Shown here: one piece after another, positions 1-64,000 of the stretch
Layout: each line of letters begins with the position of its first letter
Numbering within the stretch: the stretch's first letter is position 1
Assembly: GCA_022750055.1 (NCBI GenBank)
Contig: JAKIWL010000004.1
Location: 36,405-100,404 of the forward strand
Length of the DNA: 64,000 nucleotides
Direction: 5' to 3'
Source: Thermoplasmata archaeon
Lineage (GTDB): Archaea; Thermoplasmatota; Thermoplasmata; Lutacidiplasmatales; UBA184
The notes under the pieces: model-generated
The model's database searches: none
What the model saw: only the letters and a program-made list of their open reading frames with translations
Told to the model about the DNA's origin: nothing
Made by a program: the position numbers and the translations under genes

Positions 1-876
1 GGCGACCTATTGTATTTCCCGACGGCGACCCGCCGCGGTCGGAGGGGTCGCTCCGGTCGGATCGTCATCGTCGGAGGGGGCCCGTACTCGGGGGCCCCCG
101 CCCTGGCCGGTCTCGCGGCGTTGCGGGTCGGGGCGGAACGGGCCACGATCTTCGCCCCGGCGCCCGCGGATGGCCGGATCCAAGCGTTCTCTCCCAATCT
201 CGTCGTCCGTTCGTTCGGGGAGGAGCGCCTGCGCCCGAGGGACGTCCGGCCCATCCGCGAGGCGCTCTACGAGAGCGCTCCGAAGGCCGTCCTGATCGGG
301 ATGGGCGCCGGTCGGCACCCCGAGACCATCCAGGCGCTGCGCCTGTTGATCGAGGCGCTCGCCGGGACCATCCCCTTGGTCGTCGATGCCGATGGGCTCG
401 ACGCGATCCCCCTAATCCTCCCTCGGCATGGGGGCTACGATATCGTCGCGACCCCGAACGCGGGTGAGTTCTCCCGAGTGTTCGGGGGCGATCCGGAGGC
501 TCCAGCGCAGACGCGTCTCGACCTCGTCCGCCGCCTCGCCGAGGCCCGGGGGCTCACCCTCCTCGCGAAGGGACCCCAGGACCTGATCTCCGACGGACAT
601 TCCGTTGCCATCAATTCGAACCACACGCTCGCGATGACCGTCTCCGGGGTGGGCGATGTGCTCGCCGGGGCCGTGGGCGCGTTCCTGGCCGAAGGCGTGG
701 CGGCGATGGGCGCGTGCCGCCTGGGGAGCTGGCTCGTGGGGGAGGCCGGTGGGCGAGCGTCCGAGACGCGAGGCTTCGGACTCGTGGCGACCGACGTGAT
801 CGAAGCGCTCCCCACGGCCCTCCTCGATGGGTTCCGGCGGCTGCACACGGGGGACCCTTCGGTCCCGCCGGATTGA
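1..876 (+). CDS. NAD(P)H-hydrate dehydratase (YjeF C-terminal, carbohydrate-kinase-like); 5' end may lie outside the window
   Basis: ORF 10..876 stays open back to base 1. Motifs GGGPYSGAPALAGLAALRVGA, GMGAG, VVDADGL, ATPNAGEF and SGVGDVLAG are typical of Nnr/YjeF_C. Confidence 0.75.
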   Translation, partial: GDLLYFPTATRRGRRGRSGRIVIVGGGPYSGAPALAGLAALRVGAERATIFAPAPADGRIQAFSPNLVVRSFGEERLRPRDVRPIREALYESAPKAVLIGMGAGRHPETIQALRLLIEALAGTIPLVVDADGLDAIPLILPRHGGYDIVATPNAGEFSRVFGGDPEAPAQTRLDLVRRLAEARGLTLLAKGPQDLISDGHSVAINSNHTLAMTVSGVGDVLAGAVGAFLAEGVAAMGACRLGSWLVGEAGGRASETRGFGLVATDVIEALPTALLDGFRRLHTGDPSVPPD

Positions 877-1551
877 TCAGGCGTACCGGACGCGGCCCTG
901 GATCGCCTTCGCCCGGTCCTTCACGGCCGCCTCGCCCTTCGGATTGCCCTCGGCGTACCCCTCGTAGAAGCTCTCGAGCAGTCGCTCCCCCTGGGGGTGG
1001 AGTCCGCGCAAGTCCTCCCGGACGAGGTGCAGGTCGATCCCCAGCTCCTCGAGGCTCGCTCCCTTGGTCCCCATCGACAGGTCGATGAAGGCCGGGGCGC
1101 CCGACGGTCCGTCCGGGTAGAGCACGTTCGAGCTCGTCAGGTCGCCGTGGCTGATCGACCCTTCGTGCAGCCTCCCGAGCGCCCGTCCGAACGCCCGCAC
1201 TGGGGTTCGAAGGTCGTCGGGGGAGTCACGGTGCTCCTCGAGCAGCGTCTTCAGCGTCGGACCCGGGAGCTCCTCGAGCACGATCCGGTGCCGGGTCAGG
1301 TCGAGGTCGTAGATGAGCGGGGTCCGGACGCCGAGCTGGCGGGCCTCCACGAGGAGTCGGGCTTCTGTCCGGGTCCGTTCGCGTCGAAGGCGGTCGTCGA
1401 GAGCCTTGGCCCGATAGCCCTTCGGGTCCCGCTCCTTCTGCAAGGCGGGAAACCCCCACCAGTCGACGGCCCGAAGGGTGGCCTCGGCCCCTCGGGCGAC
1501 CGGTCGGCCGGATCGCGCGACCGGCTCGGTCGCCAACGCGTCGCGACTCAT
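877..1551 (-). CDS. bud32: Bud32/PRPK-type serine/threonine kinase (KEOPS subunit)
   Basis: 224 aa. RIO-like kinase motifs EARLLVEARQLGVRTPLIYDLD and HGDLTSSNVL. ATGA overlap with the upstream agmatinase stop. Confidence 0.8.
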   Translation of the reverse strand: MSRDALATEPVARSGRPVARGAEATLRAVDWWGFPALQKERDPKGYRAKALDDRLRRERTRTEARLLVEARQLGVRTPLIYDLDLTRHRIVLEELPGPTLKTLLEEHRDSPDDLRTPVRAFGRALGRLHEGSISHGDLTSSNVLYPDGPSGAPAFIDLSMGTKGASLEELGIDLHLVREDLRGLHPQGERLLESFYEGYAEGNPKGEAAVKDRAKAIQGRVRYA

Positions 1552-2420
1552 CGGACCCGATGCGTGGCGACGGCCCGGACGATCGCCTCCCGGGCGAGCC
1601 GGGCGGCGAGCGCGCTCGTGTTCCCCTGGTCATAATGCGGGCTCACCTCCATGATGTCCATGCCCGCGAGCCGGGGGGCGACCATCCCGATCGCATGCTT
1701 GACGTCCCGGGGGGTAAGGCCGAACGGCTCCGGGGTCCCCGTTCCCCCTGCGAAGGCCGGATCGATCGCGTCGATGTCGAGCGAGAGATAGATCCGGTCC
1801 GTCCGGAGCATGTTGAGGGCCTTCTGCATGGCCGACTCGATCCCCTCTCGGAAGACCTCCTGCGCCGTGACGAAGGCCATGCCGATCGAGCGATTGTCCT
1901 CGACCTCCTCGCGGGAGACCGAGCGGACCCCGAGGACCACGACGTTGTGAGCCCCGACCTTCTCGACGATCCGTCGAGAGGAGCAGGCATGGCTGCGGGA
2001 GTCCCCGAGATAGCTCGACCGGAAGTCGAGGTGCGCATCGATGTAGAGGACCCCGATCGAGCCGCCGTCCGGATACGCCTCGACACAGGGCGGGGAACAG
2101 GCGTGGTCCCCTCCCAGGATGATGGGGATCTTGCCGGCCTCGTAGACCGGCCGCAGCTCGGCCCGTACGCTGGTCACCATGTCCTGGGCGTTCCCGAACT
2201 CGGCGGTGTTCCCCAGGTCGTGGATGGGCACTTCGGCCAGGTCGACGCCGGTCTCTAGGTCGTAGGACTCGAAGTTCCAGGAGTGTTGCCGGATCGAATC
2301 CGGTCCGAACCGGGCGCCGGGCCGAAAGGAGGTGGTCCGGTCGAACGGGATGCCCGCGACGACGAACTGGGCGGCTTCGAACGTCGCGTGCGCGTCCGCG
2401 AAACCGTTGGGACGTTCCAC
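1548..2420 (-). CDS. speB: Agmatinase / ureohydrolase (arginase family)
   Basis: Motifs GIPFDRTTSFRPGARFGPDSIR, GGDH, DAHLDF, SLDIDAIDPAFAGGTGTPEPFG. The ORF opens at 2615, but an in-frame GTG at 2420 gives a normal 290-aa protein (MERPNGFADAH...). A TTTATA box lies about 25 nt upstream. Confidence 0.8.
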   Translation of the reverse strand: MERPNGFADAHATFEAAQFVVAGIPFDRTTSFRPGARFGPDSIRQHSWNFESYDLETGVDLAEVPIHDLGNTAEFGNAQDMVTSVRAELRPVYEAGKIPIILGGDHACSPPCVEAYPDGGSIGVLYIDAHLDFRSSYLGDSRSHACSSRRIVEKVGAHNVVVLGVRSVSREEVEDNRSIGMAFVTAQEVFREGIESAMQKALNMLRTDRIYLSLDIDAIDPAFAGGTGTPEPFGLTPRDVKHAIGMVAPRLAGMDIMEVSPHYDQGNTSALAARLAREAIVRAVATHRVR

Positions 2421-2441
2421 GGGGTTGGGACGGGCCGGTCG

Positions 2442-2447
2442 TATAAA
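2442..2447 (-). promoter_or_regulatory. TATA-like box (TTTATA) for the agmatinase-bud32 unit
   Basis: Plus strand reads tataaa at 2442..2447, 22-27 nt upstream of the proposed GTG start. This fits a leaderless archaeal transcript. Confidence 0.4.
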
Positions 2448-2662
2448 GGCCTGCGGGAAACCGTCGGCGGGTCTCGGGTTCCGGTCCGAGCGCGTCGCGA
2501 TTTTCGAGAGGGTCGCAGGGGGGGTCGGAGCCGCTCGCTCGCCCGAACGGACGATGAACCGACCTTCGGCCTGCCGCCCGACCGGATCCGCCCGCGCCGA
2601 ACGCTTCACCGGCACCCGGGCGGGATTAAGAGGGCCCCGAGGGTAGACCCACGACGGCGCCG

Positions 2663-3448
2663 ATGACCGAGGGAGAGTTCGTGATCCGTCGAACCGAGGA
2701 GGACGGCGTGGAGACGCTCACCTTGAAGAATCCCCCCGTGAACGCGCTCTCGACGCGGGTGCTCGCCGATCTCGATTCGGCCTTGGACGCGCTCGAGCAG
2801 GCCCAAGGGGTCCGGGCCGTCATCCTCACCGGCGACGGGACCTACTTCAGCGCAGGAGCCGACCTGAAGGAGATGGTCGGGATGGATGCCGCTCGCGCCC
2901 GCGAGGTCGTCTCGGAAGGGCAGCGGCTCTTCCAGCGGATCGCCCAGATGCCGCCCCCGGTGATCGCTGCGATCAACGGTCTGGCGGTCGGCGGGGGCCT
3001 CGAGCTCGCCCTCGCCTGCGACCTAAGGATCTGCGGCGATGCCGCACGGCTCGGGGCTCCCGAGGTGAACTACGGCCTGATGCCCGCCTACGGCGGGACC
3101 CAACGCCTGCCGCGTCTCGTCGGCCCGGCGAAGGCGCGCGAACTCATCTTCACCGGGAACCCGATCCCGGCCGGCGAGGCCCTTCGGATCGGCCTCGTGA
3201 ATCGGATGGTGCCCTCCGGGCAGGAGCTGCGCGCGGCCCGGGACCTGGCCCACACGATCGCCTCGAGGGCGCCGAAGGCGGTCGCGGCGGCCAAGCGCGC
3301 GATCGCCTCGGGAGCCGAGCGCTCCATCGAAGAGGGACTCCGCATCGAGTCGGAGGAGTTCGCGAACCACGTGCTGCCGAGCACCGACCTCACCGAAGGG
3401 ATCGCCGCCTTCGTGGAGCGCCGCCCGCCGAAGTTCCTCGGGTCGTAG
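2663..3448 (+). CDS. Enoyl-CoA hydratase/isomerase (crotonase family)
   Basis: 261 aa. Motifs FSAGADLKEM, AAINGLAVGGGLELALACD, PEVNYGLMPAYGGTQRLPRLVG. Confidence 0.85.
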   Translation: MTEGEFVIRRTEEDGVETLTLKNPPVNALSTRVLADLDSALDALEQAQGVRAVILTGDGTYFSAGADLKEMVGMDAARAREVVSEGQRLFQRIAQMPPPVIAAINGLAVGGGLELALACDLRICGDAARLGAPEVNYGLMPAYGGTQRLPRLVGPAKARELIFTGNPIPAGEALRIGLVNRMVPSGQELRAARDLAHTIASRAPKAVAAAKRAIASGAERSIEEGLRIESEEFANHVLPSTDLTEGIAAFVERRPPKFLGS

Positions 3449-3449
3449 G

Positions 3450-4643
3450 ATGCCGTTCGAATTCTCGTTCACGCCGGACCTCGAGGCCTTTCGAGAGGGG
3501 GTTCGGGCGTTCCTCGCGCGCGAGGTCGGGCCGATCGTGGCCGAGATGGATGCCAAGGAGGAGTTCCCCGCGTCCTCGGTCCGAAAGATGCAGTCCGAGG
3601 GGTACTTCGGCGTACCGATACCGGAGGAGTACGGGGGCCTGGGCCTCGGCAAGGTCGGCTACGCGGTCCTGCTCGAGGAGATCGGCCGGGTGGACGCCTC
3701 GCACGCCACGATCGTGGGGGCCCACACCTCCCTCGGGACGACTCCGCTCCTAGCCTTCGGGACCGAGGAACAGAAGCAACGCTGGCTGGTCCCCGCGGCC
3801 CAAGGAAAAAAACTGCTCGCGTTCAGCTTGACCGAGGCTGGCTCGGGGAGCGATTCCGGCTCGGTGCGGACCCGCGCCGAGCGCTCGGGCGACGGTTGGG
3901 TCTTGAGCGGAACGAAGATCTACGTCTCCAACGGCAAGGAAGCCGATGCGATCGTCCTGATGGCCGCGAACGACACGAAGCTCGGTCCCGCCGGCGGGGT
4001 GACCGCCTTCGTGCTCGACAAGGGCATGCCCGGCTTCTCGGTCGGACGGTGCGAGAAGAAGATGGGCCTGCATGGGACGTCGACCGCCGAGCTCGTCCTC
4101 GACGGCGTCGAAGCGGGGCCGGAGAGGGTGCTGGGCGAGGTCGGGCGGGGGTTCATCGTCGCGATGACCGCCCTCGACGTCGGACGGGTCTCGCTGGGAG
4201 CAGCCTCCCTCGGAGCGATGCAGGCCGCGACGAGCGCGGCGCTGAAGTTCGCGAAGGAACGGACCCAGTTCGGTCACCCGATCAGCGACTTCGAGGCGAT
4301 CCAGTTCAAGCTCGCGGACATGGCGATGCGGGTGGAGGCGTTGCGCTACCTCGTCTACCACGCCGCGGCGCAACAGGACCGCATGGGCCCGGACCCGAGC
4401 CGGTGGAGCCGCGGGGACCGCGAGTCGAAGACCCGAAGCGCAGCGATCGTCAAGTGCCTCGCCTCCGAGTGGGCGAGCGAGGTGATCGACGAGGCCCTCC
4501 AGATCCACGGCGGCCTCGGCTACATCCGGGGGACGCCCATCGAACGCGCTTACCGCGACGCCCGCATCTCCGAGATCTTCGAGGGGACGAACGAGGTCCA
4601 ACGCCTCGTGATCGCCCGGGACCTCGTTCAGCGCGGACTCTGA
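3450..4643 (+). CDS. Acyl-CoA dehydrogenase
   Basis: 397 aa. Motifs LTEAGSGSD, GxKIYVSNG, QIHGGLGY, EIFEGTNEVQRLVIAR. Starts 2 nt after the hydratase stop. Confidence 0.9.
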   Translation: MPFEFSFTPDLEAFREGVRAFLAREVGPIVAEMDAKEEFPASSVRKMQSEGYFGVPIPEEYGGLGLGKVGYAVLLEEIGRVDASHATIVGAHTSLGTTPLLAFGTEEQKQRWLVPAAQGKKLLAFSLTEAGSGSDSGSVRTRAERSGDGWVLSGTKIYVSNGKEADAIVLMAANDTKLGPAGGVTAFVLDKGMPGFSVGRCEKKMGLHGTSTAELVLDGVEAGPERVLGEVGRGFIVAMTALDVGRVSLGAASLGAMQAATSAALKFAKERTQFGHPISDFEAIQFKLADMAMRVEALRYLVYHAAAQQDRMGPDPSRWSRGDRESKTRSAAIVKCLASEWASEVIDEALQIHGGLGYIRGTPIERAYRDARISEIFEGTNEVQRLVIARDLVQRGL

Positions 4644-6346
4644 CCGGGCTCGAGGGCGGGGGCGGTCCGCAGCTCCCTTCGCAGGACCTTCTGGACCCCG
4701 CTCTTCGGCAACGTGGTCCGGAACTCGACCGCCCGAGGGGCCTTGTAATGGGCGATCCGCGCCCGGACGAACTCGATCACGTCGGCTTCTGAAAGGGTCG
4801 TCCCGAGCTTCGGTACGACGAACGCCTTGAGCACCTCGCCGAGGATCGGGTCGGGGATCCCTACGCACGCGGCATCCACCACCCCGGGGATCCGGTAGAG
4901 GACCTCCTCCACCTCGCGGGGATACACCTTGAGCCCACCCACGTCGACCATGTCCTTCTTCCGGTCGACGATGAACGCGTACCCGTCGGGGTCGACCTTC
5001 GCCACGTCTCCCGTGTAGAGCCAGCCGTCCCGGATCGTCTCCGCGGTCTCGGCCGGACGGCCGGAGTAGCCGAGCATGACCTGGGGGCCCCGGACGACCA
5101 GCTCACCTTCCTCCCCGGCGGGCAGGGTCTGGGTCCCGGTCGCGAGGTCGACGATGCGCTGGTCGGTCATCGGGAGCGGGAGGCCGATCGACCCGTCCCG
5201 CCGCAGCGCATGGTCGATCGGGTTCGCGTGGGTGACCGGCGAGGCCTCGGTGAGGCCGTACCCCTCGACGAGGCTGCCTCCCGTGATCGCTTCGAACCGC
5301 CGGGCGACCTCCGCCGGGAGCGGCGCCGAGCCGCTCACGCAGACCCGGATCGACCGGATGTCGTAGTCGCCGACCTTCGGGTGGTCAGCCAGGCCCCGGT
5401 AGATCGCCGGGACTCCGGGGAGCTCGACCGGATGGTGACGGTCGATCAGCTTCAGCATCTCGCCGATGTCCGGCCGGATCTGCAGGATCACCGTCGAACC
5501 GGCGACGAGCGGGTAGTTCAAGGCGACGGTCATCCCATAGATGTGGAAGAACGGGACCGCGGCGAGGACGACCGAGGTGCCGGCCGGCTGGACGGGAAAC
5601 CAGGCCTGGCACTGGAGGGCGTTCGTCAGAAGATTCCGATGCGTGAGCATGGCCGCCTTCGGCAGCCCGGTCGTGCCTCCGGTGTACTGGTGAACGGCGA
5701 CCTCGGTCGCGGGGTCGGTGGACGGAGCGGGGAACTCCGTTGGCCCCCGCAGGGACCGTCCGAAGTCGCGGACCTCCGGGCCGGAGGGGTACACGGGGTG
5801 CAGGCCCTTTCGACGGGCGGCCCGGTTGACGAACGGCCTCAGGTGCCGGGGATAGAACTCCTTCAGGCGGGCCGCGTATCGAAGGTTCGGCAGGCGCGCC
5901 TTCGGGATCCCGTCGAGGTTCTCCGAGGAGACGTCGAGAAAGACGATCCCCTTCGGGCGGGCGTCCGACAGGATGCGGTCCAGGTCTTCGGCGATGTACA
6001 GGGGGCTCACTTGGACGACGACCGCGCCCAATCGAAGGGCCCCGTAGTACGCGATCGGATAGGCCGGACAGTTCGGCAGGTACAGGGCGAGCCGGTCGCC
6101 GGGACGAAACCCATCCGCGTTCAGGGTCGCGGCGAAGCGTCCGCTCGCCTCCCAGAACCGTCGATACGACCAGCGGGCGCCGTAGAACACGAACGCGTCG
6201 CGCTCGGGCCACCGCCGGACGGAGCGCTCGACGGCGTCCGGAAGCCGTTCGCTGGCCAGGGCGATCGTGGGCGGCACGTTCGAGGGATATCGGGAGAGCC
6301 ACGGCCGTTCGAAGGGAGGCACCGAGTCTGACGGTGCGTCAGTCAC
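4628..6346 (-). CDS. Long-chain fatty-acid--CoA ligase (AMP-dependent synthetase)
   Basis: 572 aa. AMP-binding motifs YTGGTTGLPKAAMLTHRN, GYGLTE, TGDVAKVDPDGYAFIVDRKKD. Confidence 0.85.
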   Translation of the reverse strand: MTDAPSDSVPPFERPWLSRYPSNVPPTIALASERLPDAVERSVRRWPERDAFVFYGARWSYRRFWEASGRFAATLNADGFRPGDRLALYLPNCPAYPIAYYGALRLGAVVVQVSPLYIAEDLDRILSDARPKGIVFLDVSSENLDGIPKARLPNLRYAARLKEFYPRHLRPFVNRAARRKGLHPVYPSGPEVRDFGRSLRGPTEFPAPSTDPATEVAVHQYTGGTTGLPKAAMLTHRNLLTNALQCQAWFPVQPAGTSVVLAAVPFFHIYGMTVALNYPLVAGSTVILQIRPDIGEMLKLIDRHHPVELPGVPAIYRGLADHPKVGDYDIRSIRVCVSGSAPLPAEVARRFEAITGGSLVEGYGLTEASPVTHANPIDHALRRDGSIGLPLPMTDQRIVDLATGTQTLPAGEEGELVVRGPQVMLGYSGRPAETAETIRDGWLYTGDVAKVDPDGYAFIVDRKKDMVDVGGLKVYPREVEEVLYRIPGVVDAACVGIPDPILGEVLKAFVVPKLGTTLSEADVIEFVRARIAHYKAPRAVEFRTTLPKSGVQKVLRRELRTAPALEPGQSPR

Positions 6347-6725
6347 GTCGCGAAGCCCCGGAGCCGCGCTCGAACTGGACGCCTCGGCGATAGCCGGGCG
6401 CGAAATGCACCGAGTCCCCGATCGACAGCTCCTCCTCGGTCCGGACGCCAGCCATCCAACCCGTGATCCGCCCTCCCTCCGGGAGGTCGACTGTGACGTA
6501 GGCGTAGGGGGCGTCGTTCACGAACTCCTCGCTCGGAACGGTCTGGACGGTGAAGGCGGCGATTCGCCCCTCCCCGGAAAGCGGGAGCTCCGCGAGGTCC
6601 CGGACTCCGCACCTCGGGCAGACGAGGCCCCACGTCGCCGTAACGAACCCGCATTCCGAGCGGAATGCGAGGAGGCGGCGCCCTACCTCGTATCCCTCCT
6701 CGAACTCTCGGATGGAGTGTCCCAC
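6339..6725 (-). CDS. DUF35-type OB-fold/zinc-ribbon protein (thiolase partner)
   Basis: 128 aa. Zinc ribbon CGFVTATWGLVCPRCG followed by an OB-fold-like C-terminus. Lies between the thiolase and the acyl-CoA ligase and overlaps the ligase start. Confidence 0.7.
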   Translation of the reverse strand: MGHSIREFEEGYEVGRRLLAFRSECGFVTATWGLVCPRCGVRDLAELPLSGEGRIAAFTVQTVPSEEFVNDAPYAYVTVDLPEGGRITGWMAGVRTEEELSIGDSVHFAPGYRRGVQFERGSGASRRD

Positions 6726-6740
6726 GGGAACCGGACCCCC

Positions 6741-7901
6741 TCAGTCGTCTCGCCGAGAAAAGATGTGGACCGAGCAGGACCCCCCGGTCGCCCCGACGTT
6801 GTGCGTCAGGGCCGTCCGGGTCCGGGGAACCGCCCGCCTTCCCGCGCGTTGGTTGAACTGCTCGAAGACCTCGACCACCTGGGCGGCGCCCGTCGCGCTC
6901 ACGGGGTGGCCCTTCGCCTTGAGACCCCCGGAGGGGTTCACGGGAAACCTCCCGTCGATCGCGGTCGTCCCCTCGACGGCGGCCCGGGCCGCCTCGCCCT
7001 TCGGGAAGAAGCCGAGGTCCTCCAGGGCCATCACCTCGGCGATGGTGAAGCAGTCGTGTACCTCGGCGAAATCGATGTCGTTCGGCAGGAGCTTCGCCAT
7101 CCGGAACGCCTTCTCCCCCGCGACACGGCTCGCGGGCAGTCCCGTCATGTCCGGTCGGTCGTGCAGGTCCGCGATCGAACCGGAACGCACGCTGGCCCGG
7201 ACGACGAGGGGTTCGCTCGGAGGGCGCGGGAACGCCTCGCGGGCGGCGACCACGAGGGCCGAGGCCCCATCGGAGAACGGGCAGCAGTCGTACAGCCTCA
7301 AGGGGGAGGCGATCACGGGCGAGGCGAGGTAGGTCGAGAGCGAGATCTCCTTCTGGAAATGAGCGTTGGGGTTTCGGGCTCCGTTCGCATGGTTCTTGAC
7401 CGCGACCGCGCCCAGCTCCTCGCTCCGCGTCCCGAATCGCTTCTGGTGGGCGTTCGCGAGGGTCGCATACAGGCCCGGGAACGTAGCGCCGTTGCGGGTC
7501 TCGAACGGGTAATCGGCCCCCATCGCGAAATAGCTTGTGGCCCGGAGGGTATCGAGGTGGGAGAGGCGCTCGGCCCCCACGACGAGCACGGCGTCGTCCA
7601 GGCCCGAGGCGACGTGCAGGTACGCTTCGTGCAGCCCGGCGCTCGAGCTCGAGCAGGCGGACTCGATCGTTGCCGACGGGACCTCAGGGATCCCCAGGGC
7701 CGTGTTGACGAGGGGCCCCAGATGGGCCTGGTGCTCGGCGACCCCGAAGCAGTTCGACACGAAGGTGTAGCCGATCCGCTTGGGGTCGATGCCCGCCGAG
7801 TCGACCGCCTGGAGCGCGACCCGGCTCGCGGCCTCCCGACCGGTCTCCGTGAGCTTGCCGAATCGGGAGGTCGCGGCCCCGATGACCCAGGTCTCCCTCA
7901 T
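6741..7901 (-). CDS. Thiolase (acetyl-CoA acyltransferase, SCP-x/archaeal type)
   Basis: 386 aa. Motifs CSSSSAGLHEA (active-site Cys region), NPSGGLKAKGHPVSATG, NVGATGGSCSVHIF. Confidence 0.8.
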   Translation of the reverse strand: MRETWVIGAATSRFGKLTETGREAASRVALQAVDSAGIDPKRIGYTFVSNCFGVAEHQAHLGPLVNTALGIPEVPSATIESACSSSSAGLHEAYLHVASGLDDAVLVVGAERLSHLDTLRATSYFAMGADYPFETRNGATFPGLYATLANAHQKRFGTRSEELGAVAVKNHANGARNPNAHFQKEISLSTYLASPVIASPLRLYDCCPFSDGASALVVAAREAFPRPPSEPLVVRASVRSGSIADLHDRPDMTGLPASRVAGEKAFRMAKLLPNDIDFAEVHDCFTIAEVMALEDLGFFPKGEAARAAVEGTTAIDGRFPVNPSGGLKAKGHPVSATGAAQVVEVFEQFNQRAGRRAVPRTRTALTHNVGATGGSCSVHIFSRRDD

Positions 7902-7964
7902 GGGATGCCCCCTTCGGTCGGGTCCATCCCGGGAGGTGCGATCATGGTTCCCGGCGCGAAGCGA

Positions 7965-8237
7965 TCACGCGCGAGGTCGGTCGATCCACCCGAGGACCCG
8001 TTCGAACAATCGGTCGGCCTCGGCCGCCCGCGGGACCTTCAGGAGGATACGCCCGTCCCGGCCGATCGTGACCTCCTGCCGCCGCCCCGCGATCAACATC
8101 ACCCGCGCGTCGATCACCGGCACACCCTCCGCCTGGATGCGGGCCCGCACGTGGGCGAGGTCGAGCGAGAGGCGTGGGTCGGGGATCGCCTCGAACGCAG
8201 AACGACCCGAGCACAACCGCAGGGCCGAGTAGCTCAC
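7965..8237 (-). CDS. Hypothetical small protein (90 aa) translationally coupled to the thiI-like gene
   Basis: This is the C-terminal third of track ORF 7965..8606. The GTG at 8237 overlaps the thiI-like TGA (GTGA). The rest of the 213-aa ORF is antisense-overlapped by the thiI-like gene, so only this part is plausible. Confidence 0.4.
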   Translation of the reverse strand: MSYSALRLCSGRSAFEAIPDPRLSLDLAHVRARIQAEGVPVIDARVMLIAGRRQEVTIGRDGRILLKVPRAAEADRLFERVLGWIDRPRA

Positions 8238-8860
8238 AACACCACCGCGTGCCGGATCACGTCGTCCAGCATGGCGTCGACGTCGACGCGCTCCTCCTCC
8301 TTCAAGATCTGGACGAGCGAGCTCTTCGTCGCGGGCCGGTCCGGCACGGCCTGACAACACAGACCGGGTCGGATGGAGATGGCGTACGTGCCGATCGAAC
8401 GGGCCACCGCCTCGATCTCCTGCTTGTCGAAGCCGATCAACGGCCGCACGATCGGCAGGTGGACCGACGCCGTGGCGCTGCGCATGTTGGACAGGGTCTG
8501 GCTCGCCACCTGGCCGAGCGACTCCCCCGTCGCGAGGAAGGTCGCCCGTTCCCGGTCCGCGATGCGCTCCGCGGACCGCCACATGAAGCGGCGACACAGG
8601 ACGCAACCCACGTGCCGGTCGGTCTCCCGCATCAGCTGGATCTGGGTCGACCCGTGCGGAAGGAGGTACAGGGGGATCTTCTGATGGTAGCGATCCCTTA
8701 GGATCGTCAGGTGGTCGACGACCTTCTCGAGCGGGGAGTCGTCGGTGAACGGGCGATTGTCCATGTGGACCGCCAGCATCTCGTGGCCCTGCCGGAGCAG
8801 GTAGTGGAGGGTCACGGGGGAATCGATCCCGCCGCTCATTAGCATCACGCCCCGCGCCAT
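8234..8860 (-). CDS. thiI: ThiI-like PP-loop ATP pyrophosphatase (tRNA sulfurtransferase catalytic domain only, no THUMP domain)
   Basis: 208 aa. Motifs MLMSGGIDSPV (SGGxDS PP-loop) and TGESLGQVASQTLSNM (ThiI signature). Confidence 0.75.
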   Translation of the reverse strand: MARGVMLMSGGIDSPVTLHYLLRQGHEMLAVHMDNRPFTDDSPLEKVVDHLTILRDRYHQKIPLYLLPHGSTQIQLMRETDRHVGCVLCRRFMWRSAERIADRERATFLATGESLGQVASQTLSNMRSATASVHLPIVRPLIGFDKQEIEAVARSIGTYAISIRPGLCCQAVPDRPATKSSLVQILKEEERVDVDAMLDDVIRHAVVL

Positions 8861-9068
8861 CGAGGGCTCGAGCCGCCCCGGGGTATTTAGGTCTGCGGGA
8901 AATCGAATCCGTCCCCTGCCAACCAGACCCGACGTTGGCGAATCCAGGACCTTCGGTGGCCGGCCTTCGTATGAGTTCGGGGCGGATTCGTGTGGAGGCC
9001 GGCGGGTTGGTAGAACCGGTGTGGGTCCGACCTGAACGGAGCTCGCTCCCCGATTCTGGGGATCGAGT

Positions 9069-9398
9069 CTACCGGCTGGTGGAAAGCCAGCTTGCGAGCG
9101 GGAGGAGGCTCTGGTAGAGCGAGGTACCGGAGGGCGTGAGCGAGTAGGCTTGCACGGGTCCGCGACGACCCTCGATCGGGACGCGGCGGATCAGGCGGGT
9201 CCGTTCGAGGGCGCGGAGCGTCGAGGTCAGCGTGGCGGGGCTCACGCCGGAGAGGCATTTCTGGATCGGGCCGAAACGCACCGTCCCGTACTTGCCCAAG
9301 AGTGACACCACGCAGACCGCCCACTTCTTTCCCACGACGTCGATCAGTCCGATCGGGGGGCACGGGCACTCGAGCTCCCCAAGGCAGCACGACGACAC
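9069..9398 (-). CDS. HxlR/DUF24-family winged-helix transcriptional regulator with Cys-rich N-terminus
   Basis: 109 aa. Motifs CPCPPIGLIDVVGKKWAVCVVSLL and VSPATLTSTLRALERTRLIRRV are typical HxlR. The N-terminus MSSCCLGELECPC carries 4 Cys. Confidence 0.85.
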   Translation of the reverse strand: MSSCCLGELECPCPPIGLIDVVGKKWAVCVVSLLGKYGTVRFGPIQKCLSGVSPATLTSTLRALERTRLIRRVPIEGRRGPVQAYSLTPSGTSLYQSLLPLASWLSTSR

Positions 9399-9427
9399 TA
9401 TCGGCGTACGTAGCGGACCGTTATTAC

Positions 9428-9446
9428 TACTTCAACTATTGAAGTA
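9428..9446. promoter_or_regulatory. Perfect 8-3-8 inverted repeat TACTTCAA-cta-TTGAAGTA (putative HxlR operator), next to a TTATTA/TAATAA box at 9421..9426
   Basis: Read directly from the 57-bp AT-rich divergent spacer between hxlR (start 9398) and the Cys-rich smORF (start 9456). Confidence 0.45.
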
Positions 9447-9455
9447 ACGAGGACC

Positions 9456-9563
9456 ATGAGCGAACCCTCTGACCCGGCGCCGTGTTGCGACCCGACGAAC
9501 TGCTGTCCTGGAGGATGTTGCCCACCCGGCTGCCCGCCCGGTTGTTGTGACGAATGCCCCTGA
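9456..9563 (+). CDS. Cysteine-rich 35-aa peptide (metallothionein-like), MSEPSDPAPCCDPTNCCPGGCCPPGCPPGCCDECP
   Basis: ATG at 9456 and TGA at 9561..9563, below the ORF-track size cutoff. 10 Cys in 35 aa with 4 vicinal CC pairs. A TATA-like box lies about 30 nt upstream. Its last 10 nt overlap the arsC ATG (9554). Confidence 0.5.
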   Translation: MSEPSDPAPCCDPTNCCPGGCCPPGCPPGCCDECP

Positions 9564-10011
9564 AGCTGGAGCGGTGGGTGCTGTTCGGCTGCGTGGAGAA
9601 CTCCTGCCGATCGCTCATGGCGGAGGCGATGTTCAACGCCGGACCGCCGTCCGGATGGAGGTCGACCTCCGCCGGAACCCGACCCGCGCTTCGGGCGAAC
9701 CCCCGGACCGCATCGATGCTCCGAGTGCTCGGGCTCGAGCTTCCTCCCCATCCCCCCCATCTGCTGACCCCCCGATGCTCAAGCGAGCCAGCCACACCGT
9801 CACGATGGGCTGTCTGGACGACGCGAGCTGCCCCGCCCGCCTCGAGGCGACAGCGCCTACGGATTGGGCGCTTGCGGACCCGGCGACGCTCGATGACGAG
9901 GGGTTCCGCCGGGTTCGACGGGATCTGACGCGACTCGTCCGCGACCTTCAGACCGACCTCGCTCGAGGGGGCAGCGCTTCGCTCGAGCGGCACGACCCGA
10001 CGGTCCGATAA
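9554..10011 (+). pseudogene. arsC: Arsenate reductase, LMW-PTP type (ArsC), interrupted by a 1-nt frameshift in a poly-C tract
   Basis: The N-terminal half is in the frame of ORF 9554..9928 (FGCVENSCRSLMAEAMF, the CX5R P-loop; SAGTRPA). The C-terminal half is in the frame of ORF 9547..10011 (SHTVTMGCLDDASCP...DWALADP...FRRVRRDL). The frames switch near the C7 run (9752..9758) or the C6 run (9768..9773). Confidence 0.7.
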
Positions 10012-10235
10012 CAACGTTCACGGAAGGGCGCCGGGGGCCTCATCGGGGGGAACCGCGGCCCGGTGTGAGTCGCGACCCAACCCCCGCGCCACCGTCCGCC
10101 CCTTATTCCTGGCCGCCTGGGGGCGGGGCCGCGGCGGGTCAAGTTCTGGCAACAGGACGATCGAAGCCGATCGCCGCCCGGAGTGGACCGTCCTCCCCTC
10201 CTTTACTCAAATATCGCCTCGAGGTGGGCTCGCCG

Positions 10236-11063
10236 ATGTCCGAGCGGAGCCAAACGGCGGTCGCCCTCCACCATACGGACCAGGGTCAGGGACCGGCTCT
10301 CCTTCTTTTGCACGGCCTCGGGGGTGATCATCGGGTTTGGGAACCACTCCTACCTGGCCTCACGGGGGAATTTCGCGTCCTCGCTCCGGACCTGCGAGGG
10401 CACGGCGAGACTCCCGCTCCCGTGGGCTCCAAGCTCACTTTCACAGAGCACGTCGCCGACGTATCCCTCCTGCTCGAGACGGCTCGGGTGGACCGCGTCC
10501 ATCTGGTCGGCCTGAGCGCCGGCGGGCTCCTCGCGATACAGTTCACCCTCGACCGGCCGGAGCGGGTCGCCAGCCTCGTCTCGATCGCCGGGGCCGTGAA
10601 CGTCGACAATCACACCCGCGCGATCGCCGACCGGTGGGTCGAGACGTATCAGAAGGACGGGTTCGACGCGTACGTGTTACGCCTCGCCAAGGACCTGTAC
10701 TACCCGGACTGGGTCGAGGCCCACCTCGACATCGTCGATCGCCTTCGGGCCGACGCGGCGGGGGCCGAGTACGCAAGCCTGCTACGATGGAGGGGGGCGA
10801 TACGAGAGTTCGATGTCCGAGGGCGGGTCGGGAAGATCCGCGTTCCGACCCTCATCGTCCACGCGATGGAAGACCAGGTGATCGACGTCGCCCACGCGCG
10901 TCTGTTGCGACAGTCCATCCCCGGCGCCGAGCTCCGACTCTTCGCTCAAACGGGCCACCTCCTCCCCACCGAGCGTCCGGAGGAGGTCGGCGCGGCGATC
11001 CGGGACTGGGTCCGCAAGGTCGAAGCCCGGAACCCCGACCGCCCGAGCCGAAGCCTCCCATAG
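10236..11063 (+). CDS. Alpha/beta-fold hydrolase
   Basis: Motifs LLLLHGLGGDHRVWEP, DLRGHGET, GLSAGG (nucleophile elbow), GHLLPTERPEE. The internal ATG at 10236 is preferred and is preceded by AT-rich tcaaatat. Confidence 0.8.
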   Translation: MSERSQTAVALHHTDQGQGPALLLLHGLGGDHRVWEPLLPGLTGEFRVLAPDLRGHGETPAPVGSKLTFTEHVADVSLLLETARVDRVHLVGLSAGGLLAIQFTLDRPERVASLVSIAGAVNVDNHTRAIADRWVETYQKDGFDAYVLRLAKDLYYPDWVEAHLDIVDRLRADAAGAEYASLLRWRGAIREFDVRGRVGKIRVPTLIVHAMEDQVIDVAHARLLRQSIPGAELRLFAQTGHLLPTERPEEVGAAIRDWVRKVEARNPDRPSRSLP

Positions 11064-11078
11064 CTCGGCGAAAGGCCT

Positions 11079-11279
11079 TTGCCTTCCGGTCCGGTGGGCG
11101 TTCCCATGGCCGCCCCCAATCCCACGTCCTCGGAAGCCCGCCTCGCCAATCTCGAGCAGCTGGTGCAGGAGATGCGGGCCCGCCTCGCTGCGCTGGAACG
11201 CAAGCTCACCGATCCCGGCGAACACCCGGTCGACCAGTCCGTCGTTCGAAAGAAAGTCACCTACGACTGGCAGGCTTGA
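11079..11279 (+). CDS. Hypothetical small coiled-coil protein
   Basis: 66 aa from TTG, or 57 aa from ATG 11106. Heptad-like LANLEQLVQEMRARLAALERKL. No recognisable family. Confidence 0.35.
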   Translation: MPSGPVGVPMAAPNPTSSEARLANLEQLVQEMRARLAALERKLTDPGEHPVDQSVVRKKVTYDWQA

Positions 11280-11302
11280 GTTCACGCACCCCTCCGAAGG
11301 GC

Positions 11303-11992
11303 ATGGCCGGGTCGGCCCTTTCCGAGATCCTCTCGTCGTACCCGACCCGCTCACCGCCCGCCGGCAGAGCCGGGGGGGCCGTCTTCGCTGTCCTTCGGGA
11401 GGGGACCCAGGATATCGAGGTTCTGCTCATCGAACGGGCGACCCGGACCGGGGACCCCGCTTCGGGACAGGTCTCCCTTCCGGGGGGCCACGTGGACCCC
11501 ACCGACAGGGACCTGGAGGCGACGGCGCTGCGGGAACTCGAAGAGGAGGTTGGCTTGAGCGCGGCGGACCTGCTCGGTCCGATCCGGTATGTCGAAACGC
11601 TCGAGGCAAGGCGGTTCTCGATCTCGGTGGGAATCTTCGCGGCTTCGCTCGCCCCGACCGCACCCGTCCCGACCGCACGGAGTCCGACCGAAGTCGCGTC
11701 AATCTTCTGGATGCCCCGCCAAGCCCTGGCCACGCGCTCCTCCCTCCGGGTCCGATCCCGAGCGGGGTCCATCGAACTTCCCTCGGTCCGCCACCAGGGT
11801 CACGTCGTGTGGGGGTTCACGCTTCGCATCCTCGAACGGCTCCTCGGCCCCGCGACCGATCGGTCCCGGTCGGCCGGGGAGCCTACGGGGCCCGCGGCTC
11901 CGCCGGTTTCGGCTTCGGCGGGGACCAGGGCGAGTCGAGCCAGGCCTCGTAGATCTGTTTCTGCAGCTCGGAAGGCTCGGCGATCGCGCTGA
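11303..11992 (+). CDS. NUDIX hydrolase (CoA pyrophosphatase-like)
   Basis: Nudix box GGHVDPTDRDLEATALRELEEEVGL. Only the C-terminal 229 aa of track ORF 10337..11992 look coding. ATG at 11303. Confidence 0.75.
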   Translation: MAGSALSEILSSYPTRSPPAGRAGGAVFAVLREGTQDIEVLLIERATRTGDPASGQVSLPGGHVDPTDRDLEATALRELEEEVGLSAADLLGPIRYVETLEARRFSISVGIFAASLAPTAPVPTARSPTEVASIFWMPRQALATRSSLRVRSRAGSIELPSVRHQGHVVWGFTLRILERLLGPATDRSRSAGEPTGPAAPPVSASAGTRASRARPRRSVSAARKARRSR

Positions 11993-13682
11993 AAACGAGC
12001 GTCTCGGGCGGTGCCTGGCCGGTCGTGACCGTCCGGTGCGCCAGATAGCCCCGACGGAAGATCGCAAGGTCGACCGACGACCCCGCCGGGTATCGTTTGA
12101 GCGCGTTGCCGAACTGTTCGAACGGGACGCGCACGTGGTCGAGCGCGACGATCTCATCTCCGGGGGAGAGCCCGGCCCGACGTCCGGGCGAGCCGTCGCG
12201 GACGGTGCGAACCCTGGCCCAACCGTTCGACTTCTCGAAATCGATCCCGAGGTACCCCGCCGGACCGTCCTCCCCCGGCTCGGGCTTCTTCTCCAAGGGC
12301 GCGAGCGCGAGTCCGGCGTATCGGGCAAACGAACCGAAGTCGATCTCCTCGGTCCCGCTGACGAACCGACCGAAGAACTCGCCGAGGGCGAGGCCCGTGG
12401 CGCGCTCGGCGATGGGGAGCAGTTCATCCTCGTCGAGGCCGATCTCCCGCGCCCCGTACTCCTTCCACAGGGTCCGAAACACTTCGTCGAGGCTCGAGCG
12501 GTTCTCGCTGCGATGTCGGACCTCCAGGTCGAGGCACAGGGAGACGAGCGCGCCCTTGAGGTAGTAGGAGACCGATTGATTGGGCGTCTCCTCGTACCAG
12601 TGGTACTGGTCGATCCAGGAAAGGAACGACGCCTCCTCGAGGCTGGTGACGAGGCGACCGGGGGTCTCGAGGTACTGATGGATGTCCTTGGCGATGCGCT
12701 CCAAGTACTGGGTGGGGGAGGTCAGACCGGCCCGACGCAACAGCAACGGGGCGTAGTAGTCCGTCGTCCCCTCCATCGCCCACAACAGGTGGGTGTAGTT
12801 CTCGCGCGTGTAATCGAACGGACCGAGGGCCTTCGGACGGATCCGCTTGACGTTGAACCGGTGGAAATATTCGTGGCTGGTCAACCTCAGGAACCCCACG
12901 TAGTCCGACTCCGGCCGAAAGACCGTCCTCGGGACGACCATCGAGCTCGAGCGACGATGCTCGAGCCCGCCTTCGAGGCGGTCGGTGAGGTGGTAGAAGA
13001 ACGTGTACGGCTCGTTCGGGAGCTCCCCAAAGAGCCTCGCGGTCGCCTCGACGATCTTCGTCACGTCCCCCTCGAGACGGTGGGCCTCGTAGTTCCCGCC
13101 CTGCCCGCACAGGACGATGCGGTGTGCCACCCCCTTCGGGGCGATCGGAAGGACGACCGGGGTGCCGCAATCCACCGGAGAGTCGACGAGCTCGTCGTAG
13201 GTCGCGGCGCGGAAGGTCGGAGGAACGCGCTCGACCTCTCGAAGCTCGGTCAGGATCCTCCATTCGGGCCGTACGTGGAGCTCGAGGTCGCATTCGCCGT
13301 CCTTGTGCCCGTCCACATACGGTAGGCAGTACGCCGCGTTCAGGAACAGGTGCTCGTCGGTCACATCGAGCGTCCGGGTGAGGAGTTCGTGCCCGTAGAC
13401 GGAGTACTCGATCCGGACCGCCGGCTCCGGCCCGACCGTGATCCGCCAACGGGACTTGTCCATCCTCTCCGTTACCAGGGCCGATCCGGAGGGCGTGGCC
13501 ACCGCACGTAACCCCCGAACGTTCCGGGCGATGGGCCGGATCGTGTAGGATCCCGGAACCCAGCTCGGGAACACGACGTCGATCGGGCCCGAGTCGAGTC
13601 CTTCCAGCCGCAGGGTGATCTCGGCCCGGTGCGCCGCCGGTCGGTCCAGCCCCACGGAATAGGTGATCCGCATCCTCTTCAC
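11883..13682 (-). CDS. M61 family glycyl aminopeptidase with C-terminal PDZ domain
   Basis: 599 aa. HEYFH zinc motif (SHEYFHRFNVKRIRP) and PDZ-like GLSPGDEIVALD. Confidence 0.8.
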   Translation of the reverse strand: MKRMRITYSVGLDRPAAHRAEITLRLEGLDSGPIDVVFPSWVPGSYTIRPIARNVRGLRAVATPSGSALVTERMDKSRWRITVGPEPAVRIEYSVYGHELLTRTLDVTDEHLFLNAAYCLPYVDGHKDGECDLELHVRPEWRILTELREVERVPPTFRAATYDELVDSPVDCGTPVVLPIAPKGVAHRIVLCGQGGNYEAHRLEGDVTKIVEATARLFGELPNEPYTFFYHLTDRLEGGLEHRRSSSMVVPRTVFRPESDYVGFLRLTSHEYFHRFNVKRIRPKALGPFDYTRENYTHLLWAMEGTTDYYAPLLLRRAGLTSPTQYLERIAKDIHQYLETPGRLVTSLEEASFLSWIDQYHWYEETPNQSVSYYLKGALVSLCLDLEVRHRSENRSSLDEVFRTLWKEYGAREIGLDEDELLPIAERATGLALGEFFGRFVSGTEEIDFGSFARYAGLALAPLEKKPEPGEDGPAGYLGIDFEKSNGWARVRTVRDGSPGRRAGLSPGDEIVALDHVRVPFEQFGNALKRYPAGSSVDLAIFRRGYLAHRTVTTGQAPPETLVFSAIAEPSELQKQIYEAWLDSPWSPPKPKPAEPRAP

Positions 13683-13736
13683 CGAAGGTGGGGAGCGGTC
13701 GAGGGTCGGTCAGCGCGGACGCGATGCGACCGGGGC

Positions 13737-13958
13737 TCACCCAAAGCCGGGGATCTCCCGGTCGTTCGATTCCTTCGGGCCCTTCTGGTAGGGATCGGCC
13801 GCGACTCCCAGCTGGATCGCGAGTCCCTTGAACGTCTTCGTCAGCTCCGAGACCGCCTGCGCGAGCTCCTGTTGCTCCTTTCGAAGGTCGGCGAGCTCCT
13901 GTCGGAGCACGCCGAGCTCGGCGAGAAGGCGGTCCGTCCCACCCGATTCCGACCCCAC
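13737..13958 (-). CDS. Hypothetical small coiled-coil protein
   Basis: 73 aa. LLAELGVLRQELADLRKEQQELAQAVSELTKTF. No family recognised. Confidence 0.4.
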   Translation of the reverse strand: MGSESGGTDRLLAELGVLRQELADLRKEQQELAQAVSELTKTFKGLAIQLGVAADPYQKGPKESNDREIPGFG

Positions 13959-14009
13959 CGGTTCGCTCCGCCGGGGCCGACGACAGCCACCTACTTATCG
14001 AGTCTCGGG

Positions 14010-14639
14010 TCAGCGGCGACCGCCGGAGGGCCCGAAGGGGCTGTCGGAGCGTCCGAGTTCCTCGAAGGCCGTCCAGTCCCGCCGTTCGGGCGAGAAGTCG
14101 ACGCGCTCGAGCTCGATGACGAACCGTTTCAGGAGTTCCTCCGGGGCCGGGCGGACCCGGAAGGAATAGACGTAGATCCCGAACCCCATGAAGTCGGAGA
14201 TCCTCCGGAGGGCCTCGGCCAGGTCCTCCCTGGGTACCTCCACGCGGATCGTCGTCTCCCCGAGCATCTGGGAGAACTCGTCGAGGTTGAACGGCCGTTC
14301 GAGCGAGATGAGCGGCATCCCCGCCGGTGGACCCGCCATTCCCGGGCTCGGGGGGGCGGGGGGCGCGGAGGGGGGGTCGGAGGGGACCGGGACGCTCGCG
14401 ACGACAGAGGGTGGGGTCGAGGGAGCCGCCCCGGCCGAAGGGGACGACGGGGCCTTCGCGGAGGGCGTCGGGGGCCCGCGTACCGACAACGATGGGTCCT
14501 TGGGAGGGTAGCGGTCCAGAACGGGCGAACCGTCCCTCCCGACGAACCCGGGGGGGGAGGCCCGGCCCGGGGGCCCCGATTGGGCCTTCCTCAGGTTCGC
14601 CGGTCGGCTGGACCGTTTGGCGGGACGCTTGCGGGGCAT
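14010..14639 (-). CDS. Hypothetical protein with Pro/Ser/Ala-rich N-terminal half and globular C-terminal domain
   Basis: 209 aa. Basic N-terminus MPRKRPAKRSSRP, about 100 aa of low complexity, then a roughly 100-aa ordered-looking domain (ISLERPFNLDEF...FVIELERVDF). Confidence 0.45.
   Translation of the reverse strand: MPRKRPAKRSSRPANLRKAQSGPPGRASPPGFVGRDGSPVLDRYPPKDPSLSVRGPPTPSAKAPSSPSAGAAPSTPPSVVASVPVPSDPPSAPPAPPSPGMAGPPAGMPLISLERPFNLDEFSQMLGETTIRVEVPREDLAEALRRISDFMGFGIYVYSFRVRPAPEELLKRFVIELERVDFSPERRDWTAFEELGRSDSPFGPSGGRR
14350..14385 (+). repeat. G-quadruplex-type motif G7-c-G6-cgcgga-G7-tcgga-G4
   Basis: Read directly. Four G-tracts of at least 4 with loops of 6 nt or less. It lies on the strand opposite the Pro-rich coding sequence of 14010..14639. 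Confidence 0.5.
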
Positions 14640-14863
14640 GGCGCTCGACCTAAGGGATGACGGGCTAAAACGGCGACTCCTCTCGCGATGTTCGGGGTCA
14701 TTCCGGGTCGTTCCACGGGGGGGGTTGTCGCGTCGTCGTCCGTGCGAAACCTCGTCACACGGGTGGGGTTATGTCGCGGCTAAGACGACAGATGGGTTAT
14801 GTAGGATGGGGTTGCTGGCCGCACCAAGGCCTGGATTGCCCGGGCCTGGAAAGTAGGGAGAAA

Positions 14864-16573
14864 ATGCCGGCGCGAGTCATGAAGGAGTTCCAGGCCCCGA
14901 GGGGCCTGCCAAGGAAGACGGCCTCCGTCTGCCCCGAATGCATCAAGGTCATCCCGGCCGTCGTACGAGAGAAGGACGGACGCGTCATCATGGAGAAGAC
15001 CTGTCGGGTTCACGGGTACTTCTGGGACATCATCTCGAACGACGTCGACTTCTACCTGCGGATGGAGGTCTACGCCCACGACGGGGTGGGTTACGAGAAC
15101 CCCTACTACGACAAGTTCCGCGGCTGCCCGACCACCTGCGGGATGTGCAGCCACCACAAGTCCCACACGGGACTCGCCCTGATGGACCTAACCAACCGGT
15201 GCAATCTGAAGTGCCCGGTCTGCTTCGCGAACGCCAACGCGGCCGGCTACGTCTACGAGCCGACGCGCGAGCAGATCCACTTCATGCTGAAGACCCTGCG
15301 CGAGCAGAAGCCGGTGGGCGCGGTCGCGGTCCAGTTCTCGGGCGGCGAACCGACCCTCTCCCCGCTCTTCCTCGACGCCTGCAGCATGGCGCGGGACCTC
15401 GGGTTCAAGCAGATCCAGGTCGCGACGAACGGCATCCGGGTCGCTAACGAGCCCGGCTTCGCCCAGGCGGCTCGGAACTCGGGCCTGCACACCCTCTACC
15501 TGCAGTTCGACGGCCTGGACGACGAGATCTACCGAAAGGTCCGGGGGGTCCCGCTCCTAAAGGTCAAGCAGAAGGCCATCGAGGCGGCCCGTCAGACCCA
15601 CTCCTCGGCCGAGGAGCTCGCCAGCGGCAAGCCCGACAAGCCCCTGTCGGTCGTGCTCGTTCCGACGCTCGTCGGAGGCTTCAATGAGAAGGAGATCTGG
15701 CCGACGGTGAAGTTCGCCATCGACAACCTGGACGTCGTCCGGGGGGTCAACTTCCAGCCGGTCGCCCTGACGGCGCGTATCCCGGACAAGGACCGCTTCC
15801 AGATGCGGTTCACCCAGTCCGACCTGGTGCGGATCCTGTGCACCGAGGGACCGTTCGAGAAGTCCGACTTCTTCCCGGTCCCGTCGGTCGCCCCCATCTC
15901 CGAACTCGCGTCGATCATCCACGGCGAGGAGAAGATGACCCTGACGACCCACCCCGGGTGCGGCTGCGCGACGTTCGCCTTCGTCTCGAAGGACGGACAG
16001 AAGATCACGCCGCTCCCCCGGTTCATGGACGTCGACGGCTTCTTCGAGAACGTCGAGGCGATGATCGAGAAGTACCGGGATGCCCGCTTCGCGCGGGTCC
16101 GGACCGCCGTGGCCGGGGCGAAGCTCCTGCACGACGTGTCGAAGTACTTCGATTTCGCGAAGGCGCCGGAGGGCCTCAACGAGAAGAACTGCGTGAAGAT
16201 GATCGCCGCGATCTTCACCGAGGGCAACAAGGAGGCGCTCGCCAAGTTCACCTGGCGGACGCTCTACATCGGGAACATGCACTTCCAGGACGCGTACGAC
16301 TACGATATCCAGCGCCTGATGCGCTGCGACATCCACTACTCCGTCCCGGACGGGCGCATCATCCCGTTCTGCTCGTACAACTCGGGCCCCATCTACAGGA
16401 CGGAGGTCGAGAAGAAGTTCTCGATCCCGATCCCCGATTGGCAGAAGGCGAAGTCCCAAAGCGGACTCACGCTGAAGACCATCGAGACGATGGGGATCAA
16501 CGGGGAGGTCATCGTGGACGCGGAATACTACAAGGTCCGTGCCCTCAAGGGCGCCCCCGGGATGTCGAGCTAG
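14864..16573 (+). CDS. tes: Radical SAM enzyme of the MJ0619 / tetraether lipid synthase (Tes, GDGT-MAS) type
   Basis: CNLKCPVCFANA radical-SAM CX3CX2C motif. N-terminal rubredoxin-like CPECIKV...KTCRVHG. 569 aa from ATG 14864, preceded by GGGAG. The Tes assignment comes from recalled family architecture, not a search. Confidence 0.6.
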   Translation: MPARVMKEFQAPRGLPRKTASVCPECIKVIPAVVREKDGRVIMEKTCRVHGYFWDIISNDVDFYLRMEVYAHDGVGYENPYYDKFRGCPTTCGMCSHHKSHTGLALMDLTNRCNLKCPVCFANANAAGYVYEPTREQIHFMLKTLREQKPVGAVAVQFSGGEPTLSPLFLDACSMARDLGFKQIQVATNGIRVANEPGFAQAARNSGLHTLYLQFDGLDDEIYRKVRGVPLLKVKQKAIEAARQTHSSAEELASGKPDKPLSVVLVPTLVGGFNEKEIWPTVKFAIDNLDVVRGVNFQPVALTARIPDKDRFQMRFTQSDLVRILCTEGPFEKSDFFPVPSVAPISELASIIHGEEKMTLTTHPGCGCATFAFVSKDGQKITPLPRFMDVDGFFENVEAMIEKYRDARFARVRTAVAGAKLLHDVSKYFDFAKAPEGLNEKNCVKMIAAIFTEGNKEALAKFTWRTLYIGNMHFQDAYDYDIQRLMRCDIHYSVPDGRIIPFCSYNSGPIYRTEVEKKFSIPIPDWQKAKSQSGLTLKTIETMGINGEVIVDAEYYKVRALKGAPGMSS

Positions 16574-16631
16574 GCCTCCTAGAGAGGTCGTCTGGGTCTC
16601 AACCCTTTCCAATACCGACGATTCGGCGCGC

Positions 16632-17087
16632 CTATTTCGGCGCGCGCGCTTTCTCGAACAGGTAGCTTCCAGGCTCTCGGGCCCTCACCGGGTCGAGGTT
16701 AGGCAACGCCACCACGCGGTCGACGGACGCATCGACCAAGCCCCAGAACCCTCGTCCATCGAACGAGCGGGGCGCGGGTCCTCCCTCGTTCGGGTGCTCG
16801 GAGAGCCAGAGGAGGACCGATTCGATATGCTTGCAGGTTCCCAGGCCCCGGCGACCGAAGTCCGTACAGTTGCACATCGCTCCGTCCCGGAGTGGGAACG
16901 CAGGCAGGAAGACGGAGTAGCGGGTCTCCCGGCGCGGGTTTCGGACCTCGAACCGGGCGCTCAGGGTGCCGGGCCTCGGGCGCACATCGAGCGATTCCTC
17001 CAGGGCTCGGGTCCGCCGGGCCCGGGTGAGTTCCTCGGCCGATCGCACGACGCCCGCTGACCTCGCCGGCCGTCTGGGATTCCGCAC
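16632..17087 (-). CDS. SWIM-type zinc-finger protein (stand-alone)
   Basis: 151 aa. CNCTDFGRRGLGTCKHIESVLLWL matches the CxC...CxH SWIM signature. Confidence 0.7.
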   Translation of the reverse strand: MRNPRRPARSAGVVRSAEELTRARRTRALEESLDVRPRPGTLSARFEVRNPRRETRYSVFLPAFPLRDGAMCNCTDFGRRGLGTCKHIESVLLWLSEHPNEGGPAPRSFDGRGFWGLVDASVDRVVALPNLDPVRAREPGSYLFEKARAPK

Positions 17088-17188
17088 GGAGCACAGAGCG
17101 AACCGGCCTAGATAGGGACACCCCTGACGGGCGAGGACCCGGTCGATGGGGGGCGCGCGGTTATCCGCAGACCCGATTCCGTTCGGCC

Positions 17189-17428
17189 ATGGGGAGGGAT
17201 CGAACCCTCGGCGATCGGGAGCATCGTCGAATGTCGCGACAGGGCAAGATCGTCCTGGGGGTCGTGCTCACGCTGCTCGCGGGAGTCTGGATCTTGATCG
17301 CTCCCGACCTCACGGGGGCGCTCGCGAACGACCTCCCGTTCCTCGCCGCGGGCCTCCTTTCGCTGTTCCTGGGTGGGATCCTCCTTGGGGTCGGTTTCGG
17401 CGAACGCCGCTCGGGTCGGGAGGACTAG
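17189..17428 (+). CDS. Small membrane protein (2 predicted TM helices)
   Basis: 79 aa (or 65 aa from ATG 17231). Hydrophobic stretches IVLGVVLTLLAGVWILIA and LPFLAAGLLSLFLGGILLGVGF. Confidence 0.4.
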   Translation: MGRDRTLGDREHRRMSRQGKIVLGVVLTLLAGVWILIAPDLTGALANDLPFLAAGLLSLFLGGILLGVGFGERRSGRED

Positions 17429-17431
17429 ACG

Positions 17432-18109
17432 ATGGTCCGCCTCCCGTTCGACCTCGTTACCGTGGACATCGACGGCACGCTGACCCTCGAGAGCGGCTGG
17501 AAGTTCTTCGCCGAGGAGCTAGCCCGGTCGGACCGGTACGCGGACCTGAACGACGAGTACCTCGCGGGAGCGGAGAGCGAGAACGTGCACCTCCGGCGCC
17601 TTCTCACGATCGCCGAGGGGATTCCGCTCCTCCGGCTCGAGGGCCTGATGGAGGCGACGCCCAAGCTAAAGCGGATCGAAGAGACCGTCCGATCTCTCAA
17701 GGAGGCCGGAGCCCATCCCGTACTGCTCTCCCACAACCCCGGGTACGTGAGCGAGTGGTACGCCCGCCGGTTCGGATTCGAGGACTGGGACGGGACCTCG
17801 CATCGGTCCAGCCCGGAAGTGATCGACGGGGTCGTGGGCCCTCCAGGGGAGATCGTCGCCGACAAGCCTGGCGGTCTGAAGCGTCTCGTGGGGCGATACG
17901 CGACCTCGCCCGGTCGGGTCGCCCACGTCGGCGACGGCCCGCCGGACGCGACGATCTTCCAACGGGTCGGGTTCGGTGTGGCGATGAACGCGACCCTTCC
18001 CGAAGTGGCGCGGGCGGCCAACGCATCGCTCAGGACATCCGACTTTGGGGCGATCCTCGAAGCGCTACGAACGGCCCACCCTCGTCCTGTGCCGGCCATC
18101 ACCTTATAA
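17432..18109 (+). CDS. HAD-superfamily hydrolase (phosphoserine-phosphatase-like)
   Basis: 225 aa. Motif I VDIDGTLT, motif II SHNPG, motif III/IV K...GDGPPD. Confidence 0.75.
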   Translation: MVRLPFDLVTVDIDGTLTLESGWKFFAEELARSDRYADLNDEYLAGAESENVHLRRLLTIAEGIPLLRLEGLMEATPKLKRIEETVRSLKEAGAHPVLLSHNPGYVSEWYARRFGFEDWDGTSHRSSPEVIDGVVGPPGEIVADKPGGLKRLVGRYATSPGRVAHVGDGPPDATIFQRVGFGVAMNATLPEVARAANASLRTSDFGAILEALRTAHPRPVPAITL

Positions 18110-18140
18110 GATTTCTAATATTGTCGTTCTCCGGCCGACG

Positions 18141-18719
18141 ATGGAGTACATCGCCCTCAAGACCGTCCATCCGACCTGGCTCACCCTTCAGCTCCCGACC
18201 GAGGTGGCCGAGCTCCTCGGATACGACCCGTCCGAGAGTCTTACGACCCGTTCGCCCGGGCATGGACTCGCCTACCTATCGAGAGGGCTCGGCGTCGTCC
18301 GGGTCCTCTCCGCGTTCCGGGCCCGCGACGTCCTGCCGATCGAGATCGTCCGGACGCGCTACCTCGCGACCGCGCGGCCCACCCCCAAGCTCCTCCACAA
18401 CCTGCCGCTCGCGGTCATCCTGCACCTGGGCCTCCAGGTGATCCCCCGGGGGCCGAAGCAGGCGCGTTCCACCGACGACGGGTTGCTCTGGTTCGTTCCG
18501 GCCCCCGAGTACTACGAATACCGCGGGCAGGAGCGGCTTGGGAAGGGGTGGACGGGGCCGTCGACCGGGGAGATGGCCCACGTCTATCTCGCCCGATCGC
18601 TCCTCCCGCTCCCGTTCGACCTCCCGATGCTTGAAGAACTCGAGACGCGCATCGAAAGGGAGGAATGGTCCCCCCGACTTCAGGCCGTTCACGCCCTGCC
18701 GAGAGGCCGGGGCCGCTGA
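18141..18719 (+). CDS. Hypothetical protein
   Basis: 192 aa from ATG 18141, behind an AT-rich stretch at 18104..18123. No recognisable family. Confidence 0.5.
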   Translation: MEYIALKTVHPTWLTLQLPTEVAELLGYDPSESLTTRSPGHGLAYLSRGLGVVRVLSAFRARDVLPIEIVRTRYLATARPTPKLLHNLPLAVILHLGLQVIPRGPKQARSTDDGLLWFVPAPEYYEYRGQERLGKGWTGPSTGEMAHVYLARSLLPLPFDLPMLEELETRIEREEWSPRLQAVHALPRGRGR

Positions 18720-18783
18720 ACCCAGGACTACGACCGGGCCGATCGGCCCGACCGGCTCTCGCTCTAGGAAGGGACGCGCCGAA

Positions 18784-18855
18784 CCCGCGCGAACGCGGGC
18801 ACGAGCTCCCGCGCTCGGTGCCCGTGCTATCATTGGTTTCGCTGCCTTGGTTTTT
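18784..18855 (+). terminator. Two GC hairpins followed by a T5 tract (putative terminator of 18141..18719)
   Basis: CCCGCG-cgaa-CGCGGG at 18784..18799. GGGCACGAGC...GCTCGGTGCCC at 18797..18823. TTTTT at 18851..18855. Confidence 0.3.
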
Positions 18856-18862
18856 CCGAAGG

Positions 18863-18870
18863 TATATATA
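18863..18870 (+). promoter_or_regulatory. TATA box (TATATATA)
   Basis: Lies 23-30 nt upstream of ATG 18893, giving leaderless-type spacing. Confidence 0.5.
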
Positions 18871-18892
18871 GCAACTCGGGGAATTTGATGTC

Positions 18893-19573
18893 ATGACTCG
18901 CAAGCTCGGAGGCCCCATGGGCGGCACCAGCCGACCCTACACCTTGCGTAACCCGGTGCCTCTGAGGTCCCCCGAGGACATGCGAACGACCCGGTCGGGG
19001 ATCCCCGACGACCCGGTCCTCCAGGTCGCCGGCCCGGTCGACCACGACTCGCTGGCGAAGGCGATCCGACGCTCCGTCGGACACGACGGGATGCGCTCCG
19101 AGGACGCCCGCTCCATCGCCGCCCACGTCTTGAACTTCTTCGGGTTCAACGAGCGGATCATCGACAACGTGCTCGAGCCCGATGACCGCGACACGTTCTA
19201 CATGCTCGAGGACACCGGTATCCTCGAGACCGAGCGGGACGAGACGACACTCTACGACGGGCGGGAGTGGCGGATCCACTACTGGATGTTCCGAAAGGAT
19301 CGGATCTTCGACCTCGCCAAGGAGGAGACCGAAGCGCTGAGGGCCGCCGGCGAGGTGGACGTGGTCTACTCGTCCAACGCAGCGCGATCCGGCGCGTTCC
19401 GACTCCCCCATGGGGAGACCGGGACCGGCCTCGCGGCGCACGCAGTCTACCACGAGCTCGGCGATGAGATCTGGCTCGAGCGGGCCGCGGGCCCGACGGC
19501 CCCCGAGGCTCCCGTGCGCGCCTCGTCGAAGCGGCTCAGCCGCCCGGCGCGGATCAAGCCCCCCAAGGCCTAG
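18893..19573 (+). CDS. Hypothetical protein (conserved-looking core IAAHVLNFFGFNERIIDNVLEPDDRDTFYMLEDTGILETE)
   Basis: 226 aa with a strong TATA box. No family name can be assigned confidently from memory. Confidence 0.55.
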   Translation: MTRKLGGPMGGTSRPYTLRNPVPLRSPEDMRTTRSGIPDDPVLQVAGPVDHDSLAKAIRRSVGHDGMRSEDARSIAAHVLNFFGFNERIIDNVLEPDDRDTFYMLEDTGILETERDETTLYDGREWRIHYWMFRKDRIFDLAKEETEALRAAGEVDVVYSSNAARSGAFRLPHGETGTGLAAHAVYHELGDEIWLERAAGPTAPEAPVRASSKRLSRPARIKPPKA

Positions 19574-19630
19574 GCGGCCTCGGCGCGGACCACCGCCAAC
19601 GGTATTGGAATGGGCCCGTAGGCCCTCAGC

Positions 19631-20254
19631 GTGCGGCGGGTCCTGCTCATCGCCCACCGGGTCCCGGTGTCGGGGGCGTTCACCCTGAACGACCTCGCCG
19701 GCGGCGGGGGGCGGATGGACGAGATCGCTCGATGCGTCTCGACCTTCTTTTCGTTGTCGAACGCGCTCCGCCAGGACGTGGAACTGACGATCCTCTTCGT
19801 GGCGCAGCCCCCCCCGAAAGCCCGACGGATCGAGGTCGTCGGGAACCGACTACGGTACCTGAACCCGGACGAACGCTCGACGGCCGCGCTCTTGAAGAAC
19901 GCCCTGGTTCGGTCGATCCCCCTCGACCGGGACGTGGAATCCTCGCCCGGCATCCGCGTGGGTCCCGTGGACCCGGGACCGTCGATCCGCGCCTTCGCCC
20001 AGCACGCCGGCACCTTCTGGCTCTCGGAGGACGGACACCCCTATCGGGGATCGCCTCTCCTCGATGGAGGCTTTTCGGCGATCCTCTCTGACCCGACCGA
20101 CCCGACCCCCGACGAAGTGGAGGAGCTCAAGAGCCTCGGTATCCCGAAGCTCTCGCTCGGTCCCCGATCGATGCGCTCCTCTCAATGCCTCGACGTGCTC
20201 AACCACGAGTCAGACCTGCGCGAGCTCGAGCGACCCCGGGACCCGGTCCGGTAG
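19631..20254 (+). CDS. trmY: tRNA (pseudouridine54-N1)-methyltransferase TrmY (SPOUT, DUF358)
   Basis: 207 aa. FTLNDLAGGGGRMDEIARCVSTFFSLS and LNPDERSTAALLKNAL match the TrmY pattern. Confidence 0.7.
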   Translation: MRRVLLIAHRVPVSGAFTLNDLAGGGGRMDEIARCVSTFFSLSNALRQDVELTILFVAQPPPKARRIEVVGNRLRYLNPDERSTAALLKNALVRSIPLDRDVESSPGIRVGPVDPGPSIRAFAQHAGTFWLSEDGHPYRGSPLLDGGFSAILSDPTDPTPDEVEELKSLGIPKLSLGPRSMRSSQCLDVLNHESDLRELERPRDPVR

Positions 20255-20257
20255 GAT

Positions 20258-21274
20258 TCAACGGGCGAGGAGCGCTTCGGCGGGGCCGCCGAGCGCCGAT
20301 CGGATGGTGCCCGCCTTGAGGCCGCCGATGACGGCCGTCAGGTGCACGACCTCGCGGGGTTCGGAGCGGATCCGGGTCCCCAAGAGGAAGCGCTTGGGTT
20401 GACCCAGGCGAGTCCGCAGCGCTTGCACGACCCGGTCGAGCGTGCGGAGGGTGAGGTTCGAGCCGCCCTCGAGGTGGAGGAGGGCGGACGACTCGTCTTC
20501 GAGGGCGAAATCTAGCAGACCCTGCGTGAGCGCCTGGTCGACGAGCTGTTCCGGGTCGGAAATGTGGTACTCCCCGCAGAGCAACGTCGACAGGCCGGAG
20601 CTGGCGAGGTGCCCTTTCAGGCTCGCGAGGTCAACGTTCAACTGGGAGGGGTGCTCGACCATGTCGACGAGACTCTGGACCAAGGCGTGGACGTAGGCGT
20701 TACGGACCTGGAAGACCCGGTGGAGGGGAAGCGCCTCGAACCGCCGGAGCTTCTCGTTCGAGAGCGCGAGCAGGAGTCCTCCCATCGCCTCGAGCTCCTC
20801 GAGCGCGCCGTGGACGTTCTCGCGGCGGTCGGAGTTCGTATCGAGTTCGACCCGGAACGGAAGGAAGGCGACGGGGACCGCCAGGGTGGCGGTCTTGCGA
20901 AGCTCTGAGGTCAGGAACGGGAGCAGGGCGCTTCCCGTCCCCCCTCCCAGCCCCGCGAGCAGGAAGACGACCTCGTAGTGAGCGAGCCGGCGGACGATCT
21001 CCTCCCGCCCCTCTTCGGCGGCATCGAGGACGAGCGCGCGGTTTCCCCCGCTCCCCCGGCCCCGCAGGACCCGTTCTCCGATGAGGATGCGTTCTTCCAC
21101 GGGGATCTGGACGAGCTGGCGGGCGTCGGTGTTGACCGCGAGGGTTCGGACGTTCAGGTTCCCGAGCCCGACGAGGTCCTGTACCGCCTCTCCTCCGGCC
21201 CCCCCTAGCCCGACGAGGGCGAAGCCGTTCTCGCCCGAGCGCCGGGCCCACGCCTCGATCGAATCGGAATCCAC
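20258..21274 (-). CDS. ftsZ: Divergent FtsZ/tubulin-superfamily GTPase (FtsZ2-like)
   Basis: 338 aa. Motifs VGLGGAGGEAV, AVNTDARQL, GRGSGGN, AGLGGGTGSALLP and LNVDLASL sit in FtsZ order but are degenerate relative to the canonical GGGTGTG and NxDFAD motifs. Confidence 0.75.
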   Translation of the reverse strand: MDSDSIEAWARRSGENGFALVGLGGAGGEAVQDLVGLGNLNVRTLAVNTDARQLVQIPVEERILIGERVLRGRGSGGNRALVLDAAEEGREEIVRRLAHYEVVFLLAGLGGGTGSALLPFLTSELRKTATLAVPVAFLPFRVELDTNSDRRENVHGALEELEAMGGLLLALSNEKLRRFEALPLHRVFQVRNAYVHALVQSLVDMVEHPSQLNVDLASLKGHLASSGLSTLLCGEYHISDPEQLVDQALTQGLLDFALEDESSALLHLEGGSNLTLRTLDRVVQALRTRLGQPKRFLLGTRIRSEPREVVHLTAVIGGLKAGTIRSALGGPAEALLAR

Positions 21275-21294
21275 GGTCGCCCCCCCCCGACAGT

Positions 21295-21663
21295 TCAGGA
21301 GGGAGGCGAGCCCTCCGCCGCCGCCACCGACTCCCCCTCCCGACGAGCCCGGGGTGCGGTCGCCCCGGCGGGGTCGACGCGGTTGCGGATGAACTCTCGC
21401 ACGGCGGAACGGACCGCGTCGTCGACGCTCACGGAGTTGCCCTCCCGGACGAACTCCTCGAGCTGACGGTTATCCTGACGGGAGAGGTCGACGACGACCT
21501 TGCGGATGTTCGGGGGAGGCAGGTTCACCTCGACGTAGCGTTCCAGTCCTTCCCGGATCGTGTCGGAGATCGTCGCCACCCCCTTCGACTGCTGGATCGA
21601 TTTCAGTCGCTCCAGCAATTCCTGAGGGATCCGTACGGTCACCCTCTCGGAGGTGTCTGCCAT
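21295..21663 (-). CDS. Ribbon-helix-helix (CopG-like) protein with two RHH-like segments; CdrS/CdrL-like
   Basis: 122 aa. RVTVRIPQELLERLKSIQQSKGVATISDTIREGLERY and KVVVDLSRQDNRQLEEFVREGNSVSVDDAVRSAVREFI. Lies 20 nt upstream of the FtsZ-like gene on the same strand. Confidence 0.75.
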   Translation of the reverse strand: MADTSERVTVRIPQELLERLKSIQQSKGVATISDTIREGLERYVEVNLPPPNIRKVVVDLSRQDNRQLEEFVREGNSVSVDDAVRSAVREFIRNRVDPAGATAPRARREGESVAAAEGSPPS

Positions 21664-21666
21664 CCT

Positions 21667-21697
21667 CGTCTGACAATAGGTAGTACTTTGTCAGACG
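21667..21697. promoter_or_regulatory. Perfect 10-bp inverted repeat CGTCTGACAA-n11-TTGTCAGACG at the RHH-ftsZ promoter
   Basis: Read directly. It starts 4 nt upstream of the RHH start codon and lies downstream of the TTTAAA box at 21718..21723. Confidence 0.5.
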
Positions 21698-21717
21698 TGT
21701 GTATGCTGACTTGACCA

Positions 21718-21723
21718 TTTAAA
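21718..21723 (-). promoter_or_regulatory. TATA-like box (TTTAAA) for the RHH-ftsZ unit
   Basis: Sits in the only AT-rich stretch of the 21664..21806 spacer. Confidence 0.4.
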
Positions 21724-21806
21724 GATTGTTAGACCATGCTCTCGGTGGGCCTCTCGAGAGCACTGTAGCTCAGCGCGTGCCCGGGCCGTTGGAAGCGCCG
21801 CGGCGA

Positions 21807-23285
21807 CTACGGTGCAGGGTCCGGATGCGCGAGGGCGGCCTCGCCGAGTGGGACGGGCGGGGGGCCGCTCTCGGGGCCGCGAACTTCGTCGGGCGAACGA
21901 TTTGGATCGTAGCCCAAACGGCGCAGGCCGGAAAACGCTGCCATTCCGCCCGCGACCGCGACGGTTCCGGCCCCGGCCAGCAGGAAGGCCGCCTGCACCC
22001 CGCGCGCTAGGGTGACGATCCCGCCCGCGTACTGGCCGATCGGGACCATCCCGAAACTCCCGACCTCATCGGCCGCGAGCACCCGGCCGAGGACGCGGTT
22101 CGGCACGATCGCCTGCATCGTGGCGAGGAAGATCGTCGCCGACATCCCGGGGAAGATCCCGAAGAGCACCATGATCGGAATGCTCAGCCAGATCGAATGC
22201 GAGAACGCAAGTCCGAGCGTCGTGAATCCCTGGCACGCCGTCAGGACGATCAGATACCGACCGGCGCGTCGCTCGAAGCCCACCCGACCGGCGAACACGG
22301 TCCCGATCCCGGACCCCACGCTGGCGCCCGTGGTCATCGCCCCCAACAGGATCGCCTCGGTCACGCCGAGCCAATCCCGGACGTAGAGCCCGAGCTCGAC
22401 GAACGCGAGCGCCGTCAGGAAGTTGATGAGCAGACTAGCGGCGGTCACCTGGAGGAGCGCCCGATTCCGGTAGAGGAACCGGTAGCCCTCGGTGACGTCC
22501 GTGGCGAACCGGGTGGTCGGGGCCTCCCTCGGAGCCACCGGCGGTCGCATCGCCAGGACCGCGACCGCCGTCCCGACGAAGAGGGCGAGCGGGACCAGCA
22601 TGGCCCATCCCTGCCCGGCGACCATGATCAGCGCCGTCGCTCCGAGCGAGCCGGCGACGCTCGCGCTCACTGCCACGCCGTAGACGAGGCCGTTGGCCCT
22701 CCCGAGGGCCGCCGTGGGAAGGAGCTTCGGCAGGATCGAGTTGAACGCCGGACGGAACAACGTGGCCGTAGCGCTCACGAGGGCCCACAACGGGCACGCG
22801 AGTACGAGCCACAACGGGAGGTAGAACCCCGGCGGACCGGGCAGGGCGACGTGGCCCGCCGGATGCGCGAAGAGGACGGCCGCTAGGGCCGCGGTCGCGA
22901 GGACGGCCGTCGAGTTCGTGAGCGCCATGAGGGAGCGACGGTCGAAACGGTCGGCGAGGGTACCCGAGAGCAGGGCCCCGGCGAGCGTCGGCAGGGTCGC
23001 CGATAGTCCCAGGATGGCGAGGGCCAGGGCCGAATACGAAGCCCCTCCCGAAAGGTTGGCCGGGTAGGCGACGGCGGTCGCCCAGACCAGGACGACCACG
23101 ACGGTGGAAGGACCCGCAAAGGAGAGCGCTCCGCCCACCCAGAAGGGGAGGAACGACCGCTTCCGAACCAGGTCCCGGTAGCTCAACACCCGGCCTTCCC
23201 CGGTCCGGCGCAGCAGGGAGTAGCGCCATAACGGTTCCTCACACGGGCTTACCGGTGAACGGTGGGTCGGAAGACCCTCCGCCAC
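21807..23285 (-). CDS. MFS transporter
   Basis: 492 aa with about 12 hydrophobic segments. N-terminal YRDLVRKRSFLPFWVGGALSF is typical of MFS_1/ENTS-like proteins. Confidence 0.75.
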   Translation of the reverse strand: MAEGLPTHRSPVSPCEEPLWRYSLLRRTGEGRVLSYRDLVRKRSFLPFWVGGALSFAGPSTVVVVLVWATAVAYPANLSGGASYSALALAILGLSATLPTLAGALLSGTLADRFDRRSLMALTNSTAVLATAALAAVLFAHPAGHVALPGPPGFYLPLWLVLACPLWALVSATATLFRPAFNSILPKLLPTAALGRANGLVYGVAVSASVAGSLGATALIMVAGQGWAMLVPLALFVGTAVAVLAMRPPVAPREAPTTRFATDVTEGYRFLYRNRALLQVTAASLLINFLTALAFVELGLYVRDWLGVTEAILLGAMTTGASVGSGIGTVFAGRVGFERRAGRYLIVLTACQGFTTLGLAFSHSIWLSIPIMVLFGIFPGMSATIFLATMQAIVPNRVLGRVLAADEVGSFGMVPIGQYAGGIVTLARGVQAAFLLAGAGTVAVAGGMAAFSGLRRLGYDPNRSPDEVRGPESGPPPVPLGEAALAHPDPAP

Positions 23286-23337
23286 TGTGCCGCGGCCTTT
23301 TTGCCATCCCGACCCCCACGGTCATCGGGGAGGACCG

Positions 23338-24471
23338 ATGCGACTGATCCATCAGGACCCGAAGACAGGCCTTCTGAAGCTCCGCCTCGAGACACCGAGC
23401 GACCTGTGGCGGACCGCTCGCCTGGTCCGGGTGGGCGAGCGGGTCGGGGCCTCCACCACTCGGCGGGATCCCGAAGCCCCGGAGGAGACGCCCGCCGCGG
23501 AGCGGACCCGCCGCCGGGTCTGGATGGTCGTCCGCGTGGAGGAGGTCGAGTTCCACGGATTCACCCGACACGTACGGATCACGGGCACGATCGTCGAGGG
23601 GCCCTTCGACGTCGGGCGGCATCACACCCTGGACCTTGAGGTGGGCGACGAGGTCGCCCTCCAGAAGGAATCGCTCTCGCCGGCCGAGCGGGCGCTCCTC
23701 GAGGAGGGGATGGCGGGGCGGGGGGAAGCGAGCCTCCTGCTCGCCTCCGTCGATTGGGGGGAGTCCTCGATCGTCCGGATGCGGGGCCGCGCCATCGAAC
23801 CGGTCGCCGACCTCCGCCGGACGATCGCGGGAAAGCAGTACGGCGGGGGACAGGGGGACAAGGACCGGGGCGCCTACGTCCAGGAGATCGTCAAGGTCAT
23901 CCGCTCGGAGGCCCCGAGGGCCGATTCGCTCATCGTGGCCGGACCCGGGTTCCTGAAGGAGACCGTCGCGAAGGCGCTCGCCGAAGCCGAGCCGGCCCTC
24001 CGAGGAAAAGTGACGCTGTTCCCGACCAGCGAGTCGGGCCGGGCGGGGATCGACGAGCTCCTGCGATCCGGCCGAGCGAGCGAGGTGCTGCGGGGTGCCG
24101 TGGCGGCCGAGGAGGCCGACCTGGTCGAACAGCTCGTGACGGCGCTCGGGGGACGGCGCGCGGCCGTCGGCCTCCAGGAGGTCGGGCGCGCGGCGGAGGC
24201 CGGCGCGGTCGAGACGCTGCTCGTCTCGGAAACGCTGCTCACCGACCCCCTCGCGATCCGGGCCATGGAATCGGCCCGCTCCGACCGGGCTCGGCTGTTC
24301 GTGGTCCGCGACGAGGGGGAGGCGGGCAAGCGTCTCGTCGGCCTCGGGCGGATCGGGGCGCTTCTGAGATACGATTGGGAAGCCGGTCGCGAGCGCTCGG
24401 GCGCGGGGCGTGCTACGGGATCGACTGGATCGCCTCGCGCAGCTCCTCGAAGCGGCGCTTCAGGTCCTTGA
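23338..24471 (+). CDS. pelA: Pelota (Dom34) mRNA surveillance / ribosome rescue factor
   Basis: MRLIHQDPKTGLLKLRLETPSDLWRTARLV, ...VAGPGFLKE..., LLVSETLL. ATG 23338 is preceded by GGGGAGG. Confidence 0.8.
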   Translation: MRLIHQDPKTGLLKLRLETPSDLWRTARLVRVGERVGASTTRRDPEAPEETPAAERTRRRVWMVVRVEEVEFHGFTRHVRITGTIVEGPFDVGRHHTLDLEVGDEVALQKESLSPAERALLEEGMAGRGEASLLLASVDWGESSIVRMRGRAIEPVADLRRTIAGKQYGGGQGDKDRGAYVQEIVKVIRSEAPRADSLIVAGPGFLKETVAKALAEAEPALRGKVTLFPTSESGRAGIDELLRSGRASEVLRGAVAAEEADLVEQLVTALGGRRAAVGLQEVGRAAEAGAVETLLVSETLLTDPLAIRAMESARSDRARLFVVRDEGEAGKRLVGLGRIGALLRYDWEAGRERSGAGRATGSTGSPRAAPRSGASGP

Positions 24472-25258
24472 AGGCGTATCGGAGGGCTTCGCGGGTCGTC
24501 AGGCTTCCATCGGTCTCGAACCGCAGGAAGTAGCGGTCCTCGTCCGGCTCGACCTTGACCGAGCCGTGCTCGCACGATTTTTCGCAAGCGCCGCACAGGA
24601 TGCATTTGGCCTCGTCGGTGACGGTCATCTTGCCGTTCGCGTACTCGAGGATATCGACGGGGCAGGATTGAGCGGCGCGCTTCAGGCAGGCGTCGGTGCA
24701 GCCGGGCTTTTTCGAGGTCTTGATGTGCGGGTGGGGATAGACGCCGACCGCGTGGGCCACCTGCCACTTCGAATGCTCGCGCGCGGTCCCGACGACGGCC
24801 GTCGCGTAGGCGAGCAGCGCCTGACGGGCCCCCAGGCGGACGATCGGGACCTCCGGAGCGAGGATCGCGAGGGTCGGGTCGCCGAGCGGGACGAGGTCGC
24901 GCGCGTAGACCGTGCAGGGTCCCTTCTTGTCGATCGAGTACATCGCCTGGCAGTGCACGCACCCTTCTCCGTTGCAGGTGCACTCGGACTTGCGGCGGAA
25001 CTGGCCGAGGTCCATCGGGACGGGGAGCAGGCCGAGCCGCAGCGCGACGGCCTCGTCGAACATGCTCGTGGAGGAGTCGTAGTCCTTCCCGGTGACCTCA
25101 TCGCGGATCGGCCCGAGGTGGAATTCGACGTCCTCGATCGCGAGCTTCGGGACGTCGGAGAGCAGCGTGCGGCGCACCGCGTTGACCTGGGCCGCGGTGG
25201 TGCCCGTGAGCTCGAGGGAAAGGGCCCGCGGTTTGAGCTCCTGGACCAGGGCTTCCAA
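24413..25258 (-). CDS. rpoD: DNA-directed RNA polymerase subunit D (Rpo3) with ferredoxin-like Cys cluster
   Basis: 281 aa. AAQVNAVRRTLLSDVPKLAIEDVEF plus the 4Fe-4S-like CILCGACEKSCEHG. Confidence 0.85.
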   Translation of the reverse strand: MEALVQELKPRALSLELTGTTAAQVNAVRRTLLSDVPKLAIEDVEFHLGPIRDEVTGKDYDSSTSMFDEAVALRLGLLPVPMDLGQFRRKSECTCNGEGCVHCQAMYSIDKKGPCTVYARDLVPLGDPTLAILAPEVPIVRLGARQALLAYATAVVGTAREHSKWQVAHAVGVYPHPHIKTSKKPGCTDACLKRAAQSCPVDILEYANGKMTVTDEAKCILCGACEKSCEHGSVKVEPDEDRYFLRFETDGSLTTREALRYAFKDLKRRFEELREAIQSIP

Positions 25259-25263
25259 ACGGA

Positions 25264-25647
25264 TCAGACCCGGCGGCCGCGCCGGCCTCCCTTGGCCTTC
25301 GTCCCGTCATGCGGGACCGGGGTGACGTCCTCGATCCGGTTGATGCGGATGCCCGCCCTAGAGAGCGCCCGGATGGCGGCCTGCGCCCCCGGGCCGGGCG
25401 ATCGAGAGCGGTTGCCGCCGGGCGCGCGCACCCGAACGTGGAGAGTGTCGTAGCCCTTCTCCTTGAGGACCGCCGCCACCTGGTCGGCAGCCTTCATCGC
25501 CGCGTACGGACTCGACTCATCCCGCGCGGCCTTCACCACCATGCCCCCCGTCGCCTTCGTCAGCGTCTCGGACCCGGTCACATCGGTCACGGTGATGTGG
25601 ATGTTGTTGTAGCTCGCGTAGATGTGCGCGATCCCGATCTTCGCCAT
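25264..25647 (-). CDS. rps11: 30S ribosomal protein uS11
   Basis: 127 aa. [18 protein letters not shown]...[18 protein letters not shown]. Confidence 0.95.
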
Positions 25648-25653
25648 CGCGGT

Positions 25654-26247
25654 TCACCCCACCGAGGGCGCCGGGCCTTCCGGGGCGACCGGCTCGGCTC
25701 CTCGGGCCTCGAGCTTTTCCCGCAGGGCGACCCGGATCGGGTGCTCGTCGGAGGTCACGGGACTCGTCGAAGAGTAGTTGATCCGGGCCTCGTCCGCGGC
25801 GGGGATGAAGTAGCCCGGGCGGGTCATCCGCCGTTCGCCGATGGCGAGATGGCCGTGAACGATCAACTGGCGAGCCCCGTTGGGAGTCCCCGCGAGCCCT
25901 CGTCGGACCACGATCCACTCGAACCGCCGGCTGAGGATGTCCTCGATCCCCAGGGCCAGGACATCGTCGAGGGTCGTGTCGCCCGGGGCCAGGAGGCCAA
26001 GGCGGGTCAGTCGGCCCACGAGGCCGTCGGTCTCGAGCTTCGCCTGAGCCTCGCCCGCACGAAGCCGGGCCTGTAGGTCCCGCGCCTGCCGGCGGAATCC
26101 GCGGAGGATGGCCTGCGCCTTCCAAAGCTCTCGCTTGTTCTTCAGCCCGTACTTCTGGAGGAGCTTGCGCTCCTCATCCATCCGGGCGGCTTCCCAAGGA
26201 TGCTTCGGTGCATCGTAGGTCCGCCGCAGGAACTTCGGGTCGCCCAT
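25654..26247 (-). CDS. rps4: 30S ribosomal protein uS4
   Basis: MGDPKFLRRTYDAPKHPWEAARMDEERKLLQKYGLKNKRELW. The internal ATG at 26247 lies just after the uS13 stop. The upstream part of the track ORF overlaps uS13. Confidence 0.9.
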   Translation of the reverse strand: MGDPKFLRRTYDAPKHPWEAARMDEERKLLQKYGLKNKRELWKAQAILRGFRRQARDLQARLRAGEAQAKLETDGLVGRLTRLGLLAPGDTTLDDVLALGIEDILSRRFEWIVVRRGLAGTPNGARQLIVHGHLAIGERRMTRPGYFIPAADEARINYSSTSPVTSDEHPIRVALREKLEARGAEPVAPEGPAPSVG

Positions 26248-26251
26248 CGGA

Positions 26252-27133
26252 CTAGGCCTTCTTCTCCTCGCCCTTCGCCGGGGCGGCGGCCGATTTGCCG
26301 CCGGCTCCCTTCCCGGCCGGCGCGGCGGGGGAAGCCTTCGCCGCCGTGGCGGGCGAGGCCTTGGCGCCGGACGCGGCGGGGGCGGCCGGCTTGGGGCCGG
26401 AGGCGGCGCCACCGGCCTCCTCCTCCTTGCCCTTCGCGGCGGCCGCTTCCTTGGCCGCCTTCTTCAGGACGCCAGCGGCCATTCCGGTCCGTCCGTTGGA
26501 GCGGGTCCGTTGACCTCGGACCTTCTGGCCCCGCTCGTGGCGGACGCCCCGGTAGGACCGGATCATCTTCATGCGGTTGATGTCGTCGCGGCGGGCCGTG
26601 TCAAGCTCGGGCCCGATGTTGTGGTGCGCCTCGCCGCCGACCCAATCGACCGGGTGATTGAGCATCCAGGGAGGAAGCTGTTGAGCGAGGCCCCCGAGGA
26701 TCGTCTCGAGACCCTCCACGGTCGGCTCGGGGAGATTCCCGATCATCTCGTTCGCGTTGACGTTGGCGATGCGACAGGCGACCGCCGCCATGCGAAGCCC
26801 GATGCCCCGCACGCCGGTGAGGGCGAGCGCGGTGGCCCGCTGGCCGTCGAGGTCGGAACCCGCGATCCTAACGATATATCGAAAATTCGGATTGTCGGGG
26901 ATCGGTCGAGCCTTCTTCTTACCGCTGGGCGGCCCGGCACCGGCCTTTCCGCCCTTGCCCTTCGGCTTCCCCTCGCCCCCACCCGCGTCCTTGCCGTCCT
27001 TCGACTTGGATCCCTTCTCCTTCGGACCCTTGTCCTTGCGACCCTCCTTGGGCTCCTCGGCGGCCGGCTCCTTGGCCGCCGGAGTGGCCTTCTCGTCGGC
27101 GGGAGATGGGGGGTTCTTCGGCGCCGTGCTCAC
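26252..27133 (-). CDS. rps13: 30S ribosomal protein uS13 with long low-complexity N- and C-terminal extensions
   Basis: Core (aa 81-225) FRYIVRIAGSDLDGQRATALALTGVRGIG...IRSYRGVRHERGQKVRGQRTRSNGR. It is flanked by about 80 aa of K/G/E/P-rich and 68 aa of A/K/P-rich sequence in the same ORF. No in-frame ATG/GTG/TTG lies near the core. Confidence 0.85.
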   Translation of the reverse strand: MSTAPKNPPSPADEKATPAAKEPAAEEPKEGRKDKGPKEKGSKSKDGKDAGGGEGKPKGKGGKAGAGPPSGKKKARPIPDNPNFRYIVRIAGSDLDGQRATALALTGVRGIGLRMAAVACRIANVNANEMIGNLPEPTVEGLETILGGLAQQLPPWMLNHPVDWVGGEAHHNIGPELDTARRDDINRMKMIRSYRGVRHERGQKVRGQRTRSNGRTGMAAGVLKKAAKEAAAAKGKEEEAGGAASGPKPAAPAASGAKASPATAAKASPAAPAGKGAGGKSAAAPAKGEEKKA

Positions 27134-27224
27134 CTTCTCGTTGGTTCGGACCCGCCGCGTCGAGGCTGACCGAGGGAAAGCCGTCGGCCACGGTGGGGCG
27201 CGGCCGCCGAGAAGGCTTGCCCAT

Positions 27225-27947
27225 TTAAGAGCTTCGGGGAGAACTGGGCCGAGTCGTCCTCTCCCTCGGTGAAGGCGACCGTTCGGGCCGGACCGGTGGG
27301 GTCGGAGGACCCGGAGCGCGAGGTGTCCTTGCTTCCAAGACTCGGTATCCTCCGCCGCGTCCCCGGACCTCCACCTCGGGCGACCAGTGCTCGGTGAGCC
27401 AGCGTTGATAGAATCGGATCCCCTGGCTCCCCTTCCCGACCAGGAGGAGGCGTCCGGTCGAGGTCAGATGTCGGGGGGTTTCCTCGAGGAGCGCTAGGAG
27501 GAGTTCCCGCCCGGCGTGGTACGGCGGGTTCGTCGCGATGAGGTCGAACGCTTCGTCGCGCACCGGGTCGAACCCGCTCCCGATGCGGACCTCGGCGTTC
27601 TCGATGCCGTTGTTGTGAAGGTTCGTCCGGGCCAGCTGGGCGGCGCGCCGATTGACGTCGGTCAGGACCACCCGGCCCTCGGGCGCCGCCCGTGCCGCCG
27701 CGATGCCGATCGCTCCCCATCCGCAGCCCAGGTCGAGGATCCGGTCGGCAGGCGACGGGTCGAGCGTCTCGATCAGGAGGGCCGTTCCAGGGTCGAGCGA
27801 GGACGACGCGAACACGCCGCGGTCGACGGCCATCCGTAGCCGCGTGCCCTTGTACAGGAAGTGCAACTCCCGGCGCTGCGACGGCACCCGCGGCCGTTCG
27901 CTAAAGTAGTGTTCGGTCTCGGAGGCCAAGGTCCATTCGTCCGCCAC
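27225..27947 (-). CDS. Class I SAM-dependent methyltransferase (RsmC/RlmG 'methyltransferase small' type)
   Basis: ILDLGCGWGAIGIAAA, TDVNRRAAQLARTNL, DLIATNPPYHAG. Confidence 0.75.
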   Translation of the reverse strand: MADEWTLASETEHYFSERPRVPSQRRELHFLYKGTRLRMAVDRGVFASSSLDPGTALLIETLDPSPADRILDLGCGWGAIGIAAARAAPEGRVVLTDVNRRAAQLARTNLHNNGIENAEVRIGSGFDPVRDEAFDLIATNPPYHAGRELLLALLEETPRHLTSTGRLLLVGKGSQGIRFYQRWLTEHWSPEVEVRGRGGGYRVLEARTPRAPGPPTPPVRPERSPSPRERTTRPSSPRSS

Positions 27948-27954
27948 GTCCGCC

Positions 27955-29118
27955 CTACGACCGCCGACTGAACAACCCGCTCCGACGGGAGGCGGCTTCC
28001 TTCGCCTCCGGGGCTCCGAGGGCCTCGCGGAGGAGCTCCCTCTGATGGGGGTTCAGCGATTCGGGAAGGTCGACGTGCACGGTCACGATGAGGTCCCCGC
28101 GCTCGGTGCTCCTGAGCCTCGGGAAACCCTCCCGGCGCAACCGGAAGCGCGTTTCGGGCTGGGTCCCGGCGGGGACCGTCAGGATGGCCTGGCCGGTGAT
28201 CGTGTTCACCCGCGTCTGACCGCCGAAGATCGCGAGCGACAGGCCGACGTGGGTCTCCGTATAGGCGTCCTGGCCTTCTCGGTGGATCGACGGCAGGGGC
28301 TCGAGCAGGACCTGAACGAAGAGGTCCCCGGGGGGTCCGGAACCGTCGGCCGGCACCCCCTGATGGGCCAGGCGGAGCACGGCGCCGTCCTCGATCCCCG
28401 GCGGGACCTCTACCTTGAGCTTCTTCACCCGACGGATGATCCCGGTCGCGTCGCAGTTCGGGCAGGGTTCCCGGATCCGCTGGCCGGAGCCGTGGCACAT
28501 CGGGCACTCGAGGATCGTGATGAGCTGGCTGAACCCGCGACTCTGGGATCGGCGGACCTGCCCCCGTCCGTCGCACTCCGGGCATTTCTCCAGGGCCGTT
28601 CCCCTCAGGGCGCCCGTGCCCTTGCAGTCCGGACATCGCAAGGTGGCGGGCACCTCGAGCGTGGGCTCCGCTCCCGTCACCGCGGCCGAGACCGGTAAGC
28701 GAACGGAGACCTCCACGTCGCTCCCCCGCGTCGGGATGCCCGATCGGCGACCGACGGGACGGCCGAAGAGTCCCTCCGGAAGCCCGCCGCCGAACAGGTT
28801 CTGGAAGAAGTCGGTCGACCCGAGCAGGTCCTCCAGGTCCTGTGCGTGAGTGAAGTTCTGCCAGCTGAATCCGCCGGGTCCGAAATCCTGCTGGACGCCG
28901 GTGAACCCGAGCTGGTCGTAGCGCGCCCGCTTGGCCGGATCGACCAGGACCTCGTACGCCTCGGAGAGCTCCTTGAACTTCTCCTCGGCGCCTTTCGTGT
29001 TATCCTTGTTCATGTCCGGGTGATGCTGCCGAGCGAGGCGCCGGTAGGCGGATTTCACCTCGTCCGGGCCGGAGTTCCGGGGTACGCCGAGCACCTCGTA
29101 GTAGTCGCGCTTCGCCAT
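27955..29118 (-). CDS. dnaJ: Chaperone DnaJ (type I, with 4 CxxCxGxG zinc-finger repeats)
   Basis: [35 protein letters not shown]. Repeats [32 protein letters not shown]. Confidence 0.9.
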
Positions 29119-29178
29119 GCCTTTGCGTCCGTTGGACCGGTCGAACCCCACCTGGCCGAGGCAGTAATTATCGATATC

Positions 29179-29970
29179 TCAGTCGCAGAGCTCGATCGTC
29201 ACGGTGGCCCCGGTCCCCGCCCGGTACCGCCGGGCGGCACTGCCTTCTCGAACGCTCAGTTCAAGGAGCCCAAAGCTCGAGACGAGGAGCATGGCGTTTC
29301 CCTTGGTCCCGTCTTCGTAGGTCCTCCGGCGAACGAGGCGTGCGGGCTTGCCGAGGCCGACGCGCACTCGGAGCGTCGTCCCCTCCGGGCCGGTGAGCGA
29401 CGGAGCGATGTCGGTGATCAGGTTGCCGAACCGGTCGACGTGCACGACGTGCCCCCGAACGCCTCTCGCCGTGGAGCGAGGGGGCGGGGGGGAGCGGCGA
29501 GTGAGGGTCGTCGTCGGACCCAGGGCCTGGATCCGGGTTCCCCGGGCGAGCCGCCCGGCCGCCGGCGCGAAGAGGTCCCGCCCGTCGAACGTGGGGCTGG
29601 ACGTGCGGGACGCAGCGAAGCGTTCCCGTTCGATCCGCACGACCCGTCGGATGCCGAGGAACTCCGCGAGGGGTGCGAGGAGCCCATTGTCCGGACCGAC
29701 GAGGTAGCTACCCTCCCGGCACTCGACCGCGACCGGCGCCCGCGCGCCACCGACCCCCGGGTCGACGACCGCGAGATGCACCGTGCCCGGGGGGAAGGTG
29801 GCCCCCATGTGGCGAAGCAGGAAGGCCGCCTCCTCGACCCGGTGGGGCGCGAGGTCGTCGGCCAGGTCGACGATCGAACCCCTGGGCAAGGTGCGGCTGA
29901 GCACCCCCTTCATCTGGGCCGCATACGGCTGGCCCGCGTCGGTCGTCAACGTGACGAGGCGGCTTCGCAT
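29179..29970 (-). CDS. SAM hydroxide adenosyltransferase family protein (DUF62; fluorinase/chlorinase-like)
   Basis: 263 aa. LTTDAGQPYAAQMKGV, VHLAVVDPGVGGARAP, VGPDNGLLAP, VVHVDRFGNLITD. Confidence 0.75.
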   Translation of the reverse strand: MRSRLVTLTTDAGQPYAAQMKGVLSRTLPRGSIVDLADDLAPHRVEEAAFLLRHMGATFPPGTVHLAVVDPGVGGARAPVAVECREGSYLVGPDNGLLAPLAEFLGIRRVVRIERERFAASRTSSPTFDGRDLFAPAAGRLARGTRIQALGPTTTLTRRSPPPPRSTARGVRGHVVHVDRFGNLITDIAPSLTGPEGTTLRVRVGLGKPARLVRRRTYEDGTKGNAMLLVSSFGLLELSVREGSAARRYRAGTGATVTIELCD

Positions 29971-30004
29971 GCCGGCCCTCCCGGCGTGGCGACCCGGTCG
30001 GGTC

Positions 30005-30325
30005 CTACGACTTCATGATCGCCACGAGGAAGATGGCGATCGCGGCGAGGGCGCCGGCGACGGCGGCGATGATGACGAGGAGCGACTCCTCGACGAGGGT
30101 CGTGAGGCCGCTCGTCGACGTGTGGTACCAGTATGCCGTCAGGACGCCGACCACGACCCCGACGACCAGGAGCACGACCCCGATGGTTCGGCTCTTTCCG
30201 CTTCCGAAGTAGGCCGTGAAGATCCCGGCCAGGATCAAGAACAGCCCGAAGACGAGGAGCAGGATGGCCCCGAACTGTGAAAACCCTACGCTCAGCGTTG
30301 CGTCGCCCAAGATGGTATCGATCAT
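30005..30325 (-). CDS. Small integral membrane protein (3-4 TM)
   Basis: 106 aa, almost entirely hydrophobic helices. No family recognised. Confidence 0.45.
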   Translation of the reverse strand: MIDTILGDATLSVGFSQFGAILLLVFGLFLILAGIFTAYFGSGKSRTIGVVLLVVGVVVGVLTAYWYHTSTSGLTTLVEESLLVIIAAVAGALAAIAIFLVAIMKS

Positions 30326-30339
30326 CCGTCCGTCCCCTT

Positions 30340-30582
30340 TCAGAACTTGATGCCGGTCAACGTCTTCGTGTCGATCACGCCGGGAACGGCGCGGATCTTG
30401 TCCACGACGAGCTGGCCGAGCGCGTTGAAGTCGTCGGCCTCCACCTTGGCGATGAGGTCGTACTCGCCGAAGAGCGGATGGAGTTCGACGATCCCCTTGA
30501 CGCGAAGCAATTCGGTGTATACCTCATGCTCCTTCGCGGGAGCCGTGCTGATGAGGACAAAGCCGATTGCCAACGAGCCCAC
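30340..30582 (-). CDS. Stand-alone Lrp/AsnC ligand-binding (RAM) domain protein
   Basis: 80 aa. AFVLI-type beta-alpha-beta-beta-alpha-beta pattern: IGFVLISTAP...VYTELLRVKGIVELHPLFGEYDLIAKVEA...IRAVPGVIDTKT. A TTTATAA box lies about 30 nt upstream. Confidence 0.65.
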   Translation of the reverse strand: MGSLAIGFVLISTAPAKEHEVYTELLRVKGIVELHPLFGEYDLIAKVEADDFNALGQLVVDKIRAVPGVIDTKTLTGIKF

Positions 30583-30715
30583 CTGTTCTGACGAGCGCGT
30601 GACACGCCCCTTCCTTTATAAGCGTTATTGAACGGAACGCGCGCCACCGTCACAGTTTCACTTCCGCCGTCGTCCCTTTTAGTCTCACGGTGACGTCGCG
30701 CCGGCCGGACGGCCG

Positions 30716-32107
30716 ATGGAACACTTCGTATCCACGCGGCCAAATCGGCTCGTCTCGCGGCCGTGGCTCGTCGCGTTCGTACCCATCAACGCGGCGACCT
30801 CCGGCTTCGGAGTGGCCCTCCCGCTGTTGATCTTGATCACCCTGCACGGGGCCTGGACCGATGTGGCCCTGGCGGCCGCCCTGTTCAACAGCGCGGTCAT
30901 CGTCGCGTCGATGGTCTGGGGCTGGGTGGCCGACCACTTCCCCACCCGACGACGCTTGCTCCTGCTCAACTACCTGGGATTCGGGGTCATCTACCTCGCC
31001 CTCGGCGGGATCCACGAGCACGGTCAGCTGCCGGTCCTGTACGCCCTCTATACCGCCGTCGGCTTCCTCGCGCCGGCAGGGGCGAGCGCATCCAACCTGC
31101 TCATCCTGGAGACCTTCCCGGCCTGGGAACGACCCAGCGCCTACGCCTCCTTCCAGCTGATGAGCATCGTCGGCGGGATCGCCGGGTTGCTGGCGGGGGT
31201 GGTCTGGCTCGATGCGCATCTCGCCCTGCCCCCGTTCCTGTACGTGATCGCCGCGCTCTCCTTCGCGAGCGTGGCCGCGGTCTGGTGGGGCGTCCAGGAT
31301 TCCCTCCACCCGAAGACCACGGCCCACGTCGCGCTTCACCTCGACAGCCTGTCTTCCCGAGTGCGTCACATCGCCTCGTGGAAGATGAGCTTCCCGTTCT
31401 TTCCCCACCGTCCGGACCTGTCCCGGCAGGGATGGGTCCGACTCCGTCGGTGGGTCCGGGAGGAGGCCCACCACGAGCTGCCGCTCATCCTCGCCGCCTC
31501 CTTCCTATTCAACCTGACCTCCAACCTGTTCAACATCTCCTATACCCCGTACCTGTACGCCGTCGGCCTGAGCGCGGCATCGATCTTCGTCGTCAACCTC
31601 GCCAACAACACCGCCCAGGCGATCGTCTATCCATCGAGCGGCGCGCTCACGACTAGCAGCGGGGCCGATCGGCTCGTCCACGACTCCACGTACGGACGCA
31701 GCCTTGGGTACCTTGCCGTCGCAGGGTTCACCCTCGTGCCGCTCTCGGTCGTCGTCTCGTACGTCTCCAACCTCGTGGCCTTCGGGGTCCTCGGAGCGGC
31801 GATCGCGTTCTACTCGACGGCGTCGGGGATCATCCTTTTTCGCGCGCTCGAGGGGCGCGATGCCGGAACGCTCCTCGGGATCAACAGCGCCCTGGGCGGG
31901 ATCGCCGCGATCGCCGGGGCGGTGCTATCGGGCGTCCTCTCCGTCTTCGGAAGCTTCCGCCTGGTCTTCCTGATCTCGGCGGGAGGTCTGCTCGTCTCCC
32001 TGCCACTCTGGTCGGCCGCGGCGGTGGTCTACGCACGCCACCACGCGGTCCCTCCCGTCGCGGCCGGACCCGCCGGAGCGCCGAGCGGGCCCGCGAAAAT
32101 GGGTTAA
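30716..32107 (+). CDS. MFS transporter
   Basis: 463 aa with about 12 TM segments. Confidence 0.75.
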   Translation: MEHFVSTRPNRLVSRPWLVAFVPINAATSGFGVALPLLILITLHGAWTDVALAAALFNSAVIVASMVWGWVADHFPTRRRLLLLNYLGFGVIYLALGGIHEHGQLPVLYALYTAVGFLAPAGASASNLLILETFPAWERPSAYASFQLMSIVGGIAGLLAGVVWLDAHLALPPFLYVIAALSFASVAAVWWGVQDSLHPKTTAHVALHLDSLSSRVRHIASWKMSFPFFPHRPDLSRQGWVRLRRWVREEAHHELPLILAASFLFNLTSNLFNISYTPYLYAVGLSAASIFVVNLANNTAQAIVYPSSGALTTSSGADRLVHDSTYGRSLGYLAVAGFTLVPLSVVVSYVSNLVAFGVLGAAIAFYSTASGIILFRALEGRDAGTLLGINSALGGIAAIAGAVLSGVLSVFGSFRLVFLISAGGLLVSLPLWSAAAVVYARHHAVPPVAAGPAGAPSGPAKMG

Positions 32108-32156
32108 CCTGGACGTCGCTGGGGGCGCCGGCCTTTCGGGCCGCGGGGGGTAAACG

Positions 32157-33284
32157 GTGTCCGCCGGAGAGGTTCAGCGCGGCCTCGAAGACGTCGTCGC
32201 GCTCGAGTCGCAGATCTGCTTCATCGACGGGGCCCAGGGTCGGCTGATCTACCACGGCTACGACATCCGCGAGCTCGCCGAGCACTCGACGTTCGAGGAG
32301 GTCGCGTACCTGCTCTGGTACGGACGGCTCCCCACGACCCATCAGCTGGACGAGCTGCGCAAGCGGCTCGCCTCGCTTCGGGCGCTGCCCGACCCCGTGG
32401 TCCGCATCCTCCACGAGACCCCTCCGTCGGCCAACGCGATGGACGTCCTCCGAACCGCCGTATCGGCGCTGGCCCTCTTCGAGCCGGCGGAGACCCAGCC
32501 CGGAGCGAGCTCGATCGGAGGGGCGCAACGGCTCACGGCGGTCCTGCCCACGATCCTCGGCCATTTCCATCGGGGCCGCCTCGGACTTTCCCCGCCCGAC
32601 CCGTCGCCGGACCTGTCGCATGCGGCGTGGATCCTGAACGCGATCCGAGGCACCGAGGCGAGCGAGCTCGAGGTGAAGGGCATGGACGTCGCGCTCATCC
32701 TGCACGCCGACCACGAGCTCAATGCCTCGACGTTCGCCGCGCGGGTCACCGCCTCGACGCTGTCGGACCTGTACTCCGCCGTGACGAGCGCGATCGGGAC
32801 GCTCAAGGGCCCGCTTCACGGCGGCGCGAACGAACGGGTGATGGAGCTGCTCGACGAGATCGGGACGCCACCACGTGCGGAGGAGGTCGTGAAGTCGAAG
32901 CTTTCCCGCCACGAGCGGATCATGGGGTTCGGTCACCGGGTCTACAAGGTCGAAGACCCTCGGGCGACGATCCTGCGGGAGTGGTCCCGGCGCATCGGTC
33001 AGGCCAAGGGGAACTTGAAGTTCTATGACCTCCTGCGGAGCGTCGAGCAGGTCGTGCACACCGAGAAGGGACTCTACCCGAACGTCGACCTGTACTCGGG
33101 ATCGGTCTACACCCTCCTCGGGATCCCGCGGGACCTGTTCACGCCGCTCTTCGCGTCGAGCCGCGTCGTCGGGTGGACCGCCCACGTCCTCGAGGAGTAC
33201 CAGGATCTGCGGCTGATCCGGCCGACCGCCCGCTACGTCGGCCCGACCGACCTCGCCTACGTGCCGCTCGAAAAGCGCGGGTAG
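32157..33284 (+). CDS. gltA: Citrate synthase
   Basis: 375 aa from a GTG start after a G-rich RBS. CFIDGAQGRLIYHGYDIRELAE, LILHADHELNASTF, GPLHGGANE, MGFGHRVYK. Confidence 0.9.
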   Translation: MSAGEVQRGLEDVVALESQICFIDGAQGRLIYHGYDIRELAEHSTFEEVAYLLWYGRLPTTHQLDELRKRLASLRALPDPVVRILHETPPSANAMDVLRTAVSALALFEPAETQPGASSIGGAQRLTAVLPTILGHFHRGRLGLSPPDPSPDLSHAAWILNAIRGTEASELEVKGMDVALILHADHELNASTFAARVTASTLSDLYSAVTSAIGTLKGPLHGGANERVMELLDEIGTPPRAEEVVKSKLSRHERIMGFGHRVYKVEDPRATILREWSRRIGQAKGNLKFYDLLRSVEQVVHTEKGLYPNVDLYSGSVYTLLGIPRDLFTPLFASSRVVGWTAHVLEEYQDLRLIRPTARYVGPTDLAYVPLEKRG

Positions 33285-33687
33285 GCCCGGCGCGCTCCCC
33301 CCGGACCCGAACGACGCTCATGAGCGGATAGCGAAGGTCCGCCCGGGGGCGAAGCGTCGCGGTCACTTCGGTCCGGCCGTCGGAGAGCGTCACGGTGGCA
33401 TGGATCATCTCGGCGGTCAGGTAGCGGTACCGGAATCGCCCGCGTCCCATCGGAGAGCCCTTCGCGGGGTCGATGCGGACCCGAACGGAACGGACGTACG
33501 GCTGCAGACGAAGGGCCGATCCGATGGCCCGCGCGAGACCGGTCGAGGTCCGGGCGGAGACCGGCGTGCCGAGGTACTGGTGGAAGAGTCCCCCCAGCTT
33601 GATCCCCGCCTCGAAGAGCAACGCCTCCCGGTCGCTCAGATGCGCCCGATGGATCGACGCCGGACCGTCTGGCGCTCTCGCGTTCAC
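33139..33687 (-). CDS. mptD: Dihydroneopterin aldolase MptD-like protein (COG2098) with an unusual C-terminal tail
   Basis: LLFEAGIKLGGLFHQYLGTPVS, LQPYVRSVRV and YPLMSVVRV match the recalled MptD pattern. The GTG at 33687 overlaps the pssA TGA (GTGA). The 60-aa Arg-rich tail overlaps the citrate synthase 3' end. Confidence 0.5.
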   Translation of the reverse strand: MNARAPDGPASIHRAHLSDREALLFEAGIKLGGLFHQYLGTPVSARTSTGLARAIGSALRLQPYVRSVRVRIDPAKGSPMGRGRFRYRYLTAEMIHATVTLSDGRTEVTATLRPRADLRYPLMSVVRVRGERAGPTRAFRAARRRGRSGRRSGRSAGSAADPGTPRGRGRSTRRRGSTRRAA

Positions 33688-34442
33688 GGGACCCCCGGCG
33701 TGGGAGCCGCGAGGGCCCGGGGGACCGTCCACGGTCCGACGATGTAGTAGGCCGCGATGCCGACCGTGGCGACGGCCGCCGAGAGGAGGGCCAGATCGTA
33801 GAGCGCCGTGCCCCGGTCCGGCCCGAATTGGAGGGGGAGCAGCGTCGTGACGAGGGCGACGCCGGTCGCTGCCATCGGCCAGCGCAGCCAGGTCCCCTTT
33901 CGCATCTTCGGGAATGGGATAGGGACGACCATCAGCAAAGAGAGGCCGACCGCGCCGAGGAGCACCGCCGCCGGTTGGGTCCCGAGGAAGGCGGGAACGT
34001 CGAAGACGAGCACGAGGACCACCACCCCGAGCGCGTTCTGCGGGGTGGGCGCCCCGAGGAAGTCCGGATGGGCGTACCCGCGCACCGTGAACCACGCTAG
34101 GCGGGTCAGCGCGAGCACACCGACGACGGCGGCGGCCAGGAGGCTCCCTTCAGAATACGGGGCCCACAAAGCGGCGTGGTATGGGTGGTAGGCGAGGAGG
34201 GTAGCCGGGGCGATCCCGAAGGTCACCGCGTCGGACAGCGAGTCCGCGACCCGCCCGAATTGGGTCCCGGGGAGGCCGCTGCGTCGGTGAAGCCAACCGT
34301 CCAGCCCGTCGAACCCGATCCCCGAAACGATCAGGAGCATCGCCCAGAGCTGATTGCCGGCGAGGACGTAGAGGACGGCGCCGACTCCGACCGCCCCGTT
34401 GGCGAGGGTGGCCAGATTCGCCCAGAGTCCCGTGCGACGCAT
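33684..34442 (-). CDS. pssA: CDP-alcohol phosphatidyltransferase (archaetidylserine synthase-like)
   Basis: DGLDGWLHRRSGLPGTQFGRVADSLSDAV fits DGx2ARx8Gx3Dx3D. Multiple TM helices. Confidence 0.8.
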   Translation of the reverse strand: MRRTGLWANLATLANGAVGVGAVLYVLAGNQLWAMLLIVSGIGFDGLDGWLHRRSGLPGTQFGRVADSLSDAVTFGIAPATLLAYHPYHAALWAPYSEGSLLAAAVVGVLALTRLAWFTVRGYAHPDFLGAPTPQNALGVVVLVLVFDVPAFLGTQPAAVLLGAVGLSLLMVVPIPFPKMRKGTWLRWPMAATGVALVTTLLPLQFGPDRGTALYDLALLSAAVATVGIAAYYIVGPWTVPRALAAPTPGVP

Positions 34443-35068
34443 CAGGAGCGCTCCTCGGCCACCGTCGTCACGCCGGCCCGGACCCGATCCCCCACGTGGA
34501 CCCGGATCCGGACCGAGGCGGAGGGCAGGATGAGGTCCACCCGGGAGCCGAGCACGATCATGCCCAGGCGATCGCCCTTGGACCGGGCCGCTCCGACCCC
34601 GACGAACGACACGAGACGCCGGGCGATGAGGCCGGTCATCTGGATGACCTCCACCGTCCCGAGCGACGTCGAAAGAGTGTAGCGGCGTTGCAGGTTGTGC
34701 CGGGCATCCGGGACGTAGGCAGGCCGGAACCCCTCCCCGCTCGTCTCGATCCGCTCCACGCGACCGGCGATCGGGAAGCGGTTGACGTGGACGTCGGTGA
34801 CGTTCATGAAGATCGCGAGACGGACCTCCTCGTCGTCCCGTTCGATCGCGACGACCCGCCCGTCCGCGGGAGCGACGATCCCCGAGCCCGACGTCCGTTC
34901 GGGATCACGGAAGAACGCGGCGAAGAAGGCCCAGTACCCGTACCCGATCGCGAGGATCAGGGCGAACTCGAGGGACCGGGGGAGGTAGCCGATCCCGACG
35001 AGGCCGCTGAGGACCAGGAGCAACACAAGGACCGGAAGAAGGAAGCGGCCCGTATGGGGCGCGAACAC
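34442..35068 (-). CDS. psd: Phosphatidylserine (archaetidylserine) decarboxylase proenzyme-like
   Basis: 208 aa. N-terminal TM helices, NRFPIAGRV, LGMIVLGSRVDLILP (G-S cleavage motif region). Confidence 0.75.
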   Translation of the reverse strand: MFAPHTGRFLLPVLVLLLVLSGLVGIGYLPRSLEFALILAIGYGYWAFFAAFFRDPERTSGSGIVAPADGRVVAIERDDEEVRLAIFMNVTDVHVNRFPIAGRVERIETSGEGFRPAYVPDARHNLQRRYTLSTSLGTVEVIQMTGLIARRLVSFVGVGAARSKGDRLGMIVLGSRVDLILPSASVRIRVHVGDRVRAGVTTVAEERS

Positions 35069-35081
35069 GACCGCGCGCCGG

Positions 35082-35393
35082 TCAGCCCTTCAGGACGATC
35101 TCGATATTGACACCGTCAGGGACTTGGATCCGCATGACCTGGCGGAGCGCCCGTTCGTCGGCGTCGATGTCGATGAGCCGCTTGTGGATCCGCATCTCCC
35201 AGTGATCGATCGTGCTCGACCCGCCCCCGTCCGGGCCCTTGCGGACGGGCACCCGAAGCCGCTTCGTCGGGAGGGGGATGGGGCCCGCGATCTCCACGCC
35301 CGTGCGCTGGGTGATCTCGCGGATCTGACGGCAGACGGAGTCGACCTTCCGGGAGTCGATGCCACTCAACGAGATGCGCGCCTTCTGAGCCAT
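35082..35393 (-). CDS. rps10: 30S ribosomal protein uS10
   Basis: 103 aa. [40 protein letters not shown]. Confidence 0.95.
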
Positions 35394-35436
35394 CCTTCCT
35401 TCCTAGGGCTCAAGAGCGCGCGCCCGACCGGGCCGC

Positions 35437-36717
35437 CTAGGCCTCGCGCTTTTTGATGTCGACGACGACCCCGGCCGCGACGGTCTGGCCCATGTCTCGG
35501 ACCGCGAAGCGGCCGAGTTGGGGGTACTCTTTGTACTTCTCGATGACGAGCGGGCGCTTCGGCGTGATCTTGACCACCGCTGCGTCGCCGGTCTTGAGGG
35601 TCTGGGGGTTCTCCTCGGCGACCTGGCCGGTCTTCGGGTCGAGGCGCTTGAGGAGCTCGGTGAACTCGCAGGCCACCTGCGCCGTATGGCAGTGGAACAC
35701 CGGGGCGTAGCCGGCGGTGAGCACCGACGGGTGGTTGAGGACCTGGATGTTCGCCGTGAAGCTCTCCACGACCGTCGGGGGCGCGGAGGCGGGCCCCGCC
35801 ACGTCGCCCCGGTGGATGTCGTTCTTGTCGATGCCGCGGACGTTGAATCCCACGTTGTCCCCGGGGATGGCCTCGGTGACCGCCTCGTGGTGCATCTCGA
35901 CCGACTTGACCTCGCCGGTCTTGCCGCTCGGCATGAAGGTGATCTTGTCGCCGATCTTCAGCTTCCCGGTCTCGACGCGGCCCACGGGCACGGTCCCGAT
36001 CCCGGTGATCGTGTAAACGTCCTGGACCGGGAGCCGAAGCGGCTTGTCGGTCGGCTTCTCGGGAACTTTGAGGTTGTCGAGGGCCTGCAGAAGGTTCGGG
36101 CCCTTGTACCAGGGCATGTTGGGGGAGGCCTTGTTGATGTTGTCGTCCTTGAACGCCGAGATGGGCAGGAAGACGATCTGCTGGTCGACCTTGTAGCCGA
36201 CGTTCTTCAGGAGCTTGGTGAGCTCGTCCTTGACTTCGGTGTACTTCGCCTCGCCGTACTTGACCTCCTGGCGGTCCATCTTGTTGATGGCGCAGATGAC
36301 CTGGGCGACCCCGAGCGTCCGGGCGAGGAAGATGTGCTCGCGGGTCTGCTCCTGGACCCCGTCCGCGGCGGAAACGACGAGGACACCCGCGTCGGCTTGG
36401 CTGGTGCCGGTGATCATGTTCTTGACGAAGTCGCGGTGGCCCGGCGCGTCGATGATGGTGAAGTAGTACTTCTGGGTGTCAAAGCGCCGGTGCGCGATGT
36501 CGATCGTGACACCTCGCTCCCGCTCTTCCTTGAGGTCGTCCATCACCCAGGCGAACTCGAACGTCGCCTTGCCCTTCGCCTCGGCCTCGGCCCGGTACTT
36601 GTCGATCTCCTCCTGGCGGATCACGCCGGTGTCGAGCAAGAGGCGGCCGACGGTGGTCGACTTCCCGTGGTCCACGTGGCCGATGAAGACGATGTTGAGG
36701 TGGGGCTTCTGCGCCAT
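35437..36717 (-). CDS. tuf: Translation elongation factor EF-1 alpha
   Basis: 426 aa. [21 protein letters not shown], full-length aEF1A pattern. Confidence 0.97.
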
Positions 36718-36749
36718 TCGATAGGCTCCGGGCGCGCCGAAAAGGTGCC

Positions 36750-36759
36750 CCTATATAGG
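36750..36759. promoter_or_regulatory. Palindromic TATA element CCTATATAGG upstream of tuf
   Basis: Centre lies about 37 nt upstream of the tuf ATG (36717). The identical 10-mer recurs at 54504..54513. Confidence 0.45.
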
Positions 36760-37038
36760 CATTGTCGCCAAAGTTCGGTGGCGGAATCCACTTTCCGGTC
36801 GTCGGGAAACCGCGACGCTTCCGACTTCCCGATCGGACGGAGCCAAAGCCGTCTCACCCTTTATGGGGAGCGCTGCCTTCGCCCTTCGGATGCCGGGGCG
36901 GTATCTCCCGGCGTCGCTCGAGACACGGTCTGTGGTCAGTTCTGAACTCGTCCACCGCGTACGCTCGGGGGTCGGCACGGATCCCGGCACGGGCGCGGTC
37001 TGCTATCGGATACGTTACAGAAACCCGGGGGGAGTCCA

Positions 37039-37497
37039 ATGATCTGTGAGATGTGCGGCAAGGAGGTACCATCGACGTTGCGGATCGAGGTCGAGGGATC
37101 GATTCTGCGGGTCTGCGAATCGTGCCGACGATTCGGAAAGCTCCTCGATCCGCTCATCAGCCCGACCCCGGCGGCCTCGGGTTCGGCGAGGCCGTGGAAC
37201 GCCCCGGTCGGCGCGATCCCTCCACGACCCCGGCGCAGTTCCGAGGAGCGCGACCTGTTCTCCGAGGTTCCAGACATGGACCTGGCACCGGATTGGGGAC
37301 GACGGATCCGGGTCGCTCGGGAGGCGAGGAACTGGACCCAGGAGGAGCTCGGAAAGCGGCTCAACGAGAAGAAGTCGCTGGTCCTGAAGTTAGAGGGAGG
37401 TTCGTTTCGGCCGCCCGACGATACGATCCGCAAGGTCGAGACCCTCCTGAAGATCCGGTTGCGATCGGACGCCAAGGACGCGCTCACCAGCGCGTGA
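37039..37497 (+). CDS. mbf1: Archaeal multiprotein bridging factor 1 (zinc ribbon + XRE HTH)
   Basis: MICEMCGKEV...RVCESCRRFGK and RIRVAREARNWTQEELGKRLNEKKSLVLKLEGG. Confidence 0.85.
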   Translation: MICEMCGKEVPSTLRIEVEGSILRVCESCRRFGKLLDPLISPTPAASGSARPWNAPVGAIPPRPRRSSEERDLFSEVPDMDLAPDWGRRIRVAREARNWTQEELGKRLNEKKSLVLKLEGGSFRPPDDTIRKVETLLKIRLRSDAKDALTSA

Positions 37498-37540
37498 GGG
37501 GCCCGCGCGCTCGACCGGTGCGGAGGAGTTCCCAGGTCGT

Positions 37541-38500
37541 CTAGCTGGGCCGCCTCGCAGGGCGAGGGGGGATCACCAGCTCGAGGATCGCTTTCTGGGC
37601 GTGGAGCCGATTCTCCGCCTGGTCCCAGACCGCCGATTGCGGCCCGTCGATCACCTCGTCGGTGATCTCGAGTCCGCGGTGGGCCGGGAGGTCGTGGAGC
37701 ACCCACGCCGAGGGCTTTGCCGCGCGGACCAGGTCGGCATTGATCTGGAAACCCTGGAAGGCGAGCTCCCTCTCCTCTTTCTCGGACTCCTCGCCCATCG
37801 AGACCCAGACGTCCGTGTAGAGGGCATCGGCCCCGCGCGCGGCCTCCATCGGCCGCTCGGAGAAGGTGGTCGTGGAGCCCGAGACGGCCGACAAGCGCGC
37901 CCCTTGCTCGACGACCTCCCGCGTCGGTCGATAGGCCTTCGGGATGGCCGCCGACAGGTCGAGTCCGACCGCCGCGCACCCCAGCAGGAGCGATTGGAAC
38001 ACGTTGTTCCCGTCGCCGATGTAGGCGAGTCGCCTTCCCCGAAAGCCTGCGGGCCAGCGTTCCTTTAGCGTGAGCAGGTCGGCGACGATCTGGCAGGGGT
38101 GCTCGTGATCGTCGAGGGCGTTCACCACCGGGACGGTCGCATGGGAAGCCAGTTCGACCTCGTCGGAATGTCGGAAGGCGCGGTAGGCGATCGCATCCAC
38201 GTACCGGGAGAGGACCCGAGCGGTATCCGCGACCGTCTCGCCTCGACCGAGCTGCATGTCCTTCGACGAGTAGTAGATCGCCCGTCCCCCGAGGTCGCTC
38301 ACCGCTACCTCGAAGGAGGTCCGCGTTCGGGTCGAGGGCTTCTCAAAGATCAGGGCCAGTTCGACCTCCGGGCGCGTCCGGCTCCGGTCCCCGACGGCCC
38401 GGGCCCGCTTCATCGCGAGCGCGCGGTCGAGCAGCCCGGGGAGGTCGCCCGCGACGTCGTTGATCGAAAGCAGGTCGCGCTTCGTCGGTCCGGTCGTCAT
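37541..38500 (-). CDS. argF: Ornithine carbamoyltransferase
   Basis: 319 aa. STRTRTSFE, HPCQIVADL, DGNNV, HDLPAHRGLEITDEV. Confidence 0.85.
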   Translation of the reverse strand: MTTGPTKRDLLSINDVAGDLPGLLDRALAMKRARAVGDRSRTRPEVELALIFEKPSTRTRTSFEVAVSDLGGRAIYYSSKDMQLGRGETVADTARVLSRYVDAIAYRAFRHSDEVELASHATVPVVNALDDHEHPCQIVADLLTLKERWPAGFRGRRLAYIGDGNNVFQSLLLGCAAVGLDLSAAIPKAYRPTREVVEQGARLSAVSGSTTTFSERPMEAARGADALYTDVWVSMGEESEKEERELAFQGFQINADLVRAAKPSAWVLHDLPAHRGLEITDEVIDGPQSAVWDQAENRLHAQKAILELVIPPRPARRPS

Positions 38501-38733
38501 GGTCGCTCGACCCGAAGGCGCGTCTATAGACCTTGTGTTCCGAGGGGAGAGAGAGGACCCCCCACCCGTCGGTGACGGGACCCGGGAGAGGATAAATGGG
38601 AACTTCTGTAGGGGCGAGCCGGAGGGAACTCAGTTGCCCAGCCGTGCTAGGAAGTCGAAGACCCGCCGAACATCCCGACCCGCTCCACCGGTTCGCGTGA
38701 CCCGCAGCGCTCGACACGTCCAAGCGGTTCGTC

Positions 38734-38769
38734 CGGCCCGCGCGGCCCGACCGGCCCGACCAGCCCGAC
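38734..38769 (+). repeat. Imperfect 9-bp tandem repeat (CGGCCCGAC x about 4) inside a C-skewed 420-bp spacer
   Basis: Units cggcccgcg / cggcccgac / cggcccgac / cagcccgac, read directly. Confidence 0.6.
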
Positions 38770-38924
38770 CCATTCCCCGTCCCCGGGCGTCCCGCCGCAA
38801 GAAGCCCGCCGCCGTCGCTCGCCCGACTCCTCCCGCCCGGTCCACGCGGACCGTACCCGTCCACCGGGCCGCCCTGCCCCCCCCTCCCGTCGCGAACCCG
38901 GTCCGGACCACGAACGGCCGTCGG

Positions 38925-40262
38925 GTGTACGTGGTCACCGGCGGCGTCACGAAGTTTGCGAAGGCACACCCGGCGATGGATTTCCGACTGATGGTGAAAC
39001 GCGCCCTCGACGCCGCCCTGAAGGAGACCCCCAACCTGACGAAAGAACGGATCCAAGGGTCCCGGATCTCCTACTTCTCCGACCATTTCGCCCGCCAGTT
39101 GAAGGCCGCGAGCATGGTCCAGGACTATCTCGGCCTAAACCCGAAGGGCTCGGTGCGGATCGAGTGGGGCGGGGCGACCGGGGGCGAATGCTTCCAGGCC
39201 GCCTACGAGGCCGTCGCGAGCGGCCGGATGGACATCTGCCTCGCAGCCGGGTTCGAGACGATGAGCCGGGTCGCGACGTGGAAGGGGAACGAGTTCATCG
39301 CGCTCGCGTCGGACACGAACTTCGACTTTCCGCTCGGCGGGTTCTACACGGGTTACTACGCCCTGATGGTCATCCGCCACATCTATGAGTACCTCCGAAA
39401 GACCCGCTTCGCGCACATCAAGGACGAGAGGCAAGCCCAAAAGACGGCGATCGCCGAGGGGCAGCGGATCATGAGCATGGTCTCGGTGAAGAACCACCTG
39501 AACGCGCTCCACAATCCGTACGCCCAGTATCCGAAGCAGCTCACGGTGCAGGACGTCCTGCACTCAGAGATGATCTCGTATCCCTTGACCCGCGAGCAGA
39601 TCTGCACGATGAGCGATGGCGCGGCGGTGGCGATCCTCTGCGATGAGGAACGAGCTCGAGAGTTCACCGACCGACCGGTCCGGATCACCGGCGTCGGTTG
39701 CGGTACCGACACGATGCGTCTTGCGGACCGACCGTTCGGCAAGGTTCCGCTCATGCGGTCCGAACGGGTCGCGGACTACCGGCACCTCGACTATCCCGGG
39801 GTCCACTCCTTCCGGGCGGGACGCACCGCAGGGCTCGAGGCCTACCGGATGGCCGGCATCTCCGACCCGAAGACGGAGTTGAGCTTCATCGAGCTCCACG
39901 ACGCGTACGCCTCGAGCGAGATCCAGACGTACGAGGACCTCGGGCTGTGTCGATACGGGGAGGGCTACGGCTTCGTAGAAAGCGGGGCGCCGTTCCTGAA
40001 GTCCATCCGCTATCCGTTCCCGACGCCGCGGGCGGGCACGATCCCGGTCAATCCCTCCGGAGGGCTCATCGCCTGCGGGCACCCGGTCGGGGCGACCGGG
40101 CTGATGCAGGCCGTCTTCGCGCTCTGGCAGCTTCAGGGCCGGATCCGCAAGAACTACGGCGACGGTACGCTGCAGATCCAGAACGCGCGTCGCGGAGCGA
40201 TCCACAGCCACGCTGGAACGGGGTCGGCCGTGACCGTGTCGATCCTCGAGCGGGGGTTCTGA
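38925..40262 (+). CDS. Thiolase-like acetyl-CoA acyltransferase (archaeal/SCP-x type); alternative TTG start at 38633 would add a 97-aa Arg/Pro/Ala-rich extension
   Basis: Core VYVVTGGVTKFAKAHP..., NPSGGLIACGHPVGATG, HAGTGSAVTVSILE. Track ORF 38460..40262 overlaps argF at its 5' end. GTG 38925 gives a canonical thiolase N-terminus. GGAGG lies 8 nt before TTG 38633. Confidence 0.75.
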   Translation: MYVVTGGVTKFAKAHPAMDFRLMVKRALDAALKETPNLTKERIQGSRISYFSDHFARQLKAASMVQDYLGLNPKGSVRIEWGGATGGECFQAAYEAVASGRMDICLAAGFETMSRVATWKGNEFIALASDTNFDFPLGGFYTGYYALMVIRHIYEYLRKTRFAHIKDERQAQKTAIAEGQRIMSMVSVKNHLNALHNPYAQYPKQLTVQDVLHSEMISYPLTREQICTMSDGAAVAILCDEERAREFTDRPVRITGVGCGTDTMRLADRPFGKVPLMRSERVADYRHLDYPGVHSFRAGRTAGLEAYRMAGISDPKTELSFIELHDAYASSEIQTYEDLGLCRYGEGYGFVESGAPFLKSIRYPFPTPRAGTIPVNPSGGLIACGHPVGATGLMQAVFALWQLQGRIRKNYGDGTLQIQNARRGAIHSHAGTGSAVTVSILERGF

Positions 40263-40813
40263 TGATGCCCCCACGACCCCGACCGAAATCGTTCGAGCAC
40301 TTTCGCGACGTCCAGGCGGAGCTCGAGCAGAGCGGGGCGGCCCTGTTCAAGGACGCGAAGGGGATCGAGAGCCTCGTGGTTCGCTTCCCCTACTCGGTCA
40401 ACTACATCCATAGTTACGCCGAGGACACCCCTTTCTTCCTCGGCCTCTCCGAAGGGCGGTTGAGGGGGTCGAAGTGCACCTCGAAGGACTGCGAGTTCGT
40501 CTACGCTACCCCGCGCGGACACTGCATGGTCTGCGGAAAGCCGACGGCCTGGTTCGACCTTCCGACGTCGGGCCGGGTCCATGCCTGGACCACGTGCCAC
40601 TTCGGCTCGGAGGCCTTCCTCTCCGAGACCCCGTACAACCTCGCCCTGGTCGAGTTCGAGGGAGCGGGTAGCCTTCTGCTCGTTCGGTTGAAGGAGTGCG
40701 CTGAATCCGACCTCTATATCGGCATGCCGGTCGAGGCGCGGTTCGACCCGAACCCCAAGTACTCGATCACGGACGTCTGGTTCGTGCCCGCCGAGGGCGC
40801 TCTTACTCCGTGA
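40262..40813 (+). CDS. DUF35-type OB-fold/zinc-ribbon protein (thiolase partner)
   Basis: 183 aa. The ATG overlaps the thiolase stop (TGATGATG). Zinc ribbon CTSKDCEFVYATPRGHCMVCGKP followed by an OB-fold-like region. Confidence 0.7.
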   Translation: MMPPRPRPKSFEHFRDVQAELEQSGAALFKDAKGIESLVVRFPYSVNYIHSYAEDTPFFLGLSEGRLRGSKCTSKDCEFVYATPRGHCMVCGKPTAWFDLPTSGRVHAWTTCHFGSEAFLSETPYNLALVEFEGAGSLLLVRLKECAESDLYIGMPVEARFDPNPKYSITDVWFVPAEGALTP

Positions 40814-40868
40814 GTCGCTCGGTCGGCCAGCGGCCCGCATAAGAGGGGGCCGCTACTTCGAGACGGGT

Positions 40869-43571
40869 GTGACCGCTCGCCTCCGACCCGCCGGGCCGTA
40901 TTGCGCCGCCCTCGCGATCGGGTGGCTCGTCCTGATCGCCGGCGTCGTTCCGACCGGTGCGGATGCGGGAGGAGCGGGTCCCGGGCACGGGCGAGAACGT
41001 CCTGCTCCGGCCTCGTTGCCGGTGGCGCCGGCCGCGAACCAGTCGGGGAACCAGACCCTGGTGCTCACGAACCGTTCCCTCGTAGGAGGCAGTTTCCTAC
41101 CGGGAAACGGTCCGAACCCGTTCGAGGGAGTGTACGACCCCTGGAACGGAGACACCTACTTCGTAGACGCGGACCTCGGCAGCTCGCCCACGGCCAACGT
41201 GTCGGTCGTCAGCGGTCCGACGCGTTCCGTGGTCGCCACCGACGCGATCGGTTCCGGTCCGACCGGCCCCGGCGGGATCGCCGTCGACCCGATCCACGGG
41301 GACGTCTTTGTCGCCAACACCGCCTTCGGTTCGGTGAGCGTCATCGACGGTTCCACCCTGAAGGTCCAGGCGACCGTCCCGGTCGGCCTCCAGCCGGTCG
41401 CGCTCGCCTACGATCCGGTGAACGGGTCGGTCGTGGTCGCGAACAGCGAATCCGCCTCGCTTACCTGGATCAATGTCTCTACCGACCGGGTCGTGGGGTC
41501 CCTGACGGTCGGCACCCTGCCGGTCGCGATCGTCTACGACCCGGTCGATTCCGACCTGTGGGTCGCCAACTCCGGATCGGACTCGGTGACCGTGGTCGAT
41601 GGGCGGAGCGGGACGTCCCTGGCGACGGTCACCTTGGGGTCGGCGCCGGGGTCGCTCGCCGCCGACCTCGTCAGCGGAGATGTCTACGTGGCGAGCCCGG
41701 CCGCGGGCAACGTCAGCGTGCTGAACGGCTCGCGCCTCACCCTGACGAAGACGATCCTGGTGAGCACGGACCCGAATGCGGTCGTGTTCGACCCCCAGGA
41801 CGTCGACCTGTATGTGCCGTCGGGAAATGGAGGCTACCTTTCGATCATCAATCCTCGGACCCAGGTCGTGACGGTGCGAGTCGCAGTACCCGGACCGGTG
41901 GTCACGGCCGCGTTCGACGGTTTCAACGGGGATGTGTACCTGGCTGAGGCGGGCTCGGGTGGAGTGGTCGTGCTCCATGGGACCTCGGGCGTCCCGGTCG
42001 CGTCGGTCCCGACGGGCCCGGGAACGCGCGGGTTGGTCCCCGACCCCTCGGCCGGCTGGGTTTACGTCGGGGATTTCAACGCGAGCGTCCTGCTCCTGGT
42101 GAACGCCACGTCGAATCGCCTCACGGCCGTCCTGCCGACCGCCGCCGCCCCCGAGGGGGTCGTCTACGACCCGACGTTCGGCGAGTGGTTCGTGTCCGAC
42201 CCGCAGTTCTATGGGGGCTACGTGCTCGCGATCAACGGGACGACGGACCGGGTGGTCCAGTCGATCTCCGTCGGTTCGGACCCCCAGGGTCTCGTGGTCG
42301 ATCCGGCGAACGGGAGCGTGGTCGTCGCGGACGCTGGCTCGGGGGAGCTGAGCTTTGTCTCCCCCGCCCTCGGGCGAGTGATCGGGACCACCGTACTGCC
42401 GTTCTCTCCTTCCCAGATCGCCTTCGACCCCCAGGACCACAACCTGTTCGTCACCAACCCTTTCAACGCCTCGGTGACGATCGTGAACGGTACGAACGGG
42501 CAGGTCCTTGAGTCGGTCGCGGTGGGCCGGAACCCCGCCGGGGTCGCCTACGACCCTCTCGCGGACGCGATGGTGGTGCCCAACCGAGGGAGCGGGAACG
42601 TGAGCATCCTCGACGCTCGGACCGGCGACGTTGCGCGCACGCTTTCTTTCGGCGGCTCCCCGTCGGCGGCCGTCTACGACCCGGCGGTCGGCGACCTGTA
42701 CCTCGAGGTCATCGCTGGCGGCGGACCCGGGCAGAACCTGCTCGCATCCCTCCAGGGCGCCTCGCTGACCCTCCTCGCCTCGCTCCTCGCGGGGCCCTCC
42801 CTCGGCGCACTCGGCTACGACACGTCCAATGGTCTCGTCTACGTGGCGGAGCCCACGGCCTCCCGATTGGTCGCGGTCGACGGGGGCACGGACCTCGTCG
42901 TCGGGTCCGTTGTGGCCCTCGGCGGCCCTCAGGCCATCGCCTTCGGAGGACCGAACGCGACGCTGTGCGCCTCGGAAAGGAGCTCTGGAGCCATCTCCTT
43001 CGTCCGTCCCGCGACCTCCTACGGGTATCCCGTCGTGTTCGAGGAGTCCGGCCTTCCGAGCGGGGCACCGTGGTCGGTGACGCTCGACGGGCAGGTGAAT
43101 CGAACGTTCGGCTCGCAGCTCGAGTTCCATCTCCCGAACGGGACCGGGTACCCGTTCTCGCTCGGCGTCGTCCTGGGCTTCCGAGCGCTCCCGTCGGCCG
43201 GCTCGCTCAATGTGACCGGCGCGACCGTGCTCGAGTCCGTCCGCTTCGTTCTCACGCCCACCGGAACCGGGTCCCGGGCGCCCGGCTTCCTCGGTCTCTC
43301 CGGCGACGGCCCCGGTTGGGCCCTCGGATTCCTTTCGCTTGCCCTCCTCGCGGTAGGGATCCTTCTGTTCTATCGGTTCTCCCCGCGGGGTCGGGAGGTG
43401 GCCCGCCAGGCTCGTCTCGCGTCAGAATCGAACCCGTGGGCGCCCTCCTGGCCCCCACCCCCCCCACCTCCGCCGCCCCCGCCCCAGCCGCCCGGGGCGG
43501 TCGGCACCCTGGATCAAGCGGGGGTAGTTTCACCGGGCCCGGAGGATCGGGATGCCGCGGGCCGGGCTTGA
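40869..43571 (+). CDS. Cell-surface protein with tandem YVTN-type beta-propeller repeats, one YxVxFxExGLPxGxxWSV module, C-terminal TM anchor and polyproline cytoplasmic tail
   Basis: 900 aa. Signal-like N-terminus. About 15 repeats of the pattern P.G.AYDP..G.VYVAN..S..VSVI. Many N-x-S/T sequons. TM WALGFLSLALLAVGILLFYRF followed by PPPPPPPPPPPQPP. Confidence 0.75.
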   Translation: MTARLRPAGPYCAALAIGWLVLIAGVVPTGADAGGAGPGHGRERPAPASLPVAPAANQSGNQTLVLTNRSLVGGSFLPGNGPNPFEGVYDPWNGDTYFVDADLGSSPTANVSVVSGPTRSVVATDAIGSGPTGPGGIAVDPIHGDVFVANTAFGSVSVIDGSTLKVQATVPVGLQPVALAYDPVNGSVVVANSESASLTWINVSTDRVVGSLTVGTLPVAIVYDPVDSDLWVANSGSDSVTVVDGRSGTSLATVTLGSAPGSLAADLVSGDVYVASPAAGNVSVLNGSRLTLTKTILVSTDPNAVVFDPQDVDLYVPSGNGGYLSIINPRTQVVTVRVAVPGPVVTAAFDGFNGDVYLAEAGSGGVVVLHGTSGVPVASVPTGPGTRGLVPDPSAGWVYVGDFNASVLLLVNATSNRLTAVLPTAAAPEGVVYDPTFGEWFVSDPQFYGGYVLAINGTTDRVVQSISVGSDPQGLVVDPANGSVVVADAGSGELSFVSPALGRVIGTTVLPFSPSQIAFDPQDHNLFVTNPFNASVTIVNGTNGQVLESVAVGRNPAGVAYDPLADAMVVPNRGSGNVSILDARTGDVARTLSFGGSPSAAVYDPAVGDLYLEVIAGGGPGQNLLASLQGASLTLLASLLAGPSLGALGYDTSNGLVYVAEPTASRLVAVDGGTDLVVGSVVALGGPQAIAFGGPNATLCASERSSGAISFVRPATSYGYPVVFEESGLPSGAPWSVTLDGQVNRTFGSQLEFHLPNGTGYPFSLGVVLGFRALPSAGSLNVTGATVLESVRFVLTPTGTGSRAPGFLGLSGDGPGWALGFLSLALLAVGILLFYRFSPRGREVARQARLASESNPWAPSWPPPPPPPPPPPQPPGAVGTLDQAGVVSPGPEDRDAAGRA

Positions 43572-43626
43572 ACCGGCGGCTTCAAGATCTTCAGTCTTGC
43601 ACTCTCCCAAACTGAGTTACCGCGGC
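43553..43626 (-). tRNA. tRNA-Phe (anticodon GAA)
   Basis: Manual cloverleaf: GCCGCGG/CCGCGGC acceptor, ACTC/GAGT D-stem, CAAGA-CTGAAGA-TCTTG anticodon arm, GCCGG-TTCAAGC-CCGGC T-arm, 74 nt, no encoded CCA. A TAAATA box lies about 30 nt upstream (43653..43658). Confidence 0.9.
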
Positions 43627-43899
43627 GTCCCGCGGGCCGACTCCACGCAGTCTATTTAGGCGGTGGGTGAGCATTCGGAACGAACCCGGCCAACCGGACC
43701 CCACGACGACTCCGTATCGAACTGAGCGAGGACCCCGGCCCGCGGAGAGACCCCATCCCGACCGACCGCATGGGGTTCGCCCAGGCTCCCGTCCGTGTTT
43801 GGAAGCCGTGGGGCCGCCGATCGCCCCGGCCCGAAGGCGCGCGAACCCGACTTGCCCTACGGTTTCCCGGTCGTTCCGAATCCCTAGAATCGGCCCCTT

Positions 43900-43925
43900 T
43901 TCGAACGTGCGCGCGCACGTTCGAA
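43900..43925. repeat. Perfect 26-bp palindrome TTCGAACGTGCGC|GCGCACGTTCGAA
   Basis: Read directly. Lies 70 nt upstream of the topA ATG and about 35 nt upstream of the AT-rich TGTTAACTA element. Confidence 0.6.
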
Positions 43926-43994
43926 CGACGACCGGAGGAGGCTCGCCCCTGTACTGTTAACTAGGGAACGCGACCTAGACACGTCGACGAATCC

Positions 43995-46499
43995 ATGCGG
44001 ACGCTCGTGATCGCTGAGAAGTTCAACACCGCCCTTCGGATCGCCATCGTCCTGTCGGACGGGCGAATGCAACGCCTGCGGATAGGCGGCACGAACGTCT
44101 TCCGATTCGAGCGCTCCGATGGGCAGTACGCCGTGGTGGGCCTTCGGGGCCATATCGTCGAGCTCGATTACCCGCCCGAGTTCGCCGAGTGGAATCTTGC
44201 GTCGCTCGGCCGGCTCCTGGAGACGGAGCCGCTCAAGCGGGTGACCGAACTCGGGATCGTCGGGACGCTCCAGGAGATCGTCCGGGAGTACGACCGGGTC
44301 ATCATCGCCACGGACTTCGACCGGGAGGGAGAGCTCATCGGGGCGGAGGCCCTCGAGCTCCTGCAGAAGGTCCATCCGAACATCGAGGTCAAACGCGCCC
44401 GCTATAGCGCGCTGACCCGCGAGGAGATCGAGCAGAGCTTCGCGAACCTCGCCTCGCTCGACCACGCGCTCGCCGAAGCCGCCGAGGCCCGCCAGGAGAT
44501 CGACCTAGTCTGGGGCGCCCTCTTGACCCGCTTCCTATCGATCGTCTCGGGCCAGCGGGGCAAGAGCTTCCTGTCGGCCGGCCGGGTGCAGACCCCGACC
44601 CTCGCCCTGCTCGTCGATCGCGACCAGGAGATCAAGGAGTTCGTGCCCCAGCCGTTCTTCCTGATCGAGGCCGACGTAACCGACGGGAAGGAGGGGTTCA
44701 CGCTGGCCCATCAGCACGGCCGGTTCGACGTCCGGGCCGAGGCCGAGAAGGTCTTTGCGAAGGTCGAGGGGAGCCGCGAAGGGCGGGTCGAGGCGTTCCT
44801 CGAGGAACCGACGCGCCGTCGGCCTCCGGTCCCCTTCAGCACCACTCTGTTCGTCTCCGAGGCGACCCGGCAGGGCCTCGGCGCGGCGTACGCGATGCGG
44901 ATCGCCGAGGACCTCTACACCCAGGGTCTGATCAGCTACCCGCGGACCGACAACACCGTCTATCCGAGGGGCCTCGGCCTCCGGGCGCTCGTCGAACGGT
45001 TCAAGGAAGGCCCCTTCAAGGAGGCGGCCGAGTTCGTCCTCGCCCAGGAGACGCTCCGGGCGTCTCGGGGCCGCAGCGAGACGACCGACCACCCTCCGAT
45101 CTACCCGACCGGTGTGACCGAGCTGAAGAAGCTCAAGGCCGACCACGCGAAGGTCTACGAGCTCGTGGTCCGGCGGTTCCTCGCTACGGTGGCCCCGGAT
45201 TCGACGGGCCTCGCCCGGACCACCACGGTCGATATCCGGGGGGAGAAGTTCGACGGGAAGGGGCAGATCCTCGTCGATCCGGGCTGGTACCGGATCTATC
45301 CGTACGCCACGCCCGAGCAGTCACCGATGCCGACCCTCTCGGTCGGGCAGACCGTGGAGGTCCGCTCCGTCACGCTGCGCGAGGACCAGACGCGGCCGCC
45401 GAAGCGATTCACGCAGGGCACGCTGATCCAGGAGATGGAGCGCCTGGGCCTCGGGACCAAGTCCACGCGCCACGACGTCCTCCAGAAGCTGTTCGACCGC
45501 CACTACGTCCAGCAACGCTCGCTCGAGCCCACGGTGACCGGGATCGCGGTCACCGAGGCGCTCAAGGCCCATGCGCCGCTGATCACCCGGCCCGAGATGA
45601 CCCATCGCCTCGAGGAGGAGATGGAGCTCGTCGCCGAGTCGAAGAAGGAGAAGGCCCAGGTCCTGAAGGACTCCCGCGACATGCTTCGGGAGGCCCACGA
45701 ACTCCTGACGAAGAACGCGGAAGGCGTCCGGGAGACGCTCACCGGCGCGCTCGACAAGCAGCACTTCGTCGGCCCGTGCGCGTTGTGCGGCGGGGCCCTG
45801 CGGCTCGCACGGAGTCCCCGAGGCGCGCGGTGGGTGCAGTGCGTGAACAACCCCGGCCGCTGCACGGCGACGTTCAACCTCCCGTCGGCCGGCTTCATCG
45901 AGCCGGCCCCGGAGTTCCTCTGCGGCGTCTGCAAGGTCCCGCGGCTAAAGATCACGTTCCGGGGGCAACGACCCGACCTGTACTGCATCAACCCGGAGTG
46001 CACGGAGCACCACCGGGCGTTCCGGATCGGCGTCTGCCCGAGCTGTGCCTCGCCGCTGGAGATCCGCTACTCCTTCCTCGGGAAGCGGTTCGTCGGATGC
46101 TCCGGCTACCCGACGTGCCGGGTCACCTACCCCCTTCCGCAACGCGGCAAGCTGGAGAAGGACCAGCCGCCCTGCCCCGTCTGCCGGGCTCCGGTGGTGA
46201 CCGCGATCGAAGCGGGTCGTCCCCCGTGGACGCTGTGCGTCAATCCGGAGTGCCCGACCCGCCAGAAGGTGCCCAAGGCAAAGGCGGCCGGCGCGATCAA
46301 GCCGAGGGCGGCGAAGAGGAAGGCGCGGGCCGCTCCGCGGGCCACGTCGGCGCCGCCCCCCACCGGTGGGACGGCGACGACCCCGGTCGCTTCTCCGGCC
46401 AAGCCGAAGGTGCGCTCGCCGGCGCGGCGTGTCCGACGGCCGACTCCAGCCCCCGTCGAAGAGGCGGGCCTGGTGGAGTCCAGCTCCACCCCGCCCTGA
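43995..46499 (+). CDS. topA: DNA topoisomerase I (type IA) with C-terminal zinc ribbons and basic A/K/P-rich tail
   Basis: 834 aa. Toprim MRTLVIAEKFNTA..., catalytic-region LISYPRTDN, several CxxC...CxxC ribbons, 78-aa low-complexity tail. Confidence 0.9.
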   Translation: MRTLVIAEKFNTALRIAIVLSDGRMQRLRIGGTNVFRFERSDGQYAVVGLRGHIVELDYPPEFAEWNLASLGRLLETEPLKRVTELGIVGTLQEIVREYDRVIIATDFDREGELIGAEALELLQKVHPNIEVKRARYSALTREEIEQSFANLASLDHALAEAAEARQEIDLVWGALLTRFLSIVSGQRGKSFLSAGRVQTPTLALLVDRDQEIKEFVPQPFFLIEADVTDGKEGFTLAHQHGRFDVRAEAEKVFAKVEGSREGRVEAFLEEPTRRRPPVPFSTTLFVSEATRQGLGAAYAMRIAEDLYTQGLISYPRTDNTVYPRGLGLRALVERFKEGPFKEAAEFVLAQETLRASRGRSETTDHPPIYPTGVTELKKLKADHAKVYELVVRRFLATVAPDSTGLARTTTVDIRGEKFDGKGQILVDPGWYRIYPYATPEQSPMPTLSVGQTVEVRSVTLREDQTRPPKRFTQGTLIQEMERLGLGTKSTRHDVLQKLFDRHYVQQRSLEPTVTGIAVTEALKAHAPLITRPEMTHRLEEEMELVAESKKEKAQVLKDSRDMLREAHELLTKNAEGVRETLTGALDKQHFVGPCALCGGALRLARSPRGARWVQCVNNPGRCTATFNLPSAGFIEPAPEFLCGVCKVPRLKITFRGQRPDLYCINPECTEHHRAFRIGVCPSCASPLEIRYSFLGKRFVGCSGYPTCRVTYPLPQRGKLEKDQPPCPVCRAPVVTAIEAGRPPWTLCVNPECPTRQKVPKAKAAGAIKPRAAKRKARAAPRATSAPPPTGGTATTPVASPAKPKVRSPARRVRRPTPAPVEEAGLVESSSTPP

Positions 46500-46697
46500 T
46501 CGGGCCCGGCCGAAACCCAAGGGCACCTCGTCGGAGGCCATCAAGCCTGCGCCCCCGCTGGAGCGTTTCACACCGCCCCTTCCCGTGTTAAATATCCGGC
46601 CCGGGTCGTAGCGCTTGGTGCCGCCTTCGGAGCTCGTATCGGACCTTCGACCGAGGCGGGAACTCCCGCGTTCCCCCGGCGTCGGGACACCTGCCTG

Positions 46698-49547
46698 ATG
46701 GAGGCCGAGCCGGTACCGACGCTTCCGGCGATCCGGATCCGGGGTGCCCGCCAGCACAACCTGAAGAACATCTCCCTCGACCTGCCCCGGAACCGCCTCA
46801 TCGTGATCACCGGTGTGAGCGGATCCGGCAAGTCCTCCCTCGCCTTCGATACGCTGTACGCCGAGGGACAGCGCCGGTACATCGAGAGCCTCTCGGCGTA
46901 CGCCCGCCAGTTCCTCGGCCAGATGGACAAACCCGACGTCGATGCGATCGAGGGCCTCTCCCCGGCCATCGCGATCGAACAGCGAGCCGGTAGCCGCAAC
47001 CCCCGGTCGACCGTGGGGACCGTCACCGAGATCCACGACTACCTGCGGTTGCTGTTCGCCCGGATCGGGATCCCCCACTGCCCCAACGACGGCCACGAGA
47101 TCGTCCCCCAGTCCATCGACCGGATGGTCGAGGCGATCGCCGCCGTCGCCCGAGACGGACGCGTCGACATCCTCGCGCCCGTCGTCCGGGGCCAGAAGGG
47201 GGAGTTCCGCGACCTGCTCGAGCGCCTCCGCAAGGACGGCTACCGTCGGTTCGTGATCGACGGGGTCGACGCGCGCAACCCCGCCGCCATCCGTCTCGAG
47301 AAGAACAAGAAGCACACGATCGAGGTGGTCGTCGACACGGTGGAACCGGAGGAGGACGCGACCCGGCTCAGCGAGGCCACCACGCTCGCTCGCGACCTCG
47401 CCGAGGGCCTCGTGATCGCCCGCGGGGCGAAGGGGACCCGCACGATGTTCTCGAGCCGTCGCGCCTGTCCGGAGTGCGGATTCTCCATCGAAGAGCTGAC
47501 GCCGAGGATGTTCTCGTTCAACAACCCGTTCGGGGCCTGCCCGACGTGCCTCGGGATCGGGGCGACGTTGCGGGCGGACCCGGGGCTGATCATCCCAGAC
47601 CGTTCCAAGCCGCTCGGCAAGGCGATCGCGGTCTGGGGACTCGCCCCGGAGCGGGAGGCGATCGAGCGGTTCGGCCGCCTGTTCGGCTACGACCCGAAGC
47701 GGCCCGTCTCCGAACTGTCCGAAGCCGGCTGGACTGCGCTCTTTCAGGGCAGCGACCGATCCCTCGGAATGGGGGCCCACGGGGCCCACCACTGGTGGGG
47801 GGGAGGCTGGCTCAGAGAGGGACTCGCGAAGGCGGTCGAGCGTCGCTGGAAGGCGACGAAGAGCGAGGGGGCGAAAGAGTACTACATGGGCTTCATGACG
47901 TTCATCCCTTGCCAGCAGTGCCATGGGGACCGGCTCAAGCCGGAGAGCCTCGCGGTCCGAGTCCTCGGAAAGTCGATCGCGGAATTCTCCAAGCTTCCGA
48001 TCGACGGGCTGATCGAGCTCTTCCGGCACCTGGAGCTGGGCGAACGCGACGAGAAGATCGTCGGCCAGGTCGTCAAGGAGATCCGCGCCCGGCTCGGCTT
48101 CCTGGAGAACGTCGGCCTGACCTACCTGACCCTCGACCGGGGCTCCGCGACCCTGTCCGGTGGGGAGGCCGAACGGATCGCGCTCGCGACCCAGATCGGC
48201 TCCGGCCTCGTCGGGGTCCTCTACATCCTCGACGAGCCGTCGATCGGCCTCCATCCTCGCGACCACGCGCGCCTCCTGGCGACGTTGAAGACGCTTCGGG
48301 ACCTCGGGAACACGGTCCTCGTCGTCGAACACGACGAGCAGACGATGCGCGAGTCCGACTGGTTGATCGACCTAGGTCTGGGAGCCGGGCGACTGGGCGG
48401 GGACCTCCTATTCGCCGGACGCCCGTCGGAGATCGCGGACTCGGCCCGGTCGATCACGGGGGCGTTCCTCTCCGGCCGCCGCTCGATCGCCGTGCCGGCC
48501 GAGCGGCGTCGCCCGGGCGACCGATGGCTCGTCGTCCGGGGTCCTCGGGAGAATAACCTGAAGGGCGAGGACATCCGGCTCCCCCTCGGGACCCTCGTGG
48601 CCCTCTCCGGCGTCTCGGGGAGCGGCAAATCGACCCTGATGCAGGAGATCCTGTACAAGGCGGTCCGACGGCACCTCGGGCTGGGCCGGGAGATGCCCGG
48701 CAAGCACGACCACATCGAAGGGATCGACCAGATCGACCGCGTCCTGCTCATCGACCAGGCCCCGATCGGCCGCACCCCCAGAAGCAATCCAGCGACCTAC
48801 ACGGGGCTGATGACGCCGATGCGCGAGCTCTTCAGCGGCCTGCCCGAATCGAAAGCGCGGGGGTTCGGCCCGGGCCGCTTCAGCTTCAACGTCGCGAGCG
48901 GGCGGTGCGAAGCGTGCGAGGGGGATGGCGTCATCCGATACGAGATGCACTTCCTCCCCGACGTCTACGTCGCCTGCGAGGAGTGCCGCGGCCAGCGGTT
49001 CAACGCCGAGACCCTCGAGGTGAAGTTCAAGGGCAAGACGATCGCCGACGTGCTCGCGATGACCGTCGACGAGGCGCTCGAGTTCTTCCGCAACCACCGG
49101 CGCATCGAATCTCGGCTTCAGCTGCTCGTCGACGTCGGCCTCGGCTACATCCAGCTCGGTCAGAGCGCGACGACCCTTTCCGGCGGCGAGGCGCAGCGGA
49201 TCAAGATCGCCTTCGAGCTCGCCAAGACCCCGACGGGGCGGACCCTCTACCTGCTCGACGAACCGACGACGGGACTTCACTTCCAGGACGTCGAGCGCCT
49301 GCTCGAGGTCCTGTATCGATTGCGCGCGGGCGGCAACACCGTCGTGGTCATCGAGCACAACCTGGACGTGCTGAAGTGCGCGGACTGGCTCATCGACCTC
49401 GGCCCGGAGGGCGGAGCGGCGGGGGGCCGGGTCGTCGCCCAAGGGGTCCCCGAGCAGGTCGCCCGGACCCGCGGGTCCTATACCGGCGGGTTCCTTGCCC
49501 CGCTTCTCGAGCCCCCGGCGATCCGGGTCCCGGCGCGTCGTCGATGA
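46698..49547 (+). CDS. uvrA: Excinuclease ABC subunit A
   Basis: 949 aa. GARQHNLKNISLDLPRNRLIVITGVSGSGKSSLAFDTLYAEGQRRY and a second ABC module GVSGSGKSTL. Confidence 0.97.
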   Translation: MEAEPVPTLPAIRIRGARQHNLKNISLDLPRNRLIVITGVSGSGKSSLAFDTLYAEGQRRYIESLSAYARQFLGQMDKPDVDAIEGLSPAIAIEQRAGSRNPRSTVGTVTEIHDYLRLLFARIGIPHCPNDGHEIVPQSIDRMVEAIAAVARDGRVDILAPVVRGQKGEFRDLLERLRKDGYRRFVIDGVDARNPAAIRLEKNKKHTIEVVVDTVEPEEDATRLSEATTLARDLAEGLVIARGAKGTRTMFSSRRACPECGFSIEELTPRMFSFNNPFGACPTCLGIGATLRADPGLIIPDRSKPLGKAIAVWGLAPEREAIERFGRLFGYDPKRPVSELSEAGWTALFQGSDRSLGMGAHGAHHWWGGGWLREGLAKAVERRWKATKSEGAKEYYMGFMTFIPCQQCHGDRLKPESLAVRVLGKSIAEFSKLPIDGLIELFRHLELGERDEKIVGQVVKEIRARLGFLENVGLTYLTLDRGSATLSGGEAERIALATQIGSGLVGVLYILDEPSIGLHPRDHARLLATLKTLRDLGNTVLVVEHDEQTMRESDWLIDLGLGAGRLGGDLLFAGRPSEIADSARSITGAFLSGRRSIAVPAERRRPGDRWLVVRGPRENNLKGEDIRLPLGTLVALSGVSGSGKSTLMQEILYKAVRRHLGLGREMPGKHDHIEGIDQIDRVLLIDQAPIGRTPRSNPATYTGLMTPMRELFSGLPESKARGFGPGRFSFNVASGRCEACEGDGVIRYEMHFLPDVYVACEECRGQRFNAETLEVKFKGKTIADVLAMTVDEALEFFRNHRRIESRLQLLVDVGLGYIQLGQSATTLSGGEAQRIKIAFELAKTPTGRTLYLLDEPTTGLHFQDVERLLEVLYRLRAGGNTVVVIEHNLDVLKCADWLIDLGPEGGAAGGRVVAQGVPEQVARTRGSYTGGFLAPLLEPPAIRVPARRR

Positions 49548-51244
49548 ACGAGGGCGCGGGCCGGTTTCCCGGCTTCGTCCCCGCGAGCGAGCTCGCCGCG
49601 CAGAATCAGGAGGGCTTCCGGCCGGGGCCCGACTCCGTCGGGGTGTACCTGTTCCGCTCGGCGAGAGGCGAGGTCGTCTACGTCGGGAAGAGCCGACACC
49701 TGCGGCGGCGCGTCCTCGACCATCTGCACGCACGGGTCGAGAAGGACGGGACCATCCTCGCCCGCAGCGCCTCGGTCGAGTTCGTGCCGACGGTGAGCGA
49801 GCGCGAGGCGCTCCTGCTCGAGGCGAGCCTGATCAAGCAGTACCAGCCGCCGTACAACACCCTCCTGAAGGACGACCGCAGCTTCCCGTACCTCGCGGTG
49901 ACCCTCGGGGAGCGGTTCCCCCGCCTCCTGGTCGTCCGTCGCCCCCGCCGCGGCGGCAAGACCCTGTTGTTCGGTCCGTACCCCTCCGCCCGCGAGGCGC
50001 GCGGCCTTCAGAAGCTACTGTCGGAGACCTTTCGGGTCCGCCAGTGCGTCCAGCTCCCGCGCAAGGAGTGCCTGTACTACCATCTGAACACCTGCACGGC
50101 TCCCTGCATCCGCGCGGTGGACGACGCCGCGTACCGGTCTCAGGTCGACGGCGCGATCGCGGTGCTGCGAGGCGGGGTCGGGGAATTGAAGCGTACGGTC
50201 GAGCGCTCGATGCACGATGCGGTGGAGGCGGAGGAGTTCGAACGGGCGGGGGCCCTGAGGGACGCCCTCGGCGGGCTCGCGGCGCTCTCGGAACGCCAGC
50301 ACGTGGTCGGCCCGGGCGAGGGACGCTCCGACGTCCTTGCCCTCGCCTACCCGGTCGACCCGGCGAGCCTCCGGGTCGCGGTCGGGCTGTTGCGCGTCGA
50401 GGACGGGGAGGTCCGCGGGACCGAACCCCACCTCATGGCCACGCCCGCCGACGACGTGCCGGAGGTCGGCGAGACCCTCCGACAGTTCCTGACGCAGTTC
50501 TACGGGAACCAGCTCGACCTTCCTCGCCGCATCTACGTCAAGGGGCCGAGGCCGGAGGGGATCGACGACACCGTCGACTGGCTCGAAGGGGAGCGAGGGG
50601 TGGAGGTGCGCTTCCGGCCGACCGGGCGCTACGCCTCCTTCGCGAACCTCGCCGAACGGCTCGCGCGCGCCCACGTCGATTCCGTCGTCCCACGCGCCGC
50701 GCCCCGGGAGGTCCTCACGGCCCTGCAGAGCCTGCTCTTGCTTCCGACGATCCCCAACCGCATCGAAGGAGTGGACATCTCGATCTTCCAGGGGTCGAAC
50801 GCCGTCGGATCTCTCGTCGTCTTCGAGCGGGGCGCCCCCGCGAAGTCGGAGTACCGTCGCTACCGCATCCGTACGGTCGAGGGGACGAATGACTTCGCGA
50901 TGGTCCGGGAGGTGGTCTATCGCCGCTACGCGCGACGCCTCGCCGACGAGGAGATCCTGCCCGACCTCCTCCTGATCGACGGGGGGAAAGGCCAGCTCTC
51001 GGCCGCCCTCGACGCCCTCACCGAGCTCCACCTCGAGGAGCGCGTCCCGGCGATCGGGCTAGCCAAGCGACTCGAGGAGGTCTATCAACCCGACCGAAGC
51101 GAACCCCTGCACCCGAACCCGAACGTCCCGGCGATGCTCCTACTTCGAGCGGTCCGGGACGAGGCGCACCGCTTCGCGGTCACGTACCATCGGACCCGCC
51201 GAAGGATTCGTCTTCGCGAGGACGCGAACGAGGCGATGCCCTAG
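49544..51244 (+). CDS. uvrC: Excinuclease ABC subunit C
   Basis: GIY-YIG GVYLFRSARGEVVYVGKSRHLRRRV, UVR domain, RNase H-like endonuclease and HhH regions. ATGA overlap with the uvrA stop. The upstream part of track ORF 48905..51244 is out-of-frame overlap with uvrA. Confidence 0.9.
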   Translation: MNEGAGRFPGFVPASELAAQNQEGFRPGPDSVGVYLFRSARGEVVYVGKSRHLRRRVLDHLHARVEKDGTILARSASVEFVPTVSEREALLLEASLIKQYQPPYNTLLKDDRSFPYLAVTLGERFPRLLVVRRPRRGGKTLLFGPYPSAREARGLQKLLSETFRVRQCVQLPRKECLYYHLNTCTAPCIRAVDDAAYRSQVDGAIAVLRGGVGELKRTVERSMHDAVEAEEFERAGALRDALGGLAALSERQHVVGPGEGRSDVLALAYPVDPASLRVAVGLLRVEDGEVRGTEPHLMATPADDVPEVGETLRQFLTQFYGNQLDLPRRIYVKGPRPEGIDDTVDWLEGERGVEVRFRPTGRYASFANLAERLARAHVDSVVPRAAPREVLTALQSLLLLPTIPNRIEGVDISIFQGSNAVGSLVVFERGAPAKSEYRRYRIRTVEGTNDFAMVREVVYRRYARRLADEEILPDLLLIDGGKGQLSAALDALTELHLEERVPAIGLAKRLEEVYQPDRSEPLHPNPNVPAMLLLRAVRDEAHRFAVTYHRTRRRIRLREDANEAMP

Positions 51245-51276
51245 ACGGGCCGCGCCCGGGGGGGATCGGTCCCGCG

Positions 51277-52041
51277 CTACTTCGCCGGGCGGTTCGCCCG
51301 CTCGCTCGGCCCGATGAACGGGAGACCCGAGACCCGCCGCGCGACCTCGGTCGGCACCAGGCGCCTCAAGTCCTTCTCCGGTTCGAGGATCGCGGCATCG
51401 AGGGCCTCGGCGGGGAACGGCGTCGGAGAGCCCTCGGCGACCGCTTGCACGGCGAGCTTGAAGGCCGTCTCCTCGCTCCGGGTCGCGGTGATCTTCTCTT
51501 CGAGGAAGTCGGCGACGGCCCGACGGTTCCGGCCGATCGCGTAGGCCTTCCAACCGATCGTCGCGCCGCTCGGGTCGAGCTCGATGAGGCCGGGGGTGGA
51601 GTCGGCGCCGAATCCGCCGAGCAGGAGCGAGACCGCGAACGGGCGCGTCCCACCGAACTGGGTGAACTGCTGGAGGTGGGTCCCGAGGGTATGGCCGAGG
51701 AGCGTGTAGGGAGCGGCCTCGCCGAAGGTGATGCGGTGGCGCTGGGCCTCCATGCGGAGGAACTCGACGAGAACGCGCGAATCCGCGATCAGGCCCGCGG
51801 TAACGCATCCGAGTCCGGGGTCGATCGCGAAGCTCTTCTCGATCGAGCCGGACTCCGCGAGCGAGCTCACGGGCAGGTTGCGGTAGGCGACGAAGACGAT
51901 CCCGGCGTCGAAGGTGACGGCGACCGCCGTTCCTCCCATCTGGATCGCCTGGAGCGCGTACTCGACCTGGAAGAGCCGACCGTCGGGGGAAAAGACCGTG
52001 CTCGCCCGGTCGTACGCCATCTGGCCCGGTTGCATCTCCAT
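51277..52041 (-). CDS. psmA: Proteasome subunit alpha
   Basis: MEMQPGQMAYDRASTVFSPDGRLFQVEYALQAI... The internal ATG at 52041 is chosen. Confidence 0.9.
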   Translation of the reverse strand: MEMQPGQMAYDRASTVFSPDGRLFQVEYALQAIQMGGTAVAVTFDAGIVFVAYRNLPVSSLAESGSIEKSFAIDPGLGCVTAGLIADSRVLVEFLRMEAQRHRITFGEAAPYTLLGHTLGTHLQQFTQFGGTRPFAVSLLLGGFGADSTPGLIELDPSGATIGWKAYAIGRNRRAVADFLEEKITATRSEETAFKLAVQAVAEGSPTPFPAEALDAAILEPEKDLRRLVPTEVARRVSGLPFIGPSERANRPAK

Positions 52042-52208
52042 CGATGAGCTCCTCGGAATCGGAGTCGGGCAGACGGGTGTAGCATTTGAACCTGCGCCCC
52101 GCCGGTGGTCCGAGCGTAACCATCGCGCGGCGAGGGGCACGATCGGCCGCCCGCGCAGCCCCGGGGCGACCGGCGAGCCTAAATGCCGCGCGGTGCGATG
52201 GGCGGGCG

Positions 52209-53339
52209 ATGGCCGGGCTTCGCCTCCAGATGCTCCCGATGGCGTCGGCTCACCGGGGACCGATGTCGCCGGCTTGTACCCAGTGCGCCGAGGGCAAGAA
52301 GATGGTCCTGTTCGTGACGGGGCTGTGCCGGTTCCGGTGTTTCTACTGCCCGGTCTCGGAGCGCCGCAACCAGGTCGACGTCGCGTACGCGAACGAACGG
52401 CCGATCCGGTCGGACTCCGACGTGCTCGACGAAGCGAGGGCGATGGGAGCGGAGGGAACCGGGATCACGGGCGGCGACCCGCTCGGGGTGATCGACCGGA
52501 CGGTCCACTACGTGGAGCTCCTAAAACGGGAGTTCGGTCCGTCCCACCACATCCACTTGTACACGCACGAGCCCAACGCCGAGAAGCTCCAACGCCTCGC
52601 CCACGCTGGGCTCGACGAGTTCAGGCTGCACATCCCCCATTACCTGTGGGGTCCCCTAGCGTCTCGAGGTGGCGCGTATCGAACGGTGCTCGAGCAGGCG
52701 CCCGAATGGGGCATCCGACGGGGCGTCGAGATCCCGGTCCTGCCGGAGAAGTCGGCCGAGCTCCGGGGGCTACTGCGGACCCTCGGGGAGATCGGGGTCG
52801 ACTTCGTCAACCTGAACGAGCTCGAGTTCTCCGAGACCAACGAACGGAAACTCTACGACCGGCGCTACGACCTCGACCCCCGGGGAGGTTGGGGGGTCCG
52901 GGGGAGCCGTGAAGTGGCGGAAAAACTCGTCCGCGAGAGCCGGGGAACGGTCCCCGTGCACTACTGTTCCTCCCGATTCAAGGACGGCGTTCAACTCAAG
53001 CAGCGGCTCCTCCGGCGGCTCGAACGGACCGCCCCTCCCTTCGCGGTCTCCACGGGCGAGGGGACGCTGCTGCTCGGGGTCGTGGAACCCCAGGTCGGAT
53101 CCGACCTCGAGGAGACCGGTCGCCTCGTTGCGCGTCTCGCCGGGATCGGGGAATCGGACTATCGGGTCGACGCGGCGCGTCGCCGAGTCGAGCTCGCCCC
53201 CCGCGTCCTTCGACGGGTGGCGCGTCGACTCGCGGCACCCGCCTTCGTGGTCGAGGAGTACCCCACCGCCGACGCGCTCGAGGTAGAACGGACGCCCCTC
53301 AACGCGTCGGCCCGGCCCGTCGTGCCGGCCGGCGGCTGA
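52209..53339 (+). CDS. Radical SAM protein (PflA-related, COG2108-like); start uncertain
   Basis: VTGLCRFRCFYCPVSERRN (CX3CX2C). Candidate starts at 52209, 52230, 52239 and 52263. Confidence 0.65.
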   Translation: MAGLRLQMLPMASAHRGPMSPACTQCAEGKKMVLFVTGLCRFRCFYCPVSERRNQVDVAYANERPIRSDSDVLDEARAMGAEGTGITGGDPLGVIDRTVHYVELLKREFGPSHHIHLYTHEPNAEKLQRLAHAGLDEFRLHIPHYLWGPLASRGGAYRTVLEQAPEWGIRRGVEIPVLPEKSAELRGLLRTLGEIGVDFVNLNELEFSETNERKLYDRRYDLDPRGGWGVRGSREVAEKLVRESRGTVPVHYCSSRFKDGVQLKQRLLRRLERTAPPFAVSTGEGTLLLGVVEPQVGSDLEETGRLVARLAGIGESDYRVDAARRRVELAPRVLRRVARRLAAPAFVVEEYPTADALEVERTPLNASARPVVPAGG

Positions 53340-53512
53340 TACCCCTCGTCGCATTCGTGCCCGCCGTAGGTCAAGAACCGCTCGTCGTGCCGTCGGTTCT
53401 TGATGGAGCAGGGACCCCACCCCTGGTCCTCCGCACCGTACCACATCGGGCAGTCGCGACAGTGCAGGACGAACGGTTGCACGGCCGTGGGAAGGGGGGC
53501 GCGCTTGGCCAT
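53159..53512 (-). CDS. Small Cys/His-rich protein (putative metal-binding), coupled to folD
   Basis: The N-terminal 60 aa HCRDCPMWYGAEDQGWGPCSIKNRRHDERFLTYGGHECDEGY look structured. The remaining low-complexity tail overlaps the convergent radical SAM gene by 181 nt. Confidence 0.45.
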   Translation of the reverse strand: MAKRAPLPTAVQPFVLHCRDCPMWYGAEDQGWGPCSIKNRRHDERFLTYGGHECDEGYQPPAGTTGRADALRGVRSTSSASAVGYSSTTKAGAASRRATRRRTRGASSTRRRAASTR

Positions 53513-54393
53513 CAGCGGACCTCGCTACCTCGTCGCGACCACGCCTCGGCGACTCCCAGCATCAGCGCGGCAACCGACACCGGACCCACGCCTCCTGGGA
53601 CCGGTGTGACCGCGCTCGCCCAACCCTCCAGGGCGTTCGAGTCGACATCCCCCACCCCTCGGACCGCAGCCGGTCGGGCCGGGTCGGCCACCATCGACAG
53701 ACCCACGTCGACCACGACGGCGTCCCTTGGGACGTTGGAACGGTTGAGCAGGCCAGGGTGGCCCACGCAGCTGAAGAGGACCTCGGCCCCCTGGAGCGCT
53801 TTCGCCAGGTCCGGTGTCTGCGAATGCGCGATCGTCACCGTGGCGTTGCCCCGTTCGCCTCGAGCAAGAAGCAGGAGGGCGATCGGAAGTCCCACGGTCG
53901 AGGAACGGCCCAGCACGGTCACCCCTCGGCCCGCGACCGGGATCCGGTAGTGCCGTAGGATCTCGAGAGCCGCGCGGGCGACCGCCGGCACATGCAGGGG
54001 GAGTCCGGCGACCAGCCGGCCCAGGTTGGCCGAGCCGACTCCATCGACGTCCTTCTCCGGACGGAGCGCGGCGGTCGCTCCGATAAAGTCGAGCTCCTCC
54101 GGTAGGGGATGTTCGACCAAGACGGCGTGCACCGACGGGTCCCGATCGAGCGTACGGATCCGCTCCCTCAATTCGGCCGCGGTGGGGGTTTCCGAGAGAG
54201 CCTCAGAACGGAACTGGATGCCGAGCCGGTCGGCCGCACGCTCCTGTCGCCGCAGGAACACCGAGAAGGCCGTGGCCCGAGCGAGGTGGACGCTGGCCAG
54301 ACAGGGAGCGTCGGGTGGGTCCGAGCCGAGCAGCGCCTGGGTTCGTTCGACCAACCGATCGGCGACCGGTCGCCCGTCGAGCCTCTCGGTCAT
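53512..54393 (-). CDS. folD: Bifunctional methylenetetrahydrofolate dehydrogenase/cyclohydrolase
   Basis: 293 aa. VLGRSSTVGLPIALLL, TPVPGGVGPVSVAALM. Confidence 0.9.
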   Translation of the reverse strand: MTERLDGRPVADRLVERTQALLGSDPPDAPCLASVHLARATAFSVFLRRQERAADRLGIQFRSEALSETPTAAELRERIRTLDRDPSVHAVLVEHPLPEELDFIGATAALRPEKDVDGVGSANLGRLVAGLPLHVPAVARAALEILRHYRIPVAGRGVTVLGRSSTVGLPIALLLLARGERGNATVTIAHSQTPDLAKALQGAEVLFSCVGHPGLLNRSNVPRDAVVVDVGLSMVADPARPAAVRGVGDVDSNALEGWASAVTPVPGGVGPVSVAALMLGVAEAWSRRGSEVR

Positions 54394-54503
54394 ACGAACC
54401 CCGGGGCGAGAGCGGAGCCCAGCGCTTTACCCATTGCGGAGCGCGCTCCACGACGCCAGGCCGGTTACCCGGACCGTCTCAGGTTGCCTGAAAAGGACGA
54501 AAT

Positions 54504-54513
54504 CCTATATAGG
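54504..54513. promoter_or_regulatory. Palindromic TATA element CCTATATAGG in the folD/lon divergent spacer
   Basis: Identical 10-mer to the tuf promoter element. Lies 111 nt from the folD start and 170 nt from the lon start. Confidence 0.35.
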
Positions 54514-54682
54514 GCGCTCCCCTTGATTTGTTGCCGAGAACTCTTGAGCGAGTTCCGACGGCGACAGTGAGGCAGTTACGGAATCCCCTTCCGCACCGGC
54601 GCGATCGGAAGGGCCGCCCATAGACGCGTCCGCCGAGCTCGACGCCTGGTCCAAGAACCTACCGTACGAGACGACGGCCCAG

Positions 54683-56593
54683 GTGGATGTCCCGCCGCGG
54701 CTCCTGGACCAGGTCATCGGTCAGGATGAGGCGGTCGAGGTCGCCAAGAAGGCGGCGACCCAGAAGCGCCACATGCTCTTGATCGGCGAGCCCGGCACAG
54801 GAAAGAGCATGCTCGCTCGGGCCATGGTCGACTTCCTTCCGAAGGAGCAGCTCCAGGACATCCTCGCCTACCCGAACGTCGACGACCCCAACGAGCCGAA
54901 AATCCGCGTCGTCCCTGCCGGGAAGGGCAAGGAGATCGTCTCCGCGCAGAAGCTCGAGGTCGCCCAGCGCAAGGAGCAGCGCATGATCCTCGTGATCCTG
55001 GCCTCGCTCGTGATCTTCGGGTTCGCCCTCTACATCGTCCTGAGCACGCCGGGCCGCGACCCGACCGCGATCCTCGTCGCGCTGCTCATCGTGCTCGTGC
55101 TCTACATCTTCGTGCGCCTCTCGGGAGGCCGGTCCGACTCCGGGAATGGGGTCGCCAAGCTCCTCGTTTCCCACACGCCGGACGACCGCCCCCCGTTCAT
55201 CGACGCGACCGGGGCCCACGCGGGCGCACTGCTCGGCGACGTGAAGCACGACCCGTTCCAATCCGGCGGGCTCGAGACGCCGCCCCACGAGCGGGTCGAG
55301 GTCGGCGCGATCCACAAGGCGAACGGCGGGGTCCTGTTCGTCGACGAGATCAACCTGCTCAAGATCGAAAGCCAGCACTCGCTCCTGACCACCCTGCAGG
55401 AGCGCAAGTTCCCGATCGTCGGCCAGTCGGAGCGCTCGGCGGGCGCGATGGTCAAGACCGAACCGGTTCCCGCGGACTTCGTCTTGGTCGCGGCCGGCAA
55501 CGTCGATAGCGTCCAGGCGATGCACCCCGCGCTGCGCTCCCGCGTCCGCGGCTACGGTTACGAGGTCTACGTCAAGACCACGATGCCCGACGTCCCGGAG
55601 AACCGGATGAAGATCGTCCGGTTCGTGGCCCAGGAGGTCGCCAAGGACAAGAAGATCGCCCACTTCGACATGGGCGCGGTCGGCGAGATCCTACGGGAGG
55701 CCCAGCGACGGGCCGGTCACTCCGGTCAGCTCACCCTGCGGCTCCGCGAGCTCGGGGGCCTCGTCCGGGTCGCGGGCGATATCGCCAACACCGATGCGGC
55801 GCGGGTCGTCACCGCCGAGCACGTCGTCCGGGCCAAGCGCTCGAGCCGATCGCTCGAACAGCAGATCGCCGACCGATACATCGAGCGGCGCAAGGAGTAC
55901 CGCATGTTCAAGGTCGAGGGGGCCGCGGTGGGCATCGTCAACGGTCTCGCGGCCATCAACGCCCAATCGGGCATGTCGGAGTTCTCGGGGATCGTCCTCC
56001 CGATCGTCGCCGAGGTGACCCCGGCTCAGACGCGGGACGGCGGGGTCGTGGTCGCGACGGGCAAGCTGGGGGAGATCGCCCGCGAGGCGGTCCAGAACGT
56101 CACCGCGCTCATCAAGAAGTACACGGGAGAGGACATCTCCCGATACGACATCCACATCCAGTTCGTCGGGACCTCCGACGGCGTGGAGGGGGACTCGGCC
56201 TCCGTCTCGATCGCCACCGCGGTGATCAGCGCCCTCGAAGGCGTCGCGGTCGACCAGTCGGTCGCGATGACGGGCTCGCTGTCGGTCCGTGGACAGGTCC
56301 TGCCCGTCGGCGGGGTCACGGCGAAGGTGGAGGCCGCGGCGGACTCGGGCCTGAAGCGCGTCCTGATCCCCGAGGACAACCTCGCTGACCTCGTCCTGGA
56401 GACCCGGTACCGAAACCTCGTCGAGGTGATCCCGGTGCGTACGCTGCGCGACGTGCTGAAGTACGCCCTCGTGGGCCAAGGGCGAGACAAGGAGACGTTG
56501 CTGGAGCGCCTCGCCGCGATGGTGCACGCCACGAGCCGGATCGAGCCGGCCGGCGGGATCGCCAAGCCCCCGGCTCAACCGGCGGGGTCGTGA
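54683..56593 (+). CDS. lon: Archaeal membrane-bound ATP-dependent Lon protease (LonB)
   Basis: 636 aa. [10 protein letters not shown] Walker A, two TM helices inserted in the AAA module ([32 protein letters not shown]), C-terminal protease domain [15 protein letters not shown] start. Confidence 0.9.
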
Positions 56594-56667
56594 AGGCCTC
56601 GGTACGACTGCCCACCCACTTCGCGCCGGCCCGTCCCCCGCCCGAGGAGAACGAGGAGAACCGGTTC

Positions 56668-56814
56668 ATGAATCGTCCGTGCTATACGTTCAACAAGACC
56701 CTCCCCCGCACGCTCGACGACACCCGCTGCCGTCACTGCCGGCATTACCTCACCTCGGCCTGTCCCCACATCGACGAGTTCATCGAGGACGTCGAGGATC
56801 TCTCTCCGGACTGA
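56668..56814 (+). CDS. Small 4-Cys protein with acidic tail (48 aa)
   Basis: MNRPCYTFNKTLPRTLDDTRCRHCRHYLTSACPHIDEFIEDVEDLSPD. Track ORF 56590..56814 begins inside the lon 3' end, so the ATG at 56668 is preferred. Confidence 0.4.
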   Translation: MNRPCYTFNKTLPRTLDDTRCRHCRHYLTSACPHIDEFIEDVEDLSPD

Positions 56815-56839
56815 TTCGGGGCGTCGGGGAGGAAACGGC

Positions 56840-57349
56840 ATGCGAGGGCTCCTGATCGGCCGGTTCCAGCCCTTCCATTCCGGGCACCTCGAGGTCGCCC
56901 GCTATCTGCGCGAGCGCAAGCCCGACGAGAACCTCCTGCTCGGGATCGGCAGCTCGGAAGAGTCGTTCACTCCGGAGAATCCGTTCACGGCCTCCGAGCG
57001 CGCGGAGATGATCGCGCTCGCGCTCGCGGAAGCGAACCTCTCGGGCTGTCTCACGGTCCCGATCCCGGACATCGACCGTCACGCGCTCTGGGCCGCCCAC
57101 GTCCGGGAGGTCGTCCCGCCGTTCGATCGCGTCTACACGAACAACCCCTTGACCCGCCAGCTGTTCGAGCGCGACGGCGTCGCGGTGGAGTCGACCCCGC
57201 TCTTCCGGAGGGAATCGCTGCAGGGGCTGAAGATCCGGTCGGCGATCCTCGAGGAGCTCCCGTGGACGCTGTTCGTCCCGCCGGCCGTCGCCGAGTACCT
57301 GGGCCGGATCGAGGGCGCCCAACGGGTCCGCCTGCTGGGTCCGGAATGA
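56840..57349 (+). CDS. nadM: Nicotinamide-nucleotide adenylyltransferase (archaeal NMNAT)
   Basis: 169 aa. MRGLLIGRFQPFHSGHLEV (HxGH motif). Confidence 0.85.
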   Translation: MRGLLIGRFQPFHSGHLEVARYLRERKPDENLLLGIGSSEESFTPENPFTASERAEMIALALAEANLSGCLTVPIPDIDRHALWAAHVREVVPPFDRVYTNNPLTRQLFERDGVAVESTPLFRRESLQGLKIRSAILEELPWTLFVPPAVAEYLGRIEGAQRVRLLGPE

Positions 57350-57419
57350 ACCCGCCCCGCGCGAGGCGATCCGGGGACCGAGAGAGATTAAGAGCGCGAG
57401 GCCCTCGTGCCGGCCCGGC

Positions 57420-57493
57420 GCCACTGTAGCTCAGTTTGGCAGAGCGGCTGATTCGTAATCAGCAGGTCGGGGGTTCAAGTCCCTCCAGTGGCT
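57420..57493 (+). tRNA. tRNA-Thr (anticodon CGT)
   Basis: Manual cloverleaf: GCCACTG/CAGTGGC acceptor, GCTC/GAGC D-stem, GCTGA-TTCGTAA-TCAGC anticodon arm, GGGGG-TTCAAGT-CCCTC T-arm, 74 nt, no encoded CCA. Confidence 0.9.
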
Positions 57494-57628
57494 CCTGGTC
57501 CCCTCCCGCCGTGGCGCGCGCGCACCGGGGTGGGTCCCGCGCGCCTCGGTTCGAGACAGAAAATGGATGTCGGAACTGTCGTAGTGGTAGCATATCGATC
57601 CAGTAATCGTCACCTTGAAGTGACATCG

Positions 57629-57883
57629 ATGGACACCGTGACGGTCTCCCCGAAGCACCAAGTTGTCATTCCCGAGCGGGTTCGCGAGGAGTTCCACATT
57701 CGGGCGGGGGACCCGACCTCGATCCAGGGACCTGAACCCTTGAACCGATCCCTCGAGTGGCTGAAGATATTCCGTGCGAAGGGTAATGAGCCGGCCCCGC
57801 GTCCGGGGACTGGCGACCCTCGTGACGCTCGATCCGCCGGATCCAGATCCCCCGCGCTGGGTGGAATCGCGGGTGATCGATGA
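57629..57883 (+). CDS. SpoVT/AbrB-domain protein (VapB/MazE-like antitoxin fold), orphan and possibly degenerate
   Basis: MDTVTVSPKHQVVIPERVREEFHIRAGD matches the AbrB swapped-hairpin motif. The remainder has no recognisable continuation and overlaps the next gene. Lies in a low-GC patch. Confidence 0.5.
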   Translation: MDTVTVSPKHQVVIPERVREEFHIRAGDPTSIQGPEPLNRSLEWLKIFRAKGNEPAPRPGTGDPRDARSAGSRSPALGGIAGDR

Positions 57884-58910
57884 GTCCGACCCGATCCCGC
57901 GCTCGCTGAACCGAACCTCGCCTCCTACGGCCCGCCTCCTGACCGCCGCTGTCGCCGGCCTCGTCGTAGTCGGACTGGTCGCCGGCATCGGCAGTGGGAT
58001 GATGCCCTGGGCGGGTTTTCCCGGGTACCGCTCCGACTCGAGCTCCTCGTCCGGTTCGGTGAGCTTCTCCGAGGCGGTCCAGGCGGCCTCGACGGCCGCG
58101 GCCGGGTACTCCTCGGCGGGATGGTACGCCACCTCGGCGACCGGCCTCAACCTCCTCTCTAGCATCGTTCTCCCCGGACCCTCCGGCAACACGACGCCCC
58201 TGGGGGGTCCGTGTGGATGGACCGCGAACGGCGGCCATGGATTCGGCTCGGTCACGGTCCCGGCCGCCCCCGGCTCGGTCGGACACGGCACCTCGCCCGC
58301 CTGGTTCGTCAGCTTCTCCAACCCGGTCGGGGCGATGCTCGTCGTCAACGTCCTCAACGGCCAGGCCACGGTCTACGGGTCGACGGCCGGCGGCCCCTAC
58401 TGCTACAACAATCCGGGCCTGCGGGCGATCCCGTCGACCGTGATCGACTCAACGCAGGCCGTCGCGTACGCCAATGCCTGGGGCGGGAGCGCCTTCCTCG
58501 CCAACACCAGCGGCTCGAACGAGGTCATGACGATCTCCGGGCCGATCAGCATCCCGTTCTACGGACCTCCCCCCTTCGTCGGCGGGGTCGGTTACGTGGG
58601 CGGCCCCTGCAACGGCAGCGTCCCCACGAACGGAGTGAACTGCACCCAACCGATCTACGCAAACTACACGGAGCCGAGCCTATGGACGGTGGGGTACTCG
58701 ACCTGCCCCGGACTCGTCAATGTGCCGTGCGGCTCGGTCGCCAACCAGTTCAACGCGCTCCTGAATGCGACCTCTGGGGCGGTTCTCCAGGTCAGCGCGA
58801 GCCTGGGAAACCCGGGGGCCTGCGGAGTACCGTACGCCTGTTACGGAGGCGGTGGCTCCTACCTGGGCGGTCCCCCTCCCCCGGTGCTCGTCGCGGTCGC
58901 CCGCTCGTAG
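57786..58910 (+). CDS. Membrane-anchored extracellular protein, Cys- and Gly-rich, hypothetical
   Basis: 374 aa from ATG 57786. N-terminal anchor LLTAAVAGLVVVGLVAGIG. N-x-S/T sequons. Segments SFSEAVQAASTAAAGY and IDSTQAVAYANAWGG are vaguely PepSY-like. Confidence 0.55.
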   Translation: MSRPRVRGLATLVTLDPPDPDPPRWVESRVIDESDPIPRSLNRTSPPTARLLTAAVAGLVVVGLVAGIGSGMMPWAGFPGYRSDSSSSSGSVSFSEAVQAASTAAAGYSSAGWYATSATGLNLLSSIVLPGPSGNTTPLGGPCGWTANGGHGFGSVTVPAAPGSVGHGTSPAWFVSFSNPVGAMLVVNVLNGQATVYGSTAGGPYCYNNPGLRAIPSTVIDSTQAVAYANAWGGSAFLANTSGSNEVMTISGPISIPFYGPPPFVGGVGYVGGPCNGSVPTNGVNCTQPIYANYTEPSLWTVGYSTCPGLVNVPCGSVANQFNALLNATSGAVLQVSASLGNPGACGVPYACYGGGGSYLGGPPPPVLVAVARS

Positions 58911-59066
58911 GGATGCGTCGGCGCCGTCGCGCCCTGTTCGCGCGGGTCGATCTTGCCGAGGTCCCGACGGCGGCGGGGACCGTGACTTCTCCCGTCTCGT
59001 GGCCCGGTACGAAGCCTCCGATGACTCGATACGGCGCGACGAGCAACGGGGGGGTGGTGCGGACGC

Positions 59067-62000
59067 CTACGGTGCCTTCTGGTCGGGCGGGGGGGTCACC
59101 GACTCGTCCCAGGGCCTCGGACTCCCGCTCGTCTCCGGCTTGGTCCTGGCGCGAACGAGCCAGCCGGCGATCCCGACTGCCAGTGCGAGGACCAGGATCG
59201 CACCGATCAGGCCCCCGAACTGTACGGAAGAGAGGGCCGACCCGGAAGGGGACGGTACCGATTGAAGCGCGATCGCGAGATGGGTCGCCTTCCCCGCGGC
59301 GATCGTGACCGTGTTGTCGTACGGGGCATAGCCGGATCGGGTGGCCGAGACCGCATACGTTCCGGGGGGCAGGGTGATGCTGAACGAACCGGTCGAAGCC
59401 GGGACCGCATTCCCGTTCACGACGACGATGGCGCCGGGCACCGAGACCGTCCCGTTGAGGTAGCCATCCAGGGGTGCGAACGGGAGGGTAACGGAGGCGG
59501 CCCCGCCGTTCACGCTCACCATCCCGTTCGGCGGCGCGGCGTACCCGGCGACCCCCGCCACCTGGTAGGCGTACGATCCATTCGCCTGCTCGAAGATGAG
59601 GCTGGCTCCGAAGGTGCTCAGGGTATCCCCATTCAGGGTGATGCTCCAGGCGGTCCCGAGGGCGAGTCCGCTCTCCGAGACGGTCACCGGGTAGACCGAC
59701 GGAGCCCTCGGCGGAGGGGAGAACGTCACCGATACGCCGTTTCCGGTTCCGGGCAGGGTGACCGAGCCCGACGAGGGCGAGGCCGTGTACCCCGGTTGCG
59801 GAAGGATGGAAAACGAGTAGGTCCCGGCCACCGCCGAGAAGGCGATCGAGTCTCCCACGAGAGTGCTCGCCGTCTCGTTGCGGAAGAGGACCGACCAGCT
59901 TCCGAAGGGCAGGCCCGTCTCCGTGAAAGTGACCGTGTACCGAGGCGGGGGAGGAGGAGGGGCGGGCAGGGTGAAGGCGATCGGGATCGTCTGGGCCGAG
60001 CCGGCGACGGTGACATTGCCCGAGCCGGGGGTAACGAGGATCCCCGGCGCCGTGGACGCGGTGAACGCCCAGGTCCCGAACGGTTCGGCGAACGAGATGG
60101 GGGAGCTTGCGCTCGCCGAGCGGGTCTCCCCTGCGAGCAGGACCGACCAGGTTCCGTTGCTGAGGCCGGTTTCGGTGAAGGTCACCGGGTACGTGGCCGG
60201 GTGAACGGGGTACGGACAGTAGTCCCCGCCCGTGACGATCGAGCCGTTGGCGTTGTAGGGGACCGGGGTAACGGAGGTGAAGGCGCCCCAGGCGTTCCCG
60301 CACTGCCAGGGCGACCCGACCACGCTCCCCGATAGGGTGAACCCATTGACGACCCGGGAGACCGTCGCCGGTTCGATCTCAGAGAGGTTCCAGTCGTTCT
60401 GATTGGTCTGGCCCGCCCCACTCCAAAGGTTCGAGCTCGGGCTGAACGCCGGAAGCGTGGTCGTGACATAGTTATTGTACACGAGGTCCCCGGATTCGAA
60501 CTCGAAGAGGCCCCCGGGGGCGCCGTAGTTGAGAAAAGCGGCCGCCTGGAGACCGTTCTCGAACGTGTTCCCCCACACGACATTCCCGCCGCCGGTGGCG
60601 GGTCCGTTCAGCAGGACGAGCGAGCTACCCTGGCTCACGAAGGTGTTCCCGGCGATGAGGGAGTTCGAAACGTCCCAGAAGACCACGTTGGCGAGCGGCA
60701 GGCCGGCTTCCGGACCGTAATCGGGCCCGAAGAACCACCCGGTGATGTCGCTCGCTCCCCATAGGGTGACGCGGGAGGCGTTGTAGAATTCGAGCTGAAG
60801 GTGGTTCGTGAACGGGAGTCCGTTCCGGGTCAGGCCGGCGAGGTAGGCGTCAGGATACGTGAAGCCGAACGACGCCGGCTGCTGAACCGTCACGTAGGCG
60901 TTCGTGTTGGCGATGAGTAGTCCGGGGAACACGAGGTACAGATAGTCGTTCGATTCCCCGAAGAGCGGGTCGAGGCCCGCGTGCTGATTGCTCAGGATGA
61001 GGTACGGGTTCCCGAGCGTCCCATCGCCGCGGCTGGAGATGCCCGCGAGTTGGCCATCGTTCCAGGCCACGAGCGGCGTGTACACCCCTCTCGCGGCGTC
61101 GGGGGTCAGCACGATGTTCCCGTTGGTGGTCCCGTTCTTCGCATCGATCGTGAGGTTCCACGGGTCGTACTCGCTCATCATCGCCTCGACGGTGTAGTTC
61201 CCGGGAGGGAGGGTGAAGTCGAACGCCCCGTTGGGCTCCGTCGGGGCCCAGGCCGCCGTCGACCGGGTGAAGTTCTTTCCCGGGCTTACGAACAGGAACC
61301 CATTCGAGGGGTCGAGCCCGCCGGCCACGCGGGCCCGGCCGACTTCGCCGCCGGGCGTCGCGTTCCACAGTGGCATCGGGAGGGAGGGACCGGCGCTGAG
61401 CGAGACGGTCCCGGCCCTCGCATACGACTCGGCGATCCCCTCGGAGGTCTCGCCGGTATCGGTTCCGACGTTCCAGGCGGTGGGGTCGCTCTGGAAGCTG
61501 TTGGTTCCGCCGTTCAGGTAGCTCAGGCTCTCGGAACCGTTGATCCCGTAGATCGACGCGGTCGTCCCTCCCCCCGGCCCTCCGAGCATGAGTTCGGAGT
61601 CGTACAGGAGGAAGTTCGTCGGGGTCAGGTGGGCCCCGTTCACCATGAACTTTGTGAGAGGTACGCGAAACAAGCGGGCGTTCGAATTGAACAGGACCGT
61701 GTCGTACACGCCGTGGTGGGTGCTCACCCCGGTAGCGTTCAGGATGTTGTAGCCGAATCGGACTGTCGGGTAGGCGAAGAGGGTGGTGCCGTTGACCGTG
61801 GTACTGGTGTTCACGTACAGGTGAATAGTGAAGGGCATGGGCACGGTCAACAGGGGTCCGAGGTCGAAGTAGTAGCCGACCGAGGGAACCGGGGTACCGT
61901 TGTACGAGTAGAAGGTGCTCGCGGGTTGAGCCCCGGACGGGCTAGAGAAGTTCCAGATGTTGTCGATGAAGATGAGGGACTGCGAACTCGGCGTGTAGTC

Positions 62001-62561
62001 GAAGACGTTCTGGATCCAATAGCTCCCGCTCGAGTTGCCCCACACCGTCGTGTTCGTCGTCACGGTGTTCAGCTGGACGGTGAAGGTGTCAGGCCCATCG
62101 TTATCGATCAGGAAGGAGTCGATCCGGTTCAGGGTGAGGCTCCCTTCCCAACCGGTGCTCTGGATCATGTACGGGGTCGGCGTGCCGGTCGTGTTACGGA
62201 CCCCGAAGTCTCCGATCCCCATCGGGGCGGGAGCGACTGTCGTCAGGGGGTGGACGACCCCGCCAGAGAGATAGCCGCCGCCCATCATGTTGGGGACGTA
62301 GAGGTCTCGGTTCGGGATGTGGGCCGCCTTCGCGTTCGCGAGGATTTGGTGGGCGTGTGCGGCCCGCGCGGCCAACGTCGGGGCAAGGGAAGGGGCGCTC
62401 GGGCCCTGAGCCGGCAGGGCCGCCAAACCCGGTGCCGTTGGCAAAGCGCTCCCACCAATCGGGCCCGAAGCGAACCCTCCCAAGTGGTCCGGGAGGGCCC
62501 CGTAGCTCAACACGCTCAATCCTGCCACGATCCAGACCAGAGCCGACCCTCTCGCCAGCAT
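59067..62561 (-). CDS. Thermopsin-family (peptidase A5) mosaic surface protein: thermopsin domain + right-handed beta-helix-like region + 3 Ig-like YxVTFxExGL modules + PEGA/CarboxypepD_reg-like domain + C-terminal TM
   Basis: 1164 aa from ATG 62561 (signal MLARGSALVWIVAGLSVLSYG). PAPMGIGDFGVRN, TVQLNTV...YWIQNVFDY...LIFIDNIWNFSSP and YDSELMLGGPGGG parallel S. acidocaldarius thermopsin as recalled (PAPAGIASFGLYN, YWLQDV, FIDNVWNLTG, YDAELVWGGGGNG). Confidence 0.8.
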   Translation of the reverse strand: MLARGSALVWIVAGLSVLSYGALPDHLGGFASGPIGGSALPTAPGLAALPAQGPSAPSLAPTLAARAAHAHQILANAKAAHIPNRDLYVPNMMGGGYLSGGVVHPLTTVAPAPMGIGDFGVRNTTGTPTPYMIQSTGWEGSLTLNRIDSFLIDNDGPDTFTVQLNTVTTNTTVWGNSSGSYWIQNVFDYTPSSQSLIFIDNIWNFSSPSGAQPASTFYSYNGTPVPSVGYYFDLGPLLTVPMPFTIHLYVNTSTTVNGTTLFAYPTVRFGYNILNATGVSTHHGVYDTVLFNSNARLFRVPLTKFMVNGAHLTPTNFLLYDSELMLGGPGGGTTASIYGINGSESLSYLNGGTNSFQSDPTAWNVGTDTGETSEGIAESYARAGTVSLSAGPSLPMPLWNATPGGEVGRARVAGGLDPSNGFLFVSPGKNFTRSTAAWAPTEPNGAFDFTLPPGNYTVEAMMSEYDPWNLTIDAKNGTTNGNIVLTPDAARGVYTPLVAWNDGQLAGISSRGDGTLGNPYLILSNQHAGLDPLFGESNDYLYLVFPGLLIANTNAYVTVQQPASFGFTYPDAYLAGLTRNGLPFTNHLQLEFYNASRVTLWGASDITGWFFGPDYGPEAGLPLANVVFWDVSNSLIAGNTFVSQGSSLVLLNGPATGGGNVVWGNTFENGLQAAAFLNYGAPGGLFEFESGDLVYNNYVTTTLPAFSPSSNLWSGAGQTNQNDWNLSEIEPATVSRVVNGFTLSGSVVGSPWQCGNAWGAFTSVTPVPYNANGSIVTGGDYCPYPVHPATYPVTFTETGLSNGTWSVLLAGETRSASASSPISFAEPFGTWAFTASTAPGILVTPGSGNVTVAGSAQTIPIAFTLPAPPPPPPRYTVTFTETGLPFGSWSVLFRNETASTLVGDSIAFSAVAGTYSFSILPQPGYTASPSSGSVTLPGTGNGVSVTFSPPPRAPSVYPVTVSESGLALGTAWSITLNGDTLSTFGASLIFEQANGSYAYQVAGVAGYAAPPNGMVSVNGGAASVTLPFAPLDGYLNGTVSVPGAIVVVNGNAVPASTGSFSITLPPGTYAVSATRSGYAPYDNTVTIAAGKATHLAIALQSVPSPSGSALSSVQFGGLIGAILVLALAVGIAGWLVRARTKPETSGSPRPWDESVTPPPDQKAP
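59463..60191 (-). repeat. Three tandem 77-84-aa protein modules (YPVTFTETGLSNGTWSV / YTVTFTETGLPFGSWSV / YPVTVSESGLALGTAWSI)
   Basis: Coordinates counted from the C-terminus: 60191..59940, 59939..59694, 59693..59463. A fourth copy of the module sits in the YVTN protein at 43026..43259 (YPVVFEESGLPSGAPWSV). Confidence 0.7.
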
Positions 62562-62805
62562 CGGCCGTGCTAGAGGTAAGCAGGGTTCTAACGCTTTCGA
62601 TTCGCTCAGGGTGGCGGCGCGACGCGCAGGCACTAAACCCTGAGTCGACACCCACTGCCGGCCCACGTCCGTGTGCGGGCAGACAACCCACAGGCAGACA
62701 GGTGGCGCCTGACAAGTCCGATCCCGTCGTGGATTTGAGGATGCCCGCCGGGTCGAGGGGAGTCGAACCAAACCTTAATTCAGTCGCTCCAGCGTCGTTT
62801 CGCGC

Positions 62806-63654
62806 ATGTCCCCCCCAGGTTCGCTCCGGCGTCCGCCCCTTCCGACCCGCAATTTCACCCGCGGAATCAGCCTCGCCCTCAGCGTCCTCCTCGCGATCTC
62901 AGCGACCTTGTACCTAGGGGCGATGGTCGGGTCTCGCACGGGACCGGGACCCCTCACCTACCTTGCCCCCTCCGGAACTGAGGCCCGAGGTTGGGAGGAG
63001 GCGCATCCCCATTCGGCCGCTGCGGTCCTAGCGTCGTCGCTCTCCGTTACCCTTACACTTTCGCCGAGTACCTTGAACGAGAACACGCAACTCACTATCA
63101 ACTTTCAGATCACAGGGGGGCAGAGCCCGTACCAGCTGCGGTGGAGCAATCTGCCCAACGGTTGTTCCAGCGGGTCAGCGCCCTCCAGCGAAGCGACTCA
63201 GGCCCCCCAAACTTTCTCGTGCTCCCCCACTCAGTCGGGGTCCTTCGGGGTCTCGGTCCAGGTGACCGATAGCTCGTCCCCCACTCCGAATTCCATCACC
63301 TCGCAAACTCAGACTATCCAGGTCAATCCGAACGGCAACGGGAACAACGGAAATCACAATGGGAGTGGGAACGGCGGGTCCGGGAACGGGTCGCTCGCCG
63401 CGTTCTCGAGTCTCGGCTCACTCCTTCCGATCCTCTTCCTTGGGGTCATCGTCGCCTTCGCCCTCCTCGTGATCACGGCCGTGAGTTCCCTTGCGACGGC
63501 GATCCTCATCGCCCGGCGGATGCCCGCCCGTACCCGAGGCGAAGAGATTCCGGTCACACATCCCTGTTCGTCCTGCGGGAAGGCGGTGGCGCTCGACTCG
63601 AAGTTCTGCCCGGCCTGCGGAAAGCCCGTGGTGGCAGAGAAGACGAATCCATAG
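62806..63654 (+). CDS. Membrane protein with extracellular Ig/PKD-like domain, Asn/Gly linker, TM segment and cytoplasmic zinc ribbon
   Basis: 282 aa. N-terminal anchor ISLALSVLLAISATLYLGAMV. TLSPSTLNENTQLTINFQITGGQSPYQLRW. NPNGNGNNGNHNGSGNGGSGNGS. C-terminal CSSCGKAVALDSKFCPACGKPV. A TTAATT box lies about 28 nt upstream. Confidence 0.6.
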   Translation: MSPPGSLRRPPLPTRNFTRGISLALSVLLAISATLYLGAMVGSRTGPGPLTYLAPSGTEARGWEEAHPHSAAAVLASSLSVTLTLSPSTLNENTQLTINFQITGGQSPYQLRWSNLPNGCSSGSAPSSEATQAPQTFSCSPTQSGSFGVSVQVTDSSSPTPNSITSQTQTIQVNPNGNGNNGNHNGSGNGGSGNGSLAAFSSLGSLLPILFLGVIVAFALLVITAVSSLATAILIARRMPARTRGEEIPVTHPCSSCGKAVALDSKFCPACGKPVVAEKTNP

Positions 63655-63907
63655 CCCCTCTCCGAATCGGCCCACCAACAGGATTAGGCCGCCCGGCGCG
63701 GGCTCAGTGGGCCGATCCGGGTTAGCGAGCATCGCGGACTCCGGTTCGAGACGTCGGAAGGGGAGCCCTTCCCGGTCCCATCCGTGGGAAGGGAGCGAAC
63801 TATCGGCCGCGGTGGAGGGTCGCCCCCTCTCGACAGCGACCCCGGGCGATGTCGCCCCTGAGGCTAGAGGTTCCTACCGCATTGAGCGACCGAGCGAGCA
63901 GACCGGC

Positions 63908-64000
63908 CTATTCGGTCCCCTCGAGGTCGAAGTAGATCTTGACCGTAGCGTGGTACTCGGCGATCTTGCCGTCCTTGACCGATCCCTCTAGTTCCGAAAC
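63908..64000 (-). CDS. Dodecin-like protein, C-terminal fragment (continues beyond window)
   Basis: The reverse strand reads ...VSELEGSVKDGKIAEYHATVKIYFDLEGTE-stop, which resembles the dodecin C-terminus. Confidence 0.55.
   Translation of the reverse strand, partial: VSELEGSVKDGKIAEYHATVKIYFDLEGTE

Follow-up and report, generated by a model that had tools for sequence, protein, structure and literature searches.

The window analysed here is a 64-kb stretch of a Thermoplasmata archaeon contig with a GC content of 68%, in which TGY makes up 1.6% of trinucleotides. A short open reading frame lies in it between a divergent gene for an HxlR-family regulator and an arsC gene, running from an ATG at 9456 to a TGA at 9561-9563 (Table 1). 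The ten cysteines of its product amount to 28.6% of the 35 residues, include four vicinal pairs and are spaced as CC-x4-CC-x3-CC-x3-C-x3-CC-x2-C. An earlier note, made from the sequence alone, had described a 35-codon frame from ATG 9456 to TGA 9563 with ten cysteines and four CC pairs, and translation agrees with it, reproducing its cysteine spacing exactly. The same note had argued that so Cys-rich a frame is not a product of chance. Among 83,506 open 35-codon windows in the six frames of the 64 kb, those with at least six cysteines all fall at 9423-9560, and the maximum count of ten is that of the ORF itself; its Cys density is far beyond chance, as had been argued.

Table 1. Features of the hxlR-arsC region (positions are those of the 64-kb window)
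Feature	Position	Strand	Details
HxlR-family winged-helix regulator gene, divergent	9069..9398	-	109 aa, GTG start; PF01638, E=3e-15
CGTACGTAG element, between TATA box and hxlR start	9405..9413		nearly invariant in aligned intergenic regions
TATA-like box TTATTA	9421..9426		CTTATGA in most relatives
Perfect palindrome TACTTCAA-CTA-TTGAAGTA	9428..9446		between TATA box and inferred peptide-gene transcription start
GAGG, Shine-Dalgarno-like	9449..9452	+	3 nt before ATG; conserved in most relatives
Small Cys-rich peptide gene	9456..9563	+	35 aa, 10 Cys; product MSEPSDPAPCCDPTNCCPGGCCPPGCPPGCCDECP
arsC, N-terminal part	9554..9769	+	thioredoxin-coupled LMW-PTP type; CX5R loop CVENSCRS; Pfam LMWPc, E=5.7e-9
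arsC, C-terminal part, other frame	9775..10011	+	TMGCLDDASCP with Cys82/Cys89 equivalents

The regulator has 330 homologues at ~70-88% identity, of which the named ones all come from Thermoplasmata metagenome-assembled genomes (MAGs). In the alignment of these homologues four cysteines occupy invariant columns: C11 and C13, both in an ECPCPP motif, C29 and C48. The nearest solved structures are HxlR, YodB, QsrR and HypR/YybR, and C13 aligns with the N-terminal cysteine of 1yyv and 7bze. An exact-sequence look-up of the regulator from the window returned no contig on record.

The arsC start codon was found, as the earlier note had it, within the last ten nucleotides of the peptide ORF, so that the two genes overlap by 10 nt. 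In the window arsC is split over two frames, which the note had not mentioned. An intact ArsC orthologue (from locus L012) aligns by tblastn through its residues 3-69 to 9569-9769 in frame 2 and through its residues 72-143 to 9775-9990 in frame 1, which places a -1 frameshift, the deletion of one nucleotide, in the C-run ACCCCCCG at 9768-9774. The orthologues are intact, typically 149 aa long, and keep both the CX5R loop and the TMGCLDDASCP cysteine pair that are typical of thioredoxin-coupled ArsC; the best NCBIfam match of an intact orthologue is arsenate reductase (thioredoxin), although with E=1e-15 it does not reach the curated cut-off. Downstream of arsC, an alpha/beta hydrolase gene stands in place of the MIP channel gene seen in relatives, and searches that included tblastn detected no MIP or ACR3 gene anywhere in the 64-kb window. 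With arsC frameshifted and MIP missing, the window holds an atypical copy of the operon, which may be decaying; alternatively, an assembly error in the homopolymer may have produced the frameshift.

The divergent promoter region

The TTATTA box that had been reported 30-35 nt upstream of the ATG was located at that place, at distances of 30 nt from the start codon of the peptide gene and 23 nt from that of hxlR (GTG). The distance from TATA box to transcription start is ~26 nt in archaea, and from this spacing we infer that the box is probably common to both divergent promoters. Its distance of 23 nt from the GTG suggests a bidirectional promoter shared by the two genes and, again by inference, a leaderless hxlR mRNA. 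On the other side, the same spacing puts the inferred start of the peptide transcript near the GAGG at 9449, which would leave a very short leader of ~7-9 nt. The earlier description of the spacing as leaderless-type is therefore only approximate: the position of the box stands, but a GAGG precedes the ATG by 3-6 nt and a short 5' UTR is inferred.

The palindrome has the general form ACTTCAA-N3-TTGAAGT and is, judged from the sequence, probably the operator of the HxlR regulator. A protein bound there would be expected to block polymerase recruitment, the standard geometry of archaeal repression. Judged by its conservation and position alone, the CGTACGTAG element may be the initiator region of hxlR or a second operator.

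Related loci were collected in two ways. Searching with a profile of 23 HxlR homologues yielded 63 genomic loci, of which 62 belong to Thermoplasmata-type archaeal MAGs, and the loci were oriented with the region upstream of hxlR reading forward. When the oriented loci were aligned, the intergenic DNA upstream of hxlR was strikingly conserved (...CGTACGTAGCGGCGCCTTATGAGCACTTCAGCTATTGAAGTGGTCGAGGnCCATG...). The pattern CTTCA-N5-TGAAG is present at a single place in the 64-kb window; of the 63 related loci, 53 contain it exactly once and one (L030) contains it twice. An independent scan of metagenome contigs with the promoter/operator pattern alone added 34 loci, and wherever the contig end does not intervene, the first gene after the operator in these encodes the Cys-rich peptide, ArsM or ArsC.

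The peptide family and its coding signature

Removal of redundancy left 69 operator-bearing promoters, drawn from Thermoplasmata MAGs and soil metagenomes. At 46 of these promoters the gene next to the operator encodes a Cys-rich peptide of 23-47 aa, and at 14 it encodes ArsM. Two promoters are followed directly by arsC (L082, L097), three by a short ORF with fewer than five cysteines, one by a gene for an unrelated 137-aa protein (L059) and one by a peptide frame that is read through to 75 aa (L089); the remaining two are cut by the contig end. The 53 distinct peptide sequences contain ~33% Cys and have the consensus MPE-x5-6-CCDP-x3-C-PPGCC-x2-CC. A second subtype has its C-terminal half replaced by up to nine consecutive cysteines (for example, MPETSKPTSCCDRSNSCCCCCCCCCGSDTTCC), and runs of six to nine consecutive cysteines are found in many members. 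Cysteine has been replaced by glycine in the slot ORFs of L037 (MPENRGPGPCGPEGGPPGGCDPTP) and L021, and the short slot ORFs of L041, L050 and L060 have none. Since a few loci carry only such Cys-poor or Cys-free ORFs, and L082 and L097 have no upstream ORF, the peptide is dispensable for the operon.

The earlier note had proposed that the frame and its cysteines be examined for conservation at orthologous loci and subjected to a dN/dS-type analysis, and both examinations turned out in favour of a gene. A Cys-rich open frame is kept at the 46 promoters mentioned, with the ATG, the GAGG a few nucleotides upstream and the position of the stop codon all retained across these loci, while length and sequence vary widely. 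In nine pairs of equal length, pN/pS is 0.32 in the ORF frame compared with 1.77 and 1.10 in the shifted frames; as the pairs are short and partly non-independent, these values are indicative rather than precise. Comparison of the aligned Cys codons shows 41 that are identical, 12 with synonymous TGC/TGT changes and 10 that are replaced. In 43 members, TGY accounts for 32.1% of codons in the ORF frame vs 2.6% and 0.6% in the other two. The 43 peptides consist of 33% Cys, 13% Pro, 8% Gly and 7% Asp, and hydrophobic and aromatic residues are nearly absent (L 0.1%, I 0.2%, V 0.7%, F 0.2%, Y 0.1%, W 0.1%; together ~1.4%). The ORF at 9456..9563 is a genuine protein-coding gene.

An RNA element was also considered for the region and rejected: Rfam gave no match to it at E<=1 and, at gathering score, nothing except two tRNAs elsewhere, and the predicted fold is no better than those of shuffled sequences (z=+0.68), with no unusual structure.

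The peptide had been described as unannotated and as having no known counterpart among characterised archaeal metallothioneins or arsenic-binding peptides, and all searches for homologues came back empty. Neither Pfam (E<=1) nor NCBIfam contains a match to the window peptide, and further members, seven searched against Pfam and three against NCBIfam, matched no family; the sole family hit among members, that of L061 to keratin high-sulfur protein, is compositional and lies below threshold. No significant match to the window peptide was found in the PDB, the best being a Hydra Cys-rich domain with E=7. A word-indexed search of 5.8 billion predicted proteins found no words in common with the peptide (padded to 40 aa), and a 42-member profile run against 5.8 billion proteins gave 1118 candidates, none of them at E<=0.01. 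Exhaustive phmmer against 1.84 billion representatives gave 0 matches to the peptide. With queries this short and of low complexity, searches of such large databases lack statistical power, and these negatives alone do not prove absence. Ten family members were also sought by exact look-up in a 15-billion-protein collection, and all were absent; the family, as far as these ten members go, is therefore not called as genes. Gene callers routinely miss ORFs shorter than ~40 codons.

Two other origins of the peptide were tried and rejected. A remnant of the ArsM N-terminus, considered for its CCG...CCGD motifs, received an hhalign probability of 0.1%. A precursor of a ribosomally synthesized and modified peptide (RiPP), such as SCIFF with its six cysteines in forty-five residues, would lack a neighbouring maturase gene and has no NCBIfam match; the recurring neighbours in the related loci are hxlR, arsC, MIP and arsM.

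Operon context in related loci

The usual arrangement consists of the divergent hxlR and, on the other side, genes for the peptide, a thioredoxin-type ArsC and a MIP channel. The arsC gene follows that of the peptide in 40 of the 46 peptide loci, either overlapping it or separated by a gap of a few bases; the stop/start overlap, mostly TGATG or ATGA, is conserved, as would be expected from the translational coupling that had been proposed for the window. A MIP channel with two NPA motifs follows arsC in ~42 genome loci (Pfam MIP, 129 bits), and in L047 its place is taken by ACR3 (TIGR00832, 408 bits against a cut-off of 282.8).

In the 14 loci with arsM in the peptide slot (NF008823, 305 bits against a cut-off of 263), the gene stands behind the same promoter and operator. 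Loci without the peptide usually have arsM in its place, with arsC and MIP next in line as before. In L030 both occur: the peptide gene comes first, and behind it the promoter and operator are repeated, this time driving arsM-arsC. This alternation in one slot, together with the co-occurrence in L030, fits the idea that both peptide and ArsM handle the product of ArsC. The peptide is a stand-alone gene in five loci (L030, L033, L049, L052 and L055), and in the last four of these it is followed by non-coding DNA and unrelated genes. The other genes found behind the operator are all related to arsenic (arsM, arsC, MIP and ACR3). No Cu, Zn, Cd or Hg resistance genes were seen among the clustered proteins of the ~3 kb downstream of the operator in the genome loci, and arsA was not noticed in the same set. 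The existence of the gene, its conservation and coding signature, its co-regulation and its operon context are matters of observation.

A comparable pathway is known from Sinorhizobium meliloti, where, with the operon arsR-aqpS-arsC-arsH, arsenate is reduced and the resulting arsenite leaves the cell downhill via an aquaglyceroporin-type MIP (PMC6205960). The ~42 related loci share with it the combination of arsC and a MIP channel in one operon and in this respect qualify as AqpS-type, unlike the window locus, which has no channel gene. They differ from the Sinorhizobium operon in their regulator, which belongs to the HxlR family (PF01638) and does not meet the AqpS-type criterion of an ArsR/SmtB repressor, in the absence of arsH, and in the extra first gene for a Cys-rich peptide or ArsM. 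The regulator itself belongs to the same family as the HxlR/DUF24 thiol sensors YodB, QsrR and HypR and keeps the position of their N-terminal sensor cysteine; it differs from them in its ECPCPP motif, its two further invariant cysteines and a regulon of ars genes.

Possible functions of the peptide

The peptide invites comparison with several known thiol-rich molecules. Like the metallothioneins (SmtA/BmtA, MymT and the eukaryotic MTs), it is very small, consists of ~30% Cys with few aromatic or hydrophobic residues, and carries CC, CxC and CxxxC motifs; its locus, like smtB-smtA, encodes a stress-responsive repressor next door. Of the operational criteria for a metallothionein, size and Cys content (<10 kDa, ~15-35% Cys) are met by the window peptide (35 aa, 28.6%) and by the family mean (33%), and the scarcity or absence of aromatic and hydrophobic residues is met by the 43 peptides. 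Sequence membership in a described MT family is not, by Pfam, NCBIfam or PDB. The peptide is further set apart from metallothioneins by its archaeal host, by a gene that lies in an arsenic operon and not in a Zn/Cd/Cu system, and by the runs of six to nine consecutive cysteines of some members, which are not found in classical MTs.

The metallochaperone ArsD (PF06953, ~120 aa) has a thioredoxin-like fold and passes As(III) on to the ArsA ATPase; its As(III) site is Cys12-Cys13-x4-Cys18. Both ArsD and the peptide are accessory, non-enzymatic products of ars operons with vicinal cysteine pairs, and the CCDPTNCC segment of the peptide (C10-C11-x4-C16) has the CC-x4-C spacing of ArsD, a resemblance that could merely reflect Cys density. 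The peptide differs from ArsD in having only 35 aa and no Pfam match at E<=1, so that the ArsD profile criterion is not met, and in its partners, which in the related loci are ArsC and a MIP channel and not ArsA/ArsB. Phytochelatins complex As(III) in the plant cytosol as oligo-thiols, which is the role proposed here for the peptide. They are made enzymatically from glutathione, whereas the peptide is ribosomally encoded and archaeal. The peptide would thus resemble metallothioneins, phytochelatins and ArsD in function, and on the basis of its amino-acid sequence it is assigned to none of them.

Since dozens of soil Thermoplasmata archaea keep the gene for this peptide, one-third of it cysteine, at the head of an ars operon, we regard it as probably a new arsenite-binding small protein, although binding is inferred. 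More specifically, we lean, without firm conviction, towards the hypothesis of a buffer or chaperone that binds As(III) in the manner of a metallothionein, encoded by the first gene of an arsenate-detoxification operon in soil Thermoplasmata and co-induced with arsC. The family would then consist of unannotated cytosolic peptides of 23-47 aa, about one-third Cys. In this model, the divergently encoded HxlR-type repressor would sit on the palindrome between TATA box and transcription start until As(III), or another thiol-reactive species, engages its invariant cysteines and the operon is derepressed. ArsC would reduce arsenate to arsenite, and the peptide, translated just before ArsC on one mRNA, would capture As(III) in three-thiolate sites. 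As(III) favours three thiolates, and ten cysteines could accordingly hold roughly three As per peptide. The peptide may in this way shield cellular thiols and dithiols until arsenite exits via MIP or ACR3 or is methylated by ArsM, acting as a genetically encoded buffer or chaperone in a role like that of ArsD in bacteria. As(III) binding is an inference from composition and context, and its stoichiometry, the nature of the inducer and any hand-off are likewise inferred.

A wider form of the hypothesis, which we put forward only tentatively, holds that the peptide is a ribosomal, phytochelatin-like arsenite sink or chaperone, that it represents the first metallothionein-type family of archaea and the first in an ars operon, that, standing in the operon slot of ArsM, it offers the As(III) made by ArsC a fate other than methylation, namely sequestration or hand-off, and that the operon is switched on by a hitherto unrecognised Cys-based arsenic sensor of HxlR type in place of ArsR. 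No biochemical or expression evidence stands behind the preferred explanation, and all the organisms concerned are uncultured. The choice between buffer and chaperone is also unresolved: a peptide that sequesters arsenite tightly would leave less As(OH)3 free and so oppose passive efflux through MIP.

The alternative that survives best, which we consider unlikely but do not discount, is that the peptide is a general soft-metal metallothionein or a thiol/redox buffer for Cu(I), Cd, Zn, Hg or electrophiles, with arsenic not its main ligand, and is linked to the ars genes only through a common HxlR regulator that responds to thiol stress. Its composition satisfies the operational definition of a metallothionein, the HxlR/DUF24 relatives YodB, QsrR and HypR sense oxidants and electrophiles and not arsenic, and the peptide stands alone in five loci. 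The reading is weakened by the company the gene keeps, because everything else behind the operator is arsenic-specific (arsM, arsC, MIP and ACR3), the clustered ~3 kb downstream in the genome loci showed no Cu, Zn, Cd or Hg resistance genes, and peptide and arsM alternate in one slot. Cys-rich peptides bind many soft metals, and specificity for arsenic is inferred from the neighbours only.

It is also conceivable, although improbable in our judgement, that the ORF is a regulatory uORF with a functionless product, on whose Cys runs ribosomes slow when Cys-tRNA or thiols are low, thereby setting the translation of arsC. The conserved stop/start overlap with arsC would suit such a device, as would the six to nine consecutive Cys codons of many members, which recall classical leader peptides; the retention of a Cys-free short ORF in the slot of L041, L050 and L060 also speaks for it. 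However, non-coding DNA or a new promoter comes after the peptide gene in the five stand-alone loci, and in two loci an upstream ORF is lacking altogether. The variants without Cys runs, including that of the window, keep spaced Cys motifs and the MPE..CCDP N-terminus, and the amino-acid sequence is under purifying selection. The criteria for an attenuation-type leader are not met either, given the five stand-alone copies, an overlap with arsC that leaves no spacer, and the lack of unusual RNA structure (z=+0.68).

Marginally less credible still is a role as thiol partner of ArsC, in which the peptide, as a reductant that is either sacrificed or recycled, or as a disulfide relay, would replace glutathione/glutaredoxin, or aid thioredoxin, in archaea without glutathione. 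Translational coupling to arsC in 40 loci and the many vicinal thiols would be accounted for, but the ArsC orthologues keep the full Cys10/Cys82/Cys89-type triad of the thioredoxin-coupled enzymes, which need no extra thiol, and the peptide occurs without arsC and alternates with arsM, whose product acts on As(III) and not on As(V). Finally, hardly any weight is left for the view that there is no gene here, only a chance frame, a (TGC)n-type repeat or the shadow of an opposite-strand gene: GC-rich DNA does yield spurious ORFs, two of which (9398..9760 and 9436..10014, both on the minus strand) overlap the region, and none of the ten members checked is reported by any gene caller, yet Cys codon enrichment and purifying selection are frame-specific, the ATG, GAGG and stop position are conserved in 46 loci despite variable sequence and length, the antisense ORFs overlap a recognisable arsC, and frames of fewer than ~40 codons are in general routinely missed by callers.

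Literature searches yielded nothing on the peptide family. Among the papers listed, none has the term 'archaeal metallothionein' and none links HxlR to arsenite or arsM; 'HxlR' and 'arsenic resistance' rarely occur in one paper, and where they do, neither term stands in the title or abstract. Neither 'cysteine-rich' nor 'metallothionein' appears in the text of a 2018 review of prokaryotic ars gene distribution, and the word 'arsenic' is absent from the paper describing the order Lutacidiplasmatales, to which the MAG of L046 belongs. The family is conserved and unannotated, and lies in a heavily studied pathway, with a function that is still only inferred. If the proposed As(III) binding is correct, a new and widespread gene joins the well-studied ars repertoire, Archaea gain their first metallothionein-like family, and cytosolic arsenite would be seen to be handled without glutathione or phytochelatins, both of which the host archaea, to our knowledge, lack.

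The locus also exposes a blind spot of annotation, with 53 distinct public members and none of the ten checked present in the 15-billion-protein collection. Its regulator is a candidate arsenic or thiol sensor of HxlR type whose operator is defined to 19 bp, which would be useful as a biosensor part, and ultra-short peptides with up to nine consecutive cysteines might find use in metal(loid) capture. These archaea abound in acidic soils and peat, environments in which the mobility of arsenic is important.

The HxlR-type regulator and its probable shared promoter

Across the window and the related loci (L001-L097), the regulon of the HxlR-family regulator appears to consist of arsenic genes only, namely those for the Cys-rich peptide, arsM, arsC, the MIP channel and ACR3. 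To our knowledge, the known arsenic-responsive repressors are ArsR/SmtB proteins, and only two papers in the literature searched mention "HxlR" together with "arsenic resistance". The HxlR-family regulator, with its invariant cysteines, may represent an arsenic sensor of a new class. The stretch from the TATA-like box to the hxlR GTG start codon contains a nearly invariant element, CGTACGTAG, which includes a TACGTA palindrome. The A/T box of the window is 23 nt and 30 nt from the start codons of the two divergent genes, and both genes seem to be served by this single box.

Features of the window in and around the ars locus
Feature	Coordinates	Strand	Length	Remark
HxlR-family regulator	9069-9398	-		invariant Cys: ECPCPP, C29, C48
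CGTACGTAG element to TATA-like box	9405-9426			
Antisense ORF	9398-9760	-	120 aa	overlaps peptide gene and arsC
Antisense ORF	9436-10014	-	192 aa	overlaps peptide gene and arsC
arsC	9554-10011			in two frames; shift at 9768-9774
Alpha/beta hydrolase	10236-11063			occupies the place after arsC, instead of the MIP channel gene

Genes under the operator in related loci

The promoter and operator (the palindrome that is the putative HxlR site) are present in tandem copies in locus L030, with operators at locus positions 2688 and 2937. The first copy drives a poly-Cys peptide gene that stands alone and apparently starts with GTG, and the second drives arsM-arsC-MIP. In the arsM-type loci (e.g. L005, L017, L024), all ArsM proteins under the operator carry two or three SSCCG repeats within their N-terminal 60 residues. 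Profile comparison gave no relationship between this N-terminus and the small peptide.

The first-gene position after the operator also holds other ORFs. In L059, a more distant locus whose HxlR is 62% identical, the first gene after the operator encodes a protein of 137 aa with MCDCC at its N-terminus and a GCCSHM motif. This protein has no match in Pfam or NCBIfam and may be a further thiol protein, as yet uncharacterised, that belongs to this regulon. Short ORFs, decayed or Cys-free, occupy this position 5' of arsC in L037, L021, L041, L050 and L060. Those of L037 and L021 still begin with MPE/MSEP and contain the CDP motif, but have Gly (GGC) at sites where their relatives have Cys (TGC). 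The metagenome contigs L089 and L090 share an identical peptide N-terminus, MPEPSRQTPCCDPSDASCCCRCCCCCCGRCC, and the L089 frame runs through to 75 aa. The probable cause is either an erroneous indel or a genuine frameshift within a run of Cys codons.

The arsC region of the window

The arsC of the window is split by a 1-nt deletion within the C-run ACCCCCCG; all retrieved orthologues are intact, with a typical length of 149 aa. Either the gene is truly a pseudogene or the split is an assembly error at the homopolymer. A MIP channel gene lies 3' of arsC in about 42 related loci and is absent from the corresponding stretch here (10012-11063). Since, moreover, tblastn found no match to MIP or ACR3 anywhere in the 64-kb window, and a hydrolase gene stands in the channel gene's place, the ars locus of the window is truncated relative to its relatives. 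The two long antisense ORFs are spurious open frames, typical of DNA of 68% GC, and could mislead gene callers.
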